From Methanobacteriota archaeon (lineage in GTDB: Archaea > Thermoplasmatota > E2 > DHVEG-1): a stretch of 64,000 nucleotides of DNA. The stretch covers positions 384,001-448,000 of the forward strand of contig CAVYNH010000007.1 in the NCBI GenBank assembly GCA_963769885.1, read 5' to 3'. Under the pieces are notes generated by a model, which was given only the letters and a program-made list of their open reading frames with translations, was not told where the DNA came from and made no database searches. The position numbers and the translations under genes are program-made. Shown here one piece after another: positions 1-64,000 of the stretch; within the stretch, counting starts at the first letter, position 1; each line of letters starts with the position of its first letter.

Positions 1-2
1 CC

Positions 3-881
3 ATGGTCCCCACGACGTCCGCCCTCTTCAACGTCTCCAGCCTCGTCACGGTCCAATGGTCAGGAACTAACGCCTCAAAACCTATTGTCCCCCGAGGAGA
101 ACTCCGGTCCCTCGAGCTAACTGTCAGCTACCTCACCCAGCGCGGAAACTTCTTCGGCAAAGGACTTGTCGCCGCCTACACCGGCAGACCAGTCACAGTA
201 GACCTCAGAATCATCAGCACTCCAACATGGTGCTCCGCCAGCATCTCCCAAGGAACCTTCTCATTCACAATTCAAGACTCACTCACCCCACAGACCCAAA
301 AAACGCCTCTTTCACTTACGATCGACGAGGATGCACCAGCCTTCGGTCTCGGCAGCATCATACTTGAAGCCACCGCCCACAAGGCAGGACTCATCGACGG
401 ATATACCGCGCAATTCACCCTCGACTTCATCCCCGACTACAAACCACTCATCGATGTCTCCCTCCCCGATACAAACACGAAGGAAATCGGACCGATGGAC
501 ACTGCCACATTCAGGATTAACATCCAGAACCTAGGGAACGCCGCAACCAAAGTCCTGCTCCAAGTCGTGGACGTCCCCAAGGACTGGACCGCCGTGGTCA
601 CCAACGAAGTCCTCCTCGCAGAAGGAAGCACGGGTACAGCAACCGGATACCTCGTCATCAAGGCTCCAAAAGGCATCGGCTACCATTACGATGAAAAGAC
701 CATAACAATATCAGTCCAACCAGTCAAAGCCGACGACACCTCGAAGAAAGGCGACCTGCAATACGTGTCGTTCCTGGTTCAAAGCCGCGGATTCTCAACC
801 CCTGGATTCGAACCCATCATCTTCATCGGAGCCCTCGGCCTCGTCCTACTCATCTTCAAGGTCACACGGAAAAAGAAATAA
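3..881 (+). CDS. Secreted Ig-like surface protein with PGF-CTERM archaeosortase sorting signal (5'-truncated by window)
   Basis: C-terminus STPGFE + hydrophobic helix + basic tail RKKK is the PGF-CTERM pattern; beta-rich CARDB/COG1470-like segment (TATFRINIQNLGNA). Confidence 0.75.
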   Translation: MVPTTSALFNVSSLVTVQWSGTNASKPIVPRGELRSLELTVSYLTQRGNFFGKGLVAAYTGRPVTVDLRIISTPTWCSASISQGTFSFTIQDSLTPQTQKTPLSLTIDEDAPAFGLGSIILEATAHKAGLIDGYTAQFTLDFIPDYKPLIDVSLPDTNTKEIGPMDTATFRINIQNLGNAATKVLLQVVDVPKDWTAVVTNEVLLAEGSTGTATGYLVIKAPKGIGYHYDEKTITISVQPVKADDTSKKGDLQYVSFLVQSRGFSTPGFEPIIFIGALGLVLLIFKVTRKKK

Positions 882-908
882 AAATAATAAATCAATATAA
901 TAAACGGG

Positions 909-2439
909 GTGGATCAGAATTCACCACCAAAGACTAGCTGCGACCCTACTCGGCCTTCTCATTTTTCTCCCTATCTTTAGCGTAGCCTCTACATCCGCAG
1001 CAGCCGCCGACTCCTCAGGAACCCTCCGGCCCCATTTAATCTCGAATCTCATCTCCTTCATCATAGGAAAACTCACCGCACCCGTAAGCTTCGCAGAGGG
1101 ATTCAGGGTCAACGAGTCAAATATTACTATCGGCTACAATGAAAATACATCCGTGATGGTCGGCACCTACGACATCGAGACCGGTACCATGGGCACCAGC
1201 CCCATCCGATTCTTCCTCAACATGCGCATGATTACCTACGCCGCCGAATTCCCAGACGGCAACCCCGGCAACGCATGGTCTGTCTTCTTTGAACCATCAC
1301 AAAATATCCAAACCGCATCCGGCGGACAAACAATCTCAAAAGCCATCATCACCCTTCGCCCATCCCAAGACCTGACAAAACCAATTCAAAGCACACGGAT
1401 CCGATTTAAAATCTCCGATTCCTGGGCCTTCCAAAACACCCGATGGCCCTGGGCCCACATCATACAAAGCGATACTGTCAATAACAAAACCAAAACAATA
1501 GTTGACAAATTCATGTGGCTCCTAGCCTCCGTCGTCGGCAGATGGGGCAGATACAGCGGCCAAGTCCTCACTGACGAATACAACATCGAAACCGTCGTCA
1601 AAGTCAAACCCTTCCACCTTGTCACCTTCCAAGCACAACTCCTCCAAGACCTCCGACCCAACGAAATCACCAGCCTGCCCATCATCGTCACCAACCGCGG
1701 CAACTACAACGACACCATCGGCTTCCGCGCCGTCACCGCAGGCGGCTTCAGCATCCAGACCACTGGCAACAACACCATCACCCTCGCCCCCGGCGAACAA
1801 GGCAATGCCCTCATCGGCGTCGCCGTCCCCCCCAACCTCCTCGATACCGGCACCCTGCACTCTATCACCATCCAGGCCTACTCCGCCGAACAGCCTAGCA
1901 TCCCCATCGGCGAACAAATCCTCCCCCTCGAAACCCAGGGTATCTTCATCTCCATGGTTACCGGCGCCTCCATCATCGGCATCCTTGCCGTCATCGTCCT
2001 CTTCATCCTACTCCTCTTCCTCCTCCGCCGACGTATCGCCGGCCGCTCCCTCCAAGCCCCACAAAAACCCTGGACCATCCCCGAAGAACAGGAACACCTC
2101 GCAGCACTCAAACGCACCAACAAAGACGCCTACGACAAAGAACGCGCCATGATGAACGACGAATACCGCTCCGCCATGCTCTGGTACGACGACTACAAAA
2201 AAACCATCCGTATCCAACGACGTATCTCAAAAGAGACCAAAGGCCCCAGCAAAATCAGCATCACGAAAAAAATCACCACGCGCTTCACCCGCCTCACCAC
2301 GAGACGACCCAAGAAGGCAAAACCCAAACGCGTCAAGACACCGAGCCCAGAACCCACAACCAACGTCGATACCGAACGGGACCGCACCCTCAGACGCATC
2401 CTCAAGGAACAAAAACGACAGGCCCGCTCCACAAAATAA
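909..2439 (+). CDS. Secreted Ig-like membrane protein with C-terminal TM helix and basic cytoplasmic tail; true start lies upstream of the track ORF at 1153
   Basis: Frame open from 904 and encodes a signal peptide (HHQRLAATLLGLLIFLPIFSVASTSAAAA). Start is either ATT at 919 or GTG at 909 with a +1 error. ITSLPIIVTNRGNYNDT resembles the upstream gene. Confidence 0.65.
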
Positions 2440-2441
2440 CC

Positions 2442-5400
2442 TCACCACGCCTGCTTCCGTTCTTTTCTTAACACGACCAGCATCCCCACACCAGAGACCA
2501 CAAGGGCCCCGAGAAAAAGGATGCAACCAAGCCCCAGCCCCCAGGTAGAGGGGATGTTTTGCAGCCCCTCACCCGGAATTATCGCCTGAAAACCGCCGCT
2601 ACCCATCATCCCCCCCACGCTCACCTCAGACACAACCGAGATGCTCACCAGGACCATGACTAGCACCGCACCCATTACCAGCAACGACGCCAACCACAGC
2701 ACCAAAGCCAGCCTCCAAGCCTTCCTGCAAAGGCAAATTGAACTGACCAACAACCCGCAGCCAACCATGCAGCTGAGTAAAAACACAGTCATCACGAACG
2801 AAAACTGGTCAGGAAGCGATGCCATCTCCCCAGAAAGCACCTGAGGCGATTGCACGGTTGAGACAAGAGATCCTGGCAGGACATAAAGCTGTGACCGGAC
2901 CAGGGTCTCACCCGAAGATCCCAAGATACCCCACCAGGGGTACCAAAAAGAGCCGATGACCAGAGCGATAACTGATCCCGCAATCAGGAACGCCCATCGT
3001 TTTTTCCAATAGCCAATCACTACAGTACCAACTAGGACGCCCAGGCTTCCGATTAGGAAACCGAGAGCACCTGGATCCTGCGCGGAGACAACCACCACTT
3101 CACGGGGACCGACAACCTGAAGCGACCGACTCGCCACAACACCTGACCCTGAAGAAACCTCGAGATGATATCCTCCTGGTGGGAGACTGACATTCAATAC
3201 GTTACTCTTGGATGACTGATTCATCGACTTGCTTCCTCTACTTACTTGAAGCGAAAGACCGGAGAGGGGGAATCCGCGGGCGTCCAGGAATCGGACCTTG
3301 ACATGGTACTCCGCTGGAAAGAGGATCTCGGCTGGGGATGCACTGGGGAGGGAAATGGAGGCATTGACCATGAATGATTGATAGCGGATGCGAAGATCGT
3401 AGGGGGCCGCGGGTAACGCCTGGATCTCGTAGCGACCGGGATTTGTAGGCTGAAGACTGAGATTCTGCCTCAAATACATCTGAGGACTAGATACCTGGGG
3501 ATTCAGGGTGATCTCTGGAGGGAGATGCCAGGTGTCAAGGACCACGATGCGTAAACTAGAAAGATTCGTGGTCACCGTACGGGAGACCAATGCCCTCCCT
3601 ATGCGGGGGAGTCTCAAGCTCTCGTGCGAAAGTAAGAACCCTTTGTACATGACGCTAGAGTTGTACCGTTCATTTCCAGTTGGTACAGAGAGGCTGACTT
3701 TTCCGTCTGAGTCCGTCAATCCCCAAGAGACAGGCGTGTTGTCAGTAGCGAGGCAGACGGTGACCTTCGAGATGCCTTGGTCGTTCTGGTCGAGAACCTG
3801 ATAACGAACGGTAGCAGGTCTTGTGCAACGGACCTTGATCGTGGTATTGGCTTCGAGACTAATGGTGGCGTATCCGATGGCTTGAGTCCGGGTACTTCCG
3901 AACGGATGGTTCCGATAGATTTTGACGAGGTACTCGCCTTGGGGGAGCCGAGGGAAGGTGCTGGTTTTAAGTCTGGAGGTGTTTTGGAGGTCGAGGATTT
4001 CTCTTAGTTTTGTACTGTTCCCTGTGGTTTGTCGCAGAGGGATGTGGACGGCGGCGCCGGAGCAGACGAGGGTCGTGCCCTGATAGACCTCGGTGGTGAT
4101 GTAGCTGTGGTTTTTGCCGCGGAGGATGCTGAGGGCTTCCCCGAAGGGCATGCTGGGGGCATGGGAGACTAGGACTTTGAGGGTGTATAGTGGCTCGGGT
4201 TTCTCCGAGGTCGTTGGTCCTCCGCTGGCAGTGGGAAGGATACTGGCTAAGAGGGGGTAGCAGGCGGCCTCGGTCTCGACCGCGGGGAAGCCGCCGGTTT
4301 GGCTGGTGAAGAACTCAGAGTCGTAGCTGGCGTGGAAGTCGGCGGGGATTTGGAGATCTTGGATCCCGGAGGCGTCCGCGGAGTTGCGGTTGCACTGGAG
4401 GACGGCGATGGTGTTGTGGAAGCCGGGGAGGTTGGGGCTGGTGGACTCGTAGAGGTTAGTCTGGATGCCGTCGTGTTCGTTGTCGCCGTGTTGGAGGACG
4501 TTGGTGGTGGCGAAAAGGAGGGCGTGGGCGGTGCCGTTGGGGCCGTCGTCGAAGCTGGCCCAGGCGGGGGCGTCGAGGTCGATATTGTCGGTGGGGGCGA
4601 AGAGGCGGGTGATGGTGTCGCCGGCGTAGTCGGGGGTGGGGTCGAGGCGGTATTCTTCGCGGCCGGTGGCGGTGTGGAGGTGGGTGTAGGGGTAGAGGCA
4701 GTCGATGGTGAGTTCGGGGAGGGTGCTGCAGTGGATGCCGCCGCATTGGAGTTGGGCGTAGGTGCCGTCAGTGCTGGCGCCGGGGCAGACGGTGCAGTCT
4801 TTCTGGGCGGTGTGGTCGACGTGGGCGCGGATGCGGGTCTGTGGGGTGGTGGTGTGGTAGTAGGTGTAGGTGGCGGTGGTGTGGAGGTTTTGGTCGTGGG
4901 AGGCGCTGGTGATTTGGATGGTGGCGGAGAGGGTGCCGTCGTGGAGGATGGTGTGGGCGGTGGCGTGGTCTGCGGTGGTGGCGAATTGGTCGTTTGCTTC
5001 GTTGTAGTAGTATTTGAATTCGAAGTCGGCGAGCATGTCGGTGGTGGTGGGGAGGACGGTGGTGGCGTTGGGGCGGAGTTTGGTGATGTATTGGGCGGTG
5101 GTGGTGTAAAGGAATTGGCCGGCGTAGGAGATGGCGTAGGTGGAGCGGGTGTCGTCGGTGATGAGGTAGTAGCTGGACTGGACGGCGTAGCCGGGGATGG
5201 GTTCGAGGTAGTAGGTGGAGGTGGTGATGGTGATGTGGTCGGGGTAGGCGGTGGGTGGTGTGGGGTGGTCGTCGTAGTAGACGGCGAGGGTGTCATCTTT
5301 CGAAAGGTCGGTGGGGAGGAGGAAGACGAGGCGGCAGCTGGCGAGCTGGTCGGGGGCGGTGTAGGTGAAGTTGGAGATCTCGGATTCGAGTTCGGTGGGG

Positions 5401-5654
5401 TCGCCGTTGTGGGTGTGGATGACGCGGATGCTGGTGTGGGTCTCATCTTGGGTCCAGCAGGGGTGTTGGAGGGTGAGGCGGAGGTCGATGGGCTGTCCCG
5501 GGGCGCCGGGGGTGGAGAGGCTGAGGGGGAGGGTGAGGTTTTGGCGGTAGGACCAGGCCTGGTTCCACCAGGGGTCCTGGGCGTGTGTTGGCGGGAGGAG
5601 TCCGGGGGCGGTGAGCAGGAGGAGGGTGAGGAGAATGATGGGGGTGGTGCGCAT
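2442..5654 (-). CDS. Large secreted membrane-anchored protein: DUF2341-like N-terminus, beta-sandwich repeats, multi-TM C-terminus
   Basis: Signal peptide; PWWNQAWSYRQNL motif typical of DUF2341-type N-termini; about 5 C-terminal hydrophobic helices; 1070-aa ORF. Confidence 0.7.
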   Translation of the reverse strand: MRTTPIILLTLLLLTAPGLLPPTHAQDPWWNQAWSYRQNLTLPLSLSTPGAPGQPIDLRLTLQHPCWTQDETHTSIRVIHTHNGDPTELESEISNFTYTAPDQLASCRLVFLLPTDLSKDDTLAVYYDDHPTPPTAYPDHITITTSTYYLEPIPGYAVQSSYYLITDDTRSTYAISYAGQFLYTTTAQYITKLRPNATTVLPTTTDMLADFEFKYYYNEANDQFATTADHATAHTILHDGTLSATIQITSASHDQNLHTTATYTYYHTTTPQTRIRAHVDHTAQKDCTVCPGASTDGTYAQLQCGGIHCSTLPELTIDCLYPYTHLHTATGREEYRLDPTPDYAGDTITRLFAPTDNIDLDAPAWASFDDGPNGTAHALLFATTNVLQHGDNEHDGIQTNLYESTSPNLPGFHNTIAVLQCNRNSADASGIQDLQIPADFHASYDSEFFTSQTGGFPAVETEAACYPLLASILPTASGGPTTSEKPEPLYTLKVLVSHAPSMPFGEALSILRGKNHSYITTEVYQGTTLVCSGAAVHIPLRQTTGNSTKLREILDLQNTSRLKTSTFPRLPQGEYLVKIYRNHPFGSTRTQAIGYATISLEANTTIKVRCTRPATVRYQVLDQNDQGISKVTVCLATDNTPVSWGLTDSDGKVSLSVPTGNERYNSSVMYKGFLLSHESLRLPRIGRALVSRTVTTNLSSLRIVVLDTWHLPPEITLNPQVSSPQMYLRQNLSLQPTNPGRYEIQALPAAPYDLRIRYQSFMVNASISLPSASPAEILFPAEYHVKVRFLDARGFPLSGLSLQVSRGSKSMNQSSKSNVLNVSLPPGGYHLEVSSGSGVVASRSLQVVGPREVVVVSAQDPGALGFLIGSLGVLVGTVVIGYWKKRWAFLIAGSVIALVIGSFWYPWWGILGSSGETLVRSQLYVLPGSLVSTVQSPQVLSGEMASLPDQFSFVMTVFLLSCMVGCGLLVSSICLCRKAWRLALVLWLASLLVMGAVLVMVLVSISVVSEVSVGGMMGSGGFQAIIPGEGLQNIPSTWGLGLGCILFLGALVVSGVGMLVVLRKERKQAW

Positions 5655-5848
5655 CGGGGTCTGTATTTAGATAATGATGGTCTTATAATATAAAGCTACG
5701 GTCGGTTGGGGGCGTTATTTTCTCCTGTAGTTTGATTTTATTGGTTTCATTTTAGTTTTGAAATCCGCTTCCGTGAAGTCTGGTTTGCTCTGATAGCCCG
5801 CTGGTTCATGGTGCCATCGACATGTTGTGGTATGAATAAGGAAAGGGA

Positions 5849-6712
5849 TTAGGGGTAGCTCGTGGACGTGAGTTCAGCGTGTAGCTCGCCGTTGGGAAGC
5901 GCCACATCGATTTTCACGATATTCCCGGCGACTGGGGCGTAGTAGTACTCGAAATAGTTGCCAATCAGTGAGTCGATTTTATAGGCGCTGAAGGTCCCAG
6001 CGGCGACGGTGACGTCTTCTTTCCCAAATGTGTAAAAGGCCAGAGGCGTCCACGAGTAATGGACGGTCACGGTGAAGGGAATCTGGATGAGCCCAAAAAT
6101 CCCTCCGAAGGTCGAACTCATTGTCAGTGTTAAATCAGGCAGGTTCCAGAATTCAACCGCAGACAATGGGAAATCGAACAAGGGGAAATCGACGGTGAGG
6201 CTGCCTTCTGACACGAGCTTGAATGGGAACGGGAGGTTGAAGGGGAGGGAGTTTATCTTCGTCATCGTGATGCCGACAAGCTGCAACGACACGTGGTGGA
6301 CTTGGAGATCGGATTTCGTCAGCTGGAGTGTTCCTTTCAACCGCGTCAAGGTCGGTTTGAACGACCCGACGAAATGGATGGTTGTCGTCTGCGAGGTGAG
6401 GAGAATATCATAGGTTGCATTTACTTTTCCAGTGAGTGCTAGAGTGTAGTAGTCTCCAGTGGTATTTGTGACCGTCCATGTAAAATCAGCGATATCCCCA
6501 TTCATGTGGATCTGCTGTCCGCCTGAACTGTAATTCACGATAATACTGTGTACCGCATACGTCCAGGTGTCATCTACGTTCCACACAGGAACGTCATCAC
6601 TAAACGTGGTTGCTTTGGAGGATGGATGGATGGTTTGATTCGCAGATACAACTGCTCCTATGCTGCTGAGGCAAAAAACACCAACAACCAATATTGAAAA
6701 GATCTTCTTCAT
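5849..6712 (-). CDS. Secreted hypothetical protein (beta-rich, VTVxAGTF motif)
   Basis: MKKIFSILVVG signal peptide, GGGAG SD, TATA-like TATTTAAATA about 50 bp upstream; EDVTVAAGTFSAYKI...YYYAP motif. Confidence 0.7.
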   Translation of the reverse strand: MKKIFSILVVGVFCLSSIGAVVSANQTIHPSSKATTFSDDVPVWNVDDTWTYAVHSIIVNYSSGGQQIHMNGDIADFTWTVTNTTGDYYTLALTGKVNATYDILLTSQTTTIHFVGSFKPTLTRLKGTLQLTKSDLQVHHVSLQLVGITMTKINSLPFNLPFPFKLVSEGSLTVDFPLFDFPLSAVEFWNLPDLTLTMSSTFGGIFGLIQIPFTVTVHYSWTPLAFYTFGKEDVTVAAGTFSAYKIDSLIGNYFEYYYAPVAGNIVKIDVALPNGELHAELTSTSYP

Positions 6713-6826
6713 ATTCCGACTCCCTGGAGGCATATTCCTCAGAATTATTATCTCCTATGTTATTTAAATATTCTTTCACTCCCTGGTGCATCAAGGAAAA
6801 GGAGATCGAAGACTCCATCGGAGTGG

Positions 6827-8059
6827 CTATTCCTGGGGCGTAACGACGATTTTTCCACTTTTAACGACAGTATGAACGTGGTTGACGCCGAAGTGGTAGG
6901 CGAGGTGGAGGTGGCTAGGGCAGTCGAGGACGAGGAGGTCTGCTTGTTTGCCGGGCTCGATGCTGCCAATCCTGGTGTTCTGTCCGATGGCGCAGGCGGC
7001 GTTGTAGGTCGCAGCCATGATCGCCTCCGCCGGCGTCATCCGCATCTGGTAGCAGGCAAGCTGGATGACGAACTGCATGTTCTCGGTGTAGCAGTTGGGG
7101 TTGAGGTCGGTAGCGAGGGCGACAGGGACTCCAAGGGCGATCATCTTCCGCGCCGGGGCGTACTGATATTGCATGAGGCTGAAGGGCGTGCCAGGGAGGA
7201 GGACGCCGATGACTTGGGACAGCGCCATGGCTTTGAGGTTCTTTTCCGAGGACTTGAGCAGATGGTCAGCGCTGATCGCATGCAGCTCCGCAGCGAGGCC
7301 TGCGGCCCCGGTGTTGGCGAGCTCATCCGCATGGAGTTTGGGGCGGAGGCCGAGCTTCATGCCGGCTTGGAGGATATGACGGGATTGCGCGAGAGAGAAA
7401 AACCCGCGGTCGCAGAACACGTCACAAAACCTAGCGAGCGGCGCGACCTTCGGCAACATCTTGTCCACAACAGTGTCAACATACTCCTGGTGACTGAGGT
7501 CTCTTGGGAAGGCATGCGCACCGAGGAACGTCGACACGATATCGACCGGCTGTCGCTTGGCAAGCTCGTACTGAACCTGGAGAATCTTAACCTCGGTGGC
7601 AGTATCGAGCCCATACCCGCTCTTCGCCTCACACGTGGTCGTCCCATACGCAAGCATCCGCGAAAGCCGACCACTCGCTTCCTGTTCGAGCGTCTCGGGC
7701 GAAGCACGCCGGGTCGCGTCAACGGTATACTGAATGCCCCCACCCCCACGCAGGATCTCCTCATAGGTCTTCCCCTTGAGCTTCATGTCGAGCTCGAACT
7801 CACGCGAGCCAGAGAACACCACATGCGTATGCGGATCCACGAACCCAGGTAAGACGGTCTTCCCCGCAGCATCAATGACCTCCCTCGCCATGAAATGAAG
7901 GGTGCGACCGACCTCAACAATCCTCCCCTCATCAATGGCGACCGAGCCGCCAGGCAGAATCGCAAGATGATCCAACTGCTGCCTCGTACGAGGAACCGGC
8001 GCCCCCTGCAACGTCAGCAACTCCCCTGCATTCTTGATGAGAAGGTCCACAGTCTCCAT
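6827..8059 (-). CDS. hutI: Imidazolonepropionase
   Basis: PGFVDPHTH, GTTTCEAKSGYGL, FLGAH, KLHADEL, SADHL, ALATDLNP amidohydrolase/HutI motifs. Confidence 0.95.
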   Translation of the reverse strand: METVDLLIKNAGELLTLQGAPVPRTRQQLDHLAILPGGSVAIDEGRIVEVGRTLHFMAREVIDAAGKTVLPGFVDPHTHVVFSGSREFELDMKLKGKTYEEILRGGGGIQYTVDATRRASPETLEQEASGRLSRMLAYGTTTCEAKSGYGLDTATEVKILQVQYELAKRQPVDIVSTFLGAHAFPRDLSHQEYVDTVVDKMLPKVAPLARFCDVFCDRGFFSLAQSRHILQAGMKLGLRPKLHADELANTGAAGLAAELHAISADHLLKSSEKNLKAMALSQVIGVLLPGTPFSLMQYQYAPARKMIALGVPVALATDLNPNCYTENMQFVIQLACYQMRMTPAEAIMAATYNAACAIGQNTRIGSIEPGKQADLLVLDCPSHLHLAYHFGVNHVHTVVKSGKIVVTPQE

Positions 8060-8117
8060 AACGAACGTCCCAAATCGTTAAATGACGCGGCTTGATTAAG
8101 GTTTAGGTGAGCCCGCC

Positions 8118-9026
8118 ATGGGAAAACTCGTGGAATGCGTCCCCAACTTCAGCGAAGGACGAAACAAAGACACCATAGAGACAATCCGGTCCCTGATTCT
8201 GCACCACCCCGAAGTCAGCCTCCTCGATTTCTCCCCCAACACCGACCATAACCGCACCGACGTCACCATCATCGGCGCCCCAGAAGACGTCAAAAACGTC
8301 GCCTTAGAAATCGCAGAACACTGCGTCAACCTTATCGACATGAACACCCACAAAGGCGAACACCCACGGATGGGCGCCATCGACGTCGTCCCCTTCATCC
8401 CCCTCACCGACGTCACCATGGACGACTGCATCCGACTCGCCAACGACTTCGCCAAAGAATTCAGCCAAAAAACCCAGGTCCCCTGCTTCCTCTACGAAGA
8501 AGCCGCCAAAACACCCTCCCGCAAAAACCTCGCCGACGTCCGCCGCGGCGAATACGAAGCCATCAAAACCGAACTCGGCAAAAACCCGGACCGCATCCCA
8601 GACTACGGCCCCAACAAAGCCCACCCCACCGCCGGCGCCACCGCCGTCGGCGCCCGCTTCTTCCTCATCGCCTTCAACGTCAACCTCGACACCACAGACC
8701 TCACCGTCGCCAAGAACATCGCCAAAGCCGTCCGCGCCAGTAGCGGCGGCTACCAAGCAGTCAAAGCCATGGGATTCGACATCAAAGAACGCGGCATCGT
8801 TCAAGTCTCCATGAACCTCACCAACTACCAAAAAACACCCATCTTCCGCGTCTTCGAAACCATCAAAAACGAGGCAGACCGCTACGGCGTCCCCATCATC
8901 GGCAGCGAGGTCGTCGGCCTCATCCCCCTCGAAGCCCTCGTCATGAACAACGACCACTACCTAAAGCTCGAAAACTTCAAGATTGACCAGATCATCGAAA
9001 AAAAACTCCTCGACCTCAAAAAGTGA
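8118..9026 (+). CDS. ftcD: Glutamate formimidoyltransferase
   Basis: LVECVPNFSEGR, DHNR, HKGEHPRMGAIDVVPFIP, QVSMNL motifs. Confidence 0.95.
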   Translation: MGKLVECVPNFSEGRNKDTIETIRSLILHHPEVSLLDFSPNTDHNRTDVTIIGAPEDVKNVALEIAEHCVNLIDMNTHKGEHPRMGAIDVVPFIPLTDVTMDDCIRLANDFAKEFSQKTQVPCFLYEEAAKTPSRKNLADVRRGEYEAIKTELGKNPDRIPDYGPNKAHPTAGATAVGARFFLIAFNVNLDTTDLTVAKNIAKAVRASSGGYQAVKAMGFDIKERGIVQVSMNLTNYQKTPIFRVFETIKNEADRYGVPIIGSEVVGLIPLEALVMNNDHYLKLENFKIDQIIEKKLLDLKK

Positions 9027-9664
9027 ACAAAACCATGACCAAGCTCATCGATATGACCCTCACAGGCTTTCTGGACGAACTCGCATCGGAATCGCCCGCA
9101 CCAGGCGGCGGCAGCGTCGCAGCCCTCAGCGGCGCCCTCGGCGCCGCCCTCACCGCCATGGTCTGCCACCTCACCGAACACAAACCAGGCTACGAACCCG
9201 TCCAGGCAGAGCTACCCCGGCTTGTCGAACATGCCGAGCGCCTCCGCACAGAGTTCACCAAGCTCATCGACGAAGACACCATCGCCTATACCACGGTCGT
9301 CGACGCCCTCAAACTCCCCAAGACCACGGACGAGGAGAAGGCCCGACGCCGAGACACCCTGCAAAAAGCCTTCATCGCCGCCGCTAACGTTCCTCTGCAG
9401 ACCGCCCGCCTCTGCGGCGACCTCCTCCAGCTCGCCGCCGACGTCGCCCACAAGGGCAACAAGAACTCGATCACCGATGCGGCGGTCGCCGCGCTCATGG
9501 CCCAAGCGGCATCCGAGGCCGCCATCCTCAACGTCCGCATCAACCTCACCTCAATCAAAGACACTGACTACGTCACTCAGACCTCCATGGAGATCATCGA
9601 CCTGCAACAGAAGGCCGAAACACAGGCAAAGGCTATCTACGAGTACGTCACTTCCACCTTGTGA
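9023..9664 (+). CDS. Formiminotetrahydrofolate cyclodeaminase / cyclohydrolase family (FTCD_C)
   Basis: FLDELASESPAPGGGSVAAL, GNKNSITD, LNVRINL; translationally coupled to ftcD. Confidence 0.92.
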   Translation: MNKTMTKLIDMTLTGFLDELASESPAPGGGSVAALSGALGAALTAMVCHLTEHKPGYEPVQAELPRLVEHAERLRTEFTKLIDEDTIAYTTVVDALKLPKTTDEEKARRRDTLQKAFIAAANVPLQTARLCGDLLQLAADVAHKGNKNSITDAAVAALMAQAASEAAILNVRINLTSIKDTDYVTQTSMEIIDLQQKAETQAKAIYEYVTSTL

Positions 9665-10416
9665 AGTCTACCCGAACACAGCCGCTAACCGTCTCAGAAC
9701 TCTACCAGACCCTCCTGAATTTTTTCGGTCATCAAGAGTGGTGGCCGATGGACCGGATGTACCATCGTGAAAACGGAACCGACCCCCGAGAAGAGGTGAT
9801 CATCGGCGCTATCCTCACCCAGAACACGGCATGGACGAACGTCGAGAAAGCCCTGGCGAACCTGAAGATTGCCCATACCCTGTCATTCTCCGCGATCCTT
9901 ACCTTAGATGAAGATCAGCTCCGCCGCCTCATTCAGCCCACCGGATTCTTCAACCAAAAGGCAGTTCGCCTCCGCCTGCTTGCCCAAGCCATGAACGGGG
10001 GCCTCGATGCGTTCTTTCATCAGGACTTCGCCCAGGCACGTGATCAGTTGCTCTCTTTGAACGGCGTCGGACCGGAGACCGCGGACTCCATCCTCCTCTA
10101 TGCAGGAGACTTGCCCAGCTTCGTTGTTGACGCATACACAAGACGCCTCTGCACCCGACTGCCACTGCCCATCCAAAATATTTCTTATGATACAGTCAAG
10201 AAGTACTTCGAGACAGAACTCAGAAAAGCCTTCCCAATGCAAGAAGTGATGGTCTACAAAGAGCTGCATGCACTCATCGTCGAATGCGCAAAGACCTACT
10301 GCCGGTCTACCCCCATCTGCACAGGCTGCCCCCTATTCGGACGCTGCCAGCAGGCCCTCAAGTTTAGCGCGCAGCGCCTCCGCCGGGATATCCGGCAGGG
10401 AAATCAACTGCGTTGA
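9661..10416 (+). CDS. HhH-GPD endonuclease III-related DNA glycosylase with Fe-S cluster motif
   Basis: GAILTQNTAWTNVEKAL, LLSLNGVGPETADSILLYA, VVDAYTRR, C-terminal 4-Cys cluster. Confidence 0.9.
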   Translation: MKSTRTQPLTVSELYQTLLNFFGHQEWWPMDRMYHRENGTDPREEVIIGAILTQNTAWTNVEKALANLKIAHTLSFSAILTLDEDQLRRLIQPTGFFNQKAVRLRLLAQAMNGGLDAFFHQDFAQARDQLLSLNGVGPETADSILLYAGDLPSFVVDAYTRRLCTRLPLPIQNISYDTVKKYFETELRKAFPMQEVMVYKELHALIVECAKTYCRSTPICTGCPLFGRCQQALKFSAQRLRRDIRQGNQLR

Positions 10417-11515
10417 ACCCACATGCCCCTTCCCCGAGAGCTTCAATACAATGAACCCAGCAAGCTCAATATCTTTTAAATAGGTCCAAAACGCGGTGTG
10501 CGCCCGGGGCTGCTCATGATACTCCTCGCACGTAATCGCATAGGTTTTCTCGACCTCACCGGTGACCGCGTAGGCGGTGCCGTCCTTTTGCAGCCGCTTG
10601 GCGACGGAGAGGAGAGCGAGGAGCTGGTGCTTATCGAGGTTCTTTAATTTCGTCTCCGTAACAACCGAGTAGGTCTCCGCCTTAGCAGACCGGACATGCT
10701 CGGGGACGACCTGCAGAGATCGGCGCTCATCCGCGGCGATGCCGGCTTTCCAGAGGATCTCGATGGCGAAGCGGGCGTCGCCCCATTCACTGGCGATGTC
10801 CGCGATCAAATCCAGGCTTTCCTCGAGGACGCAATGAGGATGGAAGGCGAGGTCGACACGCTGGCGGACGATATCATGGAGCTCGTCCCGCGTGTACTCT
10901 ATCACAGAGGAGGACGTTCCGTCGGAAGGTACTGAGCGTAGCCTCATCGAGCTTATCGAGGACATCATGCTGGGAGACGAGGATAAGGGAGACAGGGCTC
11001 GTAGGCTTCTGTGCTTCGTCGGAGAACCGGGTGAGGCTGTAGATGAGGTTGGGACCGCTTTTTTTCAGGAGGGCGTCAACCTCGTCGAGGATAAGGAGCA
11101 GCTGGGCGTCACGGCGCTGCAGGTTCGTCCGGAGGATTTGCAGCATCTCTTGGACGGAGAAGCCGCGGTCGGGGAACCGAGGATCGAAATGGGTCAGGAT
11201 CGCGATGAGGACGAGGGAATCAGTGGATCGCTGGCGGCAGTTGATGTGGACGTATTCGACGTGGCGGCCCTGCTGTCGGGCGACGCTGGAGAGAGAATGG
11301 GAAAAGAACTTGGCCATGGCAGTCTTCCCTGTGCCGACGGGGCCGCGGATGACCGCGTTCTGGGGGATGCCGCTAAGGAGGGGTTTGAAGAGCTGGGCGA
11401 GCCTGCGGAGCTGGTCCGTGCGGTGGGGGAGGTCTGCGGGGACGTAGTCGAAGTCCAGCGGTCGGTGGTCTTTGAAGACGGAGGTTGAGGAGAGTTCATC
11501 CTCGATGATACCCAT
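10333..11515 (-). CDS. cdc6: Orc1/Cdc6 replication initiator, split by a +1 frameshift near 10897-10900 (probable sequencing error)
   Basis: LDFDYVP..LPHR, Walker A GPVGTGKT, Walker B LILDEVD, then YTRDELHDIVRQR, GDARFAIEIL and a winged helix in the second frame. Confidence 0.88.
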
Positions 11516-11602
11516 GGTTTCCTGGTAAGTGGTCTGAGGATAATAACGTTATCTTCCCTGGGGGATAAAAGTTAAGAGTCGGGTTGTCATTGCGAAGTCG
11601 GT

Positions 11603-12805
11603 ATGACGGGGGGTGACGATTCGCCGCGGACAGTTGAGTTCGTCCGGGATGCGTTTGCGGAGTTCTATCGGGATCATCCGGTGGAACTGCCGGACCGGTT
11701 CACGCGCCGGGAGTTCGCGTTCCTCTTGTTTGGCGGTCATGGGATGCTGCGGCATCTGGCGTTTGACCGCCGGGAGCGGTTCCAGTCGTTTTTTGAGGAG
11801 CGGACGCCGCAGCATGCATATTATTCCTCGGCGTACTATCAAGTGCCTTCGGCGCCGAAGATGCAGGAGAAGAAGTGGATGGGGGCGGAGCTGATCTTCG
11901 ATTTGGACTCGGATCATCTCCCCGGCGCTGAGAAGATGTCGTTTGAGGAGTCGCTTGCGGTGGTGAAGACGGAGTTCGAGAAGCTGGTCGTGGAGTTCCT
12001 CTTGGGGGATTTTGGGTTCTCTGAGAAGTCGATCTCGTTGTATTTCTCGGGGGGGCGGGGGTATCATTGTCACGTGAAGGACACTTCGGTGTTGGATTTG
12101 GATAGCAGCGAGCGTCGGGAGCTGGTGGATTATATCACGGCGCGGGACCTGAAGGATTCTGTGATCTTCCATGAGCGAGCGACGGGGCGGCGTACGTATG
12201 GAGGGCAGGAGTATGCAAGCGGGACGAGCCTGTGGATGCCGTCGCCGGAGGAATCCGGGTGGAAGGGGCGGATCAGCCGGGGCATCATCGAGATCGTTGA
12301 TGAGATCACGGCAAGCGAGGATCCCGTTGAGCGGCTCAAGGCGTATGGGGTGAAAGAGAAGGATGCTTTGCGGTTGGTCCAGGACCTCTCTGAGGATCGG
12401 GTGCGTCGGATCCGTGGGGGGATGCTGGATCAGTCGAAGACCATCCGTCGGTTCTTCCTTAACAGTGCATTGCGGAAGACTGCGGTGTCGTTAAGTGCCG
12501 GGGAGACGGATGAGCCGGTGACGTGCGATGTGAAGCGGCTGATTCGCCTGCCGGGCTCCTTGCATGGGAAGACGGGGCTGCGGGTGGTGCCGATCACGGT
12601 CGACGGCCTGGAGCGGTTCGAACCGCTGCGTGATGCGGTGGCGCTGCCGGATACACCGGTCTCCATCGAGGTTGTTTCAGCAGCGTCCGTGACCATGAAG
12701 GGCGAGCAGTTCAGCCTGCTGCCGGGGGGGGTTGAGGTGCCGGAGTACCTGGCAGTGTTCTTGTGCGGTCGGCAGCTCGCGGTTCTCCCTGAGAAGGACC
12801 CATAG
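11603..12805 (+). CDS. priS: DNA primase catalytic small subunit
   Basis: REFAF, AYYSSAYY, ELIFDLDSDHL, FSGGRGYHCH, DEPVTCDVKRLIRLPGSLHGKTG. Confidence 0.96.
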   Translation: MTGGDDSPRTVEFVRDAFAEFYRDHPVELPDRFTRREFAFLLFGGHGMLRHLAFDRRERFQSFFEERTPQHAYYSSAYYQVPSAPKMQEKKWMGAELIFDLDSDHLPGAEKMSFEESLAVVKTEFEKLVVEFLLGDFGFSEKSISLYFSGGRGYHCHVKDTSVLDLDSSERRELVDYITARDLKDSVIFHERATGRRTYGGQEYASGTSLWMPSPEESGWKGRISRGIIEIVDEITASEDPVERLKAYGVKEKDALRLVQDLSEDRVRRIRGGMLDQSKTIRRFFLNSALRKTAVSLSAGETDEPVTCDVKRLIRLPGSLHGKTGLRVVPITVDGLERFEPLRDAVALPDTPVSIEVVSAASVTMKGEQFSLLPGGVEVPEYLAVFLCGRQLAVLPEKDP

Positions 12806-12836
12806 CTTTATATGGTTCCAGGGATAGTAGGTAGGC

Positions 12837-13982
12837 ATGGGGGAACCCCTGGTGAAACCGTTGTTTCGACTCCTTACCCTTTTATCCCTGGCTTTCCTGT
12901 TGCTGAGCCCGTTCGCGGTCGCCCAGAAGACCGTTTCATCGACGGTGTCCAATAGCCTGGCATCTTCCGGTGCAGCTAGCGTGTATCGCACGTATGAGAA
13001 CATGACGGCGCTGCTGCAGAATCTGAGTGCGAGCCACCCAGACATCATGCAGGTGTTCAGCATCGGGACAACCTATGAGGGCCGTATGATCTGGGCTGTG
13101 AAGATCTCCGATCATGTAGAGACTAGTGAAGGCGAAGCCCAGGTGTTGTTCATGGGTGCGCACCATGGCAACGAGAGGCCCAGCATGGAACTGTGCCTGC
13201 GGTTCGTGCAGTACGTCGTTGAGACGTACCATATGCCTGATACGGATAATGATCATGACGGGATGCTAAACGAGGACCCGATTGACGGGGTCGACAACGA
13301 CCATGATGGTCGCCTCGATGAGGATCCCTCGGAGTCATTCCTGAGCGGGTTGGTCAATGCGACGGAGATTTACGTAATCCCCCTGGTGAACCCGGATGGG
13401 TATGCCGCGGACCAGCGGAAGAACATGGAGCCGAACCATGGTCCCTTCGGCCTCGACCCTGATGTGACATCGGTCGGCGTAGACATCAACCGCAACTACG
13501 GCTACAAATGGTACCGGTATTTCTTCTTCCCCCGACTGTACTTCGGGGCCACCAAGTGGAAAGACTCTTCCTCGGAGTACCGAGGGCCCAAGCCCTTCAG
13601 CACTGCGGAGGCACAGGCCGTCAAGTCGTTCGTGGACAGCCATGAGATTAGCATCGCCATCAGCTATCATACCTATGGGGAGGATATCCTTTACCCCTGG
13701 GGGTACTCTCGGCTGCCGCCCCGAGGCATCCTAACATTCCTGTCGATTGGGGAGAACATCTCGCAGATCGACGGCTACTACCTCGAGCAGTCGATCCAGC
13801 TGTATCCGACGCTGGGGGACGCCTGTGACTGGATGTACGGCACGCATGGGATCTTGGCGTTCACCATCGAGCTAGGGACCAGCTATGCCCCTGAGAACCC
13901 GACGGTCCTGGATGCGATGTGCTGGCGGCATGTCGGCGTGAACCTCTACGCCTGCGCATGCGCCCGATCCATGGCTCAATAG
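12837..13982 (+). CDS. Secreted M14 zinc carboxypeptidase with Asp-rich Ca-binding insert
   Basis: Signal peptide, HxxE (GAHHGNE), PLVNPDG, RKN, GVDINRNY, ISYHTY, FTIEL. Confidence 0.92.
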   Translation: MGEPLVKPLFRLLTLLSLAFLLLSPFAVAQKTVSSTVSNSLASSGAASVYRTYENMTALLQNLSASHPDIMQVFSIGTTYEGRMIWAVKISDHVETSEGEAQVLFMGAHHGNERPSMELCLRFVQYVVETYHMPDTDNDHDGMLNEDPIDGVDNDHDGRLDEDPSESFLSGLVNATEIYVIPLVNPDGYAADQRKNMEPNHGPFGLDPDVTSVGVDINRNYGYKWYRYFFFPRLYFGATKWKDSSSEYRGPKPFSTAEAQAVKSFVDSHEISIAISYHTYGEDILYPWGYSRLPPRGILTFLSIGENISQIDGYYLEQSIQLYPTLGDACDWMYGTHGILAFTIELGTSYAPENPTVLDAMCWRHVGVNLYACACARSMAQ

Positions 13983-14017
13983 TGATAAAAAAAAGGAAAA
14001 AAGGAGCCGGTTCTTTT

Positions 14018-15929
14018 TTAGACGAACCGGATGCCTTCGAGGTTCATCGGCGCCGCGGTGTTCAGGTTCATCCGTTTGTGAATCGTGGAGGAGAGATCCA
14101 GGCATTTGGACTCCTCGCCATGCCCGAAGATGATGCGCTCGGGGCGGGGGGACATGTTGTTGATGAACCCGATGAGCTGGCGGCGGTCGCTGTGCCCGGA
14201 GAAGCCGTCGCAGGTCTCTACGGCCATGTCCACGGTGAGGGACACGATGCTGCCGCTGATGTTCATAGGGATTTCCTTGGCGCCGCGTTGGATGCGTCGG
14301 CCGATGGTGCCTTCCGCCTGGTAGCCGACGAAAACCAAGGTATTTTTGGCGTCGCCGGCCCAGTTCTTGAAGTACTCCATGACTGGGCCGCCGTTCATCA
14401 TCCCGCTGGTGGCAAGGACGACGCATGGATCCTTGTCCGAGAGAATCTCCTCGCGCATGTCGACGCTGTCGACCCGCTTGAAGATGTCAGAGAGCAACGG
14501 GTTGTCGCCTTGCTGGAAGATTTGGCTGCGGAGCTTGTTGTTGAGGGTACTCGGGGTATGCGGTGTGGATCGCGGTCGCCTCCCAGATCATTCCGTCGAG
14601 GTAGACGGGGATGGCGGGAATCTCCTGGGACTTAACGAGGTTCTCTAGGACGATCATGACTTCTTGACTACGTCCGACCGCGAAGACGGGGATGAGGACT
14701 TTGCCTTTCTTTTTCAGCGAGGTCCGGATGATGTCCTTGAGTCGGTCGGTGGCTTCTTTCCGGGAGGGTTGGAAGTCGTCCCGGCCGCCGTAGGTGGACT
14801 CGATGATGAGCGCCTCAGCGCGGGGGAAGTGGTTCACGGCTGGGTTGAACAGCCAGGTCCGCTCGTACTTGATGTCACCAGTAAACGCGAGGTTGTAGAG
14901 CCCTTCGCCGATGTGAAAGTGGCAGACAGAGGAGCCCAGGATATGTCCGGCATTGTGGAACGTGAGGCGCATGTCCGGGGTGATGTCGGTGGTGTCGCCG
15001 TAGCCGAGCGGGATGCAGTGCTTGATGACGCTGCGGATGTCCTCGGAGGAGTAGGGGATCTTCTTGGCGTCTGCGGCCGCGACCTTGATGTAGTCCATTT
15101 GCAGGAGCGTCATGAGGTCCCGGGTGGGTGGCGTGCAGTAGGTGGGGCCGTCGTAGCCGTATTTGTAGACGAGGGGGAGCAGGCCGCTGTGATCGAGATG
15201 CGCGTGGGTGATGACGATGGCGTCGAGCTTCTCCAGGGGGAGGACCTCGGGGAGGTGGATATAGGGTGACCCGTTGGTCTCGGAGGAGACGTCGATGCCG
15301 CAGTCGATGAGGACTTTGCTGTCCTGGGTGTGGAGCATGGAGCAGGAGCGGCCGACTTCTCGGAAGCCGCCGAGGGCGATGATTCGGACGAATTTTTCTC
15401 CGGTCGAGGCGCCGCGGTGGATCTTGCGGCCGATCTTTCGCAGGATGTCCTTGCGTTCGTCGCTCATGGAGCGGAGGTAGCCGCGGACTTCCTGGACGAT
15501 CTTGGATTGGATGGGGGGTGCGCGGACGATGCTGGGGGCCCAGTTGATTTTTCGGCGGACTTCGTTGAGCAGCTGGCCTTCTTTGCCGATGGCTGCGCCG
15601 GGTTTGAGGGCCTCGATGGTGACTTCGCCGACGTCGGGCTGGAAGTAGATGTTGGTGATCTCCGCGTCTTTGGGGATGATCTGGCGGATCTTCTTCTCTG
15701 CGACGTCAATGTCCGTGAGCACTGAGGGATCAGGGCGGACCACGATGCGTTTCTGCAGGGTCTTTGCGAGGTTCTTGATGAGGTCTTTGTTGTGGGCGAA
15801 CTTATCCGGGGTCTTGGTGTAGATAACTAAGAGAGCTCCCTCGAATTCGATGGCTGAGACATCGATGCTAGGGGGTACGCTTCCTCGGATTTTGCCGCGT
15901 ATGTCGCTGAGTACGTCGTCGACTGTCAT
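14018..15929 (-). CDS. fttA: aCPSF1/FttA KH-domain beta-CASP ribonuclease (transcription termination factor), +1 frameshift at 14545-14547
   Basis: KH N-terminus, LGGFREVGRSC, THAHLDH, NAGHILGS, ESTYG, TSGMMNGG, GFSGHSD; removing one G restores YPEYLNNKLR. Confidence 0.93.
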
Positions 15930-16023
15930 GGTTCTAACCTTTTTTTGTCTTCTTGTGAAAAGTAACTCTGAATAATGGTTTCATTGCTGTTGTATGGTGT
16001 GGTGTCCCCGAGGGATGGCTGGT

Positions 16024-16653
16024 TTATTTGCCGAGTTTCTGGAGTCGTTTCTTGACTTCGTCGTCGGGGAGGGTCTTGAATTCTTTTTCGTTGATGATTG
16101 CCACGTCGATGCCGTTGCCGGAGGCGGAGTCTCGGCCCATGGCCGCGTTGACGGCCCGGATGGCGAGGTCGACGCCTTCGTTGGCGGTCATGTCGTCGCG
16201 GAAGGAATCCTCAAGGACTCCGAACACGTACGGGGACCCGGAGCCCCCGGAGGTGTACTTATCGGGGATCGCGCCACCCGCCGCATCTAACGAGAAGACG
16301 TGTCCTCCCTGGGAATCCCAGCCGGCTATGATGAGCTGGACGTAGTAAGGGTAGAATTTGCGTTGGTTAAGGATGTTTGACATCAGGGTGGCTGCGCTCT
16401 GAACTGGGATGTTGGTGTCGCGTTTCAGGCGGTAGAGGTTGGCCTCGGCGCTGAGGTACCGGGCGAGGATTTGCAGGTCGCCGACCAGCCCGGCGGTGGC
16501 CATGGCGAGGTGATCATCGATTTTGTAGAGTTTTTTAGTGGATTTATGCGCGATGAGGGTCCCCATGGTTGCTCTGCGCTCGGTTGCGATGACGACTCCG
16601 TCCTTGCACACGAGCCCAAGTATCGTTGTCCCTGTTTTGACATCTTCTGCCAT
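16024..16653 (-). CDS. psmB: Proteasome beta subunit
   Basis: Propeptide KTG/TTILG with catalytic Thr, GSGSPY, RDSASG; conserved psmB-fttA synteny. Confidence 0.96.
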
Positions 16654-16767
16654 AAGTCAATGCTCCAATAATCCTTGGAAAAACACCGAGGGTATGAATC
16701 ATACAGCTTTTATTTATAGTTTGTGTCACACCCTCGTTTCTTTCCTGGTTTCTCAGAGATTTGTGGT

Positions 16768-17967
16768 TTAGATGATGGCGAGCTTCTTGCCGAGTGTCTC
16801 GAATTTGCCTAAGGCGAAGTCCAGGTCTTTTCTGGTCAGTCCGGCGTTCATCATGATGCGGATGCGGGCTCTGTCGCGGGCGACCATCGGGAAGACGATG
16901 GGTAGGGCGAAGATGCCTTCGTCGAAGAGGCCGTTGCTGAAGTCTTTCGCCTTCGCGGAGTCCCCGATCATGACCGGGATGATAGGCGTCTCGCTGTTGC
17001 CGGTGTTGAAGCCGAGGCTTGAGATTTCTTTCTTGAAGTAGCGGGTGTTCTCCCAGAGGTTGCGGACGTGCTGAGGTTCAGTCTCCAGGACTTGGATGGC
17101 GGCGAGCTGAGCGCCGGCGACGGCGGGTGGGTGAGAGCCGGAGAGCAGCCAGGTGCGGGATTTGTTATAGGCGAAGTTGACGAGGTCGCGGCTGCCGGCG
17201 ATGAGGCCGCCGACGACGCCGTACGCCTTGCTGAACGTGCCCATCTCGACATCAATCTTACCTTCAATGCCGTAATGGGCGCCGATGCCGCGGCCATCCG
17301 GTCCGATGACGCCTTCTCCATGCGCGTCATCAACGTACGTCATGGCGCCGTATTCGTTGGCGAGCTTGACGATCTTGTCCATGGGGGCGATGTCGCCGTC
17401 CATGCTGAAGACACCATCGGAGATGATGAGGATGCGGCGGTATTTTTTGTCGGCTTCCTTGAGGACTTTTTCCAGGTCGCTCATGTCCCGGTGTTTGAAG
17501 ATGGCACGGTCAGCCTTGGTAAGCCGTACGCCGTCGATGATGCTGCCGTGGTTGAGCTCGTCGCTGATCGCGACGTCGTCTTCGCCGACGAGCTGCGGGA
17601 TGAGGCCAGCGTTCGCGGCGAACCCGGTCTGGTAGATGAGGGCGGCCTCGGTGTGCTTGAAGCGGGCGACGGCCTCCTCGACGTCGAAGTGGAGCTTCAT
17701 GGTGCCCGCGATGGGGCGGACAGATCCGGAGCCGGCGCCGTATTGCTTGGCTGCCTGCATGGCTGCTTTGATGATTTTCGGATGGTTGCTGAGGTTGAGG
17801 TAGTTGTTGGAGCATAGCATGATGACTTTCTTGCCGTCGACGATTGAATGGGGTAGGGACCCGGAGTCGAGTCGGTGCAGGTTCCAGTTAATACTTTTTG
17901 AGACAAGGTCTTGATACTCTTCCCTGAGGAATGCATTGGGGTTTCGTTTGGTGGTAACTTGTGCCAT
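16768..17967 (-). CDS. kbl: Glycine C-acetyltransferase (2-amino-3-ketobutyrate CoA ligase) / AONS-family PLP enzyme
   Basis: CSNNYL, DELNHGSIIDG, DGVFSMDGD, VDDAHGEG, GTFSKA. Confidence 0.85.
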   Translation of the reverse strand: MAQVTTKRNPNAFLREEYQDLVSKSINWNLHRLDSGSLPHSIVDGKKVIMLCSNNYLNLSNHPKIIKAAMQAAKQYGAGSGSVRPIAGTMKLHFDVEEAVARFKHTEAALIYQTGFAANAGLIPQLVGEDDVAISDELNHGSIIDGVRLTKADRAIFKHRDMSDLEKVLKEADKKYRRILIISDGVFSMDGDIAPMDKIVKLANEYGAMTYVDDAHGEGVIGPDGRGIGAHYGIEGKIDVEMGTFSKAYGVVGGLIAGSRDLVNFAYNKSRTWLLSGSHPPAVAGAQLAAIQVLETEPQHVRNLWENTRYFKKEISSLGFNTGNSETPIIPVMIGDSAKAKDFSNGLFDEGIFALPIVFPMVARDRARIRIMMNAGLTRKDLDFALGKFETLGKKLAII

Positions 17968-18084
17968 AAGTGGTACCCTCCCGTGGGTTCCGTTTGGGCA
18001 TGAATCAAATTCGATTATTAAAAGGTTTAGTTAAAGGAGAAGGTGAAGAATCCTCTTATTTTTATTTATTAATAGTCTCCGCCG

Positions 18085-19245
18085 TTAAGACGTGGTCGTC
18101 TGGAGCTTCACGACCCGGCTCAGGCGATAGCCGATGACGACCAGGAAATATTCCTTCTTGACGAACAGGGCGTCGAGCATTGGGTCGCCGGTGTCGACCC
18201 GCAAGAGCGGGGTCTCCGCCAGCTTGGCGGGGGTCGAGACGATGACTATGTTCTCGATGCCGATCTTTCGAATGACTTCGGGACTGAGCTGCAGGTTGCC
18301 TCGGCCAAGGATGAACCCTTGGGCGCCGATCGGGCTGAGGACGAGTTTCACCGAAGGATACTGTTGAAGAAGGGAGAGGAGGCCAGCCTCGTTCAGGTCC
18401 GAGGCGACCACGTTCCCGTGGTACACCGCGTCGATGCCGAGCAGGGTATGTCTGAGGCCGAGCCGTGTGGCGATATAGTCAATCGTGCCGCCCGGTCCGA
18501 GAAGGAACAGCGACCGGGGATTCTTCGTCATCTCATCCTTGATATGGTCAGCCAACTCATCTTTTACGGCGTCATCGGAGACGGACTCATAGGTGGCCTT
18601 ACCCACCTGGACAAAGGTCGGTTCGACTACGCCTTTGGCGACGCCGTAGAGACGGACCCGCCATTCCCCATGCCGATAGGCCGCCTCGTCCACATCGAGG
18701 ATATCCGCGTCGCCGATGGTGAGGCTCCCTTGAAGATAGGCCGCCAGGCATTTCGCGGTCGCCTCGACGGAGACCCCGAACAGGCCTGAGTGCATCTTGA
18801 CGCCGGACGGGATGCCCAGGATTGGAATCGTGGTTCCAAGAACGTTGAAAACATCGCGCGCCGTCCCATCCCCACCACAGAAGAGAACAAGATCCAGCTT
18901 TTCTGCGAGGAATTGATTACAGGCGCGAGTCGTATCCTCAGCTGTTGTTTCCTTCCTCGGGGTGTACACGACGGTGACAGCCGATTCGTGAAGCCCGATG
19001 AGGGTCGCCTCACCCATGGGTCCGGCACAGGTGTACCAATGAATCCTGACATCGGGGATGAGCACGCGGAGATGACGGATGGCGTCAACTGCCTTGTGTT
19101 CGGCAATCGGCGTGGCCCCGCGGGCCTTCGCCTCGGTGATCACATGGTCCGTCCCCTTCAACCCGACGCGACCCCCCATGCCCGCGATAGGATTGACGAG
19201 GAAACCGATACGACACGTCTTCGCAGCAGACTGAGTCTTCTTCAT
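18085..19245 (-). CDS. ATP-NAD kinase family protein (COG3199-like)
   Basis: GFLVNPIAGMGGRVGLKGTD, GGDGTARD, GIPSGVKMHSG, GFILGRGNLQLS. Confidence 0.88.
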   Translation of the reverse strand: MKKTQSAAKTCRIGFLVNPIAGMGGRVGLKGTDHVITEAKARGATPIAEHKAVDAIRHLRVLIPDVRIHWYTCAGPMGEATLIGLHESAVTVVYTPRKETTAEDTTRACNQFLAEKLDLVLFCGGDGTARDVFNVLGTTIPILGIPSGVKMHSGLFGVSVEATAKCLAAYLQGSLTIGDADILDVDEAAYRHGEWRVRLYGVAKGVVEPTFVQVGKATYESVSDDAVKDELADHIKDEMTKNPRSLFLLGPGGTIDYIATRLGLRHTLLGIDAVYHGNVVASDLNEAGLLSLLQQYPSVKLVLSPIGAQGFILGRGNLQLSPEVIRKIGIENIVIVSTPAKLAETPLLRVDTGDPMLDALFVKKEYFLVVIGYRLSRVVKLQTTTS

Positions 19246-19465
19246 AGCCCTGATTTTCCTAGGCATCACCCAACAAGGTTTAAAGGTAATCCCAAGAGAA
19301 ATGCAGATGACCCCCTGGCTCCCATCCTCTAGAGACAGTTGGCCCCCAAGAAAACACCTATCAGGCATTACAATATTACCTTCGTGGACCACCAGAGGGA
19401 GATAAATCTATTTTTGCGAATAAGATTAAATAATACTTCCCTGATAGTACATGGAGGGAGGTTAT

Positions 19466-22400
19466 ATGAAGAAAACAGACCCGATTCAAAGATGCGTAGT
19501 GGCAGCTACGTTTATATTCCTCATTTTCGCCAGCACTACCCAGGCCCTCATCCAACCAATCGCCTGGACCACACCCCAACAACCCATGCCCCTGAACCGC
19601 GGAAACCCGACCGGGCTTTGGGAAGACTTGTTCGACAACGCCTCCAAAATCGACCCCACGCCACCCGGCGCCGGCGCCAGCGACAACTACCTCGTCAGCG
19701 GCGGACACGCCAGCATGACCGGCACCTATACCATCTGGACCGACCCCTCCTTCACCCGCATGAAACCCATCACTCTCACCAACGCCGGCTCCGCTAAAAC
19801 CAACTACGTCCTCAAGCTCACCATCGCCTATGACTCCGACATGGCCAGCGACTACCACAACCTCCGATTCAAACACGAAAGCACCCCTGGCGCCTGGCTC
19901 CCCTACTGGATTGAATTCTACAACACCACCCAAGCCGTCGTCTGGGTCAAACTCACCAGCATCCCCGCCAGCGTCAGCATGCTGTACCTCTTCTACGGCA
20001 ACCCCTTAGCCCCTGCCGCCTCCAACTTCGTCAACACCTTTGGCACCGCATGGACAAAAACATGGGCATCGGACACCCAAATCTCCAGCCAGCCCTCCCT
20101 TCAAAACGCCGTCGACCCCGACTTCGCCTTCGGCAACAACAAATTCCTCGCCACCTGGGAGGAAGGCACCCTCGGCCCCCTTCTCTACTACCGAGGCATC
20201 GAAGGCAAGATTTACGATAGCTCGGGCACCATCATCGTCCCAACTTTTGTCATCCAAGAGAACCCTCCATCCACTTATCGTTATGAGAACCCCTCCGCCG
20301 CCTACGGCGGCAGCAACTTCTTCGTCGCCTACAATTACTACGATACGCCTACTCAGGCTGCCACTGAAGACGTCCACGCTAAAATCGTTCACCAGGACGG
20401 CACCCTCGGCAGCGAGATCATCGTCTGCAACGCTCTCGACACCACAAACGAGCCAGTCGTCGTCTTCGACCCCGTCCACAGCCGGTTCACCGTCGTCTGG
20501 CAGGATGCCAGGTCCGGCGAGACCAACTTCAACATCTACGCCCGACAATACGACACCTCCGGCGGCCCCTTCACAGAACACGCAATCTGCACCGCCTCCA
20601 ACAGCCAGCTCGACCCCTGGATCGCCTACGACAAACTCCACGGCCGCTACCTCGTCGCCTGGGAAGACTGCACCGACACCAGTGATGGACCCTTCAGCCT
20701 GTACGCCCAACTCCTCGACTACAACCTCAACGCCATCGGCAGCTCCTGGCTCGTCGCCAGCGGCTCCGACAGCCTCGACTGCGTCTGGCCCTGCGTGATG
20801 TTCTCCGAACTCTCCCAACGGTTCCTCATCACCTGGAACAACGGCGACTTCAGCGCCGGCGACAACTACGGCAACATTAACGGCCGACTCTATTCCTGGG
20901 ACGGAACCGCCTACCTCAGCACCTTCACCATCGACACCGGAGACTTCCACGTCACCCAAATCAAACCCTACCTCGCCGGCTCCTACCTCGTCACCTACAA
21001 CAGCGTCTTCGGCGTCTACTGCAAGCTCGTCGGACCCGACGGCACCATCCTTGACGGGCAAGTCCAACTCTCCTCCAACAGCGCCTTAACCCCCAATACG
21101 GCCGCCGCCGCGGTCGGCGCCAACAAGCTCTTCGTCGGCTGGGAAGACAAACGAATCAGCACCACCTACGCTTACGTCTTCGGCAACCTCGAAGTCCTCA
21201 GCCTCCTCCCCCTCGACACCGACGTCACCGGCTCCATCGGAGCAGAACAAGCCATCATCCTCACCGCCCACATCACCTCCATCGCCATCACTCCGACCAT
21301 CCTCACCTCATGGCTACTCTTCCGCGCCCTCTACTCTGGCACCGTCACCTTCGACATCCTCGACGGCACCACCGGCGCCCTCCTCATCCCCAACATCCCC
21401 ACCGGCGGCTCCCTCGCAGCCCTGAGCACCACCAGCATCAGACTCAAAGCCACGCTCACCAGAACCACCCCCGCGACGTCCCCATACCTCGACAGCTGGA
21501 ACGTCACCTGGAACCAAAACCAACCACCAGCCGCACCCAGCAACCCCTCCCCAGCCAACAACACCAACGGAACAAACCCCAACTGCCTCCTCTCCTGGAC
21601 CGACTCAGACCCCGACGGTGACAGCCTCACCTACGACGTCTACCTCGAGAACACCAGCACCCCAGGAAAGGTCGCTGCGAACATCACCACCACCAACTAC
21701 ACCCACTCAACCCTGCCGTTCCAACAAACCTACTACTGGCGCATCGTCGCCTGGGACGAGCACGGCAGCCGAACCCAAGGCCCCCTCTGGCGGTTCAAAA
21801 CCGACGCCTACCCCAACGTCCCCTCAAGCCCAATACCAGCGAACCACGCCACCTGGGTCGAGATCAACCAAACCCTCTCGTGGACCGGCGGCGATCCTGA
21901 CGCAGCCGACATCGTCGTCTACGATGTCTACTTCGGGACAAATACATCCCCACCGCTCTTTAGCGTCCACCAATACGCCACCATCTTAAACCCCGGACTT
22001 ATGAACTACCTCACGACCTACTACTGGAAGATTGTTGCCATTGACCGATACAACGCATCAACTACAGGGCCTATCTGGAACTTCACAACAGTCTACGCCC
22101 CCAACAACCCCCCCTACGTCCCCAGCTCCCCCTCACCCACGAACGGATCGACCAACATCTCCGTGAACACCAACCTCACCTGGGTCGGCGGCGACCCCAA
22201 CCCCATGGACACAGTGACGTACGACATTTACTTCGGGACCACGAACCCGCCACCGCTCTGCGTTACCGCCTATCCGACCACAAACTACCACCCCACGAAC
22301 GTCACCTACCTAACGCACTACTACTGGCGCATCATCGCCTGGGACAACCGAGGAGCCTCTACTACAGGCCCCCTCTGGCATTTCTGGACCGCGGCAGAGG

Positions 22401-23320
22401 TCAACTACCCACCGTACGCCCCCTCTGACCCGACCCCCGCGAACCATGCAACCAATGTCTCAATCTCAACGAACCTCTCTTGGAACGGAGGCGACCCCAA
22501 CCAGGGAGACATGGTGCACTATGATGTGTACTTCGGGACAAGTGCGACCCCGCCTCTCGTGGTCCATAATCAATCGGCGCTTGTGTACATCCCAGGAACC
22601 CTTGAGTATGAGACCACGTACCACTGGAAGATCGTCGCCTGGGACCCCCATAACCTGTCCACCGCGGGATCAATCTGGGACTTCAGGACCGAGAAAGAGT
22701 TCAACTACCCCCCCATTGTCCCCCATGACCCCGTCCCGGCCAACGGGTCAACCAACCAAAGCCCGACCGTGCATGTCTCGTGGCTCTCTGGCGATCCGAA
22801 CCCGCATGACATCGTGACGTTCGATGTTTACTTCGGGAACACCTCGTCACCGCCGCTTATCTCAGCGAACCAGACGGCCAACTCGTACAACCCGGGCCGC
22901 CTACAGTGGAACATGACCTACTACTGGCATATCGTCGCCTGGGATAACCATGGGAATTTCAGCGAGGGGCCGCTCTGGCAGTTCACGGTAATGCCAGTGC
23001 CGCCGGACTCCATCCCGCCGACGGTGTCAATCGTGAAGCCGGAAAAGGCGCTGTACTTCAGGAATATCAAAGTCTGCCGGTTCTTCGCCGCAGTGGCGAT
23101 CAGTTATATCGATGTGACTGCGAACGCCTCGGACAACGAGACTGGAGTGAACCGGGTGCAGTTCTCCATCGACGGAGTCCCAAAGAACACGGTGACCACA
23201 GCGCCGTACACCTGGCAGTGGACCGAGAGCGGATTCTTCTTCTACACCTTGACGGTCACATGCTGGGACAACGCCGACAACAAGGCTGAAGCCTCTATGC
23301 GGGTCTGGAAGTTCCTATAA
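19466..23320 (+). CDS. Large secreted surface glycoprotein: DUF2341, beta-repeat region, five FN3-like repeats, C-terminal Ig-like domain
   Basis: GGAGGT SD, signal peptide, DUF2341 motif (LPYWIE..VWVK..LYLFYGNP), repeated NxPPxxPSxPxPxN...GGDPxxxDxVxYDVYFG...YYWxIVAWD, many N-x-S/T sequons. Confidence 0.85.
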   Translation: MKKTDPIQRCVVAATFIFLIFASTTQALIQPIAWTTPQQPMPLNRGNPTGLWEDLFDNASKIDPTPPGAGASDNYLVSGGHASMTGTYTIWTDPSFTRMKPITLTNAGSAKTNYVLKLTIAYDSDMASDYHNLRFKHESTPGAWLPYWIEFYNTTQAVVWVKLTSIPASVSMLYLFYGNPLAPAASNFVNTFGTAWTKTWASDTQISSQPSLQNAVDPDFAFGNNKFLATWEEGTLGPLLYYRGIEGKIYDSSGTIIVPTFVIQENPPSTYRYENPSAAYGGSNFFVAYNYYDTPTQAATEDVHAKIVHQDGTLGSEIIVCNALDTTNEPVVVFDPVHSRFTVVWQDARSGETNFNIYARQYDTSGGPFTEHAICTASNSQLDPWIAYDKLHGRYLVAWEDCTDTSDGPFSLYAQLLDYNLNAIGSSWLVASGSDSLDCVWPCVMFSELSQRFLITWNNGDFSAGDNYGNINGRLYSWDGTAYLSTFTIDTGDFHVTQIKPYLAGSYLVTYNSVFGVYCKLVGPDGTILDGQVQLSSNSALTPNTAAAAVGANKLFVGWEDKRISTTYAYVFGNLEVLSLLPLDTDVTGSIGAEQAIILTAHITSIAITPTILTSWLLFRALYSGTVTFDILDGTTGALLIPNIPTGGSLAALSTTSIRLKATLTRTTPATSPYLDSWNVTWNQNQPPAAPSNPSPANNTNGTNPNCLLSWTDSDPDGDSLTYDVYLENTSTPGKVAANITTTNYTHSTLPFQQTYYWRIVAWDEHGSRTQGPLWRFKTDAYPNVPSSPIPANHATWVEINQTLSWTGGDPDAADIVVYDVYFGTNTSPPLFSVHQYATILNPGLMNYLTTYYWKIVAIDRYNASTTGPIWNFTTVYAPNNPPYVPSSPSPTNGSTNISVNTNLTWVGGDPNPMDTVTYDIYFGTTNPPPLCVTAYPTTNYHPTNVTYLTHYYWRIIAWDNRGASTTGPLWHFWTAAEVNYPPYAPSDPTPANHATNVSISTNLSWNGGDPNQGDMVHYDVYFGTSATPPLVVHNQSALVYIPGTLEYETTYHWKIVAWDPHNLSTAGSIWDFRTEKEFNYPPIVPHDPVPANGSTNQSPTVHVSWLSGDPNPHDIVTFDVYFGNTSSPPLISANQTANSYNPGRLQWNMTYYWHIVAWDNHGNFSEGPLWQFTVMPVPPDSIPPTVSIVKPEKALYFRNIKVCRFFAAVAISYIDVTANASDNETGVNRVQFSIDGVPKNTVTTAPYTWQWTESGFFFYTLTVTCWDNADNKAEASMRVWKFL
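21518..22990 (+). repeat. Five diverged ~300-bp intragenic domain repeats (FN3-like)
   Basis: Five copies of the P-rich start/YDVYFG/YYWxIVA/GPxWxF pattern in the translation. Confidence 0.85.
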
Positions 23321-23570
23321 GGCCTCCCCCCCTCATTCCTTTTTTCTGTTTTCGGCAGCAGTATTAACGCATTTTTTTCGACGGTTGGCGGTTTTGGTGA
23401 TTTCCCCACGACAGCTATTTAAGGGATGACCGAGAAAAGAGAGATTGGTGAGGAAGGACGCTGTTCGCCTCTGATCTTCGGCCTTCCTGAGCTTGCGCTC
23501 CTGCGCTGGTCGCGCGGGGTGTGGTGGCCTCTCGCGGTCCGCGTGGTCGGTGTGCTCGCGTCTCCGCTGT

Positions 23571-23589
23571 CTTAGGGGGTCTCCCTAAG
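23571..23589. terminator. Inverted repeat downstream of PIN gene
   Basis: CTTAGGG-ggtct-CCCTAAG perfect 7-bp stem just after the stop codon. Confidence 0.45.
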
Positions 23590-23595
23590 CCTCCC

Positions 23596-24171
23596 TCACC
23601 TTTGCGGGAGATGGGGGTGCGTTTTTGAGAGCTTATCGAGATCGACGCAGCCGTTATCGTATATTCTGAGGAAGGTATCGGCGTTCAGGCTGTAGAGGTC
23701 TGAGGTGCAGAGCTGGTGGTACTCTAAGCAGGCCTCGTGTTTGACATCATTAATGACGCTGGAGGTGAGCGGGCTGGTGAAGTGGTAGTCTTCGCTGAGG
23801 AAGAGGTTGACACCGTTCTTGAGAGTGGTGATCATGATGTGGCAGTCGTTGACGACATGGTCTGCGGAGACGCCGAGGTGATGTTCCATGGATCGGGCGC
23901 AGGCTTGGCCGAAGGCGTCGGCGAGGAGTCGGTTTTTGAAGTCGATGACGGTGGCGTGGGAGGTGCGGATCCGTTTCATAGCCATGTTATAGGTGGTGAG
24001 GGTGATGCGCCCCCAGATTTTGAGTTGTTCGAGTTCGGAGAGGACGGTGGCGGTGATGAAAGAGGGGATGTGGTGGTGGGCGATGGTTTTGATGATGGCG
24101 TCGACGGTTTGGGTGTCGCGGAGGAGGAAGGAGGTGTCGAAGGAGACGCTGCGGATGGGGGTGGCAGTCAT
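23596..24171 (-). CDS. Solo PIN-domain nuclease-like protein
   Basis: VSFDTSFLL, ITATVLSELE, NDCHIM, FLSEDYHF acidic PIN motifs. Confidence 0.7.
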   Translation of the reverse strand: MTATPIRSVSFDTSFLLRDTQTVDAIIKTIAHHHIPSFITATVLSELEQLKIWGRITLTTYNMAMKRIRTSHATVIDFKNRLLADAFGQACARSMEHHLGVSADHVVNDCHIMITTLKNGVNLFLSEDYHFTSPLTSSVINDVKHEACLEYHQLCTSDLYSLNADTFLRIYDNGCVDLDKLSKTHPHLPQR

Positions 24172-24305
24172 GGGTGGTGACAAGAGTTGATGTGGGTTTT
24201 TATTGATTTTCATTGGGTTTTTGTTTGGCTGAGGTTGTATAATAATAAAGTTTGGAGGATAGTTTTTTATAGCTTCAGGGGAATACTTTTCCTGAAGGGA
24301 GGCTT

Positions 24306-26279
24306 ATGCAAGCGCGGATGATCGGGAAACTGGCATGTCTTTGTGTCTCAGGTTTGCTTTTCTGTACGGGGATGCCGATGCTGTCTGCTGTGATGTCGAA
24401 GGGTCCGGTGGGGACCGGGGATTTCACAGCGGGTATTCTGTGGTGGCATGATTTGAATGCGCCGTCGTTTGGGTCGGCGTCGGTGGGGGATATCGACGAG
24501 GATGGGCGCCCTGAGGTTGTGTTTGGGACGTATTTCAATGACGAGCATGTGTATGCCTTGAATGCTGAGGATGGCAGCCTGTTATGGTGGTATGATACGG
24601 GTGGGTGTAATGATGCGTCGTCCGCGATCGCTGATGTGGATGGTGATGGGCATTTGGAAGTGGTTGTGCCGGGGTCGTCAGCGTGTGTGGTGTTTTGTTT
24701 CAATGGGGCGACGGGGGCGGTGAAGTGGTCTCGGTCGTTGGGGTATAGTCTTGATTCGCCGCCGGCGGTGGCGGATGTGGATGGTGATGGGCGTCCTGAG
24801 GTGCTCCTCGGGTCGTATGGGGGGTACATCTTTTGCTTGAAGGGTGAGGATGGGACGGTGCAGTGGCAGCGGAATGTCGGGACGAATAGCTATATTCAGT
24901 CGTGTCCGACGGTGCTGGATTTGAATGGGGACGGATTGCTGGAGGTGGTGGTGGCGCAGTGGGCTGGGGATGATCGGGTGTATGCCCTGCGTGGGTCGAA
25001 TGGGTCGACGGTGTGGTTTTCGGATCTGCCGAATGATTATATGTATCATGGGCCGTCGTTTGGGGATGTTGATGGGGATGGGTTGCCGGAGTTGGCGATT
25101 GGGTGTTATGATAATCATGTGTATGTGTTGAATGGTGAGGATGGGAGTCTGTGTTGGGCGTATGCGGCGTCGTGGTATGTCGGGGCGCCGACGTGTCTTG
25201 GTGATTTGAATAATGATGGGTTTTTGGAGGTCGTGTTCGTGGCGTATAACATGGTCGGGGTGTTGTCGCATACGGGGTCGTTGCTGTGGAGTTATGCGAC
25301 TGGGGGGAATGTGTTCCGTGGGGTGGCGATCGCGGATGTGGATGGGAACGGGGTCCTGGACGTGGCGTTTGGGTGTGATGATGGGATTGTGCGTGTCTTG
25401 CGCGGTGATTCCGGGGCAGTGGTGTGGACGTATGATCTACAGGCGCATTATGGGCAGGTGTTTGAGATGGATCATGCGCCGGTGCTGGCGGACCTGAATG
25501 GGGATGGGATGTTGGATTTGTTTGTGGTGGGTGGTCATGGTGAGTCGTCTCCTCATCCGGAGAATAATCATGGGCGGGCGTATGCGTTGTCCGCCGGGGT
25601 TGGGACTGGTGCTGGGTGGAGGATGTTCCATCATGATCTGGTGCATAGCGGGCGGTATCAGGTTGGGGAGAATCAGCCGCCGGTGCCTGGTGGTGGTTCG
25701 GGACCGTGGATGGGGCGTCCCGGGGTGAATTATACGTTTTGTGTGAATATTACTGATCCTGATGGGGATGCAGTGTTTTGTGACTGGAATTTCGGTGATG
25801 GGTCGACGAGCGGCTGGTTGGGGCCGTATCCGTCCGGGTCGTCGTGCTGTGTGATGCATGCGTGGGCCACTGAGGGCGTCTTTGAGGTGCGGGTGCGGCT
25901 GCGTGATGACGAGGGAGCGGTGAGCGGGTGGTACGTGGTGTGTAATATCACGATTGATGGGAGTGCGCCGGCGCTGAGTCTGGTGCGGCCGGATGGGCGG
26001 CGGGTGTATCTCGGTGACAGGTTGTCGTTTCCGTTTATTCTGACCGTGTTGGTGGGTTCGGTGACGGTGGAGGCGACGGCGCAGGATCCGGTGAGCGGGG
26101 TGGCGCGGGTGGAGTTCTTGGTGGATGGGGTGGTGGCGAGCATCGATGAGAGTGCGCCGTATGAGATGGTCTGGGAACATGGATGGATGGAGGGCCGGCA
26201 TAAGTTGAGGGTGGCGGCGTATGATACGGTGGGGAACTGGGGAGAGCTGGAGGATGTGGTGGTCTGGAAATTGTTGTAG
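24306..26279 (+). CDS. Secreted FG-GAP/VCBS-repeat beta-propeller + PKD + Ig-like domain protein
   Basis: About seven DxDGDG..EVV repeats, DWNFGDGS PKD motif, C-terminal Ig domain ending VWKLL. Confidence 0.88.
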   Translation: MQARMIGKLACLCVSGLLFCTGMPMLSAVMSKGPVGTGDFTAGILWWHDLNAPSFGSASVGDIDEDGRPEVVFGTYFNDEHVYALNAEDGSLLWWYDTGGCNDASSAIADVDGDGHLEVVVPGSSACVVFCFNGATGAVKWSRSLGYSLDSPPAVADVDGDGRPEVLLGSYGGYIFCLKGEDGTVQWQRNVGTNSYIQSCPTVLDLNGDGLLEVVVAQWAGDDRVYALRGSNGSTVWFSDLPNDYMYHGPSFGDVDGDGLPELAIGCYDNHVYVLNGEDGSLCWAYAASWYVGAPTCLGDLNNDGFLEVVFVAYNMVGVLSHTGSLLWSYATGGNVFRGVAIADVDGNGVLDVAFGCDDGIVRVLRGDSGAVVWTYDLQAHYGQVFEMDHAPVLADLNGDGMLDLFVVGGHGESSPHPENNHGRAYALSAGVGTGAGWRMFHHDLVHSGRYQVGENQPPVPGGGSGPWMGRPGVNYTFCVNITDPDGDAVFCDWNFGDGSTSGWLGPYPSGSSCCVMHAWATEGVFEVRVRLRDDEGAVSGWYVVCNITIDGSAPALSLVRPDGRRVYLGDRLSFPFILTVLVGSVTVEATAQDPVSGVARVEFLVDGVVASIDESAPYEMVWEHGWMEGRHKLRVAAYDTVGNWGELEDVVVWKLL

Positions 26280-26420
26280 CTGATTCTTCACATTTAAGAT
26301 AGAAAAAAACACAAAGGCTCTTTCTTCACTTTCCTCTCTGACTATGCCAAATATGATGATGTGATATTTGATATAAGACCTTCTTTTGCCTCTTTTTCCG
26401 CTGGAACATTTACTCGTAGT

Positions 26421-27106
26421 CTATCTAAGGAAGATCAGTATTACTTTCATTTGTCGTGTTTTCTGGATTTCATTTGCCTTGACAGTCACAGTTGTCGTGC
26501 CGAAATCAATGACGAAGTCTTGCAGGGTGGCCGATTCTCCGGCTTGGATATCCTCGATGTCGGCCTTGTGTTTTCCAAGGAAGATGATGCCGCCCGAAAG
26601 TTGGATGTCGAGGACGACACCAGTCAGGTTCTCAGATTCCGTATTGTTGACCGTTGCTGTGATTCCAAATCCGCCAGCAATGGCAATTTCGATCGGAGAG
26701 ACATAGATAATGAGGAAGGTCATTGTCTTCGTGGTCTCAACGTTCCCAAACAAGTCGACGAGGTAGTACGCGACGGTGTGCGGGCCATTGCCCCTCACAA
26801 TTTTCGTCCACGGGGCGCGAGACCCATTATTCAAAGGATAACAGGTACTGCCAAGGTTCGCCGTCGACCTTGATCTCAACGTAGCGGACATCGTTGGCTG
26901 TTACGACGATCGTTACGTTAGAAGTGAAATGGCTTCCGCTCCAATTCCCTAACAGGGTGCAATTGACATACGAGAAAAGTCGTTCATTCCGAGAGGATGG
27001 ATCCGCAAGTGTATCTAGGCGAATATTACCTACTTTAATTGGGGCGATAGCGATGCCCGCCAGGACTATCATCAAACAGAAAAGAATGCAAAAGTCTAGT
27101 CCTCAT
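26421..27106 (-). CDS. Secreted protein paralogous to the C-terminal half of 27314-28729; two apparent +1 frameshifts (near 27090 and 26845)
   Basis: Joined frames give an MRTRLCILFCLMIVLAGIAIA signal peptide, CTLLGN..FTSNVTI, GNGPHTVAYY..NVETTKT and IAGGFGI..QMKVILIFLR, all matching the neighbour. Confidence 0.6.
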
Positions 27107-27313
27107 TTCTTGCCTCCTCTGCCCCTATTTCAATATGATTTTATGAAATATGAGCATGATTAAAATGTTATGGAAAACGCTGACAAGAATATCCTAGTCT
27201 TAAGCAAAGAAGCAAAACTATCAGACAAGGTCAAACTCACAATGACTCGATAGCATCGAGGCTAGGCCTGCAGAAAAGAAAGAAAAAAAGAAGGGAGAGG
27301 AGGGGGTCTCCTC

Positions 27314-28729
27314 TTAATGGACGAAGATCAGGATGACCTTCATCTGTTGGACTTTCGTCACGTCGTTGGCCTTGGCCGTCACCGAGATGGTGCCGAATCC
27401 GAGGACGAAGAGCTTGAGGGTGGCTGTGGCGTTTGCTGCGATGTCCTGGGTGTCGGTCTTCCCCTTCTTCCCAATGAGGAGAATGCCGCCGCTCGGCATG
27501 ATGCTGAGGGCCACACCAGACAGGGTCGCGTTGCCGGTGTTCTTGAAGCTCGCCTTTATTCCGATGCCGCCCGCGATGGTGATGGTAATCGGAGACGGGT
27601 ACTGGATGGTGAAGGTCGTCGTCTTCGTGGTCTCAACGTTCGGCGGAACTGCTTTGTCCACAGAGTAGTACTGGATTGTGTGCAGGCCGTTTCCGGAAAC
27701 CATGACATAAGTGGTGTATTCCGTCCAGTTGGCGCTGTCAACCTTGATGTAGGTGTGGTTGACACCAGTGCCAGTGTCGACAGCCGTCAGGGTGACTTTG
27801 ACATCTGTGATATAATTGCTGCCGCTCATGTTCCCCTCAAGCGTGCAGTTCGTGGTTGGTGCGATCACATCGCCGGCGGCGCCGAGTTCCATTACGAAAA
27901 GCTTATCATCAGGCGTTCCTTGGACAACGCCACCTAATGTTGCTGTTCCGGGGAAACAGGTTGTCGTGTAGAAAGCACCACCTGCTATTTGAGCGGTTAA
28001 ACCGCCTAGTAATGGAACTGTCCATTGCTTTCCAGTCAAGGCATGGGTATGGTAGTTATATTCGTAGAAGATGGTCCCTGGCGTTCCTATCTGATCGAAG
28101 ACCCATATCGTGTCATTTATGCTATCGTAGGCCATTCCATACTCGCCGGTTAATCCTGGGTTTGCCACTGGTGTTATTGGTGAACCACTTGCTGGAAATG
28201 TATACCAACTTGCACCGAAACTTGCGCTGTAGAACAAACTCTCGGATGGAACATAGGCGCATGCACGAATACAGGTCATTGGAGAAATGCTTGAAAACAA
28301 CTGGGTGAATACACCAGTTGCAGGGTCAATCTTCCAGAAACCATATTCACAGCCACCATAGAGAAAAGTGCCATCAAATGCGAGATCACGAATCCCCCAT
28401 CCTGTGGTTGCAGCAGGTTGATCATAGGTTGCTAAGAGCGCGCCAGCAATGCTGAATTTATACAATTTATTTGGTTCCAAAGCATTATTTCCGCTAGTAA
28501 CCCAGAAATAGGTACCATCCCATTCTCCACCTAACATTTGAATATCATGAGCGGTTGCATTAATATTCAAATCAAGAAGAATATCACCTGGTGCAGATAG
28601 TGGTTGGTTATTCGGGGTGATAGATGCAACGCGTTCGGTGGCATCATTGCTCTTTTCGGGTTGAGCTACCGCAAAAGCGGTAGCGCACATCAGCATACAA
28701 ATTACTATGCCAAACAATTGCTTTCTCAT
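27314..28729 (-). CDS. Secreted beta-propeller protein with C-terminal beta-sandwich domains
   Basis: GGAGG SD, MRKQLFGIVICMLMC signal peptide, WDGTYFWVT/DLAFDG propeller blades, APTTNCTLEG..YSVDKA domain. Confidence 0.8.
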   Translation of the reverse strand: MRKQLFGIVICMLMCATAFAVAQPEKSNDATERVASITPNNQPLSAPGDILLDLNINATAHDIQMLGGEWDGTYFWVTSGNNALEPNKLYKFSIAGALLATYDQPAATTGWGIRDLAFDGTFLYGGCEYGFWKIDPATGVFTQLFSSISPMTCIRACAYVPSESLFYSASFGASWYTFPASGSPITPVANPGLTGEYGMAYDSINDTIWVFDQIGTPGTIFYEYNYHTHALTGKQWTVPLLGGLTAQIAGGAFYTTTCFPGTATLGGVVQGTPDDKLFVMELGAAGDVIAPTTNCTLEGNMSGSNYITDVKVTLTAVDTGTGVNHTYIKVDSANWTEYTTYVMVSGNGLHTIQYYSVDKAVPPNVETTKTTTFTIQYPSPITITIAGGIGIKASFKNTGNATLSGVALSIMPSGGILLIGKKGKTDTQDIAANATATLKLFVLGFGTISVTAKANDVTKVQQMKVILIFVH

Positions 28730-29277
28730 GTTTTGCCTCCTTTTTCCCTTTGTATTTAATATCTTGTTCGGATATATAAAGATTTTCAAGAGAAGGACAT
28801 ATATAGTGCTTAATAAAATAATAAACAAAAAAATCCTCAAAACTAAGGAGAGAATCATCTAGTGCTATCATACATAATAGGAAAATAATTTGTGCATCTC
28901 TATTCCCACCTAGAGAGACGATCGTTCAGCCAGACACAAGGCCGTATCAAAGACTACAGAACCCGGCCTACAATAGGGGCGGATGAAGCAACCGCTCCCT
29001 CCAAGCGAGACCCTCACGCAAAATCGATGCCATTTGCGCGTCTGAGTTCACCAAATTGAGTAAGAAAACCATCGACAGGCCAACCTCCGCACAAGATTTT
29101 TCATACAACAACCGTGCTCTCTTGCCATACGATGCACGGAACGAATCAATAACCTCGCGATTCCGATGAAGTCTCGGCCATGTAGACTTTTACCATCGTC
29201 GCAATCTTCTTCATGCAATCAAATCAAAGAACAAACCACCATACTCTACAAGAAAACCAAAAAAAGTGATGGGTGAA

Positions 29278-29351
29278 CGGACCTGTGGGGATTCGAACCC
29301 CAGTAACCGGCTCCGAAGGCCGGTAGGATATCCAGACTACCTCACAGGCCC
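29278..29351 (-). tRNA. tRNA-Arg(UCG), intronless, CCA not encoded
   Basis: Acceptor GGGCCTG/CAGGTCC, anticodon arm CCGGC-CT TCG GA-GCCGG, T-loop GTTCGAATC; TTTTATA box about 30 nt upstream. Confidence 0.96.
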
Positions 29352-29470
29352 AAACCTAGACCACGGAATACCCAGGCCACTATAAAACATCGAGCGTCAA
29401 CAAACATAAAACAAAATAAAAAATGATGTGGCTACGACCACAGTCCAGCCGTAGCCAAACGTAGTAGTGT

Positions 29471-30601
29471 TTATCGGACGAAGTCGATAGCGCCGACCTT
29501 GGGGTTGCTGAGGACCTTCCGCGGCTGCACCGTCATCGGCAACGGGTTCATCCGCTTGTCCGGCTTGGAGCTCAGGATGTTCGGCGACTGCACCCCAGTC
29601 ATGAGCGCCATGACGCGGCACTTACCCTCGAAGGCAGGATCCACACGGGCGCCAAGGATGACGTTCGCATAGCAGTCCATGTCCTGCGTCAGGGTCTTCG
29701 CGACGTCCTGGACGTACTTCAGGCTCATGTTCGGCCCGCCTGTGATGTGCACGAGCGCGCTGTGCGCCCCATGGTAGTCGACATTGAGCAGCGGGTGGTT
29801 CAACGCTTCCTTAACGATGGCGTCCACGCCGGCCTCCTCGTCGGCCTCGCCCCAAAGCATGACCGACAGCCCGCCGGAGTCCATGACCGCCTTCATGTCC
29901 GCGAAGTCCAGGTTGATGAGCGAGGGCATGGTGATGGTCTCGGAAATGCCCTTGACGGTCTCGGCGACGAGCTGGTCCATGACGCTGAACGCCTGGTTAA
30001 TCGGCAGGTTCGGGACGAATTCGAGGAGCCGGTTGTTGTCCAACACGACGGTGCTGTCCGCAGCGGTCCGCAGTTTGTCGAGGCCCTCGTCCGCCTTAAC
30101 AAGCCGTGCCCGCTCGACATTGAAGGGGGTAGAAACCATGGCGGTGACAATTGCGCCGTTCTTCTTGGCGATCTCCGCGATAACGGGTGCGGATCCGGTG
30201 CCGGTGCCGCCGCCCATGCCGGCGCAGACGAAAACCAAGTCAGCGTCAGAGAGGAGCTCTTCGATCTCGCGGGACGATTCGCGGGCCGCGCGTTCGCCGA
30301 CTTCGGGGAAGCCGCCGGCGCCGAGGCCGCGGGTCAGGTTCTTGCCGATGAGTAGTTTGAAATCTGATTCCATGAGGTCAAGGGCCATTTTGTCGGTGTT
30401 GACGCAGATGGTCTTGGCTCCCTTGACGCCGAGTTTGTGTAAGCGGGTGATGGTGTTGCCTCCAGCGCCACCGCAGCCAACGATACTGATGCGGGGGGTG
30501 CCGAAGAGGCCATCATCGACTTTTTGTTTGCTCTCCTCATCCAGTTTATTTCCTATAGCAGTCTCGATGAAGGACTGCATGTTGTTTTTGCTCTCAGCCA
30601 T
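29471..30601 (-). CDS. ftsZ: Cell division protein FtsZ (FtsZ2-type by synteny)
   Basis: [23 protein letters not shown] tubulin signature, INLDFAD. Confidence 0.97.
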
Positions 30602-30717
30602 TTTCCTATTCCTCCTAACTCTCCATCTTCAGTCTTTTACTGGTAGTTGGGAAGGACGCCTCTTAATCGAGCGTCCTTCCTCCTGAGGGGTGCATCCCAT
30701 CCCCTTCTTGAACCAGA

Positions 30718-30945
30718 TTATTTTTTCGTGTAAGGTTCCATGGCAGCGACCGCAGCCTCGAGTTCCTGGACTTTCTTTATTTTGTCTGCTTTCTCCAGGA
30801 TTTCTTCCGCTTTGTTTTTTATGAATTCATTGACAGCGTGGCGGATCACCTCGGAGCGTGTTTGGTACTCTCCGGCTCTGATGAATAGGTCGATTTGCCG
30901 GAGGTAGATGTCCGGGAGTCGTAGGGTGATGCGGTCGTTGTCCAT
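30718..30945 (-). CDS. cdrS: Ribbon-helix-helix regulator, CdrS-like
   Basis: RITLRLP...GEYQTRSEVIRHAV RHH pattern, GAGGAG SD; lies directly upstream of ftsZ as in the conserved archaeal cdrS-ftsZ2 locus. Confidence 0.82.
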   Translation of the reverse strand: MDNDRITLRLPDIYLRQIDLFIRAGEYQTRSEVIRHAVNEFIKNKAEEILEKADKIKKVQELEAAVAAMEPYTKK

Positions 30946-31418
30946 TCTCTCCTCACACGTGGTGGTGTCAGGTTTTTTGATGTCTTGTGCGTGTCTGGGG
31001 GACGGTTTTTTGACATCCATCAGACGACAAAAGACATCATTTGTCTGACGAACGACGAATAGGCGGCACCGTTTAAATATCTTTCTATTTATGCCGATTT
31101 TCCCGGCGGCGTAAGACCGCGTAACTATTGCGTCTATTTCTCCTTAGGTTTGGGGAGCGGAATGCACCTACGTATGCAGCTGGATTAGCGGATGAGGCAG
31201 GTATGGCTTGCGGTGCGGCTCTGGCACGAACCGTTGGGAGCGCTGCAATCGTAATAAGTCGTTTTTTTAATTAAATATTTTTATTATTTCTTATCAATAA
31301 TTTTTAGGTAGGGGCTCTGGAACGTTGGTGAGGATTGCAGAACAAGGTGTCTTTTTTTAACATACTGGACCTCCTCCTGCTTCTACAAACCCACTTCCCT
31401 TCTCCTGATGATCGTGGG

Positions 31419-32036
31419 TTAAGCGAGTCGGGCAAAGGCCATGGTGCCAGAGATTTTTTCGATCTTGACTTTGACGGTGCTGCCTTTGACGGCACCGGGG
31501 ATGTAGATGATATATTTGTCGTAGAAGGCGACGCCGTCCCCGCGTTTGCCGATGTCCTTGATCGTCAGCTCATACTCCTCGCCTTCCTTCAGCGAGGGGG
31601 TGGCGGTGCTGACCTTTTTCTTGCGCATGGATTTGATGGAGCGGATTGCGCCACAGGCGTCGCAGCGCAGCATGAGCGTGCGGTCTTTTTTGACAAGATG
31701 GGTGTCCGGGCGCGTACACTCCTGGCAGATGACGTAGGTCTCGACGTACTCGTCGAGTCTGTCCTGCAGGGTCTTCATGGGAATCTTGCCTTGGAAGATG
31801 ACGCGACCACCGGAAATCTCCCCGGCGGTGCCGACGGAGCCGAGCAGAAACTTGAGGAAATGGTTAGGATCCCGGTTGAGGATATCGACGATTTTATCGA
31901 AGTTGCGGATGACCGTGGTGTTGCCCTCATAAAAAACGTCGACCTTAGGGACTTTAAGGCGTTCGTCAACGATACGTTCCTTTGAAGTGAGGCTTTGCAA
32001 CCGCTTGAGCAGGTTTTGATAATCAGCGTCGGTCAT
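31419..32036 (-). CDS. eif2b: Translation initiation factor aIF-2 beta with C-terminal TRAM domain
   Basis: TVIRNF..LNRDPNH, CxxC..PDT..CxxCG zinc ribbon, TRAM IKDIGKRGDGVA. Confidence 0.95.
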   Translation of the reverse strand: MTDADYQNLLKRLQSLTSKERIVDERLKVPKVDVFYEGNTTVIRNFDKIVDILNRDPNHFLKFLLGSVGTAGEISGGRVIFQGKIPMKTLQDRLDEYVETYVICQECTRPDTHLVKKDRTLMLRCDACGAIRSIKSMRKKKVSTATPSLKEGEEYELTIKDIGKRGDGVAFYDKYIIYIPGAVKGSTVKVKIEKISGTMAFARLA

Positions 32037-32109
32037 ACGCAAGCGGCAGATATGCCCAAAGTTGTTAAAAAGCTTCCGAAGAGAGACTCCTGGGATTTTC
32101 TCGGCTTTT

Positions 32110-32208
32110 TTATTCGGGCTTCGGCTGCGGGGCCAGGATGCCGATGACCAGGTAGCCGGCGCGCAGGGCTTTTTCTGCGATGTCGGCCTTGGTCGTCGTA
32201 ACCTTCAT
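32110..32208 (-). CDS. Candidate 32-aa small protein MKVTTTKADIAEKALRAGYLVIGILAPQPKPE
   Basis: ATG with GGTG SD, host-like C/G-ending codons, same strand as flanking genes, fills an otherwise empty spacer. Confidence 0.5.
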   Translation of the reverse strand: MKVTTTKADIAEKALRAGYLVIGILAPQPKPE

Positions 32209-32381
32209 GGCACCATCAGACCATTGCCATAGAAACTCTGGCATGACATTCTCCTCCCCACCACTAGTCCCCTTGTTCTCTCTGAAGACCAGGGTTAGAT
32301 TCCAGCAGGCCTGGGAGGTTTAAAAATGTTGCGAAAAAAAAAGACCAGGTACCGTCTCCTGAAGATTCAGGATTAGGTTGG

Positions 32382-33965
32382 TTATACCGTGGATGTGGGG
32401 AGGGTTTTGACGAGGTATGGCCCGCGGTCGGTGAACCCGAGGCGTCGGTAGTAGGGCTTGACACCGACGCCGCTGAGGACGAACAGCCGGTGGGCATCGT
32501 AGTCTTCCCGGGCAATGCACTCGGCTTCGGCCAGCAGGCGTCGACCGAGTCCTCGGTGTTGATACGTTATTCCGAGCGCATGACCGGTCAGTGGGACTTC
32601 GCGACCCAGTACGCGCAGCTCCCTAATCATGAAACATGGCCCGGGGCTGAGCTCCGCTCGATATGGGTCGGAGATGATGCGCAGGCGGAGGTAGGCGTAA
32701 AGCACGTTCTGAGAGGAATCAGTGAGGCTGATGAAGCGTTCCTCTCCGCTGCTGGCTTGGTAGGTTTCTTCTTCAAGTCTGAGGGTAGCAGCGGGTCCGG
32801 GGTGGTCAGTTGGTTGATGGCCGATCTCGCGGCAGCGGATGCAGTGGCAAGTCTGACCGGTATGGTGGAGTTCGGCGGCGACGAGTTGGCGGAGGTTGCT
32901 TTTGGTGATGCCGCCGTGAAGGCGTTGGATGGGGATGTCGCGTTGAATACGTTGGATACGGATCCAAAGCGGAATCTCGGCTTTGACGGCGGCGAGGAGG
33001 CGGACTGCGGATTGGGTCGTGAGGGGTTCAAAGTCGGGGTCGCGTGCGAGATCTGCGCCGTCGACGACGAGGGTCGGGTAGATTTTGAGCATGTCGGGCT
33101 TAAACCGGTCATCGGTAAACACAGTGCGGAACATATTCTTGTCTGTGATGGGGGTGGAGCCGGGGAGGCCGGGCATGAGATGGTAGCAGACTTTGAGGCC
33201 GGCGTCTTTGGCGAGGCGGGTGGCGGTGATGGAGTCAGTGACGGTGTGACCACGGTCCATTTTCGTCAGCAGGGTATCGTCGGTGGATTGGACGCCGAGT
33301 TCGACGCGGGTCGCGCCGTACGATAAAATACTGTGGATGTGGTGGAGTCGGAGCCAATCTGGTCTGGTTTCGATGGTGAGGCCGATGCAGCGTGCGGGGG
33401 CAGATTCGTTGGTCTGTTTGGCCTTAGCGAGTGTTGGGGAGTGGGTGCCGTTCATGGCGTCGTAGCAGCGGGTGACGAACCATTCTTGGTACCAGGGTGA
33501 TCGTGCGGTGAAGGTGCCGCCCATGATGATGAAGTCGATCTTGTCGGTGTCGTGGCCGATGGTGCGGAGTTGTTTGAGTCGGTTGGCGGTCTGTTGGTAG
33601 GGGTCGCAGTGGCAACTGATGGCGCGCATGGCGGCGGGTTCGTCGCCGGTATAACTCTGGGGGGTGTTGGTGGTGGGGCCGCCGGGGCAGGGGAGGCAGC
33701 GGCCGTGGGGGCAGTCGGCGGGGCTGGTCATGACGGCGGTGACGGCGACCCCGGAGAGGGTGCGGGTGGATTTAAGTCTGAGGAGTTGGAGGAGGTTGTC
33801 GTTGTCGAGGAGGTCATCGGGGAGGGCGGCGAGGATGTCGCTGTCTTGGGGGATGGTCGTGAGGCGGTATTTTTTGCAGAGGCGTACTTTGGCTTGTTGG
33901 AGCTGGTTTTTGGTCGTGATTTGCTCAGTGCGGAGCAAGGCGATGATGTCCTCGAAGAAGGTCAT
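32382..33965 (-). CDS. elp3: Elp3 tRNA uridine(34) acetyltransferase (radical SAM + GNAT)
   Basis: RTLSGVA, CPHGRCLPCPGG, MGGTF, ETRPD, KIYPT, RIQRDIP, QHRGLG. Confidence 0.96.
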   Translation of the reverse strand: MTFFEDIIALLRTEQITTKNQLQQAKVRLCKKYRLTTIPQDSDILAALPDDLLDNDNLLQLLRLKSTRTLSGVAVTAVMTSPADCPHGRCLPCPGGPTTNTPQSYTGDEPAAMRAISCHCDPYQQTANRLKQLRTIGHDTDKIDFIIMGGTFTARSPWYQEWFVTRCYDAMNGTHSPTLAKAKQTNESAPARCIGLTIETRPDWLRLHHIHSILSYGATRVELGVQSTDDTLLTKMDRGHTVTDSITATRLAKDAGLKVCYHLMPGLPGSTPITDKNMFRTVFTDDRFKPDMLKIYPTLVVDGADLARDPDFEPLTTQSAVRLLAAVKAEIPLWIRIQRIQRDIPIQRLHGGITKSNLRQLVAAELHHTGQTCHCIRCREIGHQPTDHPGPAATLRLEEETYQASSGEERFISLTDSSQNVLYAYLRLRIISDPYRAELSPGPCFMIRELRVLGREVPLTGHALGITYQHRGLGRRLLAEAECIAREDYDAHRLFVLSGVGVKPYYRRLGFTDRGPYLVKTLPTSTV

Positions 33966-34022
33966 AGGGTGACGGGGTGGTGATGGGTGGGGGTGCTACT
34001 AAAAACTATTGGTGGATGTGGG

Positions 34023-36869
34023 TTAGGTGTCCCAGAAGCCTCGGGTGCGGGCGTATTGGAGTTCGGCTTGGAGGATGTCGCGGAAGAATTTGACTTCGAG
34101 GTCCTCGGATTTTTTGAGTTCGAGTTTGGTGAAGCGGCTGAGGATGCGGGCGGCGGTGTCGGGGCCGACGCCGCGGGCGGCGAGGGCGTAGACCGCGTAT
34201 TTGCCGTAGGTGAGGATGAGGCTGGCGTTTTTGTTGAGGCGTTTGAGTTCTTTGAGGTCGGCGGTGGTGCGGTGGTGTTTGGTGAGGACGTGTGCTTGGT
34301 CGCCGTGGTAGCGGCGGAGCATGGCGATTTTGATGGCGCCGCAGCGGTGGCATTTGGGTTGGAGGGGGAGGCGGCCGACGAAGGTGTTCCATTGGTTGTG
34401 GCAGTTGAGGCAGACCATGGTGATGTCGGCGTCTTCGATGCGTTTTTTGAGGGCCATTAGGATGCTGCGGTCGGGGCGGAGGGGGACCATGAGGCCGCGG
34501 ATGGTTTCGAAGCCGGCGAGGCTCATGGGGGAGAGGCCGTGGTGGGTGTGGAGGGTGATGTCGCCGCGTTGGACAGCTTCGAGGATGTCTTTGGTGCGTG
34601 GGACGTCCATGTTTTCCCAGAGGATTTTTTCCATGGCTTCGTCGAGGACGAGGGAGTGTTCGAAGAGGCCGAAGAGGCGTTTGACGCCGATGTTTCTGTA
34701 GTCGAAGCCTTTGCGCAGCGCGCCGAATTTTCTGGCGACATGGATGAGCTGCCAGCGGAGGTATGTGGAGTTGCGCAGGACGGTTTCCATGAGATAGGGG
34801 AGGGTGCCGGGATGGGTGGTCTGCAGGAGTTCGATGATGCGGTCCGGGGGGAGCCGGGCGGGGATTTCGAGGTTGATGCGGTAGGCGTCGCTGTTGATGC
34901 CGATGCTTTCGCCGAGCATCTGGGCGAGGATGGCGCTGATGAGGCGGCCGAGGGTCTCGTTGACTTTGGTGCCGAGGCAGGCGTTGATGACGACGTTGTG
35001 GTCTTCGGCGTCGATGGTGATGGTGCGGTCGTCGGGGAGGAGGAAACCGAGGCGCTGTTGCGTCTGGGCGTAGTCTCGGATCTTGTCGATGAGGCCGGGG
35101 TCGCAGGGGTAGTTGGTGATGGGGGCGGTGCTGGCGGCTTGTCTGCGGAGTTGGCCGACTTCGTGGGCGACGTCGTAGGGGACGGGGATCTCTTCGCCGA
35201 TCCAGCTGGGGACGGAGCCGATTTCTTTGACTTGGGTGACGAGGATGGTGTCTTCTTCGCGTTTGACGATGACCCAGGGGCGGCCGCGGAGGATGAATTT
35301 CTCGCCTTCGAAGCCGGAGCTGAGGACGAAGCTTTCGTCCAGCGTACCGATGGCTTTACGCGTGCTGATGTCGATGACGGGGTAGGTGACCTCGTCGGGG
35401 ATCATGGAGATGTTGTCGAGGAAGTAGGTGCGGCTGTTCATCTTTTTGGCGAAGACGCGGGTGCCGGCCTCGTCCTCGATCCAGATGGTCCTGTGGTCTT
35501 TGAGCTGGGTGCTGAGCAGGGTGAACATCTCTTTCGTGAGGCTATGGAAGCTGTAAGCCCTTGTGATAATGTCGTAGGCTTTCTGTTCGGGGATGCGGCC
35601 GTATTCGAGGACGAGGCTAATGATTTGGTTGGTGAGAACGGTGAGGGGGTTTTGACGGACCGAGTAACGTTCGAGGTCGCCGGCGAGGGCGCGGCGGGCG
35701 ATGACGAGGCTTTCGGCGAGGTCTTCGGGGTTGGTGGCGAGGATGACGCCGGTGCTGGTGCGACCGACGCGGTGGCCACTGCGACCGACGCGTTGGACGA
35801 TGCGGGTGACCTCGCGGGGGGAGTTGTACTGGATCACGAAGTCGGTGTCGCCGACGTCGATGCCCAGCTCGAGTGAAGAGGTGCAGATGAGAGCTTTGAG
35901 CTGGCCTTTTTTGAAGGCGTCTTCGGCTTCGACTCTGGCGATTTTAGAGAGGGAGCCGTGGTGGACACCGATGGCGAGGCCGGGGTTCCATTGGTGGAAG
36001 CGGGAGGCGAGGATCTCGGCGCCGTCTCGGGTATTGATGAAGAGGAGGGTGCTGACGTGGGTGTCGATGAGCTCTTTACAGCGGCGGAGGAGCGCGGCGG
36101 AGGTGGGCTCAATGTGGAGGGTGTGGGCGAGGTGGTCGTCGGCGGTGGTGGGCTGGGGCATTTCGACGGTGAGGTCGATGTGTTTGGTAACGTCGACTTC
36201 AAGGATGGTGACAGGGCGGAAGCCTTTAGTGGTCTGGCCGCCGAGGAAGCGGGCGACCTCGTCGGGGAGTCCGACGGTGGCGGAGAGACCGACGCGCTGG
36301 AAGCCGTAGGTGGTGTCTTTGACGATTTCTTCGAGGCGTTCGAGGCCGACGGCGAGCTGGGCACCGCGTTCGTCGGTGGCGAGCTCATGGACTTCGTCGA
36401 CGACGACCCAACGGACGGCTTTGAGGTGGCTACGCAGTCGTTTGCCGGTGAAGAGGATCTGGAAAGTCTCCGGGGTGGTGATGAGCATGTCTGGAGGGCG
36501 CTGGGATTGTTTGAGACGTTCGGCTTGGGGGGTGTCGCCGTGGCGGACGGCGATGCTGATGCCCAGTGTCTTTGCTTCGTCGAATGTGCGGTGGAGCATG
36601 TCGCGGTTCAGTGCGCGCAGCGGTGTAATATAAAGAATGGAGATACCCTTGTGCCGTTCCGGGTCGTCCTTGATGGCGAGGAATTGATGGAAGATGGGGA
36701 GGAGCGCGGCCTCGGTTTTCCCAAGTCCGGTGGGGGCGATGAGGAGGATGTTGAGACCGTGGAGGATTTCGGGGATGGCCTTGATTTGGGGTTCCGTGGG
36801 TGCGCTGATGTGACGGGCGGAAAGGAGCGGGTGGATGCGGGGGTCGAGGAGGTCGAAGACGCTGGTCAT
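34023..36869 (-). CDS. lhr: Lhr-family ATP-dependent SF2 helicase
   Basis: APTGLGKT, ITPLRALNRD, DEVH, GLSAT, HHGSLS, TSSLELGIDVG, QRVGRSGH, C-terminal CxxC..CxxC. Confidence 0.93.
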   Translation of the reverse strand: MTSVFDLLDPRIHPLLSARHISAPTEPQIKAIPEILHGLNILLIAPTGLGKTEAALLPIFHQFLAIKDDPERHKGISILYITPLRALNRDMLHRTFDEAKTLGISIAVRHGDTPQAERLKQSQRPPDMLITTPETFQILFTGKRLRSHLKAVRWVVVDEVHELATDERGAQLAVGLERLEEIVKDTTYGFQRVGLSATVGLPDEVARFLGGQTTKGFRPVTILEVDVTKHIDLTVEMPQPTTADDHLAHTLHIEPTSAALLRRCKELIDTHVSTLLFINTRDGAEILASRFHQWNPGLAIGVHHGSLSKIARVEAEDAFKKGQLKALICTSSLELGIDVGDTDFVIQYNSPREVTRIVQRVGRSGHRVGRTSTGVILATNPEDLAESLVIARRALAGDLERYSVRQNPLTVLTNQIISLVLEYGRIPEQKAYDIITRAYSFHSLTKEMFTLLSTQLKDHRTIWIEDEAGTRVFAKKMNSRTYFLDNISMIPDEVTYPVIDISTRKAIGTLDESFVLSSGFEGEKFILRGRPWVIVKREEDTILVTQVKEIGSVPSWIGEEIPVPYDVAHEVGQLRRQAASTAPITNYPCDPGLIDKIRDYAQTQQRLGFLLPDDRTITIDAEDHNVVINACLGTKVNETLGRLISAILAQMLGESIGINSDAYRINLEIPARLPPDRIIELLQTTHPGTLPYLMETVLRNSTYLRWQLIHVARKFGALRKGFDYRNIGVKRLFGLFEHSLVLDEAMEKILWENMDVPRTKDILEAVQRGDITLHTHHGLSPMSLAGFETIRGLMVPLRPDRSILMALKKRIEDADITMVCLNCHNQWNTFVGRLPLQPKCHRCGAIKIAMLRRYHGDQAHVLTKHHRTTADLKELKRLNKNASLILTYGKYAVYALAARGVGPDTAARILSRFTKLELKKSEDLEVKFFRDILQAELQYARTRGFWDT

Positions 36870-36977
36870 TGTGGTGCTGGGTGGGTGCTATCTGGGTTGG
36901 TTTAATTGAATGTTTGCTCACTTTGGAGAAAAGAGGAGAAAGGACCCCCGGTTGAACAACAGGGGGGTGTTTGTTTT

Positions 36978-37289
36978 TTATGGTTTTTCGATGCTGAGGC
37001 AGATTTCGATGGAGGAGACGTTGGATTTTTTGCCGTCTTCGCTGACGACGGCTTCGGTGCCGATGTCGATGGTTTTGACGGTGGCGTTGGTAATGAAGCG
37101 GTTGCGGGCGATCTCGGCGGCGTCGACGGCGCGGCTGATGGCGTTGCCTCGTGCTTTCAGGAGGACTTCGGTGTGTTCACCGGAGTTGAGGACGGCCATG
37201 ATGGCGGAGACGTAGTTCATAGGCGGCTTGTTGCCGACGTAGATGACGTTTGAGTTGATGTCTTCCTCGGTTCTTTCGTGAGTGCTCAT
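36978..37289 (-). CDS. albA: DNA/RNA-binding protein Alba
   Basis: [34 protein letters not shown]. Confidence 0.96.
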
Positions 37290-37390
37290 TGGTCTCTCCC
37301 CTGGAGAATATTGCTCCTGGATTCAGATGTAAGTACGGGTGAAGAGGACTCTTCGTTATTTAAAGATTGTGATTTTTACAGGAGTGGGAG

Positions 37391-37675
37391 TTAGGTGTAG
37401 TAGTGGTCGGTGTCCTTTTTTTCTTCTTCTTTGGCGAAGTCTTTGTGGTCGTAGAGGTCGATGGCGAGGATGGCGTGGAGGGGGATGATGCGGAGTTTGC
37501 CTTTGTCTTGGCCGTGGGTCTCGCCGAGTTCCATGAGAAGACCGGCTTCTTCGATGCCGATGTTGGCGTACCCTTTGAAGATGCCTTCGGTCTCCAGGGC
37601 GCTATCTCGTGCACCGATGGAGGTGATCTTGTAGTGGGATTCTTCGACGAGTTTTAACTCTTCTCTCTTGGTCAT
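37391..37675 (-). CDS. Hypothetical protein, possible Sm-like fold
   Basis: EGIFKGY...LRIIPLHAILAID pattern; start overlaps the stop of the upstream HTH gene. Confidence 0.55.
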   Translation of the reverse strand: MTKREELKLVEESHYKITSIGARDSALETEGIFKGYANIGIEEAGLLMELGETHGQDKGKLRIIPLHAILAIDLYDHKDFAKEEEKKDTDHYYT

Positions 37676-38124
37676 GGTGTCCCTTTCCGCTGTTGTTCTA
37701 AGAGCGTCTGGAGGTGTTCGACGGTTTTGCCGTAATTCTCCACCGCTACTTTAATGTGTGCTTCGACGAAGTTCCAGGCTTTCTGGAGGTTGCCGTACCG
37801 GAGTCGGTAGCCTTTCTTCTGCTGCTGGGTGGCGTCGTCGTAGACGCTGAGTTCTTCGAGGATGTCCAGGCCTTTGAGCTTGTTGAGGTGACGATAGACT
37901 GTAGGCCGGGAGGTTTTGAGTGCGCCGGCGATGTCGTCGACGAACCAGGCCTTAGTGGGTTGCTTAAGGAAGAAGTCGACGAAAATCTTGTAGGGCAGGG
38001 TCGGGTCCGAGCCTTTACTGAGGTATCCTATCTGTTCGAAGAACATGCGTGCGGCGATGTCGAAGTCCTCTTCCCCATTTAATGGGGTGTTGCTAACGAC
38101 TTGAAGTTCAAACGGCATTCCCAC
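37672..38124 (-). CDS. Winged helix-turn-helix transcriptional regulator
   Basis: VDDIAGALKTSRPTVYRHLNKLKGLDIL HTH. Confidence 0.8.
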   Translation of the reverse strand: MGMPFELQVVSNTPLNGEEDFDIAARMFFEQIGYLSKGSDPTLPYKIFVDFFLKQPTKAWFVDDIAGALKTSRPTVYRHLNKLKGLDILEELSVYDDATQQQKKGYRLRYGNLQKAWNFVEAHIKVAVENYGKTVEHLQTLLEQQRKGTP

Positions 38125-38219
38125 TCCTCACCGGAAGGGAATAGTTTGAGGAGTTAAATAGGTTTCGTGACGTAGAAAAGGTCGGGGGATGAATCGCCCC
38201 TAGGTAGGATGGGGAGAAT

Positions 38220-39581
38220 TTAGAGGACGTGGAAGTACCGCGCGGTCTCCCAGGCGGTGACCTGCATTTGGTACTCCTCCCATTCCGTGCGCTTGATTGC
38301 TATGAAGTTTTCGAAGACGTTGCTGCCTAGGGCGTCCCTGATGAAAGTGCTCTTCTGCATGATCTCCAGGGCATGGCCGAGGCTTTCGGGGAGCTGGCCG
38401 ATGCCGTACGATGCCCGTTCCTTGGGGGTCAGTGCGTAGATGTTACGTTCGACGGGTTCCGGGGCTTTGAGTTTGCGTTTGATACCGTCAAGGCCGGCGG
38501 CGATCATGACGGTGTAGGCGAGGTAGGGGTTGCAGGCGACGTCTGGGTTGCGCAGTTCGATACGCGTCGCCTGTCCACGGTTCGCTGGGATGCGGATGAG
38601 GGAGCTGCGGTTGCGGTTCGCCCAGCAGATATAGGTGGGGGCTTCGTAGCCGGGGACGAGGCGTTTGAAGGAGTTCACGGTCGGGTTGAGGACGGCGCAC
38701 ATCTCCCGGGAATGGGTGAGGAGCCCGGCGAGGAATGAGTACGCAAGCGGGCTGAGTTTGTGCTTGTCTCCTGGGTCATAGAAGGCGTTCTTGCCGGCTG
38801 GCGTGCACATCGAAATGTGGGTATGCATCCCTGAGCCGTTCGTCCCAAAGAGGGGCTTGGGCATGAACGAGGCGTACAAACCATGGCTGTCAGCGATGAT
38901 TTTACTCACGTATTTCAAGGTGATGACGCGCTCCGCTGTCGTGAGTGGGTCGGCGTAGTTGAAGTTGATCTCCTGCTGTCCGGGGGCGACCTCATGGTGC
39001 GTGGTGTAGATCTCGAGGCCGAGCTGCTGCAATGCCATGGCGATGTCCGCCCGGACGGTTTCTGCCAGGTCACGGTGGGAGAGGTCGAAGTAGCCGGCGT
39101 TGTCATGCGGCAGCAAGGTCGGACCGTCGCTGTTTCGCTGGAAGAGGAAGAATTCGCATTCAGAGCCGGTATTGCAGCGGTACCCGAGTTTGTCCGCCTT
39201 TTGCAATATCTGTTGTAGTACGTATCGGACGTCGCCGGGGAAGCGTTGTTTTCCGTCCTGTTCATAGATGTCGCAGCTGATTTTCGCGGTCTTCCGTGGC
39301 TCGATGCTCTCAGGGATGATGCTGAAGCTGGCGGGGATTGGGCGGATGACCTTGTCTGATTCTTCGATGTTGGCACAGCCGATGATGGACGAGGCGTCGA
39401 ACGGGATCCCGTTGTCCAACGCGTCCTTGAGGAGTCCTGAGGGGATGACGAGGTTGCGCGGCATCCCGAGAAGGTCGACGAACTGGAGGCGGATGAACCG
39501 GATGTTCTCATGGGCAACAGTCGATAGGATAGAGTCCGCAGTCCAGAATTCAGCCGATTTCGTCGACGTTACGTTTTTCAT
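38220..39581 (-). CDS. glnA: Glutamine synthetase type I
   Basis: FIRLQFVDLLG, FDASSI, ECEFFLF, HHEVAPGQQEI, FMPKP..NGSGMHTH, KRLVPGYEAP, NRSSLIRIP, RIELRNPD. Confidence 0.96.
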   Translation of the reverse strand: MKNVTSTKSAEFWTADSILSTVAHENIRFIRLQFVDLLGMPRNLVIPSGLLKDALDNGIPFDASSIIGCANIEESDKVIRPIPASFSIIPESIEPRKTAKISCDIYEQDGKQRFPGDVRYVLQQILQKADKLGYRCNTGSECEFFLFQRNSDGPTLLPHDNAGYFDLSHRDLAETVRADIAMALQQLGLEIYTTHHEVAPGQQEINFNYADPLTTAERVITLKYVSKIIADSHGLYASFMPKPLFGTNGSGMHTHISMCTPAGKNAFYDPGDKHKLSPLAYSFLAGLLTHSREMCAVLNPTVNSFKRLVPGYEAPTYICWANRNRSSLIRIPANRGQATRIELRNPDVACNPYLAYTVMIAAGLDGIKRKLKAPEPVERNIYALTPKERASYGIGQLPESLGHALEIMQKSTFIRDALGSNVFENFIAIKRTEWEEYQMQVTAWETARYFHVL

Positions 39582-39774
39582 CTATAAAACCTCCACCCGA
39601 AAGAGCATACTTCATCCCGTATGGACGCACGCCCTTTTTTAATTTCCGAAACAGCTGATTCCCCCCCTGCTTCGTCGCCTCCTCGCGTACGGACATTTTT
39701 CGAGGAAAAAATGACGAAGAGGACAGGAGGAGGGCCCCCGTTGCTCGAAATTACAATCCTTCGCAAACTATTAA

Positions 39775-41160
<1,386 letters not shown>

Positions 41161-41164
41161 ACCC

Positions 41165-41202
41165 CTCTCCCTTCTTTTTCCCCTTTTTTCCCTTTTATTT
41201 TA
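41165..41202 (+). terminator. Oligo-T/pyrimidine-rich archaeal terminator-like tract after gdhA
   Basis: cttctttttccccttttttcccttttatttt immediately after the stop. Confidence 0.5.
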
Positions 41203-41298
41203 ATCTTCCTACCCTTATCCTGGCGCAACAAGCGATTGTTTTATATCGGAGTCTAAGATATCGGTTCATCCCATTCAACCACAAGGAGTGGATGATTT

Positions 41299-42621
41299 AT
41301 GGCAACAAAAACTGTGACTGTCCCAAAGGCGCCCAAACCCGAAGGGTTCAACCCTTTCAAAATGGCCCAGCAGCAATTCGACCGCATCGCAGATAAACTC
41401 GGCTTAGACCAACCAACACGGGATCTCCTCCGCGAGCCTCTCCGTGAATATCATTTCTCGATCCCAATCCGAATGGACGACGGTACCATGAAAGTCTTCC
41501 ATGGCTTCCGCGTCCAACACAACGACGCCCGCGGCCCCTGCAAGGGCGGCATCCGCTTCCACCCCCAAGAGACCATCGACACCGTCAAAGCCCTGGCCAT
41601 GTGGATGACCTGGAAATGCTCCGTCGCGGACATACCGCTGGGCGGCGGCAAGGGCGGCGTCATCTGCGACCCGCACAACCTCTCCGAAAAAGAGCAGGAA
41701 CGCATCTGCCGCGGTTGGGTCCGTCAGATTGCTCGCGACATTGGGCCTTACCAAGATGTACCAGCCCCTGACGTCATGACCAGCGGCCAGCACATGATCT
41801 GGATCATGGACGAGTTCCAGACCCTCTCCCACGGGGAGTTCCAACCTGGCGTCATCACCGGCAAGCCCGTCGGGCTCGGCGGCTCCCGAGGCCGGACCGA
41901 GGCGACCGGGTACGGTTTAATCTACATCCTTCGTGAAGTCCTCAAAGAGCTGAAGATGGACGTCACTAAGACCACCGCCTCCGTGCAGGGCTTCGGTAAC
42001 GTCGCCCGCTACGCCGCGGAGCTGTACTCGCAGTACGGCGGTACGGTCTTCTCCGTTTCCTGCTGGGACCAAAACGACGCCACCAGCTACGGCTTCTACA
42101 AGAAAAACGGCATCAACCTCGAGGAGCTCTTGAAAATCACGGACCGCTTTGGCACCATCGACAAGGATAAGGCGCAGAAACTCGGCTATCAGATCACCCC
42201 CGGCGACGACTGGCTCACCCATGACGTCGACATCCTCATCCCCGCGGCACTTGAAAACTCCATCACCGCGGAGAACGTCGGCAAGATCAGCCCCAAAGTC
42301 AAAATCGTCATCTGCGGCGCGAACGGCCCCGTCACCCCCGAAGCAGAGGACGCCCTCGACAAACGCGGCGTCACCGTCATCCCCGACTTCCTCGCCAACG
42401 CCGGCGGCGTCGTCTGCAGCTACTTCGAACAAGTCCAAAACAACCAAAACTACTACTGGACCAAGGAAGAAGTCCTCGGCAAACTCGACAACAAGATGAC
42501 CGACGCCTTCTACCACGTCTGGGACCTCTCCCAGCGCAAAAAAGTCCGCATCAGCGACGCAGCCTACATGATCGCCATAAACCGTGTCGCCGAAGCCTGC
42601 AAGATGCGCGGCTGGGTCTAA
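41299..42621 (+). CDS. Glu/Leu/Phe/Val dehydrogenase (second glutamate dehydrogenase, different subfamily)
   Basis: RVQHNDARGPCKGGIRFHP, MTWKC, GGGKGG, DVPAPD, QGFGNV, PDFLANAGGV. Confidence 0.93.
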   Translation: MATKTVTVPKAPKPEGFNPFKMAQQQFDRIADKLGLDQPTRDLLREPLREYHFSIPIRMDDGTMKVFHGFRVQHNDARGPCKGGIRFHPQETIDTVKALAMWMTWKCSVADIPLGGGKGGVICDPHNLSEKEQERICRGWVRQIARDIGPYQDVPAPDVMTSGQHMIWIMDEFQTLSHGEFQPGVITGKPVGLGGSRGRTEATGYGLIYILREVLKELKMDVTKTTASVQGFGNVARYAAELYSQYGGTVFSVSCWDQNDATSYGFYKKNGINLEELLKITDRFGTIDKDKAQKLGYQITPGDDWLTHDVDILIPAALENSITAENVGKISPKVKIVICGANGPVTPEAEDALDKRGVTVIPDFLANAGGVVCSYFEQVQNNQNYYWTKEEVLGKLDNKMTDAFYHVWDLSQRKKVRISDAAYMIAINRVAEACKMRGWV

Positions 42622-42634
42622 AACAACCGCGACT

Positions 42635-45600
42635 ATGCTGTCCCGTGACCGAGAACAACAAATCCGTACCACTATCCACGACATCACCGGGGTCACCCCC
42701 CCGGAACCCCCACAAGAACCAGGCTCACGGGAACCGGATCACCGCTCCTACACGGTGACCCGCATCCTCCTTTTTTCATCCTCCTACGACTACTTCCTCC
42801 TCACCGAAGAAAACAGACTCGACAGCCTCCTCGCCGAAACACCCCCCTACCGCTACTACCACGACCAACCCCCCAAGATCGCCCACGTTGAAACCACCAC
42901 CGACCTCATTGAACACCTCAAAAAACGCCGCTGCGACCTCCTCATCCTCTTCAACCCAGCCAAAGACCTCGACGCCCTCACCCTCACCCAAACCATCCAC
43001 ACCATCTCCAACGAAACCAAGATCATGGTCCTCGCCAACAACACCGCTGACCTCGCCGCCCTCCAACACCGCGACCACGCCCACACCATCGATGGCCTCT
43101 TCACCTGGAACGGCGATGGCAAAATCATCCTCACCATGATCGCCTACCTCGAGGACAAACACAACGCCACCACTCTCACCCCGACCGAGGACTACGACGC
43201 CCTCCTCCTCGTCGAAGACTCCATCCAAGCCTACTCCGAATACCTCACCGAAGCCTACGACGAAATCCGCAGACACCACCACGCCATCACCCCCGACGAC
43301 GCCACGAACGACGAAAACCTCGACACCTGGCGCAAACGACCCCTCGTCCTCCACGCCACCACCCTCGCCGACGCCCAGACCCTCATCACCCGGCACCAAG
43401 CTCACCTCATCGGCGTCATCACCGACAACCACCTCCCCGGCTCCCCCCCACACCACGACGACGGCATCCTCCTCGCCACCCAACTCCGGACCACCGCCCC
43501 CGGCATCCCCATCCTCCTGCAGTCCTCAGACCCCATCAAAACCAAGATCCCACCCAACATCACAACCATCCAAAAACACGACCCACACCTCACCACCACC
43601 CTCCGCCACTTCCTCCAAGACTGCCTCGGCCCCACCAACCTGCCTACTACCAACGACCACAATCCCATCCGCACCATGCGCGAATTCGAAGACGCCGTCG
43701 TCACCCTCCCCCCCGCCGCCCTGCGAAGTATCTCCAAGAATCACCAACTCTCCCGCTGGCTCCGCGCCCGCGGCGACCGCACCCTCGCCGACCGCATCAC
43801 CACCATCGAAAACGAGGACCTCGACGACGACGCCTTCAAACAACGCCTCGTCGACACCATCGAAGAACACCGCTACGCCAGCAACCAAATCCAAATCACC
43901 AAATTCCTGCGAGAAAACCAAGGCCCCGCCAGACAGATCAGCCGTATCGGAGACGGCGCCCTCGGCGGCAAAGCACGCGGCCTCGCCTTCCTCTCCAAAC
44001 TCCTCACCACCTACCTCACCGACGAGATGACCCCGGGCATCCACATCACCCTGCCCCGCAGCATCGTCCTCACCACAGACATCTTCGACGCCTTCATCAC
44101 CCAAAACCACCTCCTCACCCCCGAGCTCTTCACCCTCCCCGACGAACGCATCACCGCCCGCTTCATGGACGCCAGCCTCCCTCCTACCATCCTCGGCGAC
44201 CTCAGAGCTTTCATCCGCGGCAGCCGCAAACCCCTCATCATCCGCAGCAGCGGCATGCTCGAAGACAGCCTCATGCAGCCCTTCGCCGGCATCTACGCCT
44301 CCATCCTCCTCCCCAACGAATCCTGGGAAACCGACTTCCGCTTCCAAGACGTCTGCAACGCCGTTAAATACGTCTACAGCTCAACCTACAGCCAACGCGC
44401 CCGCACCTACATCCGCAACACCCCCAAAAACATCCGCGACGAAAAAATGGCAGTCCTCATCCAAGAAGTCGTCGGCGAACGCCACGGCCCCTACTTCTAC
44501 CCCGCCCTCTCCGGCGTCGCCAAATCCTACAACTACTACCCCACAGGCGGCTGCACCCACGAAGACGGCATCGTCTACCTCGCCGTCGGCCTCGGCAAAG
44601 CCATCGTCGACGGCGGCAGCAGCTTCTGCTTCTGCCCCCAACACCCCCGCGTCCCCCTCTTCGGCACCCCCAAAGACTTCATCAAATACAGCCAGACCCA
44701 CTTCTACGCCCTCACCCTCCAATCCATCTACCGCATCGTCGAAAAAAACGAAGACACCACCCTCAAAAGCCTCGACATCACCATCGCCCGCGACGAAGGC
44801 CTCCTCAACCAGTTCGCCTCCACCTACCTCCCCCGCGACGACACCCTCTACCCCGGCCTCTCCCCCGACGGCATCATGGTCCTCGACTTCGGCCCCATCC
44901 TCTCCTACGACGCTCTCCCCCTCGCCAACGCCCTCCGACTCCTCCTGCGCATCAGCGAACTCGCCCTCGGCTACCCCGTCGAAATCGAATTCGCCCTCAA
45001 CCTCCCCACCACCTCAGACGCCCCTGCGGAGCTCGTCATCCTCCAAGTCCGCAACATGCGGCCCAAAGGAAAACAAACAGAAGTCAACCTCCACGACTAT
45101 GATCAAAACCTCGACCTCTGCTTCAGCGCCAACGCCCTCGGCAACGGCATCATCGACGGCCTCACCGACATCGTCTATATCACCCCCGAAGGTTTCGACC
45201 TCGCCAACTCCCAGCGCGCCGTCGGCCAGCTCCGCACCATTAACGCCAAACTCATGGATCAGGCACGGCCCTACATTCTCATCGGCCCAGGCCGCTGGGG
45301 CTCCGCAGACCCTTGGCTCGGCATCCCTGTCCAATGGAGCGACATCGCTGGCGCCCGAGTTATCCTCGAGACCCCCGTCAAAGCCAGGATCATCGAGCCA
45401 TCCCAAGGCTCCCACTTCTTCCACGACATGATGGCAGGCCAGGTCGGCTACCTCATGACCAAAGACGGCCCCGCCAACATCCGCTACAACTGGCTCGACT
45501 CCCTCCCAGTCCTAGAGACCACCCAGGACGTCAGGTACGTCCGGTCACCGGAGCCGCTCATGGTCCTCATCGACGGCAAGACTGGGAAGGCAGCCCTGCG

Positions 45601-45670
45601 CAAACAGACAACCCTTAAAAACCCGCAACACCATGCAGACCCACAGGAGCCAACTGAGGGGACCATCTAG
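42635..45670 (+). CDS. PEP-synthase/PPDK N-terminal (ATP-grasp) protein with N-terminal receiver-like domains
   Basis: GGKARGLAF, IRSSGMLED..FAGIY, KMAVLIQEVVG, VEIEFA, GPGRWGS, SQGSHFF; REC-like LLLVED...VITD. Confidence 0.85.
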   Translation: MLSRDREQQIRTTIHDITGVTPPEPPQEPGSREPDHRSYTVTRILLFSSSYDYFLLTEENRLDSLLAETPPYRYYHDQPPKIAHVETTTDLIEHLKKRRCDLLILFNPAKDLDALTLTQTIHTISNETKIMVLANNTADLAALQHRDHAHTIDGLFTWNGDGKIILTMIAYLEDKHNATTLTPTEDYDALLLVEDSIQAYSEYLTEAYDEIRRHHHAITPDDATNDENLDTWRKRPLVLHATTLADAQTLITRHQAHLIGVITDNHLPGSPPHHDDGILLATQLRTTAPGIPILLQSSDPIKTKIPPNITTIQKHDPHLTTTLRHFLQDCLGPTNLPTTNDHNPIRTMREFEDAVVTLPPAALRSISKNHQLSRWLRARGDRTLADRITTIENEDLDDDAFKQRLVDTIEEHRYASNQIQITKFLRENQGPARQISRIGDGALGGKARGLAFLSKLLTTYLTDEMTPGIHITLPRSIVLTTDIFDAFITQNHLLTPELFTLPDERITARFMDASLPPTILGDLRAFIRGSRKPLIIRSSGMLEDSLMQPFAGIYASILLPNESWETDFRFQDVCNAVKYVYSSTYSQRARTYIRNTPKNIRDEKMAVLIQEVVGERHGPYFYPALSGVAKSYNYYPTGGCTHEDGIVYLAVGLGKAIVDGGSSFCFCPQHPRVPLFGTPKDFIKYSQTHFYALTLQSIYRIVEKNEDTTLKSLDITIARDEGLLNQFASTYLPRDDTLYPGLSPDGIMVLDFGPILSYDALPLANALRLLLRISELALGYPVEIEFALNLPTTSDAPAELVILQVRNMRPKGKQTEVNLHDYDQNLDLCFSANALGNGIIDGLTDIVYITPEGFDLANSQRAVGQLRTINAKLMDQARPYILIGPGRWGSADPWLGIPVQWSDIAGARVILETPVKARIIEPSQGSHFFHDMMAGQVGYLMTKDGPANIRYNWLDSLPVLETTQDVRYVRSPEPLMVLIDGKTGKAALRKQTTLKNPQHHADPQEPTEGTI

Positions 45671-45676
45671 GAGGCC

Positions 45677-48600
45677 ATGGCTATCGCAGAAAAAACCGAG
45701 TTCCAAAAAGCGACCCAACACGAACCCAGCATGTCCTCGTACCACACCATCAACGAGCTGAAAGAACGCGTCAAAGAACTCAACTGCCTTTACGGCCTCA
45801 CCAAGATCGTCAAGAACACTAAATACACCGTGGACGAGGCCATCCAGAACATCATCGCCCTCATCCCGCCCGCCTGGCAGTACCCAGATATCACTTGCGC
45901 CCGCATCTCCTTCGAAGGCGGCAAAGAATACGTCACCAAGAACTTCCGAGAATCCAAATGGAGCCAAATCAGCAACATCATCGCCGACGAGAAAAAAATC
46001 GGCGTCCTCGAAGTCTACTACACCGAGGAACGCCCCATGCAACATGAAGGCCCCTTCCTCAAAGAAGAACGCCGCCTTATCGACGCCATCGCCACCCTCA
46101 TCGGCCAATTCTTCGAAGAACGCCGCGTCAAAGAAGAACTCAGGAAAAAGAAGATCGCCCCCTACGTCAAACCCGTCTCCACCAAAAAAGCGGGCGAGAC
46201 CCCCACCCAGAAGAAACAAGACTGGGAAGTCATCATCGACCTCCTCATCAAGACCGACCCCCGGACCCTCCTGCGGATCACCCGCAAGATGACCTACTAC
46301 CTCTACCGCCACAACAACGAGAAGATCACGGACCTGCAGAACCAGATCACCCCTATCGACAGCACATCCACGGCCCGCGGCATCAACATGCCCAACCCCC
46401 GCACCGACCTGCAAAGCCTCGTCACCTTCCAAAAACACGTCTTTGACATCGCCAAGGAAAGCATCCCCTCCCAGGTCATCTCCGAACTCTTCCAGGACTG
46501 GCTGCGCTCAGACAAGGCTCGACCGCTCCTCCTCACCTCCCAGAAGACCGGTGTCCCCCTCAGCGAGATCCGCGAAGAACTCACCCGCTTCATGGAAAAA
46601 ACCGACATTGAAACCTCCCTCTCCGAAGAAGACACCATCGGCATCAAGACCGCGATGATCCGACGGTTCGTCACCGACCGACTCGAATACGTCAACGTCG
46701 CCAAGTCCTACTTCGAACTCGAAGACTTCGTCCAACTCCTCTCCTGCATCATCGGCCCCGCCCAAGGCGCCGGCAAACTCGGCGGCAAAACCGGGGGCGT
46801 CATCCTCGCAGAAAAAATCCTGCGCACCGAAATGAAAAACGACGCCCTCCTCAAAGACATCGACTTCCCCCGCAGCTGGTACATCACTTCAGACACCGTC
46901 GCTGCCTTCGTCCATCACAACGACCTCGACGACGTCTTCCACATCAAATACCTCGACCCCGGCGAGATCCGCCAAGAACAACCCTTCCTCGAACAAATCT
47001 TCAAAAACGCCTTCTTCCCTTACGAAATCGTCGAAGGACTCCGCGGCATCATCACCGCGGTCAAAGACAAGCCCATCATCGTCCGATCCTCAAGCCTCCT
47101 CGAAGACAGCTACGGCGCCGCCTTCTCCGGGAAATACAAAAGCCTCTTCGTCCCCAACCTCGGCTCCGAAGAAGAACGCCTCAAAGCCCTCATGGACGCC
47201 ATCGCCGAAGTCTACGCCTCTACCTTCGGCCCTGACCCCATCGAATACCGCCGCGAACGCGGCCTCCTCGACTTCAACGAAGAAATGGGCATCCTCGTCC
47301 AAGAGGTCGTCGGCACCCGCATCGGACCCTACTACATGCCCTCTTACGCCGGCGTCGCCTTCAGCCGCAACGAATTCCGCTGGTCGCCCCGCATCCGCCG
47401 CGAAGACGGCATGATCCGCCTCGTCCCAGGCCTCGGCACCCGCGCCGTCGATCGCGTCGGCAATGACTACCCCATCCTCATCTCGCCGTTCCGCCCAGAG
47501 CTCCAAGTCAACACCCTCATCGAAGAACGCATCAAATACTCACCACGCTACATGGACGTCATCAACATGCAGACGGGGCTCATCGAAACCGTCGAAATCG
47601 AAGACCTCCTCAGGAACTACGGCGACCAAATCCCCCTCTTCGACAACATCGTCTCCGTCCACGAACAAGGACGTCTCATCGCCCCCAACGTCATATGCGA
47701 CCTCGCCACAGCAGACCTCGTCGTCACCTTCCAAAATCTTTTCGATAAGAGCGACTTCCTCCCGAAAATGAAACGGATCCTCTCCATCCTTGAAGAGAAG
47801 ATTGGCTCACCGGTCGACATCGAATTCGCCTGCGACGGCCACAGGTTCTACTTCCTCCAATGCCGACCTCAAAGTCAATCCCGCGGCATGGAACGCGTCC
47901 CCGTCCCCAAGGACATCCCCCGAGAACAGAAGCTCTTCACCGCCCGCCGCTTCATCACCACCGGCCAGATTGAAAACATCGAGTACATCGTGTACGTCAA
48001 CCCTGAAGCGTACGGTGCCCTTGAAAGCCGAGAAAAAATGCTGCGAATCGCCCGTATCGTCGGCGACTTAAACAACAAGCTGCCGCGGCGGAAATTCATT
48101 CTCATGGGCCCAGGCCGCTGGGGCAGCCGTGGAGACATTAAGCTTGGTGTCCCCGTCCGCTATGCGGACATTAACAACACCTCGCTCCTGGTTGAGATCG
48201 CAAAGGAAAAAGGCGATTATACTCCCGAGCTTTCGTTCGGCACCCACTTCTTCCAGGACCTCGTCGAAGCCAACATCCGCTACCTCCCGTTATACCCCGA
48301 TCAGCCGGATATCATCTTCAACGAAGACATCCTCATGGCTGCCGAGAATCACATGGCTGAGATTATCAATAGCGGCGCTCAGAATGAGACGACGATTCGT
48401 CTGATCAAGGTCTCTGATATTGTCCCTGGTGGCTCGCTGCGCGTCATTATGGACGGTGATGCGGGTGAAGCCCTCGGGTATTTCAAACCCCCTGACCATT
48501 GGGACTGGCGGGTCCAGAAAGTGAAGCAGATTGCAAAATCCCTTGACCCGGAGCTGTACGGCATCCATGCAATGTACGTCATTGGCAGTACCAAGGACGG

Positions 48601-48868
48601 CGGCGCGGGGCCGGCAAGCGACATTGATTTGCTTGTGCATTTCCGAGGCACTGAGGAGCAGAAGGAAAAACTCCTGGAGTGGTTCGCTTCCTGGGGCAAG
48701 AAGTTTGACGATGAAAACAAGGAGCGTACCGGAATCAGGACCGGGGGGCTGCTTGATGTCCATATCATCACCGACGAGGATATTAAGAACAAGACGTCCT
48801 GGGCAACGCATCTGACGTCCCCATACTTGACTGCGTTGAAAGTGCCGTTGGAGAAAGAGCAACTCTAG
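45677..48868 (+). CDS. PEP-synthase/PPDK N-terminal (ATP-grasp) protein with GAF-like N-terminus and C-terminal nucleotidyltransferase domain
   Basis: GGAGG SD; LKERVKELNCLY..YPDITCARI; LGGKTGG, VRSSSLLED..FSGKY, VDIEFA..LQCRP, GPGRWGS, SFGTHFF; YVIGS..SDIDLLV. Confidence 0.87.
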   Translation: MAIAEKTEFQKATQHEPSMSSYHTINELKERVKELNCLYGLTKIVKNTKYTVDEAIQNIIALIPPAWQYPDITCARISFEGGKEYVTKNFRESKWSQISNIIADEKKIGVLEVYYTEERPMQHEGPFLKEERRLIDAIATLIGQFFEERRVKEELRKKKIAPYVKPVSTKKAGETPTQKKQDWEVIIDLLIKTDPRTLLRITRKMTYYLYRHNNEKITDLQNQITPIDSTSTARGINMPNPRTDLQSLVTFQKHVFDIAKESIPSQVISELFQDWLRSDKARPLLLTSQKTGVPLSEIREELTRFMEKTDIETSLSEEDTIGIKTAMIRRFVTDRLEYVNVAKSYFELEDFVQLLSCIIGPAQGAGKLGGKTGGVILAEKILRTEMKNDALLKDIDFPRSWYITSDTVAAFVHHNDLDDVFHIKYLDPGEIRQEQPFLEQIFKNAFFPYEIVEGLRGIITAVKDKPIIVRSSSLLEDSYGAAFSGKYKSLFVPNLGSEEERLKALMDAIAEVYASTFGPDPIEYRRERGLLDFNEEMGILVQEVVGTRIGPYYMPSYAGVAFSRNEFRWSPRIRREDGMIRLVPGLGTRAVDRVGNDYPILISPFRPELQVNTLIEERIKYSPRYMDVINMQTGLIETVEIEDLLRNYGDQIPLFDNIVSVHEQGRLIAPNVICDLATADLVVTFQNLFDKSDFLPKMKRILSILEEKIGSPVDIEFACDGHRFYFLQCRPQSQSRGMERVPVPKDIPREQKLFTARRFITTGQIENIEYIVYVNPEAYGALESREKMLRIARIVGDLNNKLPRRKFILMGPGRWGSRGDIKLGVPVRYADINNTSLLVEIAKEKGDYTPELSFGTHFFQDLVEANIRYLPLYPDQPDIIFNEDILMAAENHMAEIINSGAQNETTIRLIKVSDIVPGGSLRVIMDGDAGEALGYFKPPDHWDWRVQKVKQIAKSLDPELYGIHAMYVIGSTKDGGAGPASDIDLLVHFRGTEEQKEKLLEWFASWGKKFDDENKERTGIRTGGLLDVHIITDEDIKNKTSWATHLTSPYLTALKVPLEKEQL

Positions 48869-49698
48869 CCGATCAGCTGACGAGACGCCTGAGTGAGGCA
48901 CGCTGGGTCGAAGGTGATGAGAGACAGCTTCGGTTTGTCGGTTGATCCGTTGAAGCAGACGGTGTTCCCTATCCTGATTCTCCAGTGTTTGGTGAGTCGA
49001 GTCGCCTCATGCACATGGCCATGCATCGTGAGGAGCGGCTGATGGCGTTCGATGAACCGCCTGACTGCGATGCTGCCGACGTGGACATCCAGGGGCGCGA
49101 AATCAACTTTCTTTCCATCTAAGGCGGCCCGGTCAAGCGCCGTCTGGTAGGGCGGTGAATGGAAGAGAACTATGGTTTTTTTCATGGGAAGGTTTTCCGC
49201 GAGTTTTTCGAGATCCTCTGTGATGTACCCATGGAGGATGTGGTCCACAGAAAAGGGGACGGTATGTGTGCCTTCGATGGGGGGGATGGTTCCGACGTCG
49301 TCGTGGGAGGATACGTCGTAGCGTTCCCAGTCTTTCAGGAGGAAGGGAGTCGGTGGCACATAGGCGTACCCGGCGACTGTGTAGGGGGGGAGTTGCGTGG
49401 ACCGTTCATGGAGGTAGGTGAGGATGCCGTCGTGGTCTGCTGCTTGAAAGGCGGCTTCATGAATTCGGGGGTTGTCGTTTCCAAGGATGAGGAAGAATCG
49501 GGTGCGTTTTGCGTGGGCGCGGATGGGTGTGAGCAGGTAGGTGGTGATGAAGTCGTGAATCGGGAGTTGGCTGTGGTGGGTGGGAAGGAGGTCGCCTCCG
49601 ATGAAGACGGCGTCGGGGTGGTCGGTCTCAATGGCGTGGAAGAGGGCCGCGTATCGGGTGATGCTGCCGTGAAGATCTGAGGTGAAGAAGCAGTGCAC
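48865..49698 (-). CDS. Calcineurin-like metallophosphoesterase (Icc-related)
   Basis: SDLHG, GGDL, LGNDN, FHSPP, HGHVHE; GTG start with GAGG SD; stop overlaps the convergent gene. Confidence 0.88.
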   Translation of the reverse strand: MHCFFTSDLHGSITRYAALFHAIETDHPDAVFIGGDLLPTHHSQLPIHDFITTYLLTPIRAHAKRTRFFLILGNDNPRIHEAAFQAADHDGILTYLHERSTQLPPYTVAGYAYVPPTPFLLKDWERYDVSSHDDVGTIPPIEGTHTVPFSVDHILHGYITEDLEKLAENLPMKKTIVLFHSPPYQTALDRAALDGKKVDFAPLDVHVGSIAVRRFIERHQPLLTMHGHVHEATRLTKHWRIRIGNTVCFNGSTDKPKLSLITFDPACLTQASRQLIG

Positions 49699-50031
49699 AG
49701 CGGAAACCTCTGGGGATAGTGGTATCAACCCTGGGCTGTTAATAAAGATTTGGCAGAGGTGAGGCTGCGTTTTTTTGTGTGTACTGGTTCTTGATAGGGT
49801 GTGGGATGGATTTGCATATTTTTTTATTGCGAGATGGGGGTTAGTTCTACTAGTTGAGGCTCGTTTTTGCTTTTGTGGTTGGGGAATGAGATTTATAAAG
49901 CACGAGGCGTTATCACGCTTGTGGGGGCTTAGCGCGTGGAAACCCGGATACAGCGTGCCGAACACGTACCGAGGAGGATAGTGAGGTTCGTTGCCGGGAT
50001 GGACAGAGTCGCCTTTGCTTCCTAGGAAGGG

Positions 50032-50598
50032 ATTGTTCTGCTCTACTTCCTTCATGGCTACAACTCTTCCCCGAGCGGGGAGAAAGCGCTTCTTTTTCAA
50101 AAAACCTTGCAGGCTATCCCGCTTGCCTACCGGAATGGTCCGCCGGAGGATCTTAATGTGGGTGATGCGCTTCGGCGTGTGGCGGATGCCATTCGTGACG
50201 ATAAGAAGGTCGGCTTGATTGGGTTGTCGCTTGGTGGGTACCTCGCGGCGACGACGGCGCTGGATAACGTGCGGGTGACGCACGTCGCGTTGCTTAACCC
50301 GTCGATCATCCCCCCGGGGACAGATTTGTCTGGGGAGACGACGATGCCGCAGCGTATCTTGCGTGCGATGATTAACCCGAACCTGTTTTCAAGGGTTCTG
50401 CCTGCGCGGCTCATCATCTTGCGGGGGACGCAGGATACGGTGGTGCCTGATGCGTGGGTGCAGCCGTTTGCGCGGGCGCAGCATGCGAAGATTTTTTGTT
50501 TCAATGATGATCATCGGTTCACGCATTCCATGCATAAGTTCCCGGAGATCCTTGCGCATTTTTTTGCGGAAACGCCTCGGGTGACTGACCAGCAGTAA
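50032..50598 (+). CDS. YqiA/UPF0227-like alpha/beta hydrolase (non-ATG start)
   Basis: In-frame LLYFLHGYNSSP upstream of the track start, GLSLGG nucleophile, LLNP, DTVV, DDHRF. Confidence 0.8.
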   Translation: MVLLYFLHGYNSSPSGEKALLFQKTLQAIPLAYRNGPPEDLNVGDALRRVADAIRDDKKVGLIGLSLGGYLAATTALDNVRVTHVALLNPSIIPPGTDLSGETTMPQRILRAMINPNLFSRVLPARLIILRGTQDTVVPDAWVQPFARAQHAKIFCFNDDHRFTHSMHKFPEILAHFFAETPRVTDQQ

Positions 50599-50806
50599 TC
50601 AGCGGCGGGTGTTGGAGTCGCGAGAGTTTTTTTAAGATTACCACACCGAATCTTCGTATTGATTCTTCTCTACTCGTATTTTATGGTTGAGAGCAACGAA
50701 TACGTTTCCTTAAAGAAAAATAGTTTCCTTAGAGATGATTCGCCCAAAAGCTTTAAAGAGGGCAAAAATTACCCTTGTTCAGCATCCTCACGGGGCAGGA
50801 ATGGTC

Positions 50807-51637
50807 ATGTTTGAGATTCTTGAGAAGAAGATCCTCTCGCCGAATGAGAAGTTGATGAAGATCCGGGCGCCGCTCATCGCCCGGAAGGCGCAGGCCGGCC
50901 AGTTCGTCATTCTCCGCATCAACGAGCAGGGAGAACGGATCCCGCTGACCATCGCAGACTACGATAGAGACGACGGCACCATCACCATCATCTTCCTCGA
51001 AGTCGGCAAATCCACGAAACAGCTAGGAAGGCTTGAAGTGGGAGACTCGCTCTTGAACCTCGCCGGGCCCCTCGGCATGCCCTCCGACATCAAAAACTAC
51101 GGCACCGTCGTCCTCATCGGCGGCGGCGTCGGCATCGCCCCCCTCTATCCCATCGTCCGCGCGATGAAAGCCGCCGGCAACCACGTCATCTCCATCCTCG
51201 GCGCACGATCAAAGGACCTCATCATCCTCGAAGAAGAGATCTCCGAATATAGCGACGAGTTCTACATCACCACCGACGATGGATCCAAAGGGTCAAAAGG
51301 CTTCGTCAGCGACCTCCTCGACAAAATCATCCAACAGAAGGAAAAGAAGATCGATCTGGTCATGGCCATCGGCCCCGTCATCATGATGAAGGTCGTCTCC
51401 GACCTCACCAAGAAATACAACATCCGGACCCTGGTCAGTCTGAACCCGATCATGGTAGACGGCACTGGGATGTGCGGCGGCTGCCGCGTCTCGGTCGGCG
51501 GCAAGACGAAGTTCGCCTGTGTCGACGGCCCCGAATTCGACGGCCACCTCGTCGACTACCAGAACCTCATGCTTAGAAACCAACGATTCATCGGTCATGA
51601 GAAAGACGCCTGCAAGCTCCTGGAGGAGACGAAATGA
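50807..51637 (+). CDS. nfnA: NfnA/SudB FAD-[2Fe-2S] subunit of electron-bifurcating transhydrogenase
   Basis: GERIPLTIAD, GGGVGIAP, TDDGS, MVDGTGMCGGCRV..CVDGPEF. Confidence 0.9.
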   Translation: MFEILEKKILSPNEKLMKIRAPLIARKAQAGQFVILRINEQGERIPLTIADYDRDDGTITIIFLEVGKSTKQLGRLEVGDSLLNLAGPLGMPSDIKNYGTVVLIGGGVGIAPLYPIVRAMKAAGNHVISILGARSKDLIILEEEISEYSDEFYITTDDGSKGSKGFVSDLLDKIIQQKEKKIDLVMAIGPVIMMKVVSDLTKKYNIRTLVSLNPIMVDGTGMCGGCRVSVGGKTKFACVDGPEFDGHLVDYQNLMLRNQRFIGHEKDACKLLEETK

Positions 51638-53019
51638 GCGTGCAGAAGACGAAGCATCCGATGCCGCAGCAGCGGCCGGAGGAACGGATCCATAACTTCC
51701 GGGAAGTCCCACTCGGATACGAACGAGATGTCGCAATCGCAGAGGCAAAACGCTGCCTGCAATGCAAGAACCGCCCGTGCATGAAAGGCTGCCCCGTCGA
51801 AATCGACATCCCCGGGTTCCTCCACTGCATCACGCTCGGTAAGTTCGAGAAGGCCGCGGAAATCATCCGGGCCAAGAACAACCTGCCGGCGGTCTCTGGC
51901 CGGGTTTGCCCGTATGAGGATCAATGCGAAGGAGAATGCACATTGAAGAAGGCAGGGGAGCCGGTCGGCATCGGGCGGCTCGAGAGGTTCATTGCGGATT
52001 ATGAGCGGACGAAGGGGGCCGTGGTGCCGCCGCGGCCGCCATCGAACGGGAGACGGGTTGCGGTCGTCGGCTCAGGGCCGGCAGGATTGACGTGCGCGGG
52101 AGATCTCGCAAAGATGGGCTACGAAGTTGTCGTCTTTGAGGCACTGCATGCCCCAGGCGGGGTCCTTATGTACGGCATCCCGGAGTTCCGGCTGCCGAAG
52201 GCTATCGTCCATTCCGAGGTCGATTATATCAAGAAGTTGGGCGTCCAGATCGACTATGATATGGTCGTCGGCAAGTCCATCACCGTCCCGGAACTACTGC
52301 AGGAGTTCGATGCGGTGTTCCTGGGAACCGGGGCTGGATTGCCGAACTGGTTGAACATCCCTGGTGAGAATCTGGATGGGGTATATTCAGCGAACGAGTT
52401 TCTGACGCGGGTGAATATGATGAGGGCATACGAGTTCCCTCGGTCGGATACCCCGGTGAAGATCGGCCGGATCGTGGCGACATTTGGCGCAGGCAACGTC
52501 GCAATGGACTGCGCGCGGACCGCGCTACGGCTAGGAGCAGAAAAGTCCTATATTCTGTACCGGCGGACAGAGGCGGAGATGCCGGCGCGGGTGGAGGAGA
52601 TTGAGCACGCGAAAGAAGAAGGCGTAGTCTTTAGGCTCTTGACCAACCCTGTCCGATTCATTGGGACGGAGAAAGGACTCCTCAAATCAGTCGAGTTTTT
52701 GAAAATGAAGCTCGGGGAGCCTGATGAGTCTGGTCGGCGTCGTCCCGTGCCGATTCCCGGCTCGGAGGAGATTTTGGATATCGACACCGCGGTGGTGGCG
52801 ATCGGGCAGAGTCCGAACCCGCTCGTCCCGCGATCCCTACCTGGTCTGAAGCTAGGGAAGCACGGGAATATCATCACGGATGAGGATGGCCGGACGTCAA
52901 TCCCTGGCGTGTTCGCGGGTGGTGACATCGCGACCGGGGCGGCGACCGTGATCCTGGCGATGGGGGCGGGAAAGAAGGCCGCCCGAGCAATCGACCAGTA
53001 CATCAAGGAGAAAAAATAG
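51634..53019 (+). CDS. nfnB: NfnB/SudA GltD-like NADPH-binding Fe-S flavoprotein
   Basis: EAKRCLQC..C..GCPV, GRVCP..QCE, GSGPAGL, YGIPEFRLPK, GAGNVAMD, FAGGD; ATGA coupling to nfnA. Confidence 0.9.
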   Translation: MSVQKTKHPMPQQRPEERIHNFREVPLGYERDVAIAEAKRCLQCKNRPCMKGCPVEIDIPGFLHCITLGKFEKAAEIIRAKNNLPAVSGRVCPYEDQCEGECTLKKAGEPVGIGRLERFIADYERTKGAVVPPRPPSNGRRVAVVGSGPAGLTCAGDLAKMGYEVVVFEALHAPGGVLMYGIPEFRLPKAIVHSEVDYIKKLGVQIDYDMVVGKSITVPELLQEFDAVFLGTGAGLPNWLNIPGENLDGVYSANEFLTRVNMMRAYEFPRSDTPVKIGRIVATFGAGNVAMDCARTALRLGAEKSYILYRRTEAEMPARVEEIEHAKEEGVVFRLLTNPVRFIGTEKGLLKSVEFLKMKLGEPDESGRRRPVPIPGSEEILDIDTAVVAIGQSPNPLVPRSLPGLKLGKHGNIITDEDGRTSIPGVFAGGDIATGAATVILAMGAGKKAARAIDQYIKEKK

Positions 53020-53030
53020 GAGTTTTTTTC

Positions 53031-54054
53031 TTAGGTCGGCGGGGCTGGTTTCAGGAACCGTTGGAATTTGAATTCACAGTTGGACTGGATCTGGGAGCCG
53101 ATGAGGTAGCCGCCGATGAGGTAGACAGCGAGGAGGAGGATGGGGATAACGCCGGTTTTCCCATAGATCGTGGAGTAGGCGAGGATTCCAGCGAAGGTGA
53201 CGTCTAGCAGGATCGTCGTGCGGTGGTCTAGGGGTTTTTCTTTGGTGGCGAACCGGTACATGATGAAGGCTTGGGTGGTGATGCCATATATGAGGACGAA
53301 GACGAGGTAGGCGTAGTTCCAGGTGATGACGAAAGCGGAGAGAGCGCAGAGGAGGAAGCCGATCTTGAGGGCAACGCCGTAGAGGAAGTAGGGGTGCTTG
53401 ACTGTGAGTTTTTGGTTGTTGCGCACACCGGTGAGGACGGCGATGCTGCGGACGCCGGCATAGCGGTCCGCGTCCGCGTCTTTGAGTCCGTTTTCCCATT
53501 GGGCGAAGGCGGTGGCGGCGAAGACGACGGCGCCGATGAAGATCCAGGTGTAGACCGTGGGGTTACCGCCGACGGCATAGACGCCGAAGAGGACGAGGAA
53601 GCCGTAGGAGATGGAGAAGGAGAAGTCGTAAGAGAGGGGGACTTTTTTGCCGCGCCAGCCGTACCAGATGAGGAAGCCGTATGAGGGGATGAAGCAGAAG
53701 AAGGCGAGCAGCACGGACGTGAGATTGACTTTCAGGGGAAGGATTCCGATGAGGAGGATGCAGGAGGCGGTGCCAGCGTAGACGAAGCTGAGGGCCTCTT
53801 TTTTGGAGAGGATACCGGCGGAGACGGGGTTGCGGGAGGGGACGTAGGTCTGGGCATCGAGTATGACGTCGCCGATGGCGATATAGGTGTTCAGCGCCAT
53901 GTGCGCCATGATCGCCAGAAGGGTAAAGAAGATGAGATGGTACCAGGAAACGGGGGCGGTGGAGGTTAAGGCGCCGACGATGGCGATGGAGCCGGTGGTG
54001 GTGATGCCTTGGGTGCGGCCGATATCGGCGAATGCCTGGTATCTTGTTCAGCAT
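53031..54054 (-). CDS. UbiA-family prenyltransferase (degenerate first Asp motif), +1 frameshift near 54042
   Basis: Multi-TM; RNPVSAG, ENGLKDADAD; frame open to 54048 (YQAFADIGRTQG) but the ATG at 54054 is one base out of frame. Confidence 0.7.
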
Positions 54055-54144
54055 CCTACAAAAACATGGGTTCATCGTATAAAAAACCATTGGGTCGGGA
54101 ACGATGACTATTTATGGCTGTTATGGGTTCCGGAGTCTGGAGAT

Positions 54145-55161
54145 ATGCTTCGGGACTATCTGGAGATTAGCCGGTTTTTCAACATGGGTCTAACCGGCGT
54201 GGCCCCTGTTCTGGGTGCATTCAGCATGTATCCTGGGGCACTTTCCCTGTGGCAATATGGGATATTGTTCTTTATCGGGTGCATGGCGCACACCTATGGG
54301 TTCGTCCTCAACGATGTCTTTGACGTCAAGATCGATATGCTCTCCAAGGATCTGACGCGCCGGCCGCTGGTTAGTGGTAGCATCACGCGGCGTCAGGCGA
54401 CGGCGTTCGCGCTCGTCTGCTTGCTCCTTTCCTTTGTGCTGACGGTGTTCTTCTACACGTCGCTATCGCGACAATTCGCGTTATTAATAGACTTGACGCT
54501 TGCCTTTGCTCTTGCAACTTTATACAATATCCTGAGCAAGCGGTATCCCGGGATGGACATCTTCGTGGCGGCTGCGATCTTCTTCTTGATTTTGTTTGGC
54601 GCCGCGTCGGTCGGAAAGGTGATGGACAGGCCACTGGCGTGGATGGTGGCACTCATCGGCGGCCTGCAAGTCCTATTCATGAACATGATCAACGGCGCAA
54701 TCAAGGACATCGACCATGACAAGGACGGGAAGGCGCGGACGATCGCCATCTGGATGGGCGCGAAGGTCCACGCGGGGGTCATCGCCCTGCCGCTGTCGTT
54801 CAAGACCACTGGGTATCTCATCGAGGTTGCTCGGACGCTGCTTGTGTTTGCTCCCTTGGTATTCTTCTTCCAGCCGCTGGACCGCTGGCCAATCTCAATG
54901 TGGGTAATGCTGCCGGTCCTTGGGCTCTTCACAGTGCTGACGTTTGTGTCTATCTATCGACTATATTCCATCAAGACCTTTGACCGGGCGAAGATCCGCC
55001 GGGGCATCGGCATCACCGTCATCTGCATGTACGCGACGACGCCGATCATGCTGAGCTACCTGAATCCCTGGTTCCTCATCGCGGCGTTGATCCCGCCGGT
55101 ATGGTTCCTGTTCAGCAACATATGCTTGCACAATACGTTCCTTGAGCCCAAGACCATGTGA
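54145..55161 (+). CDS. UbiA-family prenyltransferase
   Basis: NDVFDVKID..RPLVSG and KDIDHD Asp-rich motifs, multi-TM, GGAG SD. Confidence 0.88.
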   Translation: MLRDYLEISRFFNMGLTGVAPVLGAFSMYPGALSLWQYGILFFIGCMAHTYGFVLNDVFDVKIDMLSKDLTRRPLVSGSITRRQATAFALVCLLLSFVLTVFFYTSLSRQFALLIDLTLAFALATLYNILSKRYPGMDIFVAAAIFFLILFGAASVGKVMDRPLAWMVALIGGLQVLFMNMINGAIKDIDHDKDGKARTIAIWMGAKVHAGVIALPLSFKTTGYLIEVARTLLVFAPLVFFFQPLDRWPISMWVMLPVLGLFTVLTFVSIYRLYSIKTFDRAKIRRGIGITVICMYATTPIMLSYLNPWFLIAALIPPVWFLFSNICLHNTFLEPKTM

Positions 55162-55185
55162 TAAAAAAAGGTCCGTGGGTTTTGC

Positions 55186-56805
55186 TTAGGCTTTTTTCTT
55201 GGCTGCCTTGACGAGTCCGTCGAAGAGGGGCGCGGGTTTCATCGGTCGGGATTTGAACTCCGGGTGGGCCTGCGTGCCGACGAAATAGGGATGGCCGGGC
55301 AATTCCATGAACTCCATGAGGATCCCGTCCGGGGACCGCCCACTGAATTTGAGGCCATGCTGCTCGATCGTCTCGACGTATGCCGGGTTGACCTCGTAGC
55401 GGTGGCGGTGCCGCTCCGAGACTTTGGTCTCGCCGTACAGCTTGGCGATGAGAGAGTCCTTCTGGAGGTTCGCAGGATAGGCGCCCAGCCTCATGGTCGC
55501 GCCATACCGAGAATCCCGGATGATTTTCACCTGCTCAGGGATGAAATCGATTACGGGGAAGGGTGTGTCTTTCTCTACCTCAGAGGAATTCGCACCCTTC
55601 ATCCCGCAGACGTCTCTGGCGTATTCGACGACCGCAAGCTGCATGCCGAGGCAGAGACCGAGGTACGGGATGTTGTGCTCACGGACATATTTGATGGCCG
55701 CAATCTTGCCCTCGATGCCGGAGAGGCCGAACCCGCCGGGGACGATGATGCCGTTGAAGCTGCCCAGGAATTTGAGTCGGGCGGGTTTCTGCTCGAAGAG
55801 CTTGGAGTCGATCCATTCGATCTTCGGTTTGCACTTGTTGTTCCAGGCTGCGTGCTTGACGGCTTCGATGACCGAGATGTAGGAGTCTGAGAGTTTGAAG
55901 GCGCCGATGTCGAAGTATTTGCCGACGATCCCGATCTTGATTTTGTTGTCGTACGTCTTGATTCGGTTGATGTATGTCTTCCAGGTTTTTAGATCGATAG
56001 CTTCTTTGCGCCGCCCCAGTTTCTTGAGAATCTTCTTGCAGAGCTGCTGCTCCTCAAACAGCAGCGGGACCGCGTAGACATTGTTGATGTCAGAGTCGGA
56101 GATGACATCCTCGGCGCTGACGTTACAGAATAAGGCGATCTTCTCTTTGCGGACGTCGTCGATGGGCTTCTCCGAGCGGGCGACGATGAAGTCCGGCTGA
56201 ATCCCGATCTCGCGGAGCAGCTTGACGGAATGCTGCGTTGGCTTGGTCTTCGCCTCACCCAAAGACCCGAGGACTGGGACGTAGGTGACATGGACGTAAA
56301 GGACCTTTTCCCCCTCGTGCTTCATCTGCCGGACGGCTTCGAGGAAGAGGACGTTTTCGTAGTCGCCGACCGTGCCGCCGATCTCGACCATGACGAAATC
56401 GTAGCCATTATCGGTAGCAGGCTGGCGGATCCGGGCCTTGATCTCGTCGGTGACGTGCGGGATGGGCTGGACGGTCTTGCCGAGGTATTTGCCGCTGCGT
56501 TCCTTGTCGATGACCGCGCCGTAGACCTGGCCGGTGGTGATGTTCTGGCATTTGGGGATGTTCACATCCAGGAACCGCTCGTAGTGCCCGAGGTCTTGGT
56601 CGATCTCCCCGCCGTCCTCGGTGACCCAGACCTCGCCGTGCTCCGTCGGCCGCAGGGTGCCGGCGTCGCAGTTGATGTAGGGGTCGATCTTGATCGCGGT
56701 GACCTTGTAGCCATGAAGTTTGAGAATCTTCCCGATAGAGGCGGTGGTTATCCCCTTTCCTAGCCCAGAAATGACGCCCCCTGTAACAATAATATAATTT
56801 ACCAT
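55186..56805 (-). CDS. pyrG: CTP synthase
   Basis: TGGVISGLGKG, KIDPYIN, KTKPTQHSV, GLCLGMQ, ERHRHRYE, HPEF. Confidence 0.97.
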   Translation of the reverse strand: MVNYIIVTGGVISGLGKGITTASIGKILKLHGYKVTAIKIDPYINCDAGTLRPTEHGEVWVTEDGGEIDQDLGHYERFLDVNIPKCQNITTGQVYGAVIDKERSGKYLGKTVQPIPHVTDEIKARIRQPATDNGYDFVMVEIGGTVGDYENVLFLEAVRQMKHEGEKVLYVHVTYVPVLGSLGEAKTKPTQHSVKLLREIGIQPDFIVARSEKPIDDVRKEKIALFCNVSAEDVISDSDINNVYAVPLLFEEQQLCKKILKKLGRRKEAIDLKTWKTYINRIKTYDNKIKIGIVGKYFDIGAFKLSDSYISVIEAVKHAAWNNKCKPKIEWIDSKLFEQKPARLKFLGSFNGIIVPGGFGLSGIEGKIAAIKYVREHNIPYLGLCLGMQLAVVEYARDVCGMKGANSSEVEKDTPFPVIDFIPEQVKIIRDSRYGATMRLGAYPANLQKDSLIAKLYGETKVSERHRHRYEVNPAYVETIEQHGLKFSGRSPDGILMEFMELPGHPYFVGTQAHPEFKSRPMKPAPLFDGLVKAAKKKA

Positions 56806-56868
56806 CCCGATCAACTGCAGCTGAGAATCAGTTCACTCATTTAAACCATTTCGCTTCTGTACAAAGCA

Positions 56869-57087
56869 TTAGGCTGGTGCGACGATGCTATAGAAGATGA
56901 TCCCCGCGCCGATCCAGATGATAATGAGGAACAGAATCCAGACGTTGAAGAAAGCGACTGCGAGGACGGCGATGAGAGCGGCCCAGGGGAGGATAAGCAG
57001 CAGCAAGATTTGTAGGATTTTCTTGACGAGGTCTGACAATTCCATAGACGCATCCGGCCTGAACGGTTTTTTGGCGTTATCAAACAC
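56869..57087 (-). CDS. Small two-TM membrane protein
   Basis: Two hydrophobic helices; in line with flanking genes. Confidence 0.55.
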   Translation of the reverse strand: MFDNAKKPFRPDASMELSDLVKKILQILLLLILPWAALIAVLAVAFFNVWILFLIIIWIGAGIIFYSIVAPA

Positions 57088-57095
57088 GTATTATA

Positions 57096-57863
57096 TTAAG
57101 TTGTTTGAGCAAGATCGGCGATTGTCCCCAGGGCGGTGCCGTCCAGAAGGTAAACTTCGGCGCGGCTGGTGTCAAGCAGCGAGGGGACCGGGCCGAGGAG
57201 CGGATCTTTGTTGACCGGGATGCCGCCGCACAAAGGGTTGAATGCAGGCAGGATAACGAGCTGCTCACAGGCGGTTTCAGAGGTCCTTTCTTTCACTTTT
57301 TCAATGAGACAGGGACCACGAAGCCAACAGGGCTCGATGCTCTTATAACCGAGGCGATCAGTGAATTGGACAATGGGATGGGTGTGGGCGATAATGAGCC
57401 GCTGGCAGGTGAAGAGCTCGGCGCTGGGCCAGCGATGTCCGTGGAGCAGGCCGGTGTCGTCAAGGATGATGCCGCTGGAGGGATGGATCTGGACGGCGGG
57501 GGAAGCGAGGCGGTCGATGTTGCCGTCGTGGTTGCCGGGGAGGATGTGGACCGTGGCTTTCGCGGTGAGGCGTTCGAGGAAAAAGCGGACGTCGGTCCGT
57601 TCTTGGATCGTGGAGGTCGGGATGTTGTGTTTGACGTCGCCGAGGAGGTAGATATCCTGGATGTGATACGTGGTGATGAGGGCGTGGAGTCTGGCCTCCA
57701 TCATGCAGGTCTGCGAGGGGACGCTGAGGCCGGCGTCGCGCAGTTCCTGTTCGATACCGATGTGGAGGTCCGCGACGACCATCGCAGATTGGTCGCCGAG
57801 CAGCAGGGCTGCCTCGTTGGGCGCTGGCTGGATGGTTGTTTGCGATGTTCCCTGAGGGAACAT
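57096..57863 (-). CDS. Metallophosphoesterase (archaeal ICC-like, type often Lhr/ligase-associated)
   Basis: VADLHIG, LGDVKH, GNHDG, HGH, AHTHP, LPAFN. Confidence 0.88.
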   Translation of the reverse strand: MFPQGTSQTTIQPAPNEAALLLGDQSAMVVADLHIGIEQELRDAGLSVPSQTCMMEARLHALITTYHIQDIYLLGDVKHNIPTSTIQERTDVRFFLERLTAKATVHILPGNHDGNIDRLASPAVQIHPSSGIILDDTGLLHGHRWPSAELFTCQRLIIAHTHPIVQFTDRLGYKSIEPCWLRGPCLIEKVKERTSETACEQLVILPAFNPLCGGIPVNKDPLLGPVPSLLDTSRAEVYLLDGTALGTIADLAQTT

Positions 57864-58093
57864 CCGTTGTCGAGGGAGCGGCACTGCCGTCTTCTTCCTT
57901 GTATCTGCACGCTGTCTGCGTGGTCGTCGAGGGTCGTGAGAAGGTGCGTGTTCCGTCAGTACAATCACCCGGTGTCTTCGAGGCAGAGCCAGGAGAGCCG
58001 TGTTTTTGAAGGTTTCGGTTCATGGTTTTTTGCTTTTTCGCCGAGGTTGTGAGAAAAGTGTTTTATCCTGTATTGCGTTGCAGAGGGGCAAGG

Positions 58094-58396
58094 ATGGTTT
58101 GCATGAGAGAGCGAACTGACTTAAGTGGGTATGTGAAGACGACGGAGAAGGCGTTCCGTAAAATCGCGCAGGAGAAGCAGGGACGCATCGATCAGACCGC
58201 GCTGTGGATGAAGAAGTACCTCTATGCGGAGTGGCCGCAGGACCCGGCGGCGAAGGAGACCGCGATTAAGAACAAGATTATCCCGATTCTATCGTTGCCG
58301 GAGTGCGAAGATCAGGCGTTCACGGCATGGGTCTTGTTTCAGATGGCGAGCGACCTGGTGGAGCATCTGCCGGTGACGCCCATCTGGAAGCAGTGA
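58094..58396 (+). CDS. Hypothetical helical protein
   Basis: Host-like codon usage, plausible composition, fills the gap between genes. Confidence 0.55.
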   Translation: MVCMRERTDLSGYVKTTEKAFRKIAQEKQGRIDQTALWMKKYLYAEWPQDPAAKETAIKNKIIPILSLPECEDQAFTAWVLFQMASDLVEHLPVTPIWKQ

Positions 58397-58435
58397 GTGG
58401 ATTAATAAAACGCTCATTCCAAATTCGTGAATTTT

Positions 58436-59905
58436 CTAGAGGTACTTGCGCAGGATCGTCGGGATCTCCTCAACGAGGTCGGACGCCAACAGCCCATAGG
58501 ACTTCTTGGCGAACACCTCGTTACCCGCGGCCCCATTCAAAAACAAGCCGGCCCGCGCCGCCTCAAACGGCGAGGCCCCCTTCGACATCAACGCCGCGAT
58601 AATCCCCGTGAGGACATCGCCGGTCCCGCCCACACTCATGCCGACGTTATGGACCCGGTTAAGCTTCGTGGACGTCCCATCGCTGACGATGTCTGTCGGC
58701 CCCTTTAAACAAATCGTAACCCCGAGTTTCTTCGCCTGTGCTTGCACCCGCTCGACCCGACTCGACACCTCTACCGGGAGAATCTCCCCGGTGAGCTTCG
58801 TGAACTCACCGGCATGCGGCGTGGCGACCAACGGACCATGAGCAGCTGGAAGGAGGTCCCGCAGGACAGCAATCGCGTCGGCGTCCACGACCAGCGGGAC
58901 TTTGTGCTTGAACAGCTCCTGGAACAAACCGGCGACGGCTTTCATGGTCTGTGGATGAGACCCAAGCCCCGGGCCGACCGCAACAGTGGTCGCCCTGGGG
59001 ACGAGCTCCATAATCGTGGGGAGATCCTCGGGGACTAGCATGTCGCTGCCGAGGTCGTGGACGATGAGATTAGGCGAAAACGAGGCCACCACCTGCCATG
59101 CTCTCCTGGGGGTGGCGACGAAGGCGAGGTCGGCTCCCGTCCGGAGCGCGGCGAGGCTGGTGAGCGCGGGGGCGCCGGTGTAGGGGCCGCCGCTGATGAC
59201 GAGGACTACGCCGTTGTCCCCTTTATGAGAAGTGGGTTTCGGCCGCGGGTAGTACACGTTCAGGTCGCCTGGCCCGGCATAGGCGTTGGCATCAGCAGGG
59301 ATGCCAATATCGACGACCTGGATGATGCCGCTGTTCTTCGGGGTCATGCCTTCTTTGGCGTCGTGGAAGGTGACGGTGGCGCGGGCGGCGACCGCAAGCG
59401 AGGTCCCAAGGCCGCTGGGAACATCCACAGACACGACGGCGGGGTGACGGGCGGCGTTAATGCTCTTCACGACGGCGGCGAACGGCTCACGCAGTTCCCC
59501 CGCAAGGCCCACACCGAGGAGTGCGTCAATGATGACATCAGCATCCTTGATGAGCCCTGCAACGGCCGCTGGATCCTTAATGATGGTCGCCGAGGTGCGG
59601 GTGAGTTTGTCATAGGTGGCTCGGGTAAGGGGCGATTGTTTTTCGGTCAGGAGAGGCAGGACCGTGACCTTGTGGTGAGCGGTGAGGAGCTGTGCGGCGA
59701 CGAAGCCGTCGCCGCCGTTGTTGCCGGGCCCGCAGACAGCGAGGATCTTTCGCGCCTTCGGAAACGTGGTTTGAATGAAATCGGCGACGGCACGCCCCGC
59801 GTTCTCCATGAGGTCGCTGGTGGGGACGCCGATGTACGCCGCATTCTGGTCGAGGATATGGACATCCCGGGGGGTCAACATACGAAATCTGGTTAACTCA
59901 CTCAT
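58436..59905 (-). CDS. nnr: Bifunctional NAD(P)H-hydrate epimerase/dehydratase
   Basis: LMENAG, GPGNNGGDG, DVPSG, HKGDNG, VVDADA, TPHAGEF, GGTGDVL. Confidence 0.95.
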   Translation of the reverse strand: MSELTRFRMLTPRDVHILDQNAAYIGVPTSDLMENAGRAVADFIQTTFPKARKILAVCGPGNNGGDGFVAAQLLTAHHKVTVLPLLTEKQSPLTRATYDKLTRTSATIIKDPAAVAGLIKDADVIIDALLGVGLAGELREPFAAVVKSINAARHPAVVSVDVPSGLGTSLAVAARATVTFHDAKEGMTPKNSGIIQVVDIGIPADANAYAGPGDLNVYYPRPKPTSHKGDNGVVLVISGGPYTGAPALTSLAALRTGADLAFVATPRRAWQVVASFSPNLIVHDLGSDMLVPEDLPTIMELVPRATTVAVGPGLGSHPQTMKAVAGLFQELFKHKVPLVVDADAIAVLRDLLPAAHGPLVATPHAGEFTKLTGEILPVEVSSRVERVQAQAKKLGVTICLKGPTDIVSDGTSTKLNRVHNVGMSVGGTGDVLTGIIAALMSKGASPFEAARAGLFLNGAAGNEVFAKKSYGLLASDLVEEIPTILRKYL

Positions 59906-60065
59906 TGCCTATATATTTATGTCCGCATGTCGGAAACGACATACAAAAAAACGGAGGAAAATAAGGAAGGCAGCGTTCCATCTGGGAAAAACGCTTGGGT
60001 GGACAAACCTCAAATAAGTTGACTGCATTCTCCCACCCAGGAGTTACTGAGAGGAGTCATTTTCT

Positions 60066-60413
60066 ATGATGCCTGGCCGAATCAACCCCCGCCAACTCAA
60101 CCAGATGATGAAACGCATGGGGATCAACGTCAAGACCATCGACAACGTCAAAAAAGTCATCATCCAGACCGACACCAAGGAATACGTCTTCGACGACGCC
60201 GACGTCAGCCTCATGGAGGCCCAAGGCCAAAAGACCTGGCAGATCATCGGCGAACCCACCATCAGACCCCTCCAACCACAAAAACAAGACACCCTCAATG
60301 ACGACATCAAGCTCGTTATGGAGCAGACCGGTAAATCCGCGGACGAAGCGCGCAAGGCCCTCAAAGAAACCAACGGCGATATCGCCGAAGCCATCCTCAA
60401 ACTCAGCCAATAA
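60066..60413 (+). CDS. nac: Nascent polypeptide-associated complex protein
   Basis: NPRQLNQMMKRMGI; UBA-like DDIKLVMEQTG..GDIAEAI. Confidence 0.95.
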   Translation: MMPGRINPRQLNQMMKRMGINVKTIDNVKKVIIQTDTKEYVFDDADVSLMEAQGQKTWQIIGEPTIRPLQPQKQDTLNDDIKLVMEQTGKSADEARKALKETNGDIAEAILKLSQ

Positions 60414-60414
60414 G

Positions 60415-60747
60415 ATGCCCGCCTCCCGCCTCATCACCACCACCAGCGACGGCATCCTCCTCAGAATCCACGTTACGCCAGGCGCCACCGCGACCCAGTT
60501 CCCCGCCGGCTACAACCCCTGGCGCCACGACCTTGAAGCACGTCTCCACGCCACCGCACAGGAGAACAAAGCCAACGACGAACTCCTCAAGGTGCTCGCC
60601 AGCTTCTTCCACCTCCGACCGCAAGATTTAAGAATCACCACCGGTCACTCTTCTCGAGAAAAAACCGTACTCCTCCAACACATAAGCCAATCTCAAATCA
60701 TCAAAAAAATCACGGACGCAGGCTATGAACTACCAAGAGACCCTTGA
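60415..60747 (+). CDS. DUF167/UPF0235 (YggU-like) protein
   Basis: LRIHVTPGA, ENKANDEL, GHSSREK. Confidence 0.85.
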   Translation: MPASRLITTTSDGILLRIHVTPGATATQFPAGYNPWRHDLEARLHATAQENKANDELLKVLASFFHLRPQDLRITTGHSSREKTVLLQHISQSQIIKKITDAGYELPRDP

Positions 60748-61120
60748 AAACCTCGAAACCACCCTCACCGAACTCATCCACGACAACCACGACATCCCCA
60801 TCATCGTCGAAGGCGACCGCGACGTCCAAGCCCTCAGAAAACTCAACCTCACCGGCCCCATCATCCAATACAACCAAGGCCTCTCCGCCCCCGACTTCTG
60901 CGACCAAATCACCCACAAACACAAAGCCGTCATCCTCCTCACCGACTGGGACCGCCGTGGCGGCCGCCTCCACTTCACCCTCAAACGCCACCTCGAAAAC
61001 CGCGTCACCTGCATCACCAAATACCGCGAGGCTTTCGCCACCCACTGCTCCGTCCGCACCGTCGAAAGCCTCCCTGCATGGCTCACCACCCTCAAAGCCA
61101 AAGCCCTTGCCCAACTCTAA
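60725..61120 (+). CDS. Small TOPRIM-domain protein (UPF0292-like)
   Basis: IIVEGDRDVQAL, ILLTDWDRRG. Confidence 0.88.
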   Translation: MNYQETLENLETTLTELIHDNHDIPIIVEGDRDVQALRKLNLTGPIIQYNQGLSAPDFCDQITHKHKAVILLTDWDRRGGRLHFTLKRHLENRVTCITKYREAFATHCSVRTVESLPAWLTTLKAKALAQL

Positions 61121-61187
61121 ACAAACAGAATACTTTCACCCCACCCGTTCACGCTTAAAAGACACCACCACATTCACTTAGGGGGAG

Positions 61188-62447
61188 ATGGTGCAAAAAA
61201 CAATCCAAAAAAAAGAAAAAACAACCGGCCCTGGCCTGTGCGCCCTCTGCCGCGGCACCAAATTCCTCTGCGGCAAAGACCGCTGCCCCGTCATGGTCCG
61301 CTACTTCTCCAAAACCAAGGTCAAACCATTCCTCGACACCACGCATCTCGGCGGCGCCTCGCCCCCCAGCGTCTTCGTCGGCCGCTACGGCTACCCCAAA
61401 ATCACCATCGGCCCCATGATCCCACCGACCATGGGCGACACCACCATCATCGACACCCCCGAGCTCTGGCTGCCCAAGAGCCTCGACGAAATCGTCGACT
61501 TCCGCTCCCAGCTCGTCCGCGGGAAATACTCCGTTAACGTCACCGACGTGGAAAACTCCGCGAAGGTCGTCCAATACACCCGGGAGCTCGCCTTGGCGAA
61601 GAACTCGGTCTTCGCCGAAGCCTGGTTCTCCAAGAAACCCTACGGCAGGATCGCCTTCTACGACGAGGTCCAGCCACACGGGCCCTCCGCCCCGATCTCC
61701 GCCCTCGACATCACCAATCCCAAGTACGACCAGCGGATAGAGAAAGCCTACTACGACACGGACCTCAAGGCCCGAGACGCGATCCTCTCCATCTACAAGG
61801 ATGGCACACTGGTGTCCAAGATCCAGCGGGCGTTCTCCGTTGGTGCCTTTGGAGAACGACGCCGGCGACGGTTCGTCCCAACACGTTGGAGCATTACCGC
61901 TGTGGACTCGACCCTTGGCCTTGAACTCTTGAAAAACACAAAGACGTACCCGATCATTAACGAATACCGTGTGTATTATCATAACCAGTACGACAACCGC
62001 TGGGTAATTCTGCTGACGCCGACCGAGTGGCAGTACGAGCTCATCGAAGCCTGGTACCCCAAGACCACCTGGAACCCGTATGGCAATGAAATCTCAATAA
62101 TTAGCAGCCATGAGTTCTACGAGGGCAGGACAACGTACGCTGAGATTGGGGGGTGCTACTATGCGGCCCGTCTGGCGACCAATGAAGTCCTCAGTAAAGA
62201 AAGGCGGCAAGCGGGGGCGGTCATCATGCGTGAGGCGCACCCCGGCTATATCATGCCCATCGGCGTCTGGAACGTCCGCGAGAGCGTCCGGCATGCCTAT
62301 ACGCTGCCGTACGAGAAGTTCGAGACGCTGCAGCAAGCGCTCGTCCATGCCCAAGAGTTCTTTGAAATCCCCCTCGCCCGGTGGATCCGCAGTAGTGCCG
62401 TGTTAAAAAACCAGTTGTTCCAGCGGCGGTTGGAGGATTTCATATGA
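61188..62447 (+). CDS. nreA: Nre-family archaeal DNA repair protein with C-terminal PIP box
   Basis: CxxCxG..LCG..CP, SPPSVFVGRYGYPK, VPTRWSITAVD, GGCYYAARL, QRRLEDF PCNA-interacting motif. Confidence 0.93.
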   Translation: MVQKTIQKKEKTTGPGLCALCRGTKFLCGKDRCPVMVRYFSKTKVKPFLDTTHLGGASPPSVFVGRYGYPKITIGPMIPPTMGDTTIIDTPELWLPKSLDEIVDFRSQLVRGKYSVNVTDVENSAKVVQYTRELALAKNSVFAEAWFSKKPYGRIAFYDEVQPHGPSAPISALDITNPKYDQRIEKAYYDTDLKARDAILSIYKDGTLVSKIQRAFSVGAFGERRRRRFVPTRWSITAVDSTLGLELLKNTKTYPIINEYRVYYHNQYDNRWVILLTPTEWQYELIEAWYPKTTWNPYGNEISIISSHEFYEGRTTYAEIGGCYYAARLATNEVLSKERRQAGAVIMREAHPGYIMPIGVWNVRESVRHAYTLPYEKFETLQQALVHAQEFFEIPLARWIRSSAVLKNQLFQRRLEDFI

Positions 62448-63238
62448 CGCTGGTGACGGTGACCTGCAAATCCGCGCTCTCCGCGACTCGCCTGCCGGGG
62501 CTTGATTACTCGTTGAACCCGTACCGCGGCTGTTTGCACAACTGCGCGTACTGCTATGCCCCGTGTATCCTGCGTATCCCCCGGGGTGAGTGGGGAACGC
62601 GGATAGAGGCGAAGGAGAATATCGCAACTGTGCTTGCTAAGGAATTGATACGGAAGACGCCTGGGGTGGTCGGCCTCTCGACGGTCACGGATCCCTACCA
62701 GCCCATCGAAAATGAACTCAGGTTGACACGTCAATGTCTCGAACGGTTCCTGAATTCGGAATTCCCGGTCCATGTCCAGACGAAATCGTCGCTGGTCTCC
62801 CGTGACCGGGATCTTCTCTCGAAGCTTGGAAAGGCTCAGGTCATGATGACAATCACAACGTTGCATGACGAGGAACGCAAGATGCTGGAGCCGGGGGCAT
62901 CACCGATTCAGGATCGAATCACGACGCTGAAGACGCTTGCAGATCACGGCATCTCAACCTCCGTCTTCCTCGGTCCGCTGTACCCCACCACGACGCCGGA
63001 AGACGTGACCAGGTTGTTTGACTGTTTCCGTATCATTGACGTGCGCGAAGTCTGGGTGGATAAACTGAACAACAAACCAGGCATCGAGGAAGAAATTTCT
63101 GCCCGGCTCACAACAACCCCCGACCTTCTTCCGAGTTTTCAGAAGGCCTTGTCTTCATCTGCCTATTTTATGCCCCTACGCAGGCACATCCATGCGTGCG
63201 GGAAGACGCAAGGCATTCGGGTCATCGACGCGTTTTAA
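62444..63238 (+). CDS. SPL-like radical SAM protein (COG1533)
   Basis: LNPYRGCLHNCAYCYA, STVTDPYQP, TKS, LEPGAS. Confidence 0.9.
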   Translation: MTLVTVTCKSALSATRLPGLDYSLNPYRGCLHNCAYCYAPCILRIPRGEWGTRIEAKENIATVLAKELIRKTPGVVGLSTVTDPYQPIENELRLTRQCLERFLNSEFPVHVQTKSSLVSRDRDLLSKLGKAQVMMTITTLHDEERKMLEPGASPIQDRITTLKTLADHGISTSVFLGPLYPTTTPEDVTRLFDCFRIIDVREVWVDKLNNKPGIEEEISARLTTTPDLLPSFQKALSSSAYFMPLRRHIHACGKTQGIRVIDAF

Positions 63239-63315
63239 TCAAAGAAAAAGAAGGCGATTCATCGTTGTGGAAAAAGTCTTAAAAGAAGGAATTGCCTTCT
63301 AAAATCGGTTATATT

Positions 63316-63504
63316 ATGGATAAATATGAGACGGTGATGGCGACTATCAGTCCTTTCTTGGGGCTCGGGCTTGGGTTATGGTCTAGTTCTTTCTTTGAGA
63401 AGACAATGGATGTCCTGGTCGGCGTTTTGATTGTTTTTGCATGCGCTGTCTTGGGTAGTATTGTCATGTTTCTTCGGAATCGGGCGGTGGCGAGAGGGAA
63501 ATAG
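63316..63504 (+). CDS. Small two-TM membrane protein
   Basis: Two hydrophobic segments and a basic tail. Confidence 0.5.
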   Translation: MDKYETVMATISPFLGLGLGLWSSSFFEKTMDVLVGVLIVFACAVLGSIVMFLRNRAVARGK

Positions 63505-63757
63505 ACGAGGACAGCACCGCGGTTGTATTGAGAGGTGGACTATAGCCCTCTTTAGGAACGGCTCCTTCCCCCGGCGTTCTTGTAACGTTGCATGTTGATA
63601 GAAGTTCGGTGATGTTTTTTCTACGACAGCCAAACAACGCACTTCGGTCTTTTCTGTATAAAAACCCTGAGAAGTTACAGAACCCAATGTTCCAAACATT
63701 TAAATGAATCCACAGGATAATAAGTGATGCACTGATTAACCGGGGGAGGAACACAAA

Positions 63758-64000
63758 ATGCGAAACAGTTTTTGGAAAAAAGAAGTAGCAATTGGGATAA
63801 TATTTTTACTGCTTGGAACAGGCGTTCTGCCTCAAATTTCTGGAGGAATTGAAAATAAAAAGGATTTACCTCAACATAATAGGCAACAATATACAATTGT
63901 AAGGGACGACTACGGTGTTCCCCATGTATTCGCGAACACGACGGAAGACCTCGCCTTTGGGGCAGGCTATGCTATCGCCGAGGATCGACTCTGGCAGGCG
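63758..64000 (+). CDS. Secreted penicillin acylase / peptidase S45 family protein (3'-truncated by window)
   Basis: Manual translation [20 protein letters not shown]...[31 protein letters not shown]; GGAGG SD. Confidence 0.88.

Follow-up and report, generated by a model that had tools for sequence, protein, structure and literature searches.

A GAF-fold, dikinase-like protein ending in a minimal nucleotidyltransferase domain belongs to a conserved glutamate dehydrogenase gene cassette

The database entries for proteins of the type encoded by the archaeal gene P0001 read only 'PEP synthase', 'pyruvate, water dikinase' or 'nucleotidyltransferase domain protein'. P0001 occupies positions 45677..48868 (+) of the window, i.e. 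the 64,000-nucleotide stretch of Thermoplasmatota DNA analyzed here, and its open ORF is translated into 1063 aa. Pfam search and domain parsing gave the order of a GAF-fold sensor, a helical domain, a PPDK_N ATP-grasp domain, a His-bearing C-domain of ~190 aa and a C-terminal MNT-type nucleotidyltransferase (NT) domain, and so the first-pass annotation had correctly read a sensor, an ATP-grasp, a His-bearing domain and a minimal Pol-beta-type nucleotidyltransferase from the sequence. Such a fusion is the rule among the orthologues, as PF01326 and PF01909 were both present in every one of the best 120 matches, and the full architecture was found in 70 of the 72 bacterial loci having enough upstream sequence.

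The N-terminal domain (aa 23-160, 45743..46156, +) carries the KELNCLY ... EGPFL motifs and had been called 'GAF-like', a description borne out at the fold level. Comparison of its AF2 model by VIA with more than 40 GAF structures yielded Z of 11-13 (>40 GAF entries at Z ≥8.3), including 9bgv (Z 13.2), 3cit (Z 12.9), 4g3k (Z 12.2) and the NifA GAF domain 8jrc (Z 11.7), and the top Foldseek matches were all GAF as well, while the Pfam search of P0001 returned no GAF match. The same GAF subtype is also found in sensor histidine kinases. The following middle domain (aa 182-357, 46220..46747, +) is all-helical by DSSP of the AF2 model, had neither a Pfam nor a PDB match, and is common to ~770-aa relatives that have neither GAF nor NT.

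The PPDK_N ATP-grasp domain spans aa 368-743 (46778..47905, +; Pfam PF01326, E 7.7e-54). When P0001 was aligned with the canonical PEP synthase of the same genome, K371, R470, E476-D477, Q542, E716, Q728 and R730 fell into invariant columns, and, judged by these residues, the ATP-grasp is intact, with all PEP-synthase-type nucleotide and Mg residues kept. The PEPS equivalog scores of P0001 were only ~47 versus cut-offs of 598-883 (NCBIfam), and the Pfam search revealed no PEP/pyruvate-binding TIM barrel (PF02896); instead, the C-domain is followed by the 125-aa NT domain.

The C-domain itself (aa 745-935, 47909..48481, +) is a candidate divergent phospho-His swivel domain based on its near-invariant motifs, its model and weak fold matches. 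The motifs are GPGRWGS (aa 811-817) and SFGTHFF (aa 853-859, 48233-48253), the latter present as annotated earlier at about 48235-48255. Its histidine, His857 (codon 48245..48247, +), is the candidate phospho-acceptor; it is invariant in alignment A7 and located at a helix N-terminus in the model (pLDDT 91.6), and the G-[TS]-H motif was found in 75 of 76 bacterial loci, with the His857 equivalent absent from a few divergent NT-bearing homologues (P0180, P0264, P0161 and L049). By fold, the domain weakly matched four swivel domains, namely the His domain of rifampin phosphotransferase (RPH; 5hv1 757-867, Z 5.6, rmsd 3.7, 105 aligned), the C-terminal domain of pyruvate kinase (2e28, Z 5.3), and those of Enzyme I (2wqd, Z 5.2) and PPDK (1vbg 388-515, Z 4.9). 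On the other side, P0001 had no Pfam match to the PEP-utilizers mobile phospho-His domain (PF00391, GGxT[SC]H), and comparing its C-domain profile with those of PEPS swivel domains by hhalign gave a probability of 0.1%, i.e. no profile-profile similarity. Thus, of the 'His domain' claim the motif stands and the swivel assignment is only plausible, and because profile similarity is lacking and the fold matches are weak (Z about 5), His857 is no more than a candidate phospho-acceptor.

P0001 terminates with a minimal NT domain. The extra C-terminal domain claimed in the first-pass annotation does exist (aa ~938-1063, 48488-48868) and is missing from the upstream paralogue; within it, an MNT-type NT domain of the Pol-beta superfamily was delimited at aa 938-1060 (48488..48856, +) by PF01909, PDB profile matches, Foldseek/VIA and motif conservation. 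The PF01909 profile matched aa 948-1000 above its threshold (30.6 bits versus GA 21, E 4.5e-7), and PF18765 scored 22.6, under its GA of 26.9. The catalytic motif residues are G970-S971 and D982-I-D984 in the segment YVIGSTKDGGAGPASDIDLLVH (aa 967-988, 48575-48640), and a third Asp, D1027, within LDVH (aa 1026-1029). PDB profiles matched 2rff, 1wot and MntA 5yep, and the model (pLDDT 91.6) was similar to the minimal nucleotidyltransferases 8xeh_E (Z 8.1, rmsd 3.1, 102 aligned), 1wot (Z 8.0, rmsd 3.0, 97 aligned), 2rff (Z 7.5) and 1no5 (Z 7.3); Foldseek gave a probability of 1.00 against MNT and ANT entries, with HI0073 also matched. MNT proteins (8xeh, 7ae9, 5yep, 1wot, 2rff and HI0073 1no5) are thus the best structural (Z 7.3-8.1) and best PDB profile matches, and have the fold and the hGS-x(9-10)-SDxD plus third Asp in common with the NT domain.

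The same kinship could mean that the domain is an MNT-type antitoxin/defence module, or an RNA 3′-end nucleotidyltransferase, unrelated to glutamate dehydrogenase (GDH). MntA is the antitoxin of type VII HEPN-MNT systems and AMPylates protein Tyr; MNT antitoxins are the closest structural and sequence relatives of the NT domain, and weak PADLOC matches to PDC-S09 point the same way. However, MntA works in a toxin-antitoxin pair with HEPN, while Pfam identified a GDH, the paralogue and a Metallophos protein and no HEPN gene among the neighbours of P0001; the MntA equivalog NF047752 scored 17.8 against a cut-off of 60; and the NT domain, C-terminal to a 940-aa enzyme in P0001, is always fused to a dikinase-like body within a GDH cassette across phyla. 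We consider the antitoxin, defence or RNA-modifying role highly improbable.

The first-pass annotation would have been undermined by a DxD motif not conserved in homologues, and the opposite was found. All 80 bacterial species loci carried GS..SDxD, and 79 of them had the third Asp as well; in 30 diverse homologues the Ser and the first Asp were invariant and the remaining motif residues were ≥90% conserved (27-28 of 30), and the motifs were kept in homologues as distant as 29% identity. The catalytic G-S, DxD and third Asp are under purifying selection.

The genes around P0001 form a conserved cassette, i.e. a GDH2-type dehydrogenase followed by a dikinase-like paralogue and the GAF...NT protein, plus a convergent metallophosphoesterase. 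GDH2 (41299..42621, +) is an ELFV-family glutamate dehydrogenase dedicated to the cassette, as determined by Pfam, NCBIfam, synteny and phyletic match; NCBIfam GdhA_Arch scored 484.6 bits on it, under the equivalog cut-off. Its stop lies 13 nt ahead of the ATG of the paralogue P0002 (42635..45670, +, probable ATG at 42635), for which Pfam and motif positions defined a REC-like N-terminus, PPDK_N, a C-domain with His944 and no NT; P0002 ends after its own SQGSHFF domain, its stop being 6 nt ahead of the P0001 ATG. Its catalytic part is 38-44% identical to short bacterial paralogues that occupy the equivalent position and consist of the ATP-grasp and C-domain only. On the opposite strand, the metallophosphoesterase Mpe (48865..49725, −, conserved part aa 186-472, with the ORF extending to 50283) overlaps the NT gene by 4 nt at its 3′-end; it was identified by Pfam Metallophos, alignment A9 and co-occurrence, and carries the motifs DxH, GD, GND(N), H and GHxH.

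In all eight archaeal loci, the NT gene was preceded by GDH2, the paralogue or both and was accompanied by a convergent Mpe. Among bacterial loci from many phyla, a same-strand ELFV dehydrogenase lay just upstream in 44 of 53, its best match always being GDH2, the paralogue was immediately 5′ of the NT gene in 40 of 53, and Mpe was immediately 3′ in 46 of 67; all three partners occurred in 29 of the 42 loci with room on both sides, and roughly one in four NT-bearing bacterial loci had no Mpe within 10 kb. In total, the cassette occurs in at least 519 genomes at the species level, spread over many phyla. Among 41 related archaeal genomes, which are not independent samples, the NT protein was present in 11 and Mpe in exactly those 11, and GDH2 orthologues (≥67% identity) occurred in 10 of the 11 NT-bearing genomes and in none of the other 30. 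We found no paper on this cassette in the literature. A linkage to the GDH gene fits a metabolic role equally well as a regulatory one.

The proposal of the first-pass annotation that P0001 cooperates with its upstream paralogue was backed by this conserved adjacency and by two natural fusion proteins, P0124 (1654 aa, its gene likewise preceded by a GDH gene) and P0125 (1639 aa), in which the paralogue is joined to GAF...NT; these fusions support a joint action of the two proteins.

Orthologues without NT also exist, P0142, P0149 and P0145, and at these three loci GDH is kept directly upstream, with neither Mpe nor the paralogue found nearby. Since they exist and are GDH-linked, the core can function without the NT domain, which would suit a non-enzymatic NT domain serving as a nucleotide-binding, regulatory or dimerisation module, with His phosphotransfer as the only chemistry; MNT proteins do dimerise, and minimal nucleotidyltransferases usually require a partner domain. 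We regard this as improbable, because 79-80 of 80 species, and also homologues of 29-50% identity, retain G-S, DxD and the third Asp, which points to selection on catalysis, and because, among the archaeal relatives, Mpe is present wherever the NT-bearing form is and nowhere else.

Which protein, then, might be the target? The first-pass annotation pointed to the neighbouring glutamine synthetase (GS), with the NT domain as a GlnE-like adenylyl-/uridylyl-transferase modifying its loop Tyr. This Tyr is indeed present in ERNIYAL as Tyr382 (codon 38436-38438, minus strand, one base off the earlier figure), GS is located 3.6 kb upstream of P0001 on the opposite strand, and the nucleotidyltransferase superfamily of the NT domain also includes GlnE and GlnD. 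Yet GS was near the cassette in none of the 80 bacterial loci, where the conserved neighbours were GDH2 and Mpe, and in only two of eight archaeal loci, of which L016 alone repeats the arrangement of the window and L017 has a GS of 37% identity further downstream in another position. By phyletic pattern, too, the NT protein goes with GDH2 and Mpe; neither Pfam nor NCBIfam matched a GlnE- or GlnD-specific domain (GlnE repeats; GlnD NT + HD + ACT) at E ≤0.1; and the equivalent Tyr is also kept in non-adenylylated GSI-alpha enzymes. GS is therefore very unlikely to be the target.

The closest precedent for P0001 comes from Mycobacterium tuberculosis, whose VadK (Rv1127c) is a truncated pyruvate phosphate dikinase with a regulatory role as a histidine (di)kinase; it phosphorylates itself on His422 and binds PrpC and PrpD (PMC13400623). 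Both combine a PPDK_N ATP-binding domain with a His-bearing domain, for phosphotransfer in VadK and putatively so in P0001, lack the PEP/pyruvate TIM barrel and are linked to central-metabolism enzymes, VadK by binding them and P0001 by gene linkage. They differ in that VadK keeps the canonical PPDK phospho-His domain, whereas the C-domain of P0001 is not recognisable as PF00391, and in that VadK is without the GAF, NT, paralogue partner, phosphoesterase and GDH link that P0001 has.

Taken together, the cassette probably encodes a hitherto undescribed system that controls glutamate dehydrogenase. For P0001, we give about even odds to its being the sensor-bearing catalytic subunit of the four-gene GDH2 cassette, combining sensor-gated His-phosphotransfer with nucleotidylyl transfer, with the NT domain as the writer and Mpe as the eraser. 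A metabolite bound to the GAF domain would gate P0001; the ATP-grasp would pyrophosphorylate or phosphorylate His857, like PEP synthase, rifampin phosphotransferase and VadK, with His944 of the paralogue probably taking part; the NT domain would move NMP from NTP onto a hydroxyl of a cassette protein, being GDH2, the paralogue or P0001 itself; and Mpe would take the mark off, resembling the NT-plus-HD logic of GlnD. In the end, it would be the dedicated GDH, rather than GS, that comes under post-translational control. What goes further than the identity of the domains and the gene linkage, i.e. the activity, the acceptor and the nucleotide, is inferred here, including the protein AMPylase/UMPylase activity named in the first-pass annotation.

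The strongest competitor is a small-molecule pathway, in which the dikinase-like pair phosphorylates a GDH-connected metabolite, the NT domain nucleotidylylates this metabolite or a related compound, Mpe processes the product and GDH2 supplies or consumes the substrate. Most characterised PPDK_N enzymes without the TIM barrel use small molecules: RPH (5hv1), PigC/RedH and phenylphosphate synthase have, similarly to P0001, a PPDK_N ATP-grasp, followed by a C-terminal His swivel domain where P0001 has its candidate one. P0001 has weak NCBIfam matches to RPH, PigC and RedH, structures similar to the NT domain include ANT-type nucleotidyltransferases that act on small molecules, operon linkage to a dehydrogenase is typical of pathways, and a substrate could bind the helical middle domain. 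RPH and the other barrel-less enzymes, however, carry their own substrate-binding domain and no sensor or nucleotidyltransferase, and the family scores of P0001 were far under the cut-offs (32 versus 999 for RPH). The short bacterial paralogue has no substrate-binding domain, sensor modules are fused to both proteins (the GAF, of a subtype also present in histidine kinases, on P0001 and the REC-like one on P0002), the NT is of the minimal MNT type without an ANT-like C-terminal substrate-binding helical domain, and VadK sets a precedent for a regulatory truncated dikinase. A metabolite pathway thus retains a modest chance, perhaps one in five.

Carbon and nitrogen metabolism meet at glutamate dehydrogenase, and to our knowledge a dedicated covalent control of a prokaryotic GDH is essentially undescribed, while the adenylylation cascade of GS is a textbook system. 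GlnD and GlnE are nucleotidyltransferases of the Pol-beta superfamily that place NMP marks on proteins of nitrogen metabolism and remove them again; in GlnD, the NT writer is combined with sensor domains and with an eraser, the metal-dependent phosphohydrolase HD, a logic that would be analogous to NT, Mpe and GAF here. They differ from the cassette, where a calcineurin-like protein of its own is the candidate eraser, GDH is linked instead of GS or PII, and a dikinase-like module is attached. In its fullest form, our reading is of a widespread undescribed GDH control, in which a GAF-gated His phosphorelay between the two dikinase-like paralogues is followed by reversible nucleotidylylation (NT writer, Mpe eraser) of either the relay partner or the dedicated GDH. 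In Thermoplasmatota and many bacterial phyla, the cassette would then be to GDH what the GlnE/GlnD cascade is to GS; we put this forward tentatively, as less likely than not. If true, the mechanism would extend the dikinase His-relay chemistry to a new regulatory use, so far known from VadK, give minimal nucleotidyltransferases a new cellular role outside toxin-antitoxin systems and correct a systematic misannotation, with H857, H944, D982/D984 and D1027 as testable residues.

A further likeness exists to PtsP (Enzyme I-Ntr) of the nitrogen PTS, where an N-terminal GAF precedes a His-phosphotransfer enzyme, as proposed for P0001, and nitrogen metabolism is likewise the setting; the PtsP GAF (3trc) matched that of P0001 at Z 11.2 (rmsd 2.5, 116 aligned). 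PtsP draws on PEP and has the canonical His domain and a TIM barrel, whereas P0001 is ATP-grasp-based, has no barrel and carries a nucleotidyltransferase.

The 1063-aa protein P0001, encoded by an open reading frame at 45677-48868 on the forward strand, combines an intact ATP-grasp, a nucleotidyltransferase (NT) catalytic triad, a sensor fold and a conserved His-bearing domain, and its gene lies in a cassette with a dedicated glutamate dehydrogenase (GDH), a paralogue and a phosphoesterase. As judged from sequence, it belongs to an uncharacterised, widespread, GDH-linked system. Searching with aa 745-1063 against 1.84 billion representative proteins returned 1739 matches, and parsing of the best 150 of these divided P0001 into five units, i.e. 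an N-terminal unit (aa 1-165), a helical middle (aa 166-367), PPDK_N (aa 368-744), a C-domain (aa 745-935) and NT (aa 936-1063). Pfam assigned PPDK_N to aa 368-743 (E 7.7e-54) and NTP_transf_2 to aa 948-1000; no PDB match to P0001 was found by phmmer, and the A2 profile of its N-terminal half retrieved nothing useful from the PDB. P0001 carries GPGRWGS (aa 811-817), SFGTHFF including His857 (aa 853-859, nt 48233-48253, + strand), the NT motif YVIGSTKDGGAGPASDIDLLVH (aa 967-988, nt 48575-48640, + strand) and LDVH (aa 1026-1029), and the motif positions of the first-pass annotation hold to within 1-2 nt. The upstream paralogue P0002 (42584/42635-45670, + strand) has GPGRWGS and SQGSHFF (His944) and stops after its SQGSHFF domain, so P0001 does have an extra domain in its final ~125 aa, and the earlier reading of a GAF fold, an ATP-grasp and an NT agrees with Pfam and the predicted models.

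The profile check of the C-terminus yielded PF01909 at 30.6 bits, above the cut-off of 21. In the predicted model of aa 745-1063 (pLDDT 91.6, pTM 0.81), NT was closest to minimal nucleotidyltransferases (8xeh_E, Z 8.1; 1wot, Z 8.0; 2rff, Z 7.5; HI0073, Z 7.3), with ANT enzymes next, and a PDB profile search agreed with this fold search. S981 and D982 are invariant in 30 homologues whose NT-domain identity falls as low as about 26%, and G970, S971, D984 and D1027 are each at least 90% conserved in the same alignment. Conservation of the DxD motif, on which the nucleotidyltransferase assignment had been staked beforehand, extended to 80 bacterial species-representative loci, all of which have GS..SDxD and 79 of which have the third Asp. 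Fusion is likewise the rule among orthologues: PF01326 and PF01909 occurred together in all top 120 database matches of P0001 (64-91% identity), and the complete GAF...NT architecture was found in 70 of the 72 bacterial loci whose upstream sequence is long enough to tell. NT-less forms exist as GAF-type proteins of ~915 aa and as proteins of ~770 aa and ~590 aa. P0001 belongs to the PF01909 minimal NTases. It is neither GlnE nor GlnD, nor is it an MntA antitoxin, there being no HEPN and the score lying under the cut-off. A defence role for NT was also considered and set aside, the PADLOC matches being only weak and MNT-like.

The ATP-grasp domains of P0001 and P0002 both retain all columns invariant with the genome's own PEP synthase (PEPS), which in P0001 are K371, R470-S-S, E476-D477, Q542, E716, Q728 and R730. 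P0001 is a PPDK_N family member but, unlike PEPS and PPDK, has no TIM barrel; a canonical PEPS role was rejected on this ground and because the genome has a canonical PEPS of 806 aa at another site. The C-domain model gave weak fold matches to four different swivel phospho-His domains, namely RPH 757-867 (Z 5.6), the pyruvate kinase C-terminal domain (Z 5.3), Enzyme I (Z 5.2) and PPDK 388-515 (Z 4.9). The catalytic His of PEP-utilizer domains follows Gly-Thr at a helix N-terminus, and so does His857 in the predicted model. Profile-profile comparison by hhalign detected no similarity between the C-domain and PEPS swivel domains, so the first-pass term 'His domain' is no more than plausible for this conserved His-bearing domain. 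In a few NT-bearing homologues (P0180, P0264, P0161 and the one at locus L049), the His has given way to Ser, Gly or Thr, and GPGRWGS is partly lost too, with the NT triad retained; going by these replacements, NT function in these lineages would need no phospho-His in cis.

In the AlphaFold model built for aa 1-370 (pLDDT 82), aa 23-160 adopt a GAF fold, which matched more than 40 GAF structures with Z 11-13, the NifA and PtsP GAF domains among them. This GAF subtype, marked by KELNCLY...EGPFL, is also present in a relative, within a PAS histidine kinase of PAS-PAS-HisKA-HATPase layout (48% identity; L131:2256-4616, genome G008). At an acidobacterial locus it lies near a GAF histidine kinase and a sigma-54 response regulator that are flanked by two GDH genes (L028:2244-4091). 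Such recurrence in or near histidine kinases characterises it as a portable sensor module.

The genes in the window are ordered as glutamine synthetase (GS, -), GDH1 (+), GDH2 (+), P0002 (+), P0001 (+), a metallophosphoesterase (Mpe, -) and a GltD-like pair. GDH1 (39823-41160, +), a canonical NADP-GDH (775.8 bits versus a cut-off of 536), and GDH2 (41299-42621, +), a divergent archaeal-type GDH under all equivalog cut-offs, are tandem genes of different kinds, GDH2 being the one travelling with the cassette. P0002 starts 13 nt past the GDH2 stop, P0001 starts 6 nt past the P0002 stop with GGAGG immediately upstream, and the 3′ end of the Mpe ORF (48865-50283, -, 472 aa) overlaps the P0001 gene by 4 nt. 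The GltD-like pair (50735-53019, +), comprising a DHODB-type FAD/NAD/Fe-S subunit and a Fer4_20/Pyr_redox_2 subunit, adjoins the cassette in several archaeal and some bacterial loci as well (e.g. L015, L016, L018, L019, L021, L027 and L097).

As far as contigs reach, the cassette recurs around P0001 at 8 of 8 loci from related genera, with GDH2 and/or the paralogue upstream and Mpe convergent, and distant homologue loci present the same arrangement of an ELFV dehydrogenase, a ~580-aa PPDK_N protein, a ~1060-aa GAF...NT protein and a convergent Metallophos gene, one of them having several PPDK_N paralogues and two dehydrogenases. Scanning species-representative genomes with the NT-domain alignment A4 confirmed at least 519 loci, in phyla including Acidobacteriota, Krumholzibacteriota, Aminicenantes, Planctomycetota, Gemmatimonadota, Zixibacteria, Calditrichota, Chloroflexota, Bacillota and Bacteroidota/Ignavibacteria; locus L093 bears the label Melioribacter roseus. 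Neighbours were counted in the best 80 of these loci, among which a same-strand dehydrogenase, nearer GDH2 than GDH1 every time, lay just upstream in 44/53, the paralogue directly upstream in 40/53, and Mpe directly downstream in 46/67 (convergent in 43). Where there was room on both sides (42 loci), the paralogue was found in 37, GDH in 37, Mpe in 31 and all three in 29. In the Aminicenantes-type loci L035, L037, L038, L041, L045, L054 and L055, an alternative layout was observed, GDH being followed directly by the GAF...NT gene, while the opposite strand carries the phosphoesterase and a REC-type paralogue, both in the same direction.

GS had earlier been put forward as a target of NT, and the loop tyrosine on which attention had been drawn is present (Tyr382 in ERNIYAL, codon 38436-38438, - strand). 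GS was found in 0 of the best 80 bacterial cassette loci, and for this lack of linkage it was discarded as a target; the GS proposal is probably wrong. The suggested heterodimer with the upstream paralogue gains support of a genomic kind, from the adjacency in 40/53 loci and from natural fusions of the paralogue with GAF...NT in P0124 (1654 aa), again preceded by a GDH gene, and P0125 (1639 aa); P0141 is fused likewise without NT. The catalytic part of P0002 shares 38-44% identity with the short paralogues of bacteria, so P0002 is regarded as the orthologue of these proteins, extended by a REC-like N-terminus.

Of 41 related archaeal genomes, 11 encode the NT-bearing protein and twelve further ones have only P0002-type paralogues. 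Mpe orthologues occurred in exactly the 11 NT-bearing genomes, and GDH2 orthologues (at least 67% identity) in 10 of these 11 and 0 of the 30 others, a co-occurrence to be read as a pattern rather than a statistic, because related genomes are not independent; in the one remaining NT-bearing genome, which is 60% complete, the contig begins inside the paralogue. An ELFV dehydrogenase immediately precedes each of the NT-less GAF-type orthologues P0142, P0149 and P0145, and at these three loci neither a Metallophos gene nor a paralogue lies within 6 kb. A GDH upstream even of NT-less orthologues places the GDH link with the GAF-ATP-grasp-C-domain core; what tracks the NT domain is the phosphoesterase, and probably the paralogue as well. 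P0146 and P0156 (~770 aa, without GAF or NT) have no GDH on their contigs, which are too short for this to count either way, and the contigs of P0136 and P0150 are likewise too short to show the gene context. The literature search found no paper describing a PPDK_N + NTase fusion or the GDH cassette, to which this analysis adds the NT triad counts, the NT-Mpe-GDH2 co-occurrence, the NT-less contrast and the rejection of GS.

MntA catalyses protein AMPylation, and GlnD unites an NT writer with a metal-dependent hydrolase eraser. In the cassette, NT would move an NMP onto a protein hydroxyl of a cassette member, and the phosphoesterase, modelled on MntA and GlnD, would take this mark off, the GAF domain gating the system and GDH2 control being the output. 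The main rival, that the cassette serves a small-molecule pathway, finds less favour, as the short paralogue is without a substrate-binding domain and the cassette proteins carry signalling modules. For the preferred reading of reversible protein modification, His857 and/or His944 may undergo ATP-dependent (pyro)phosphorylation, as in PEPS, RPH and VadK. VadK, a truncated PPDK autophosphorylated on His422, binds methylcitrate-cycle enzymes (PMC13400623).

Mpe orthologues have 282-303 aa and align to aa ~186-472 of the 472-aa ORF only, the first ~185 residues being basic and low-complexity; the ORF is probably over-extended at its 5′ end, with the true start likely near 49725. Over 48865-49725, cassette Mpe proteins have GND(D/N) where the canonical motif is GNH(D/E), invariant from archaea to bacteria (alignment A9, 49-53% identity). 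Neither phmmer nor the A9 profile search, which gave nothing useful, revealed a close solved relative of Mpe in the PDB. Two Mpe orthologues contain one in-frame stop each, TGA in G028:C48:3605-4447 and TAG in G014:C14:25023-25886, which could be a sequencing error, a pseudogene or recoding. Elsewhere in a relative's single-contig genome, a second, truncated copy (G003:C1:862050-865507) consists of a paralogue and then a 622-aa open frame that matches P0001 aa 16-596 at 69% identity.
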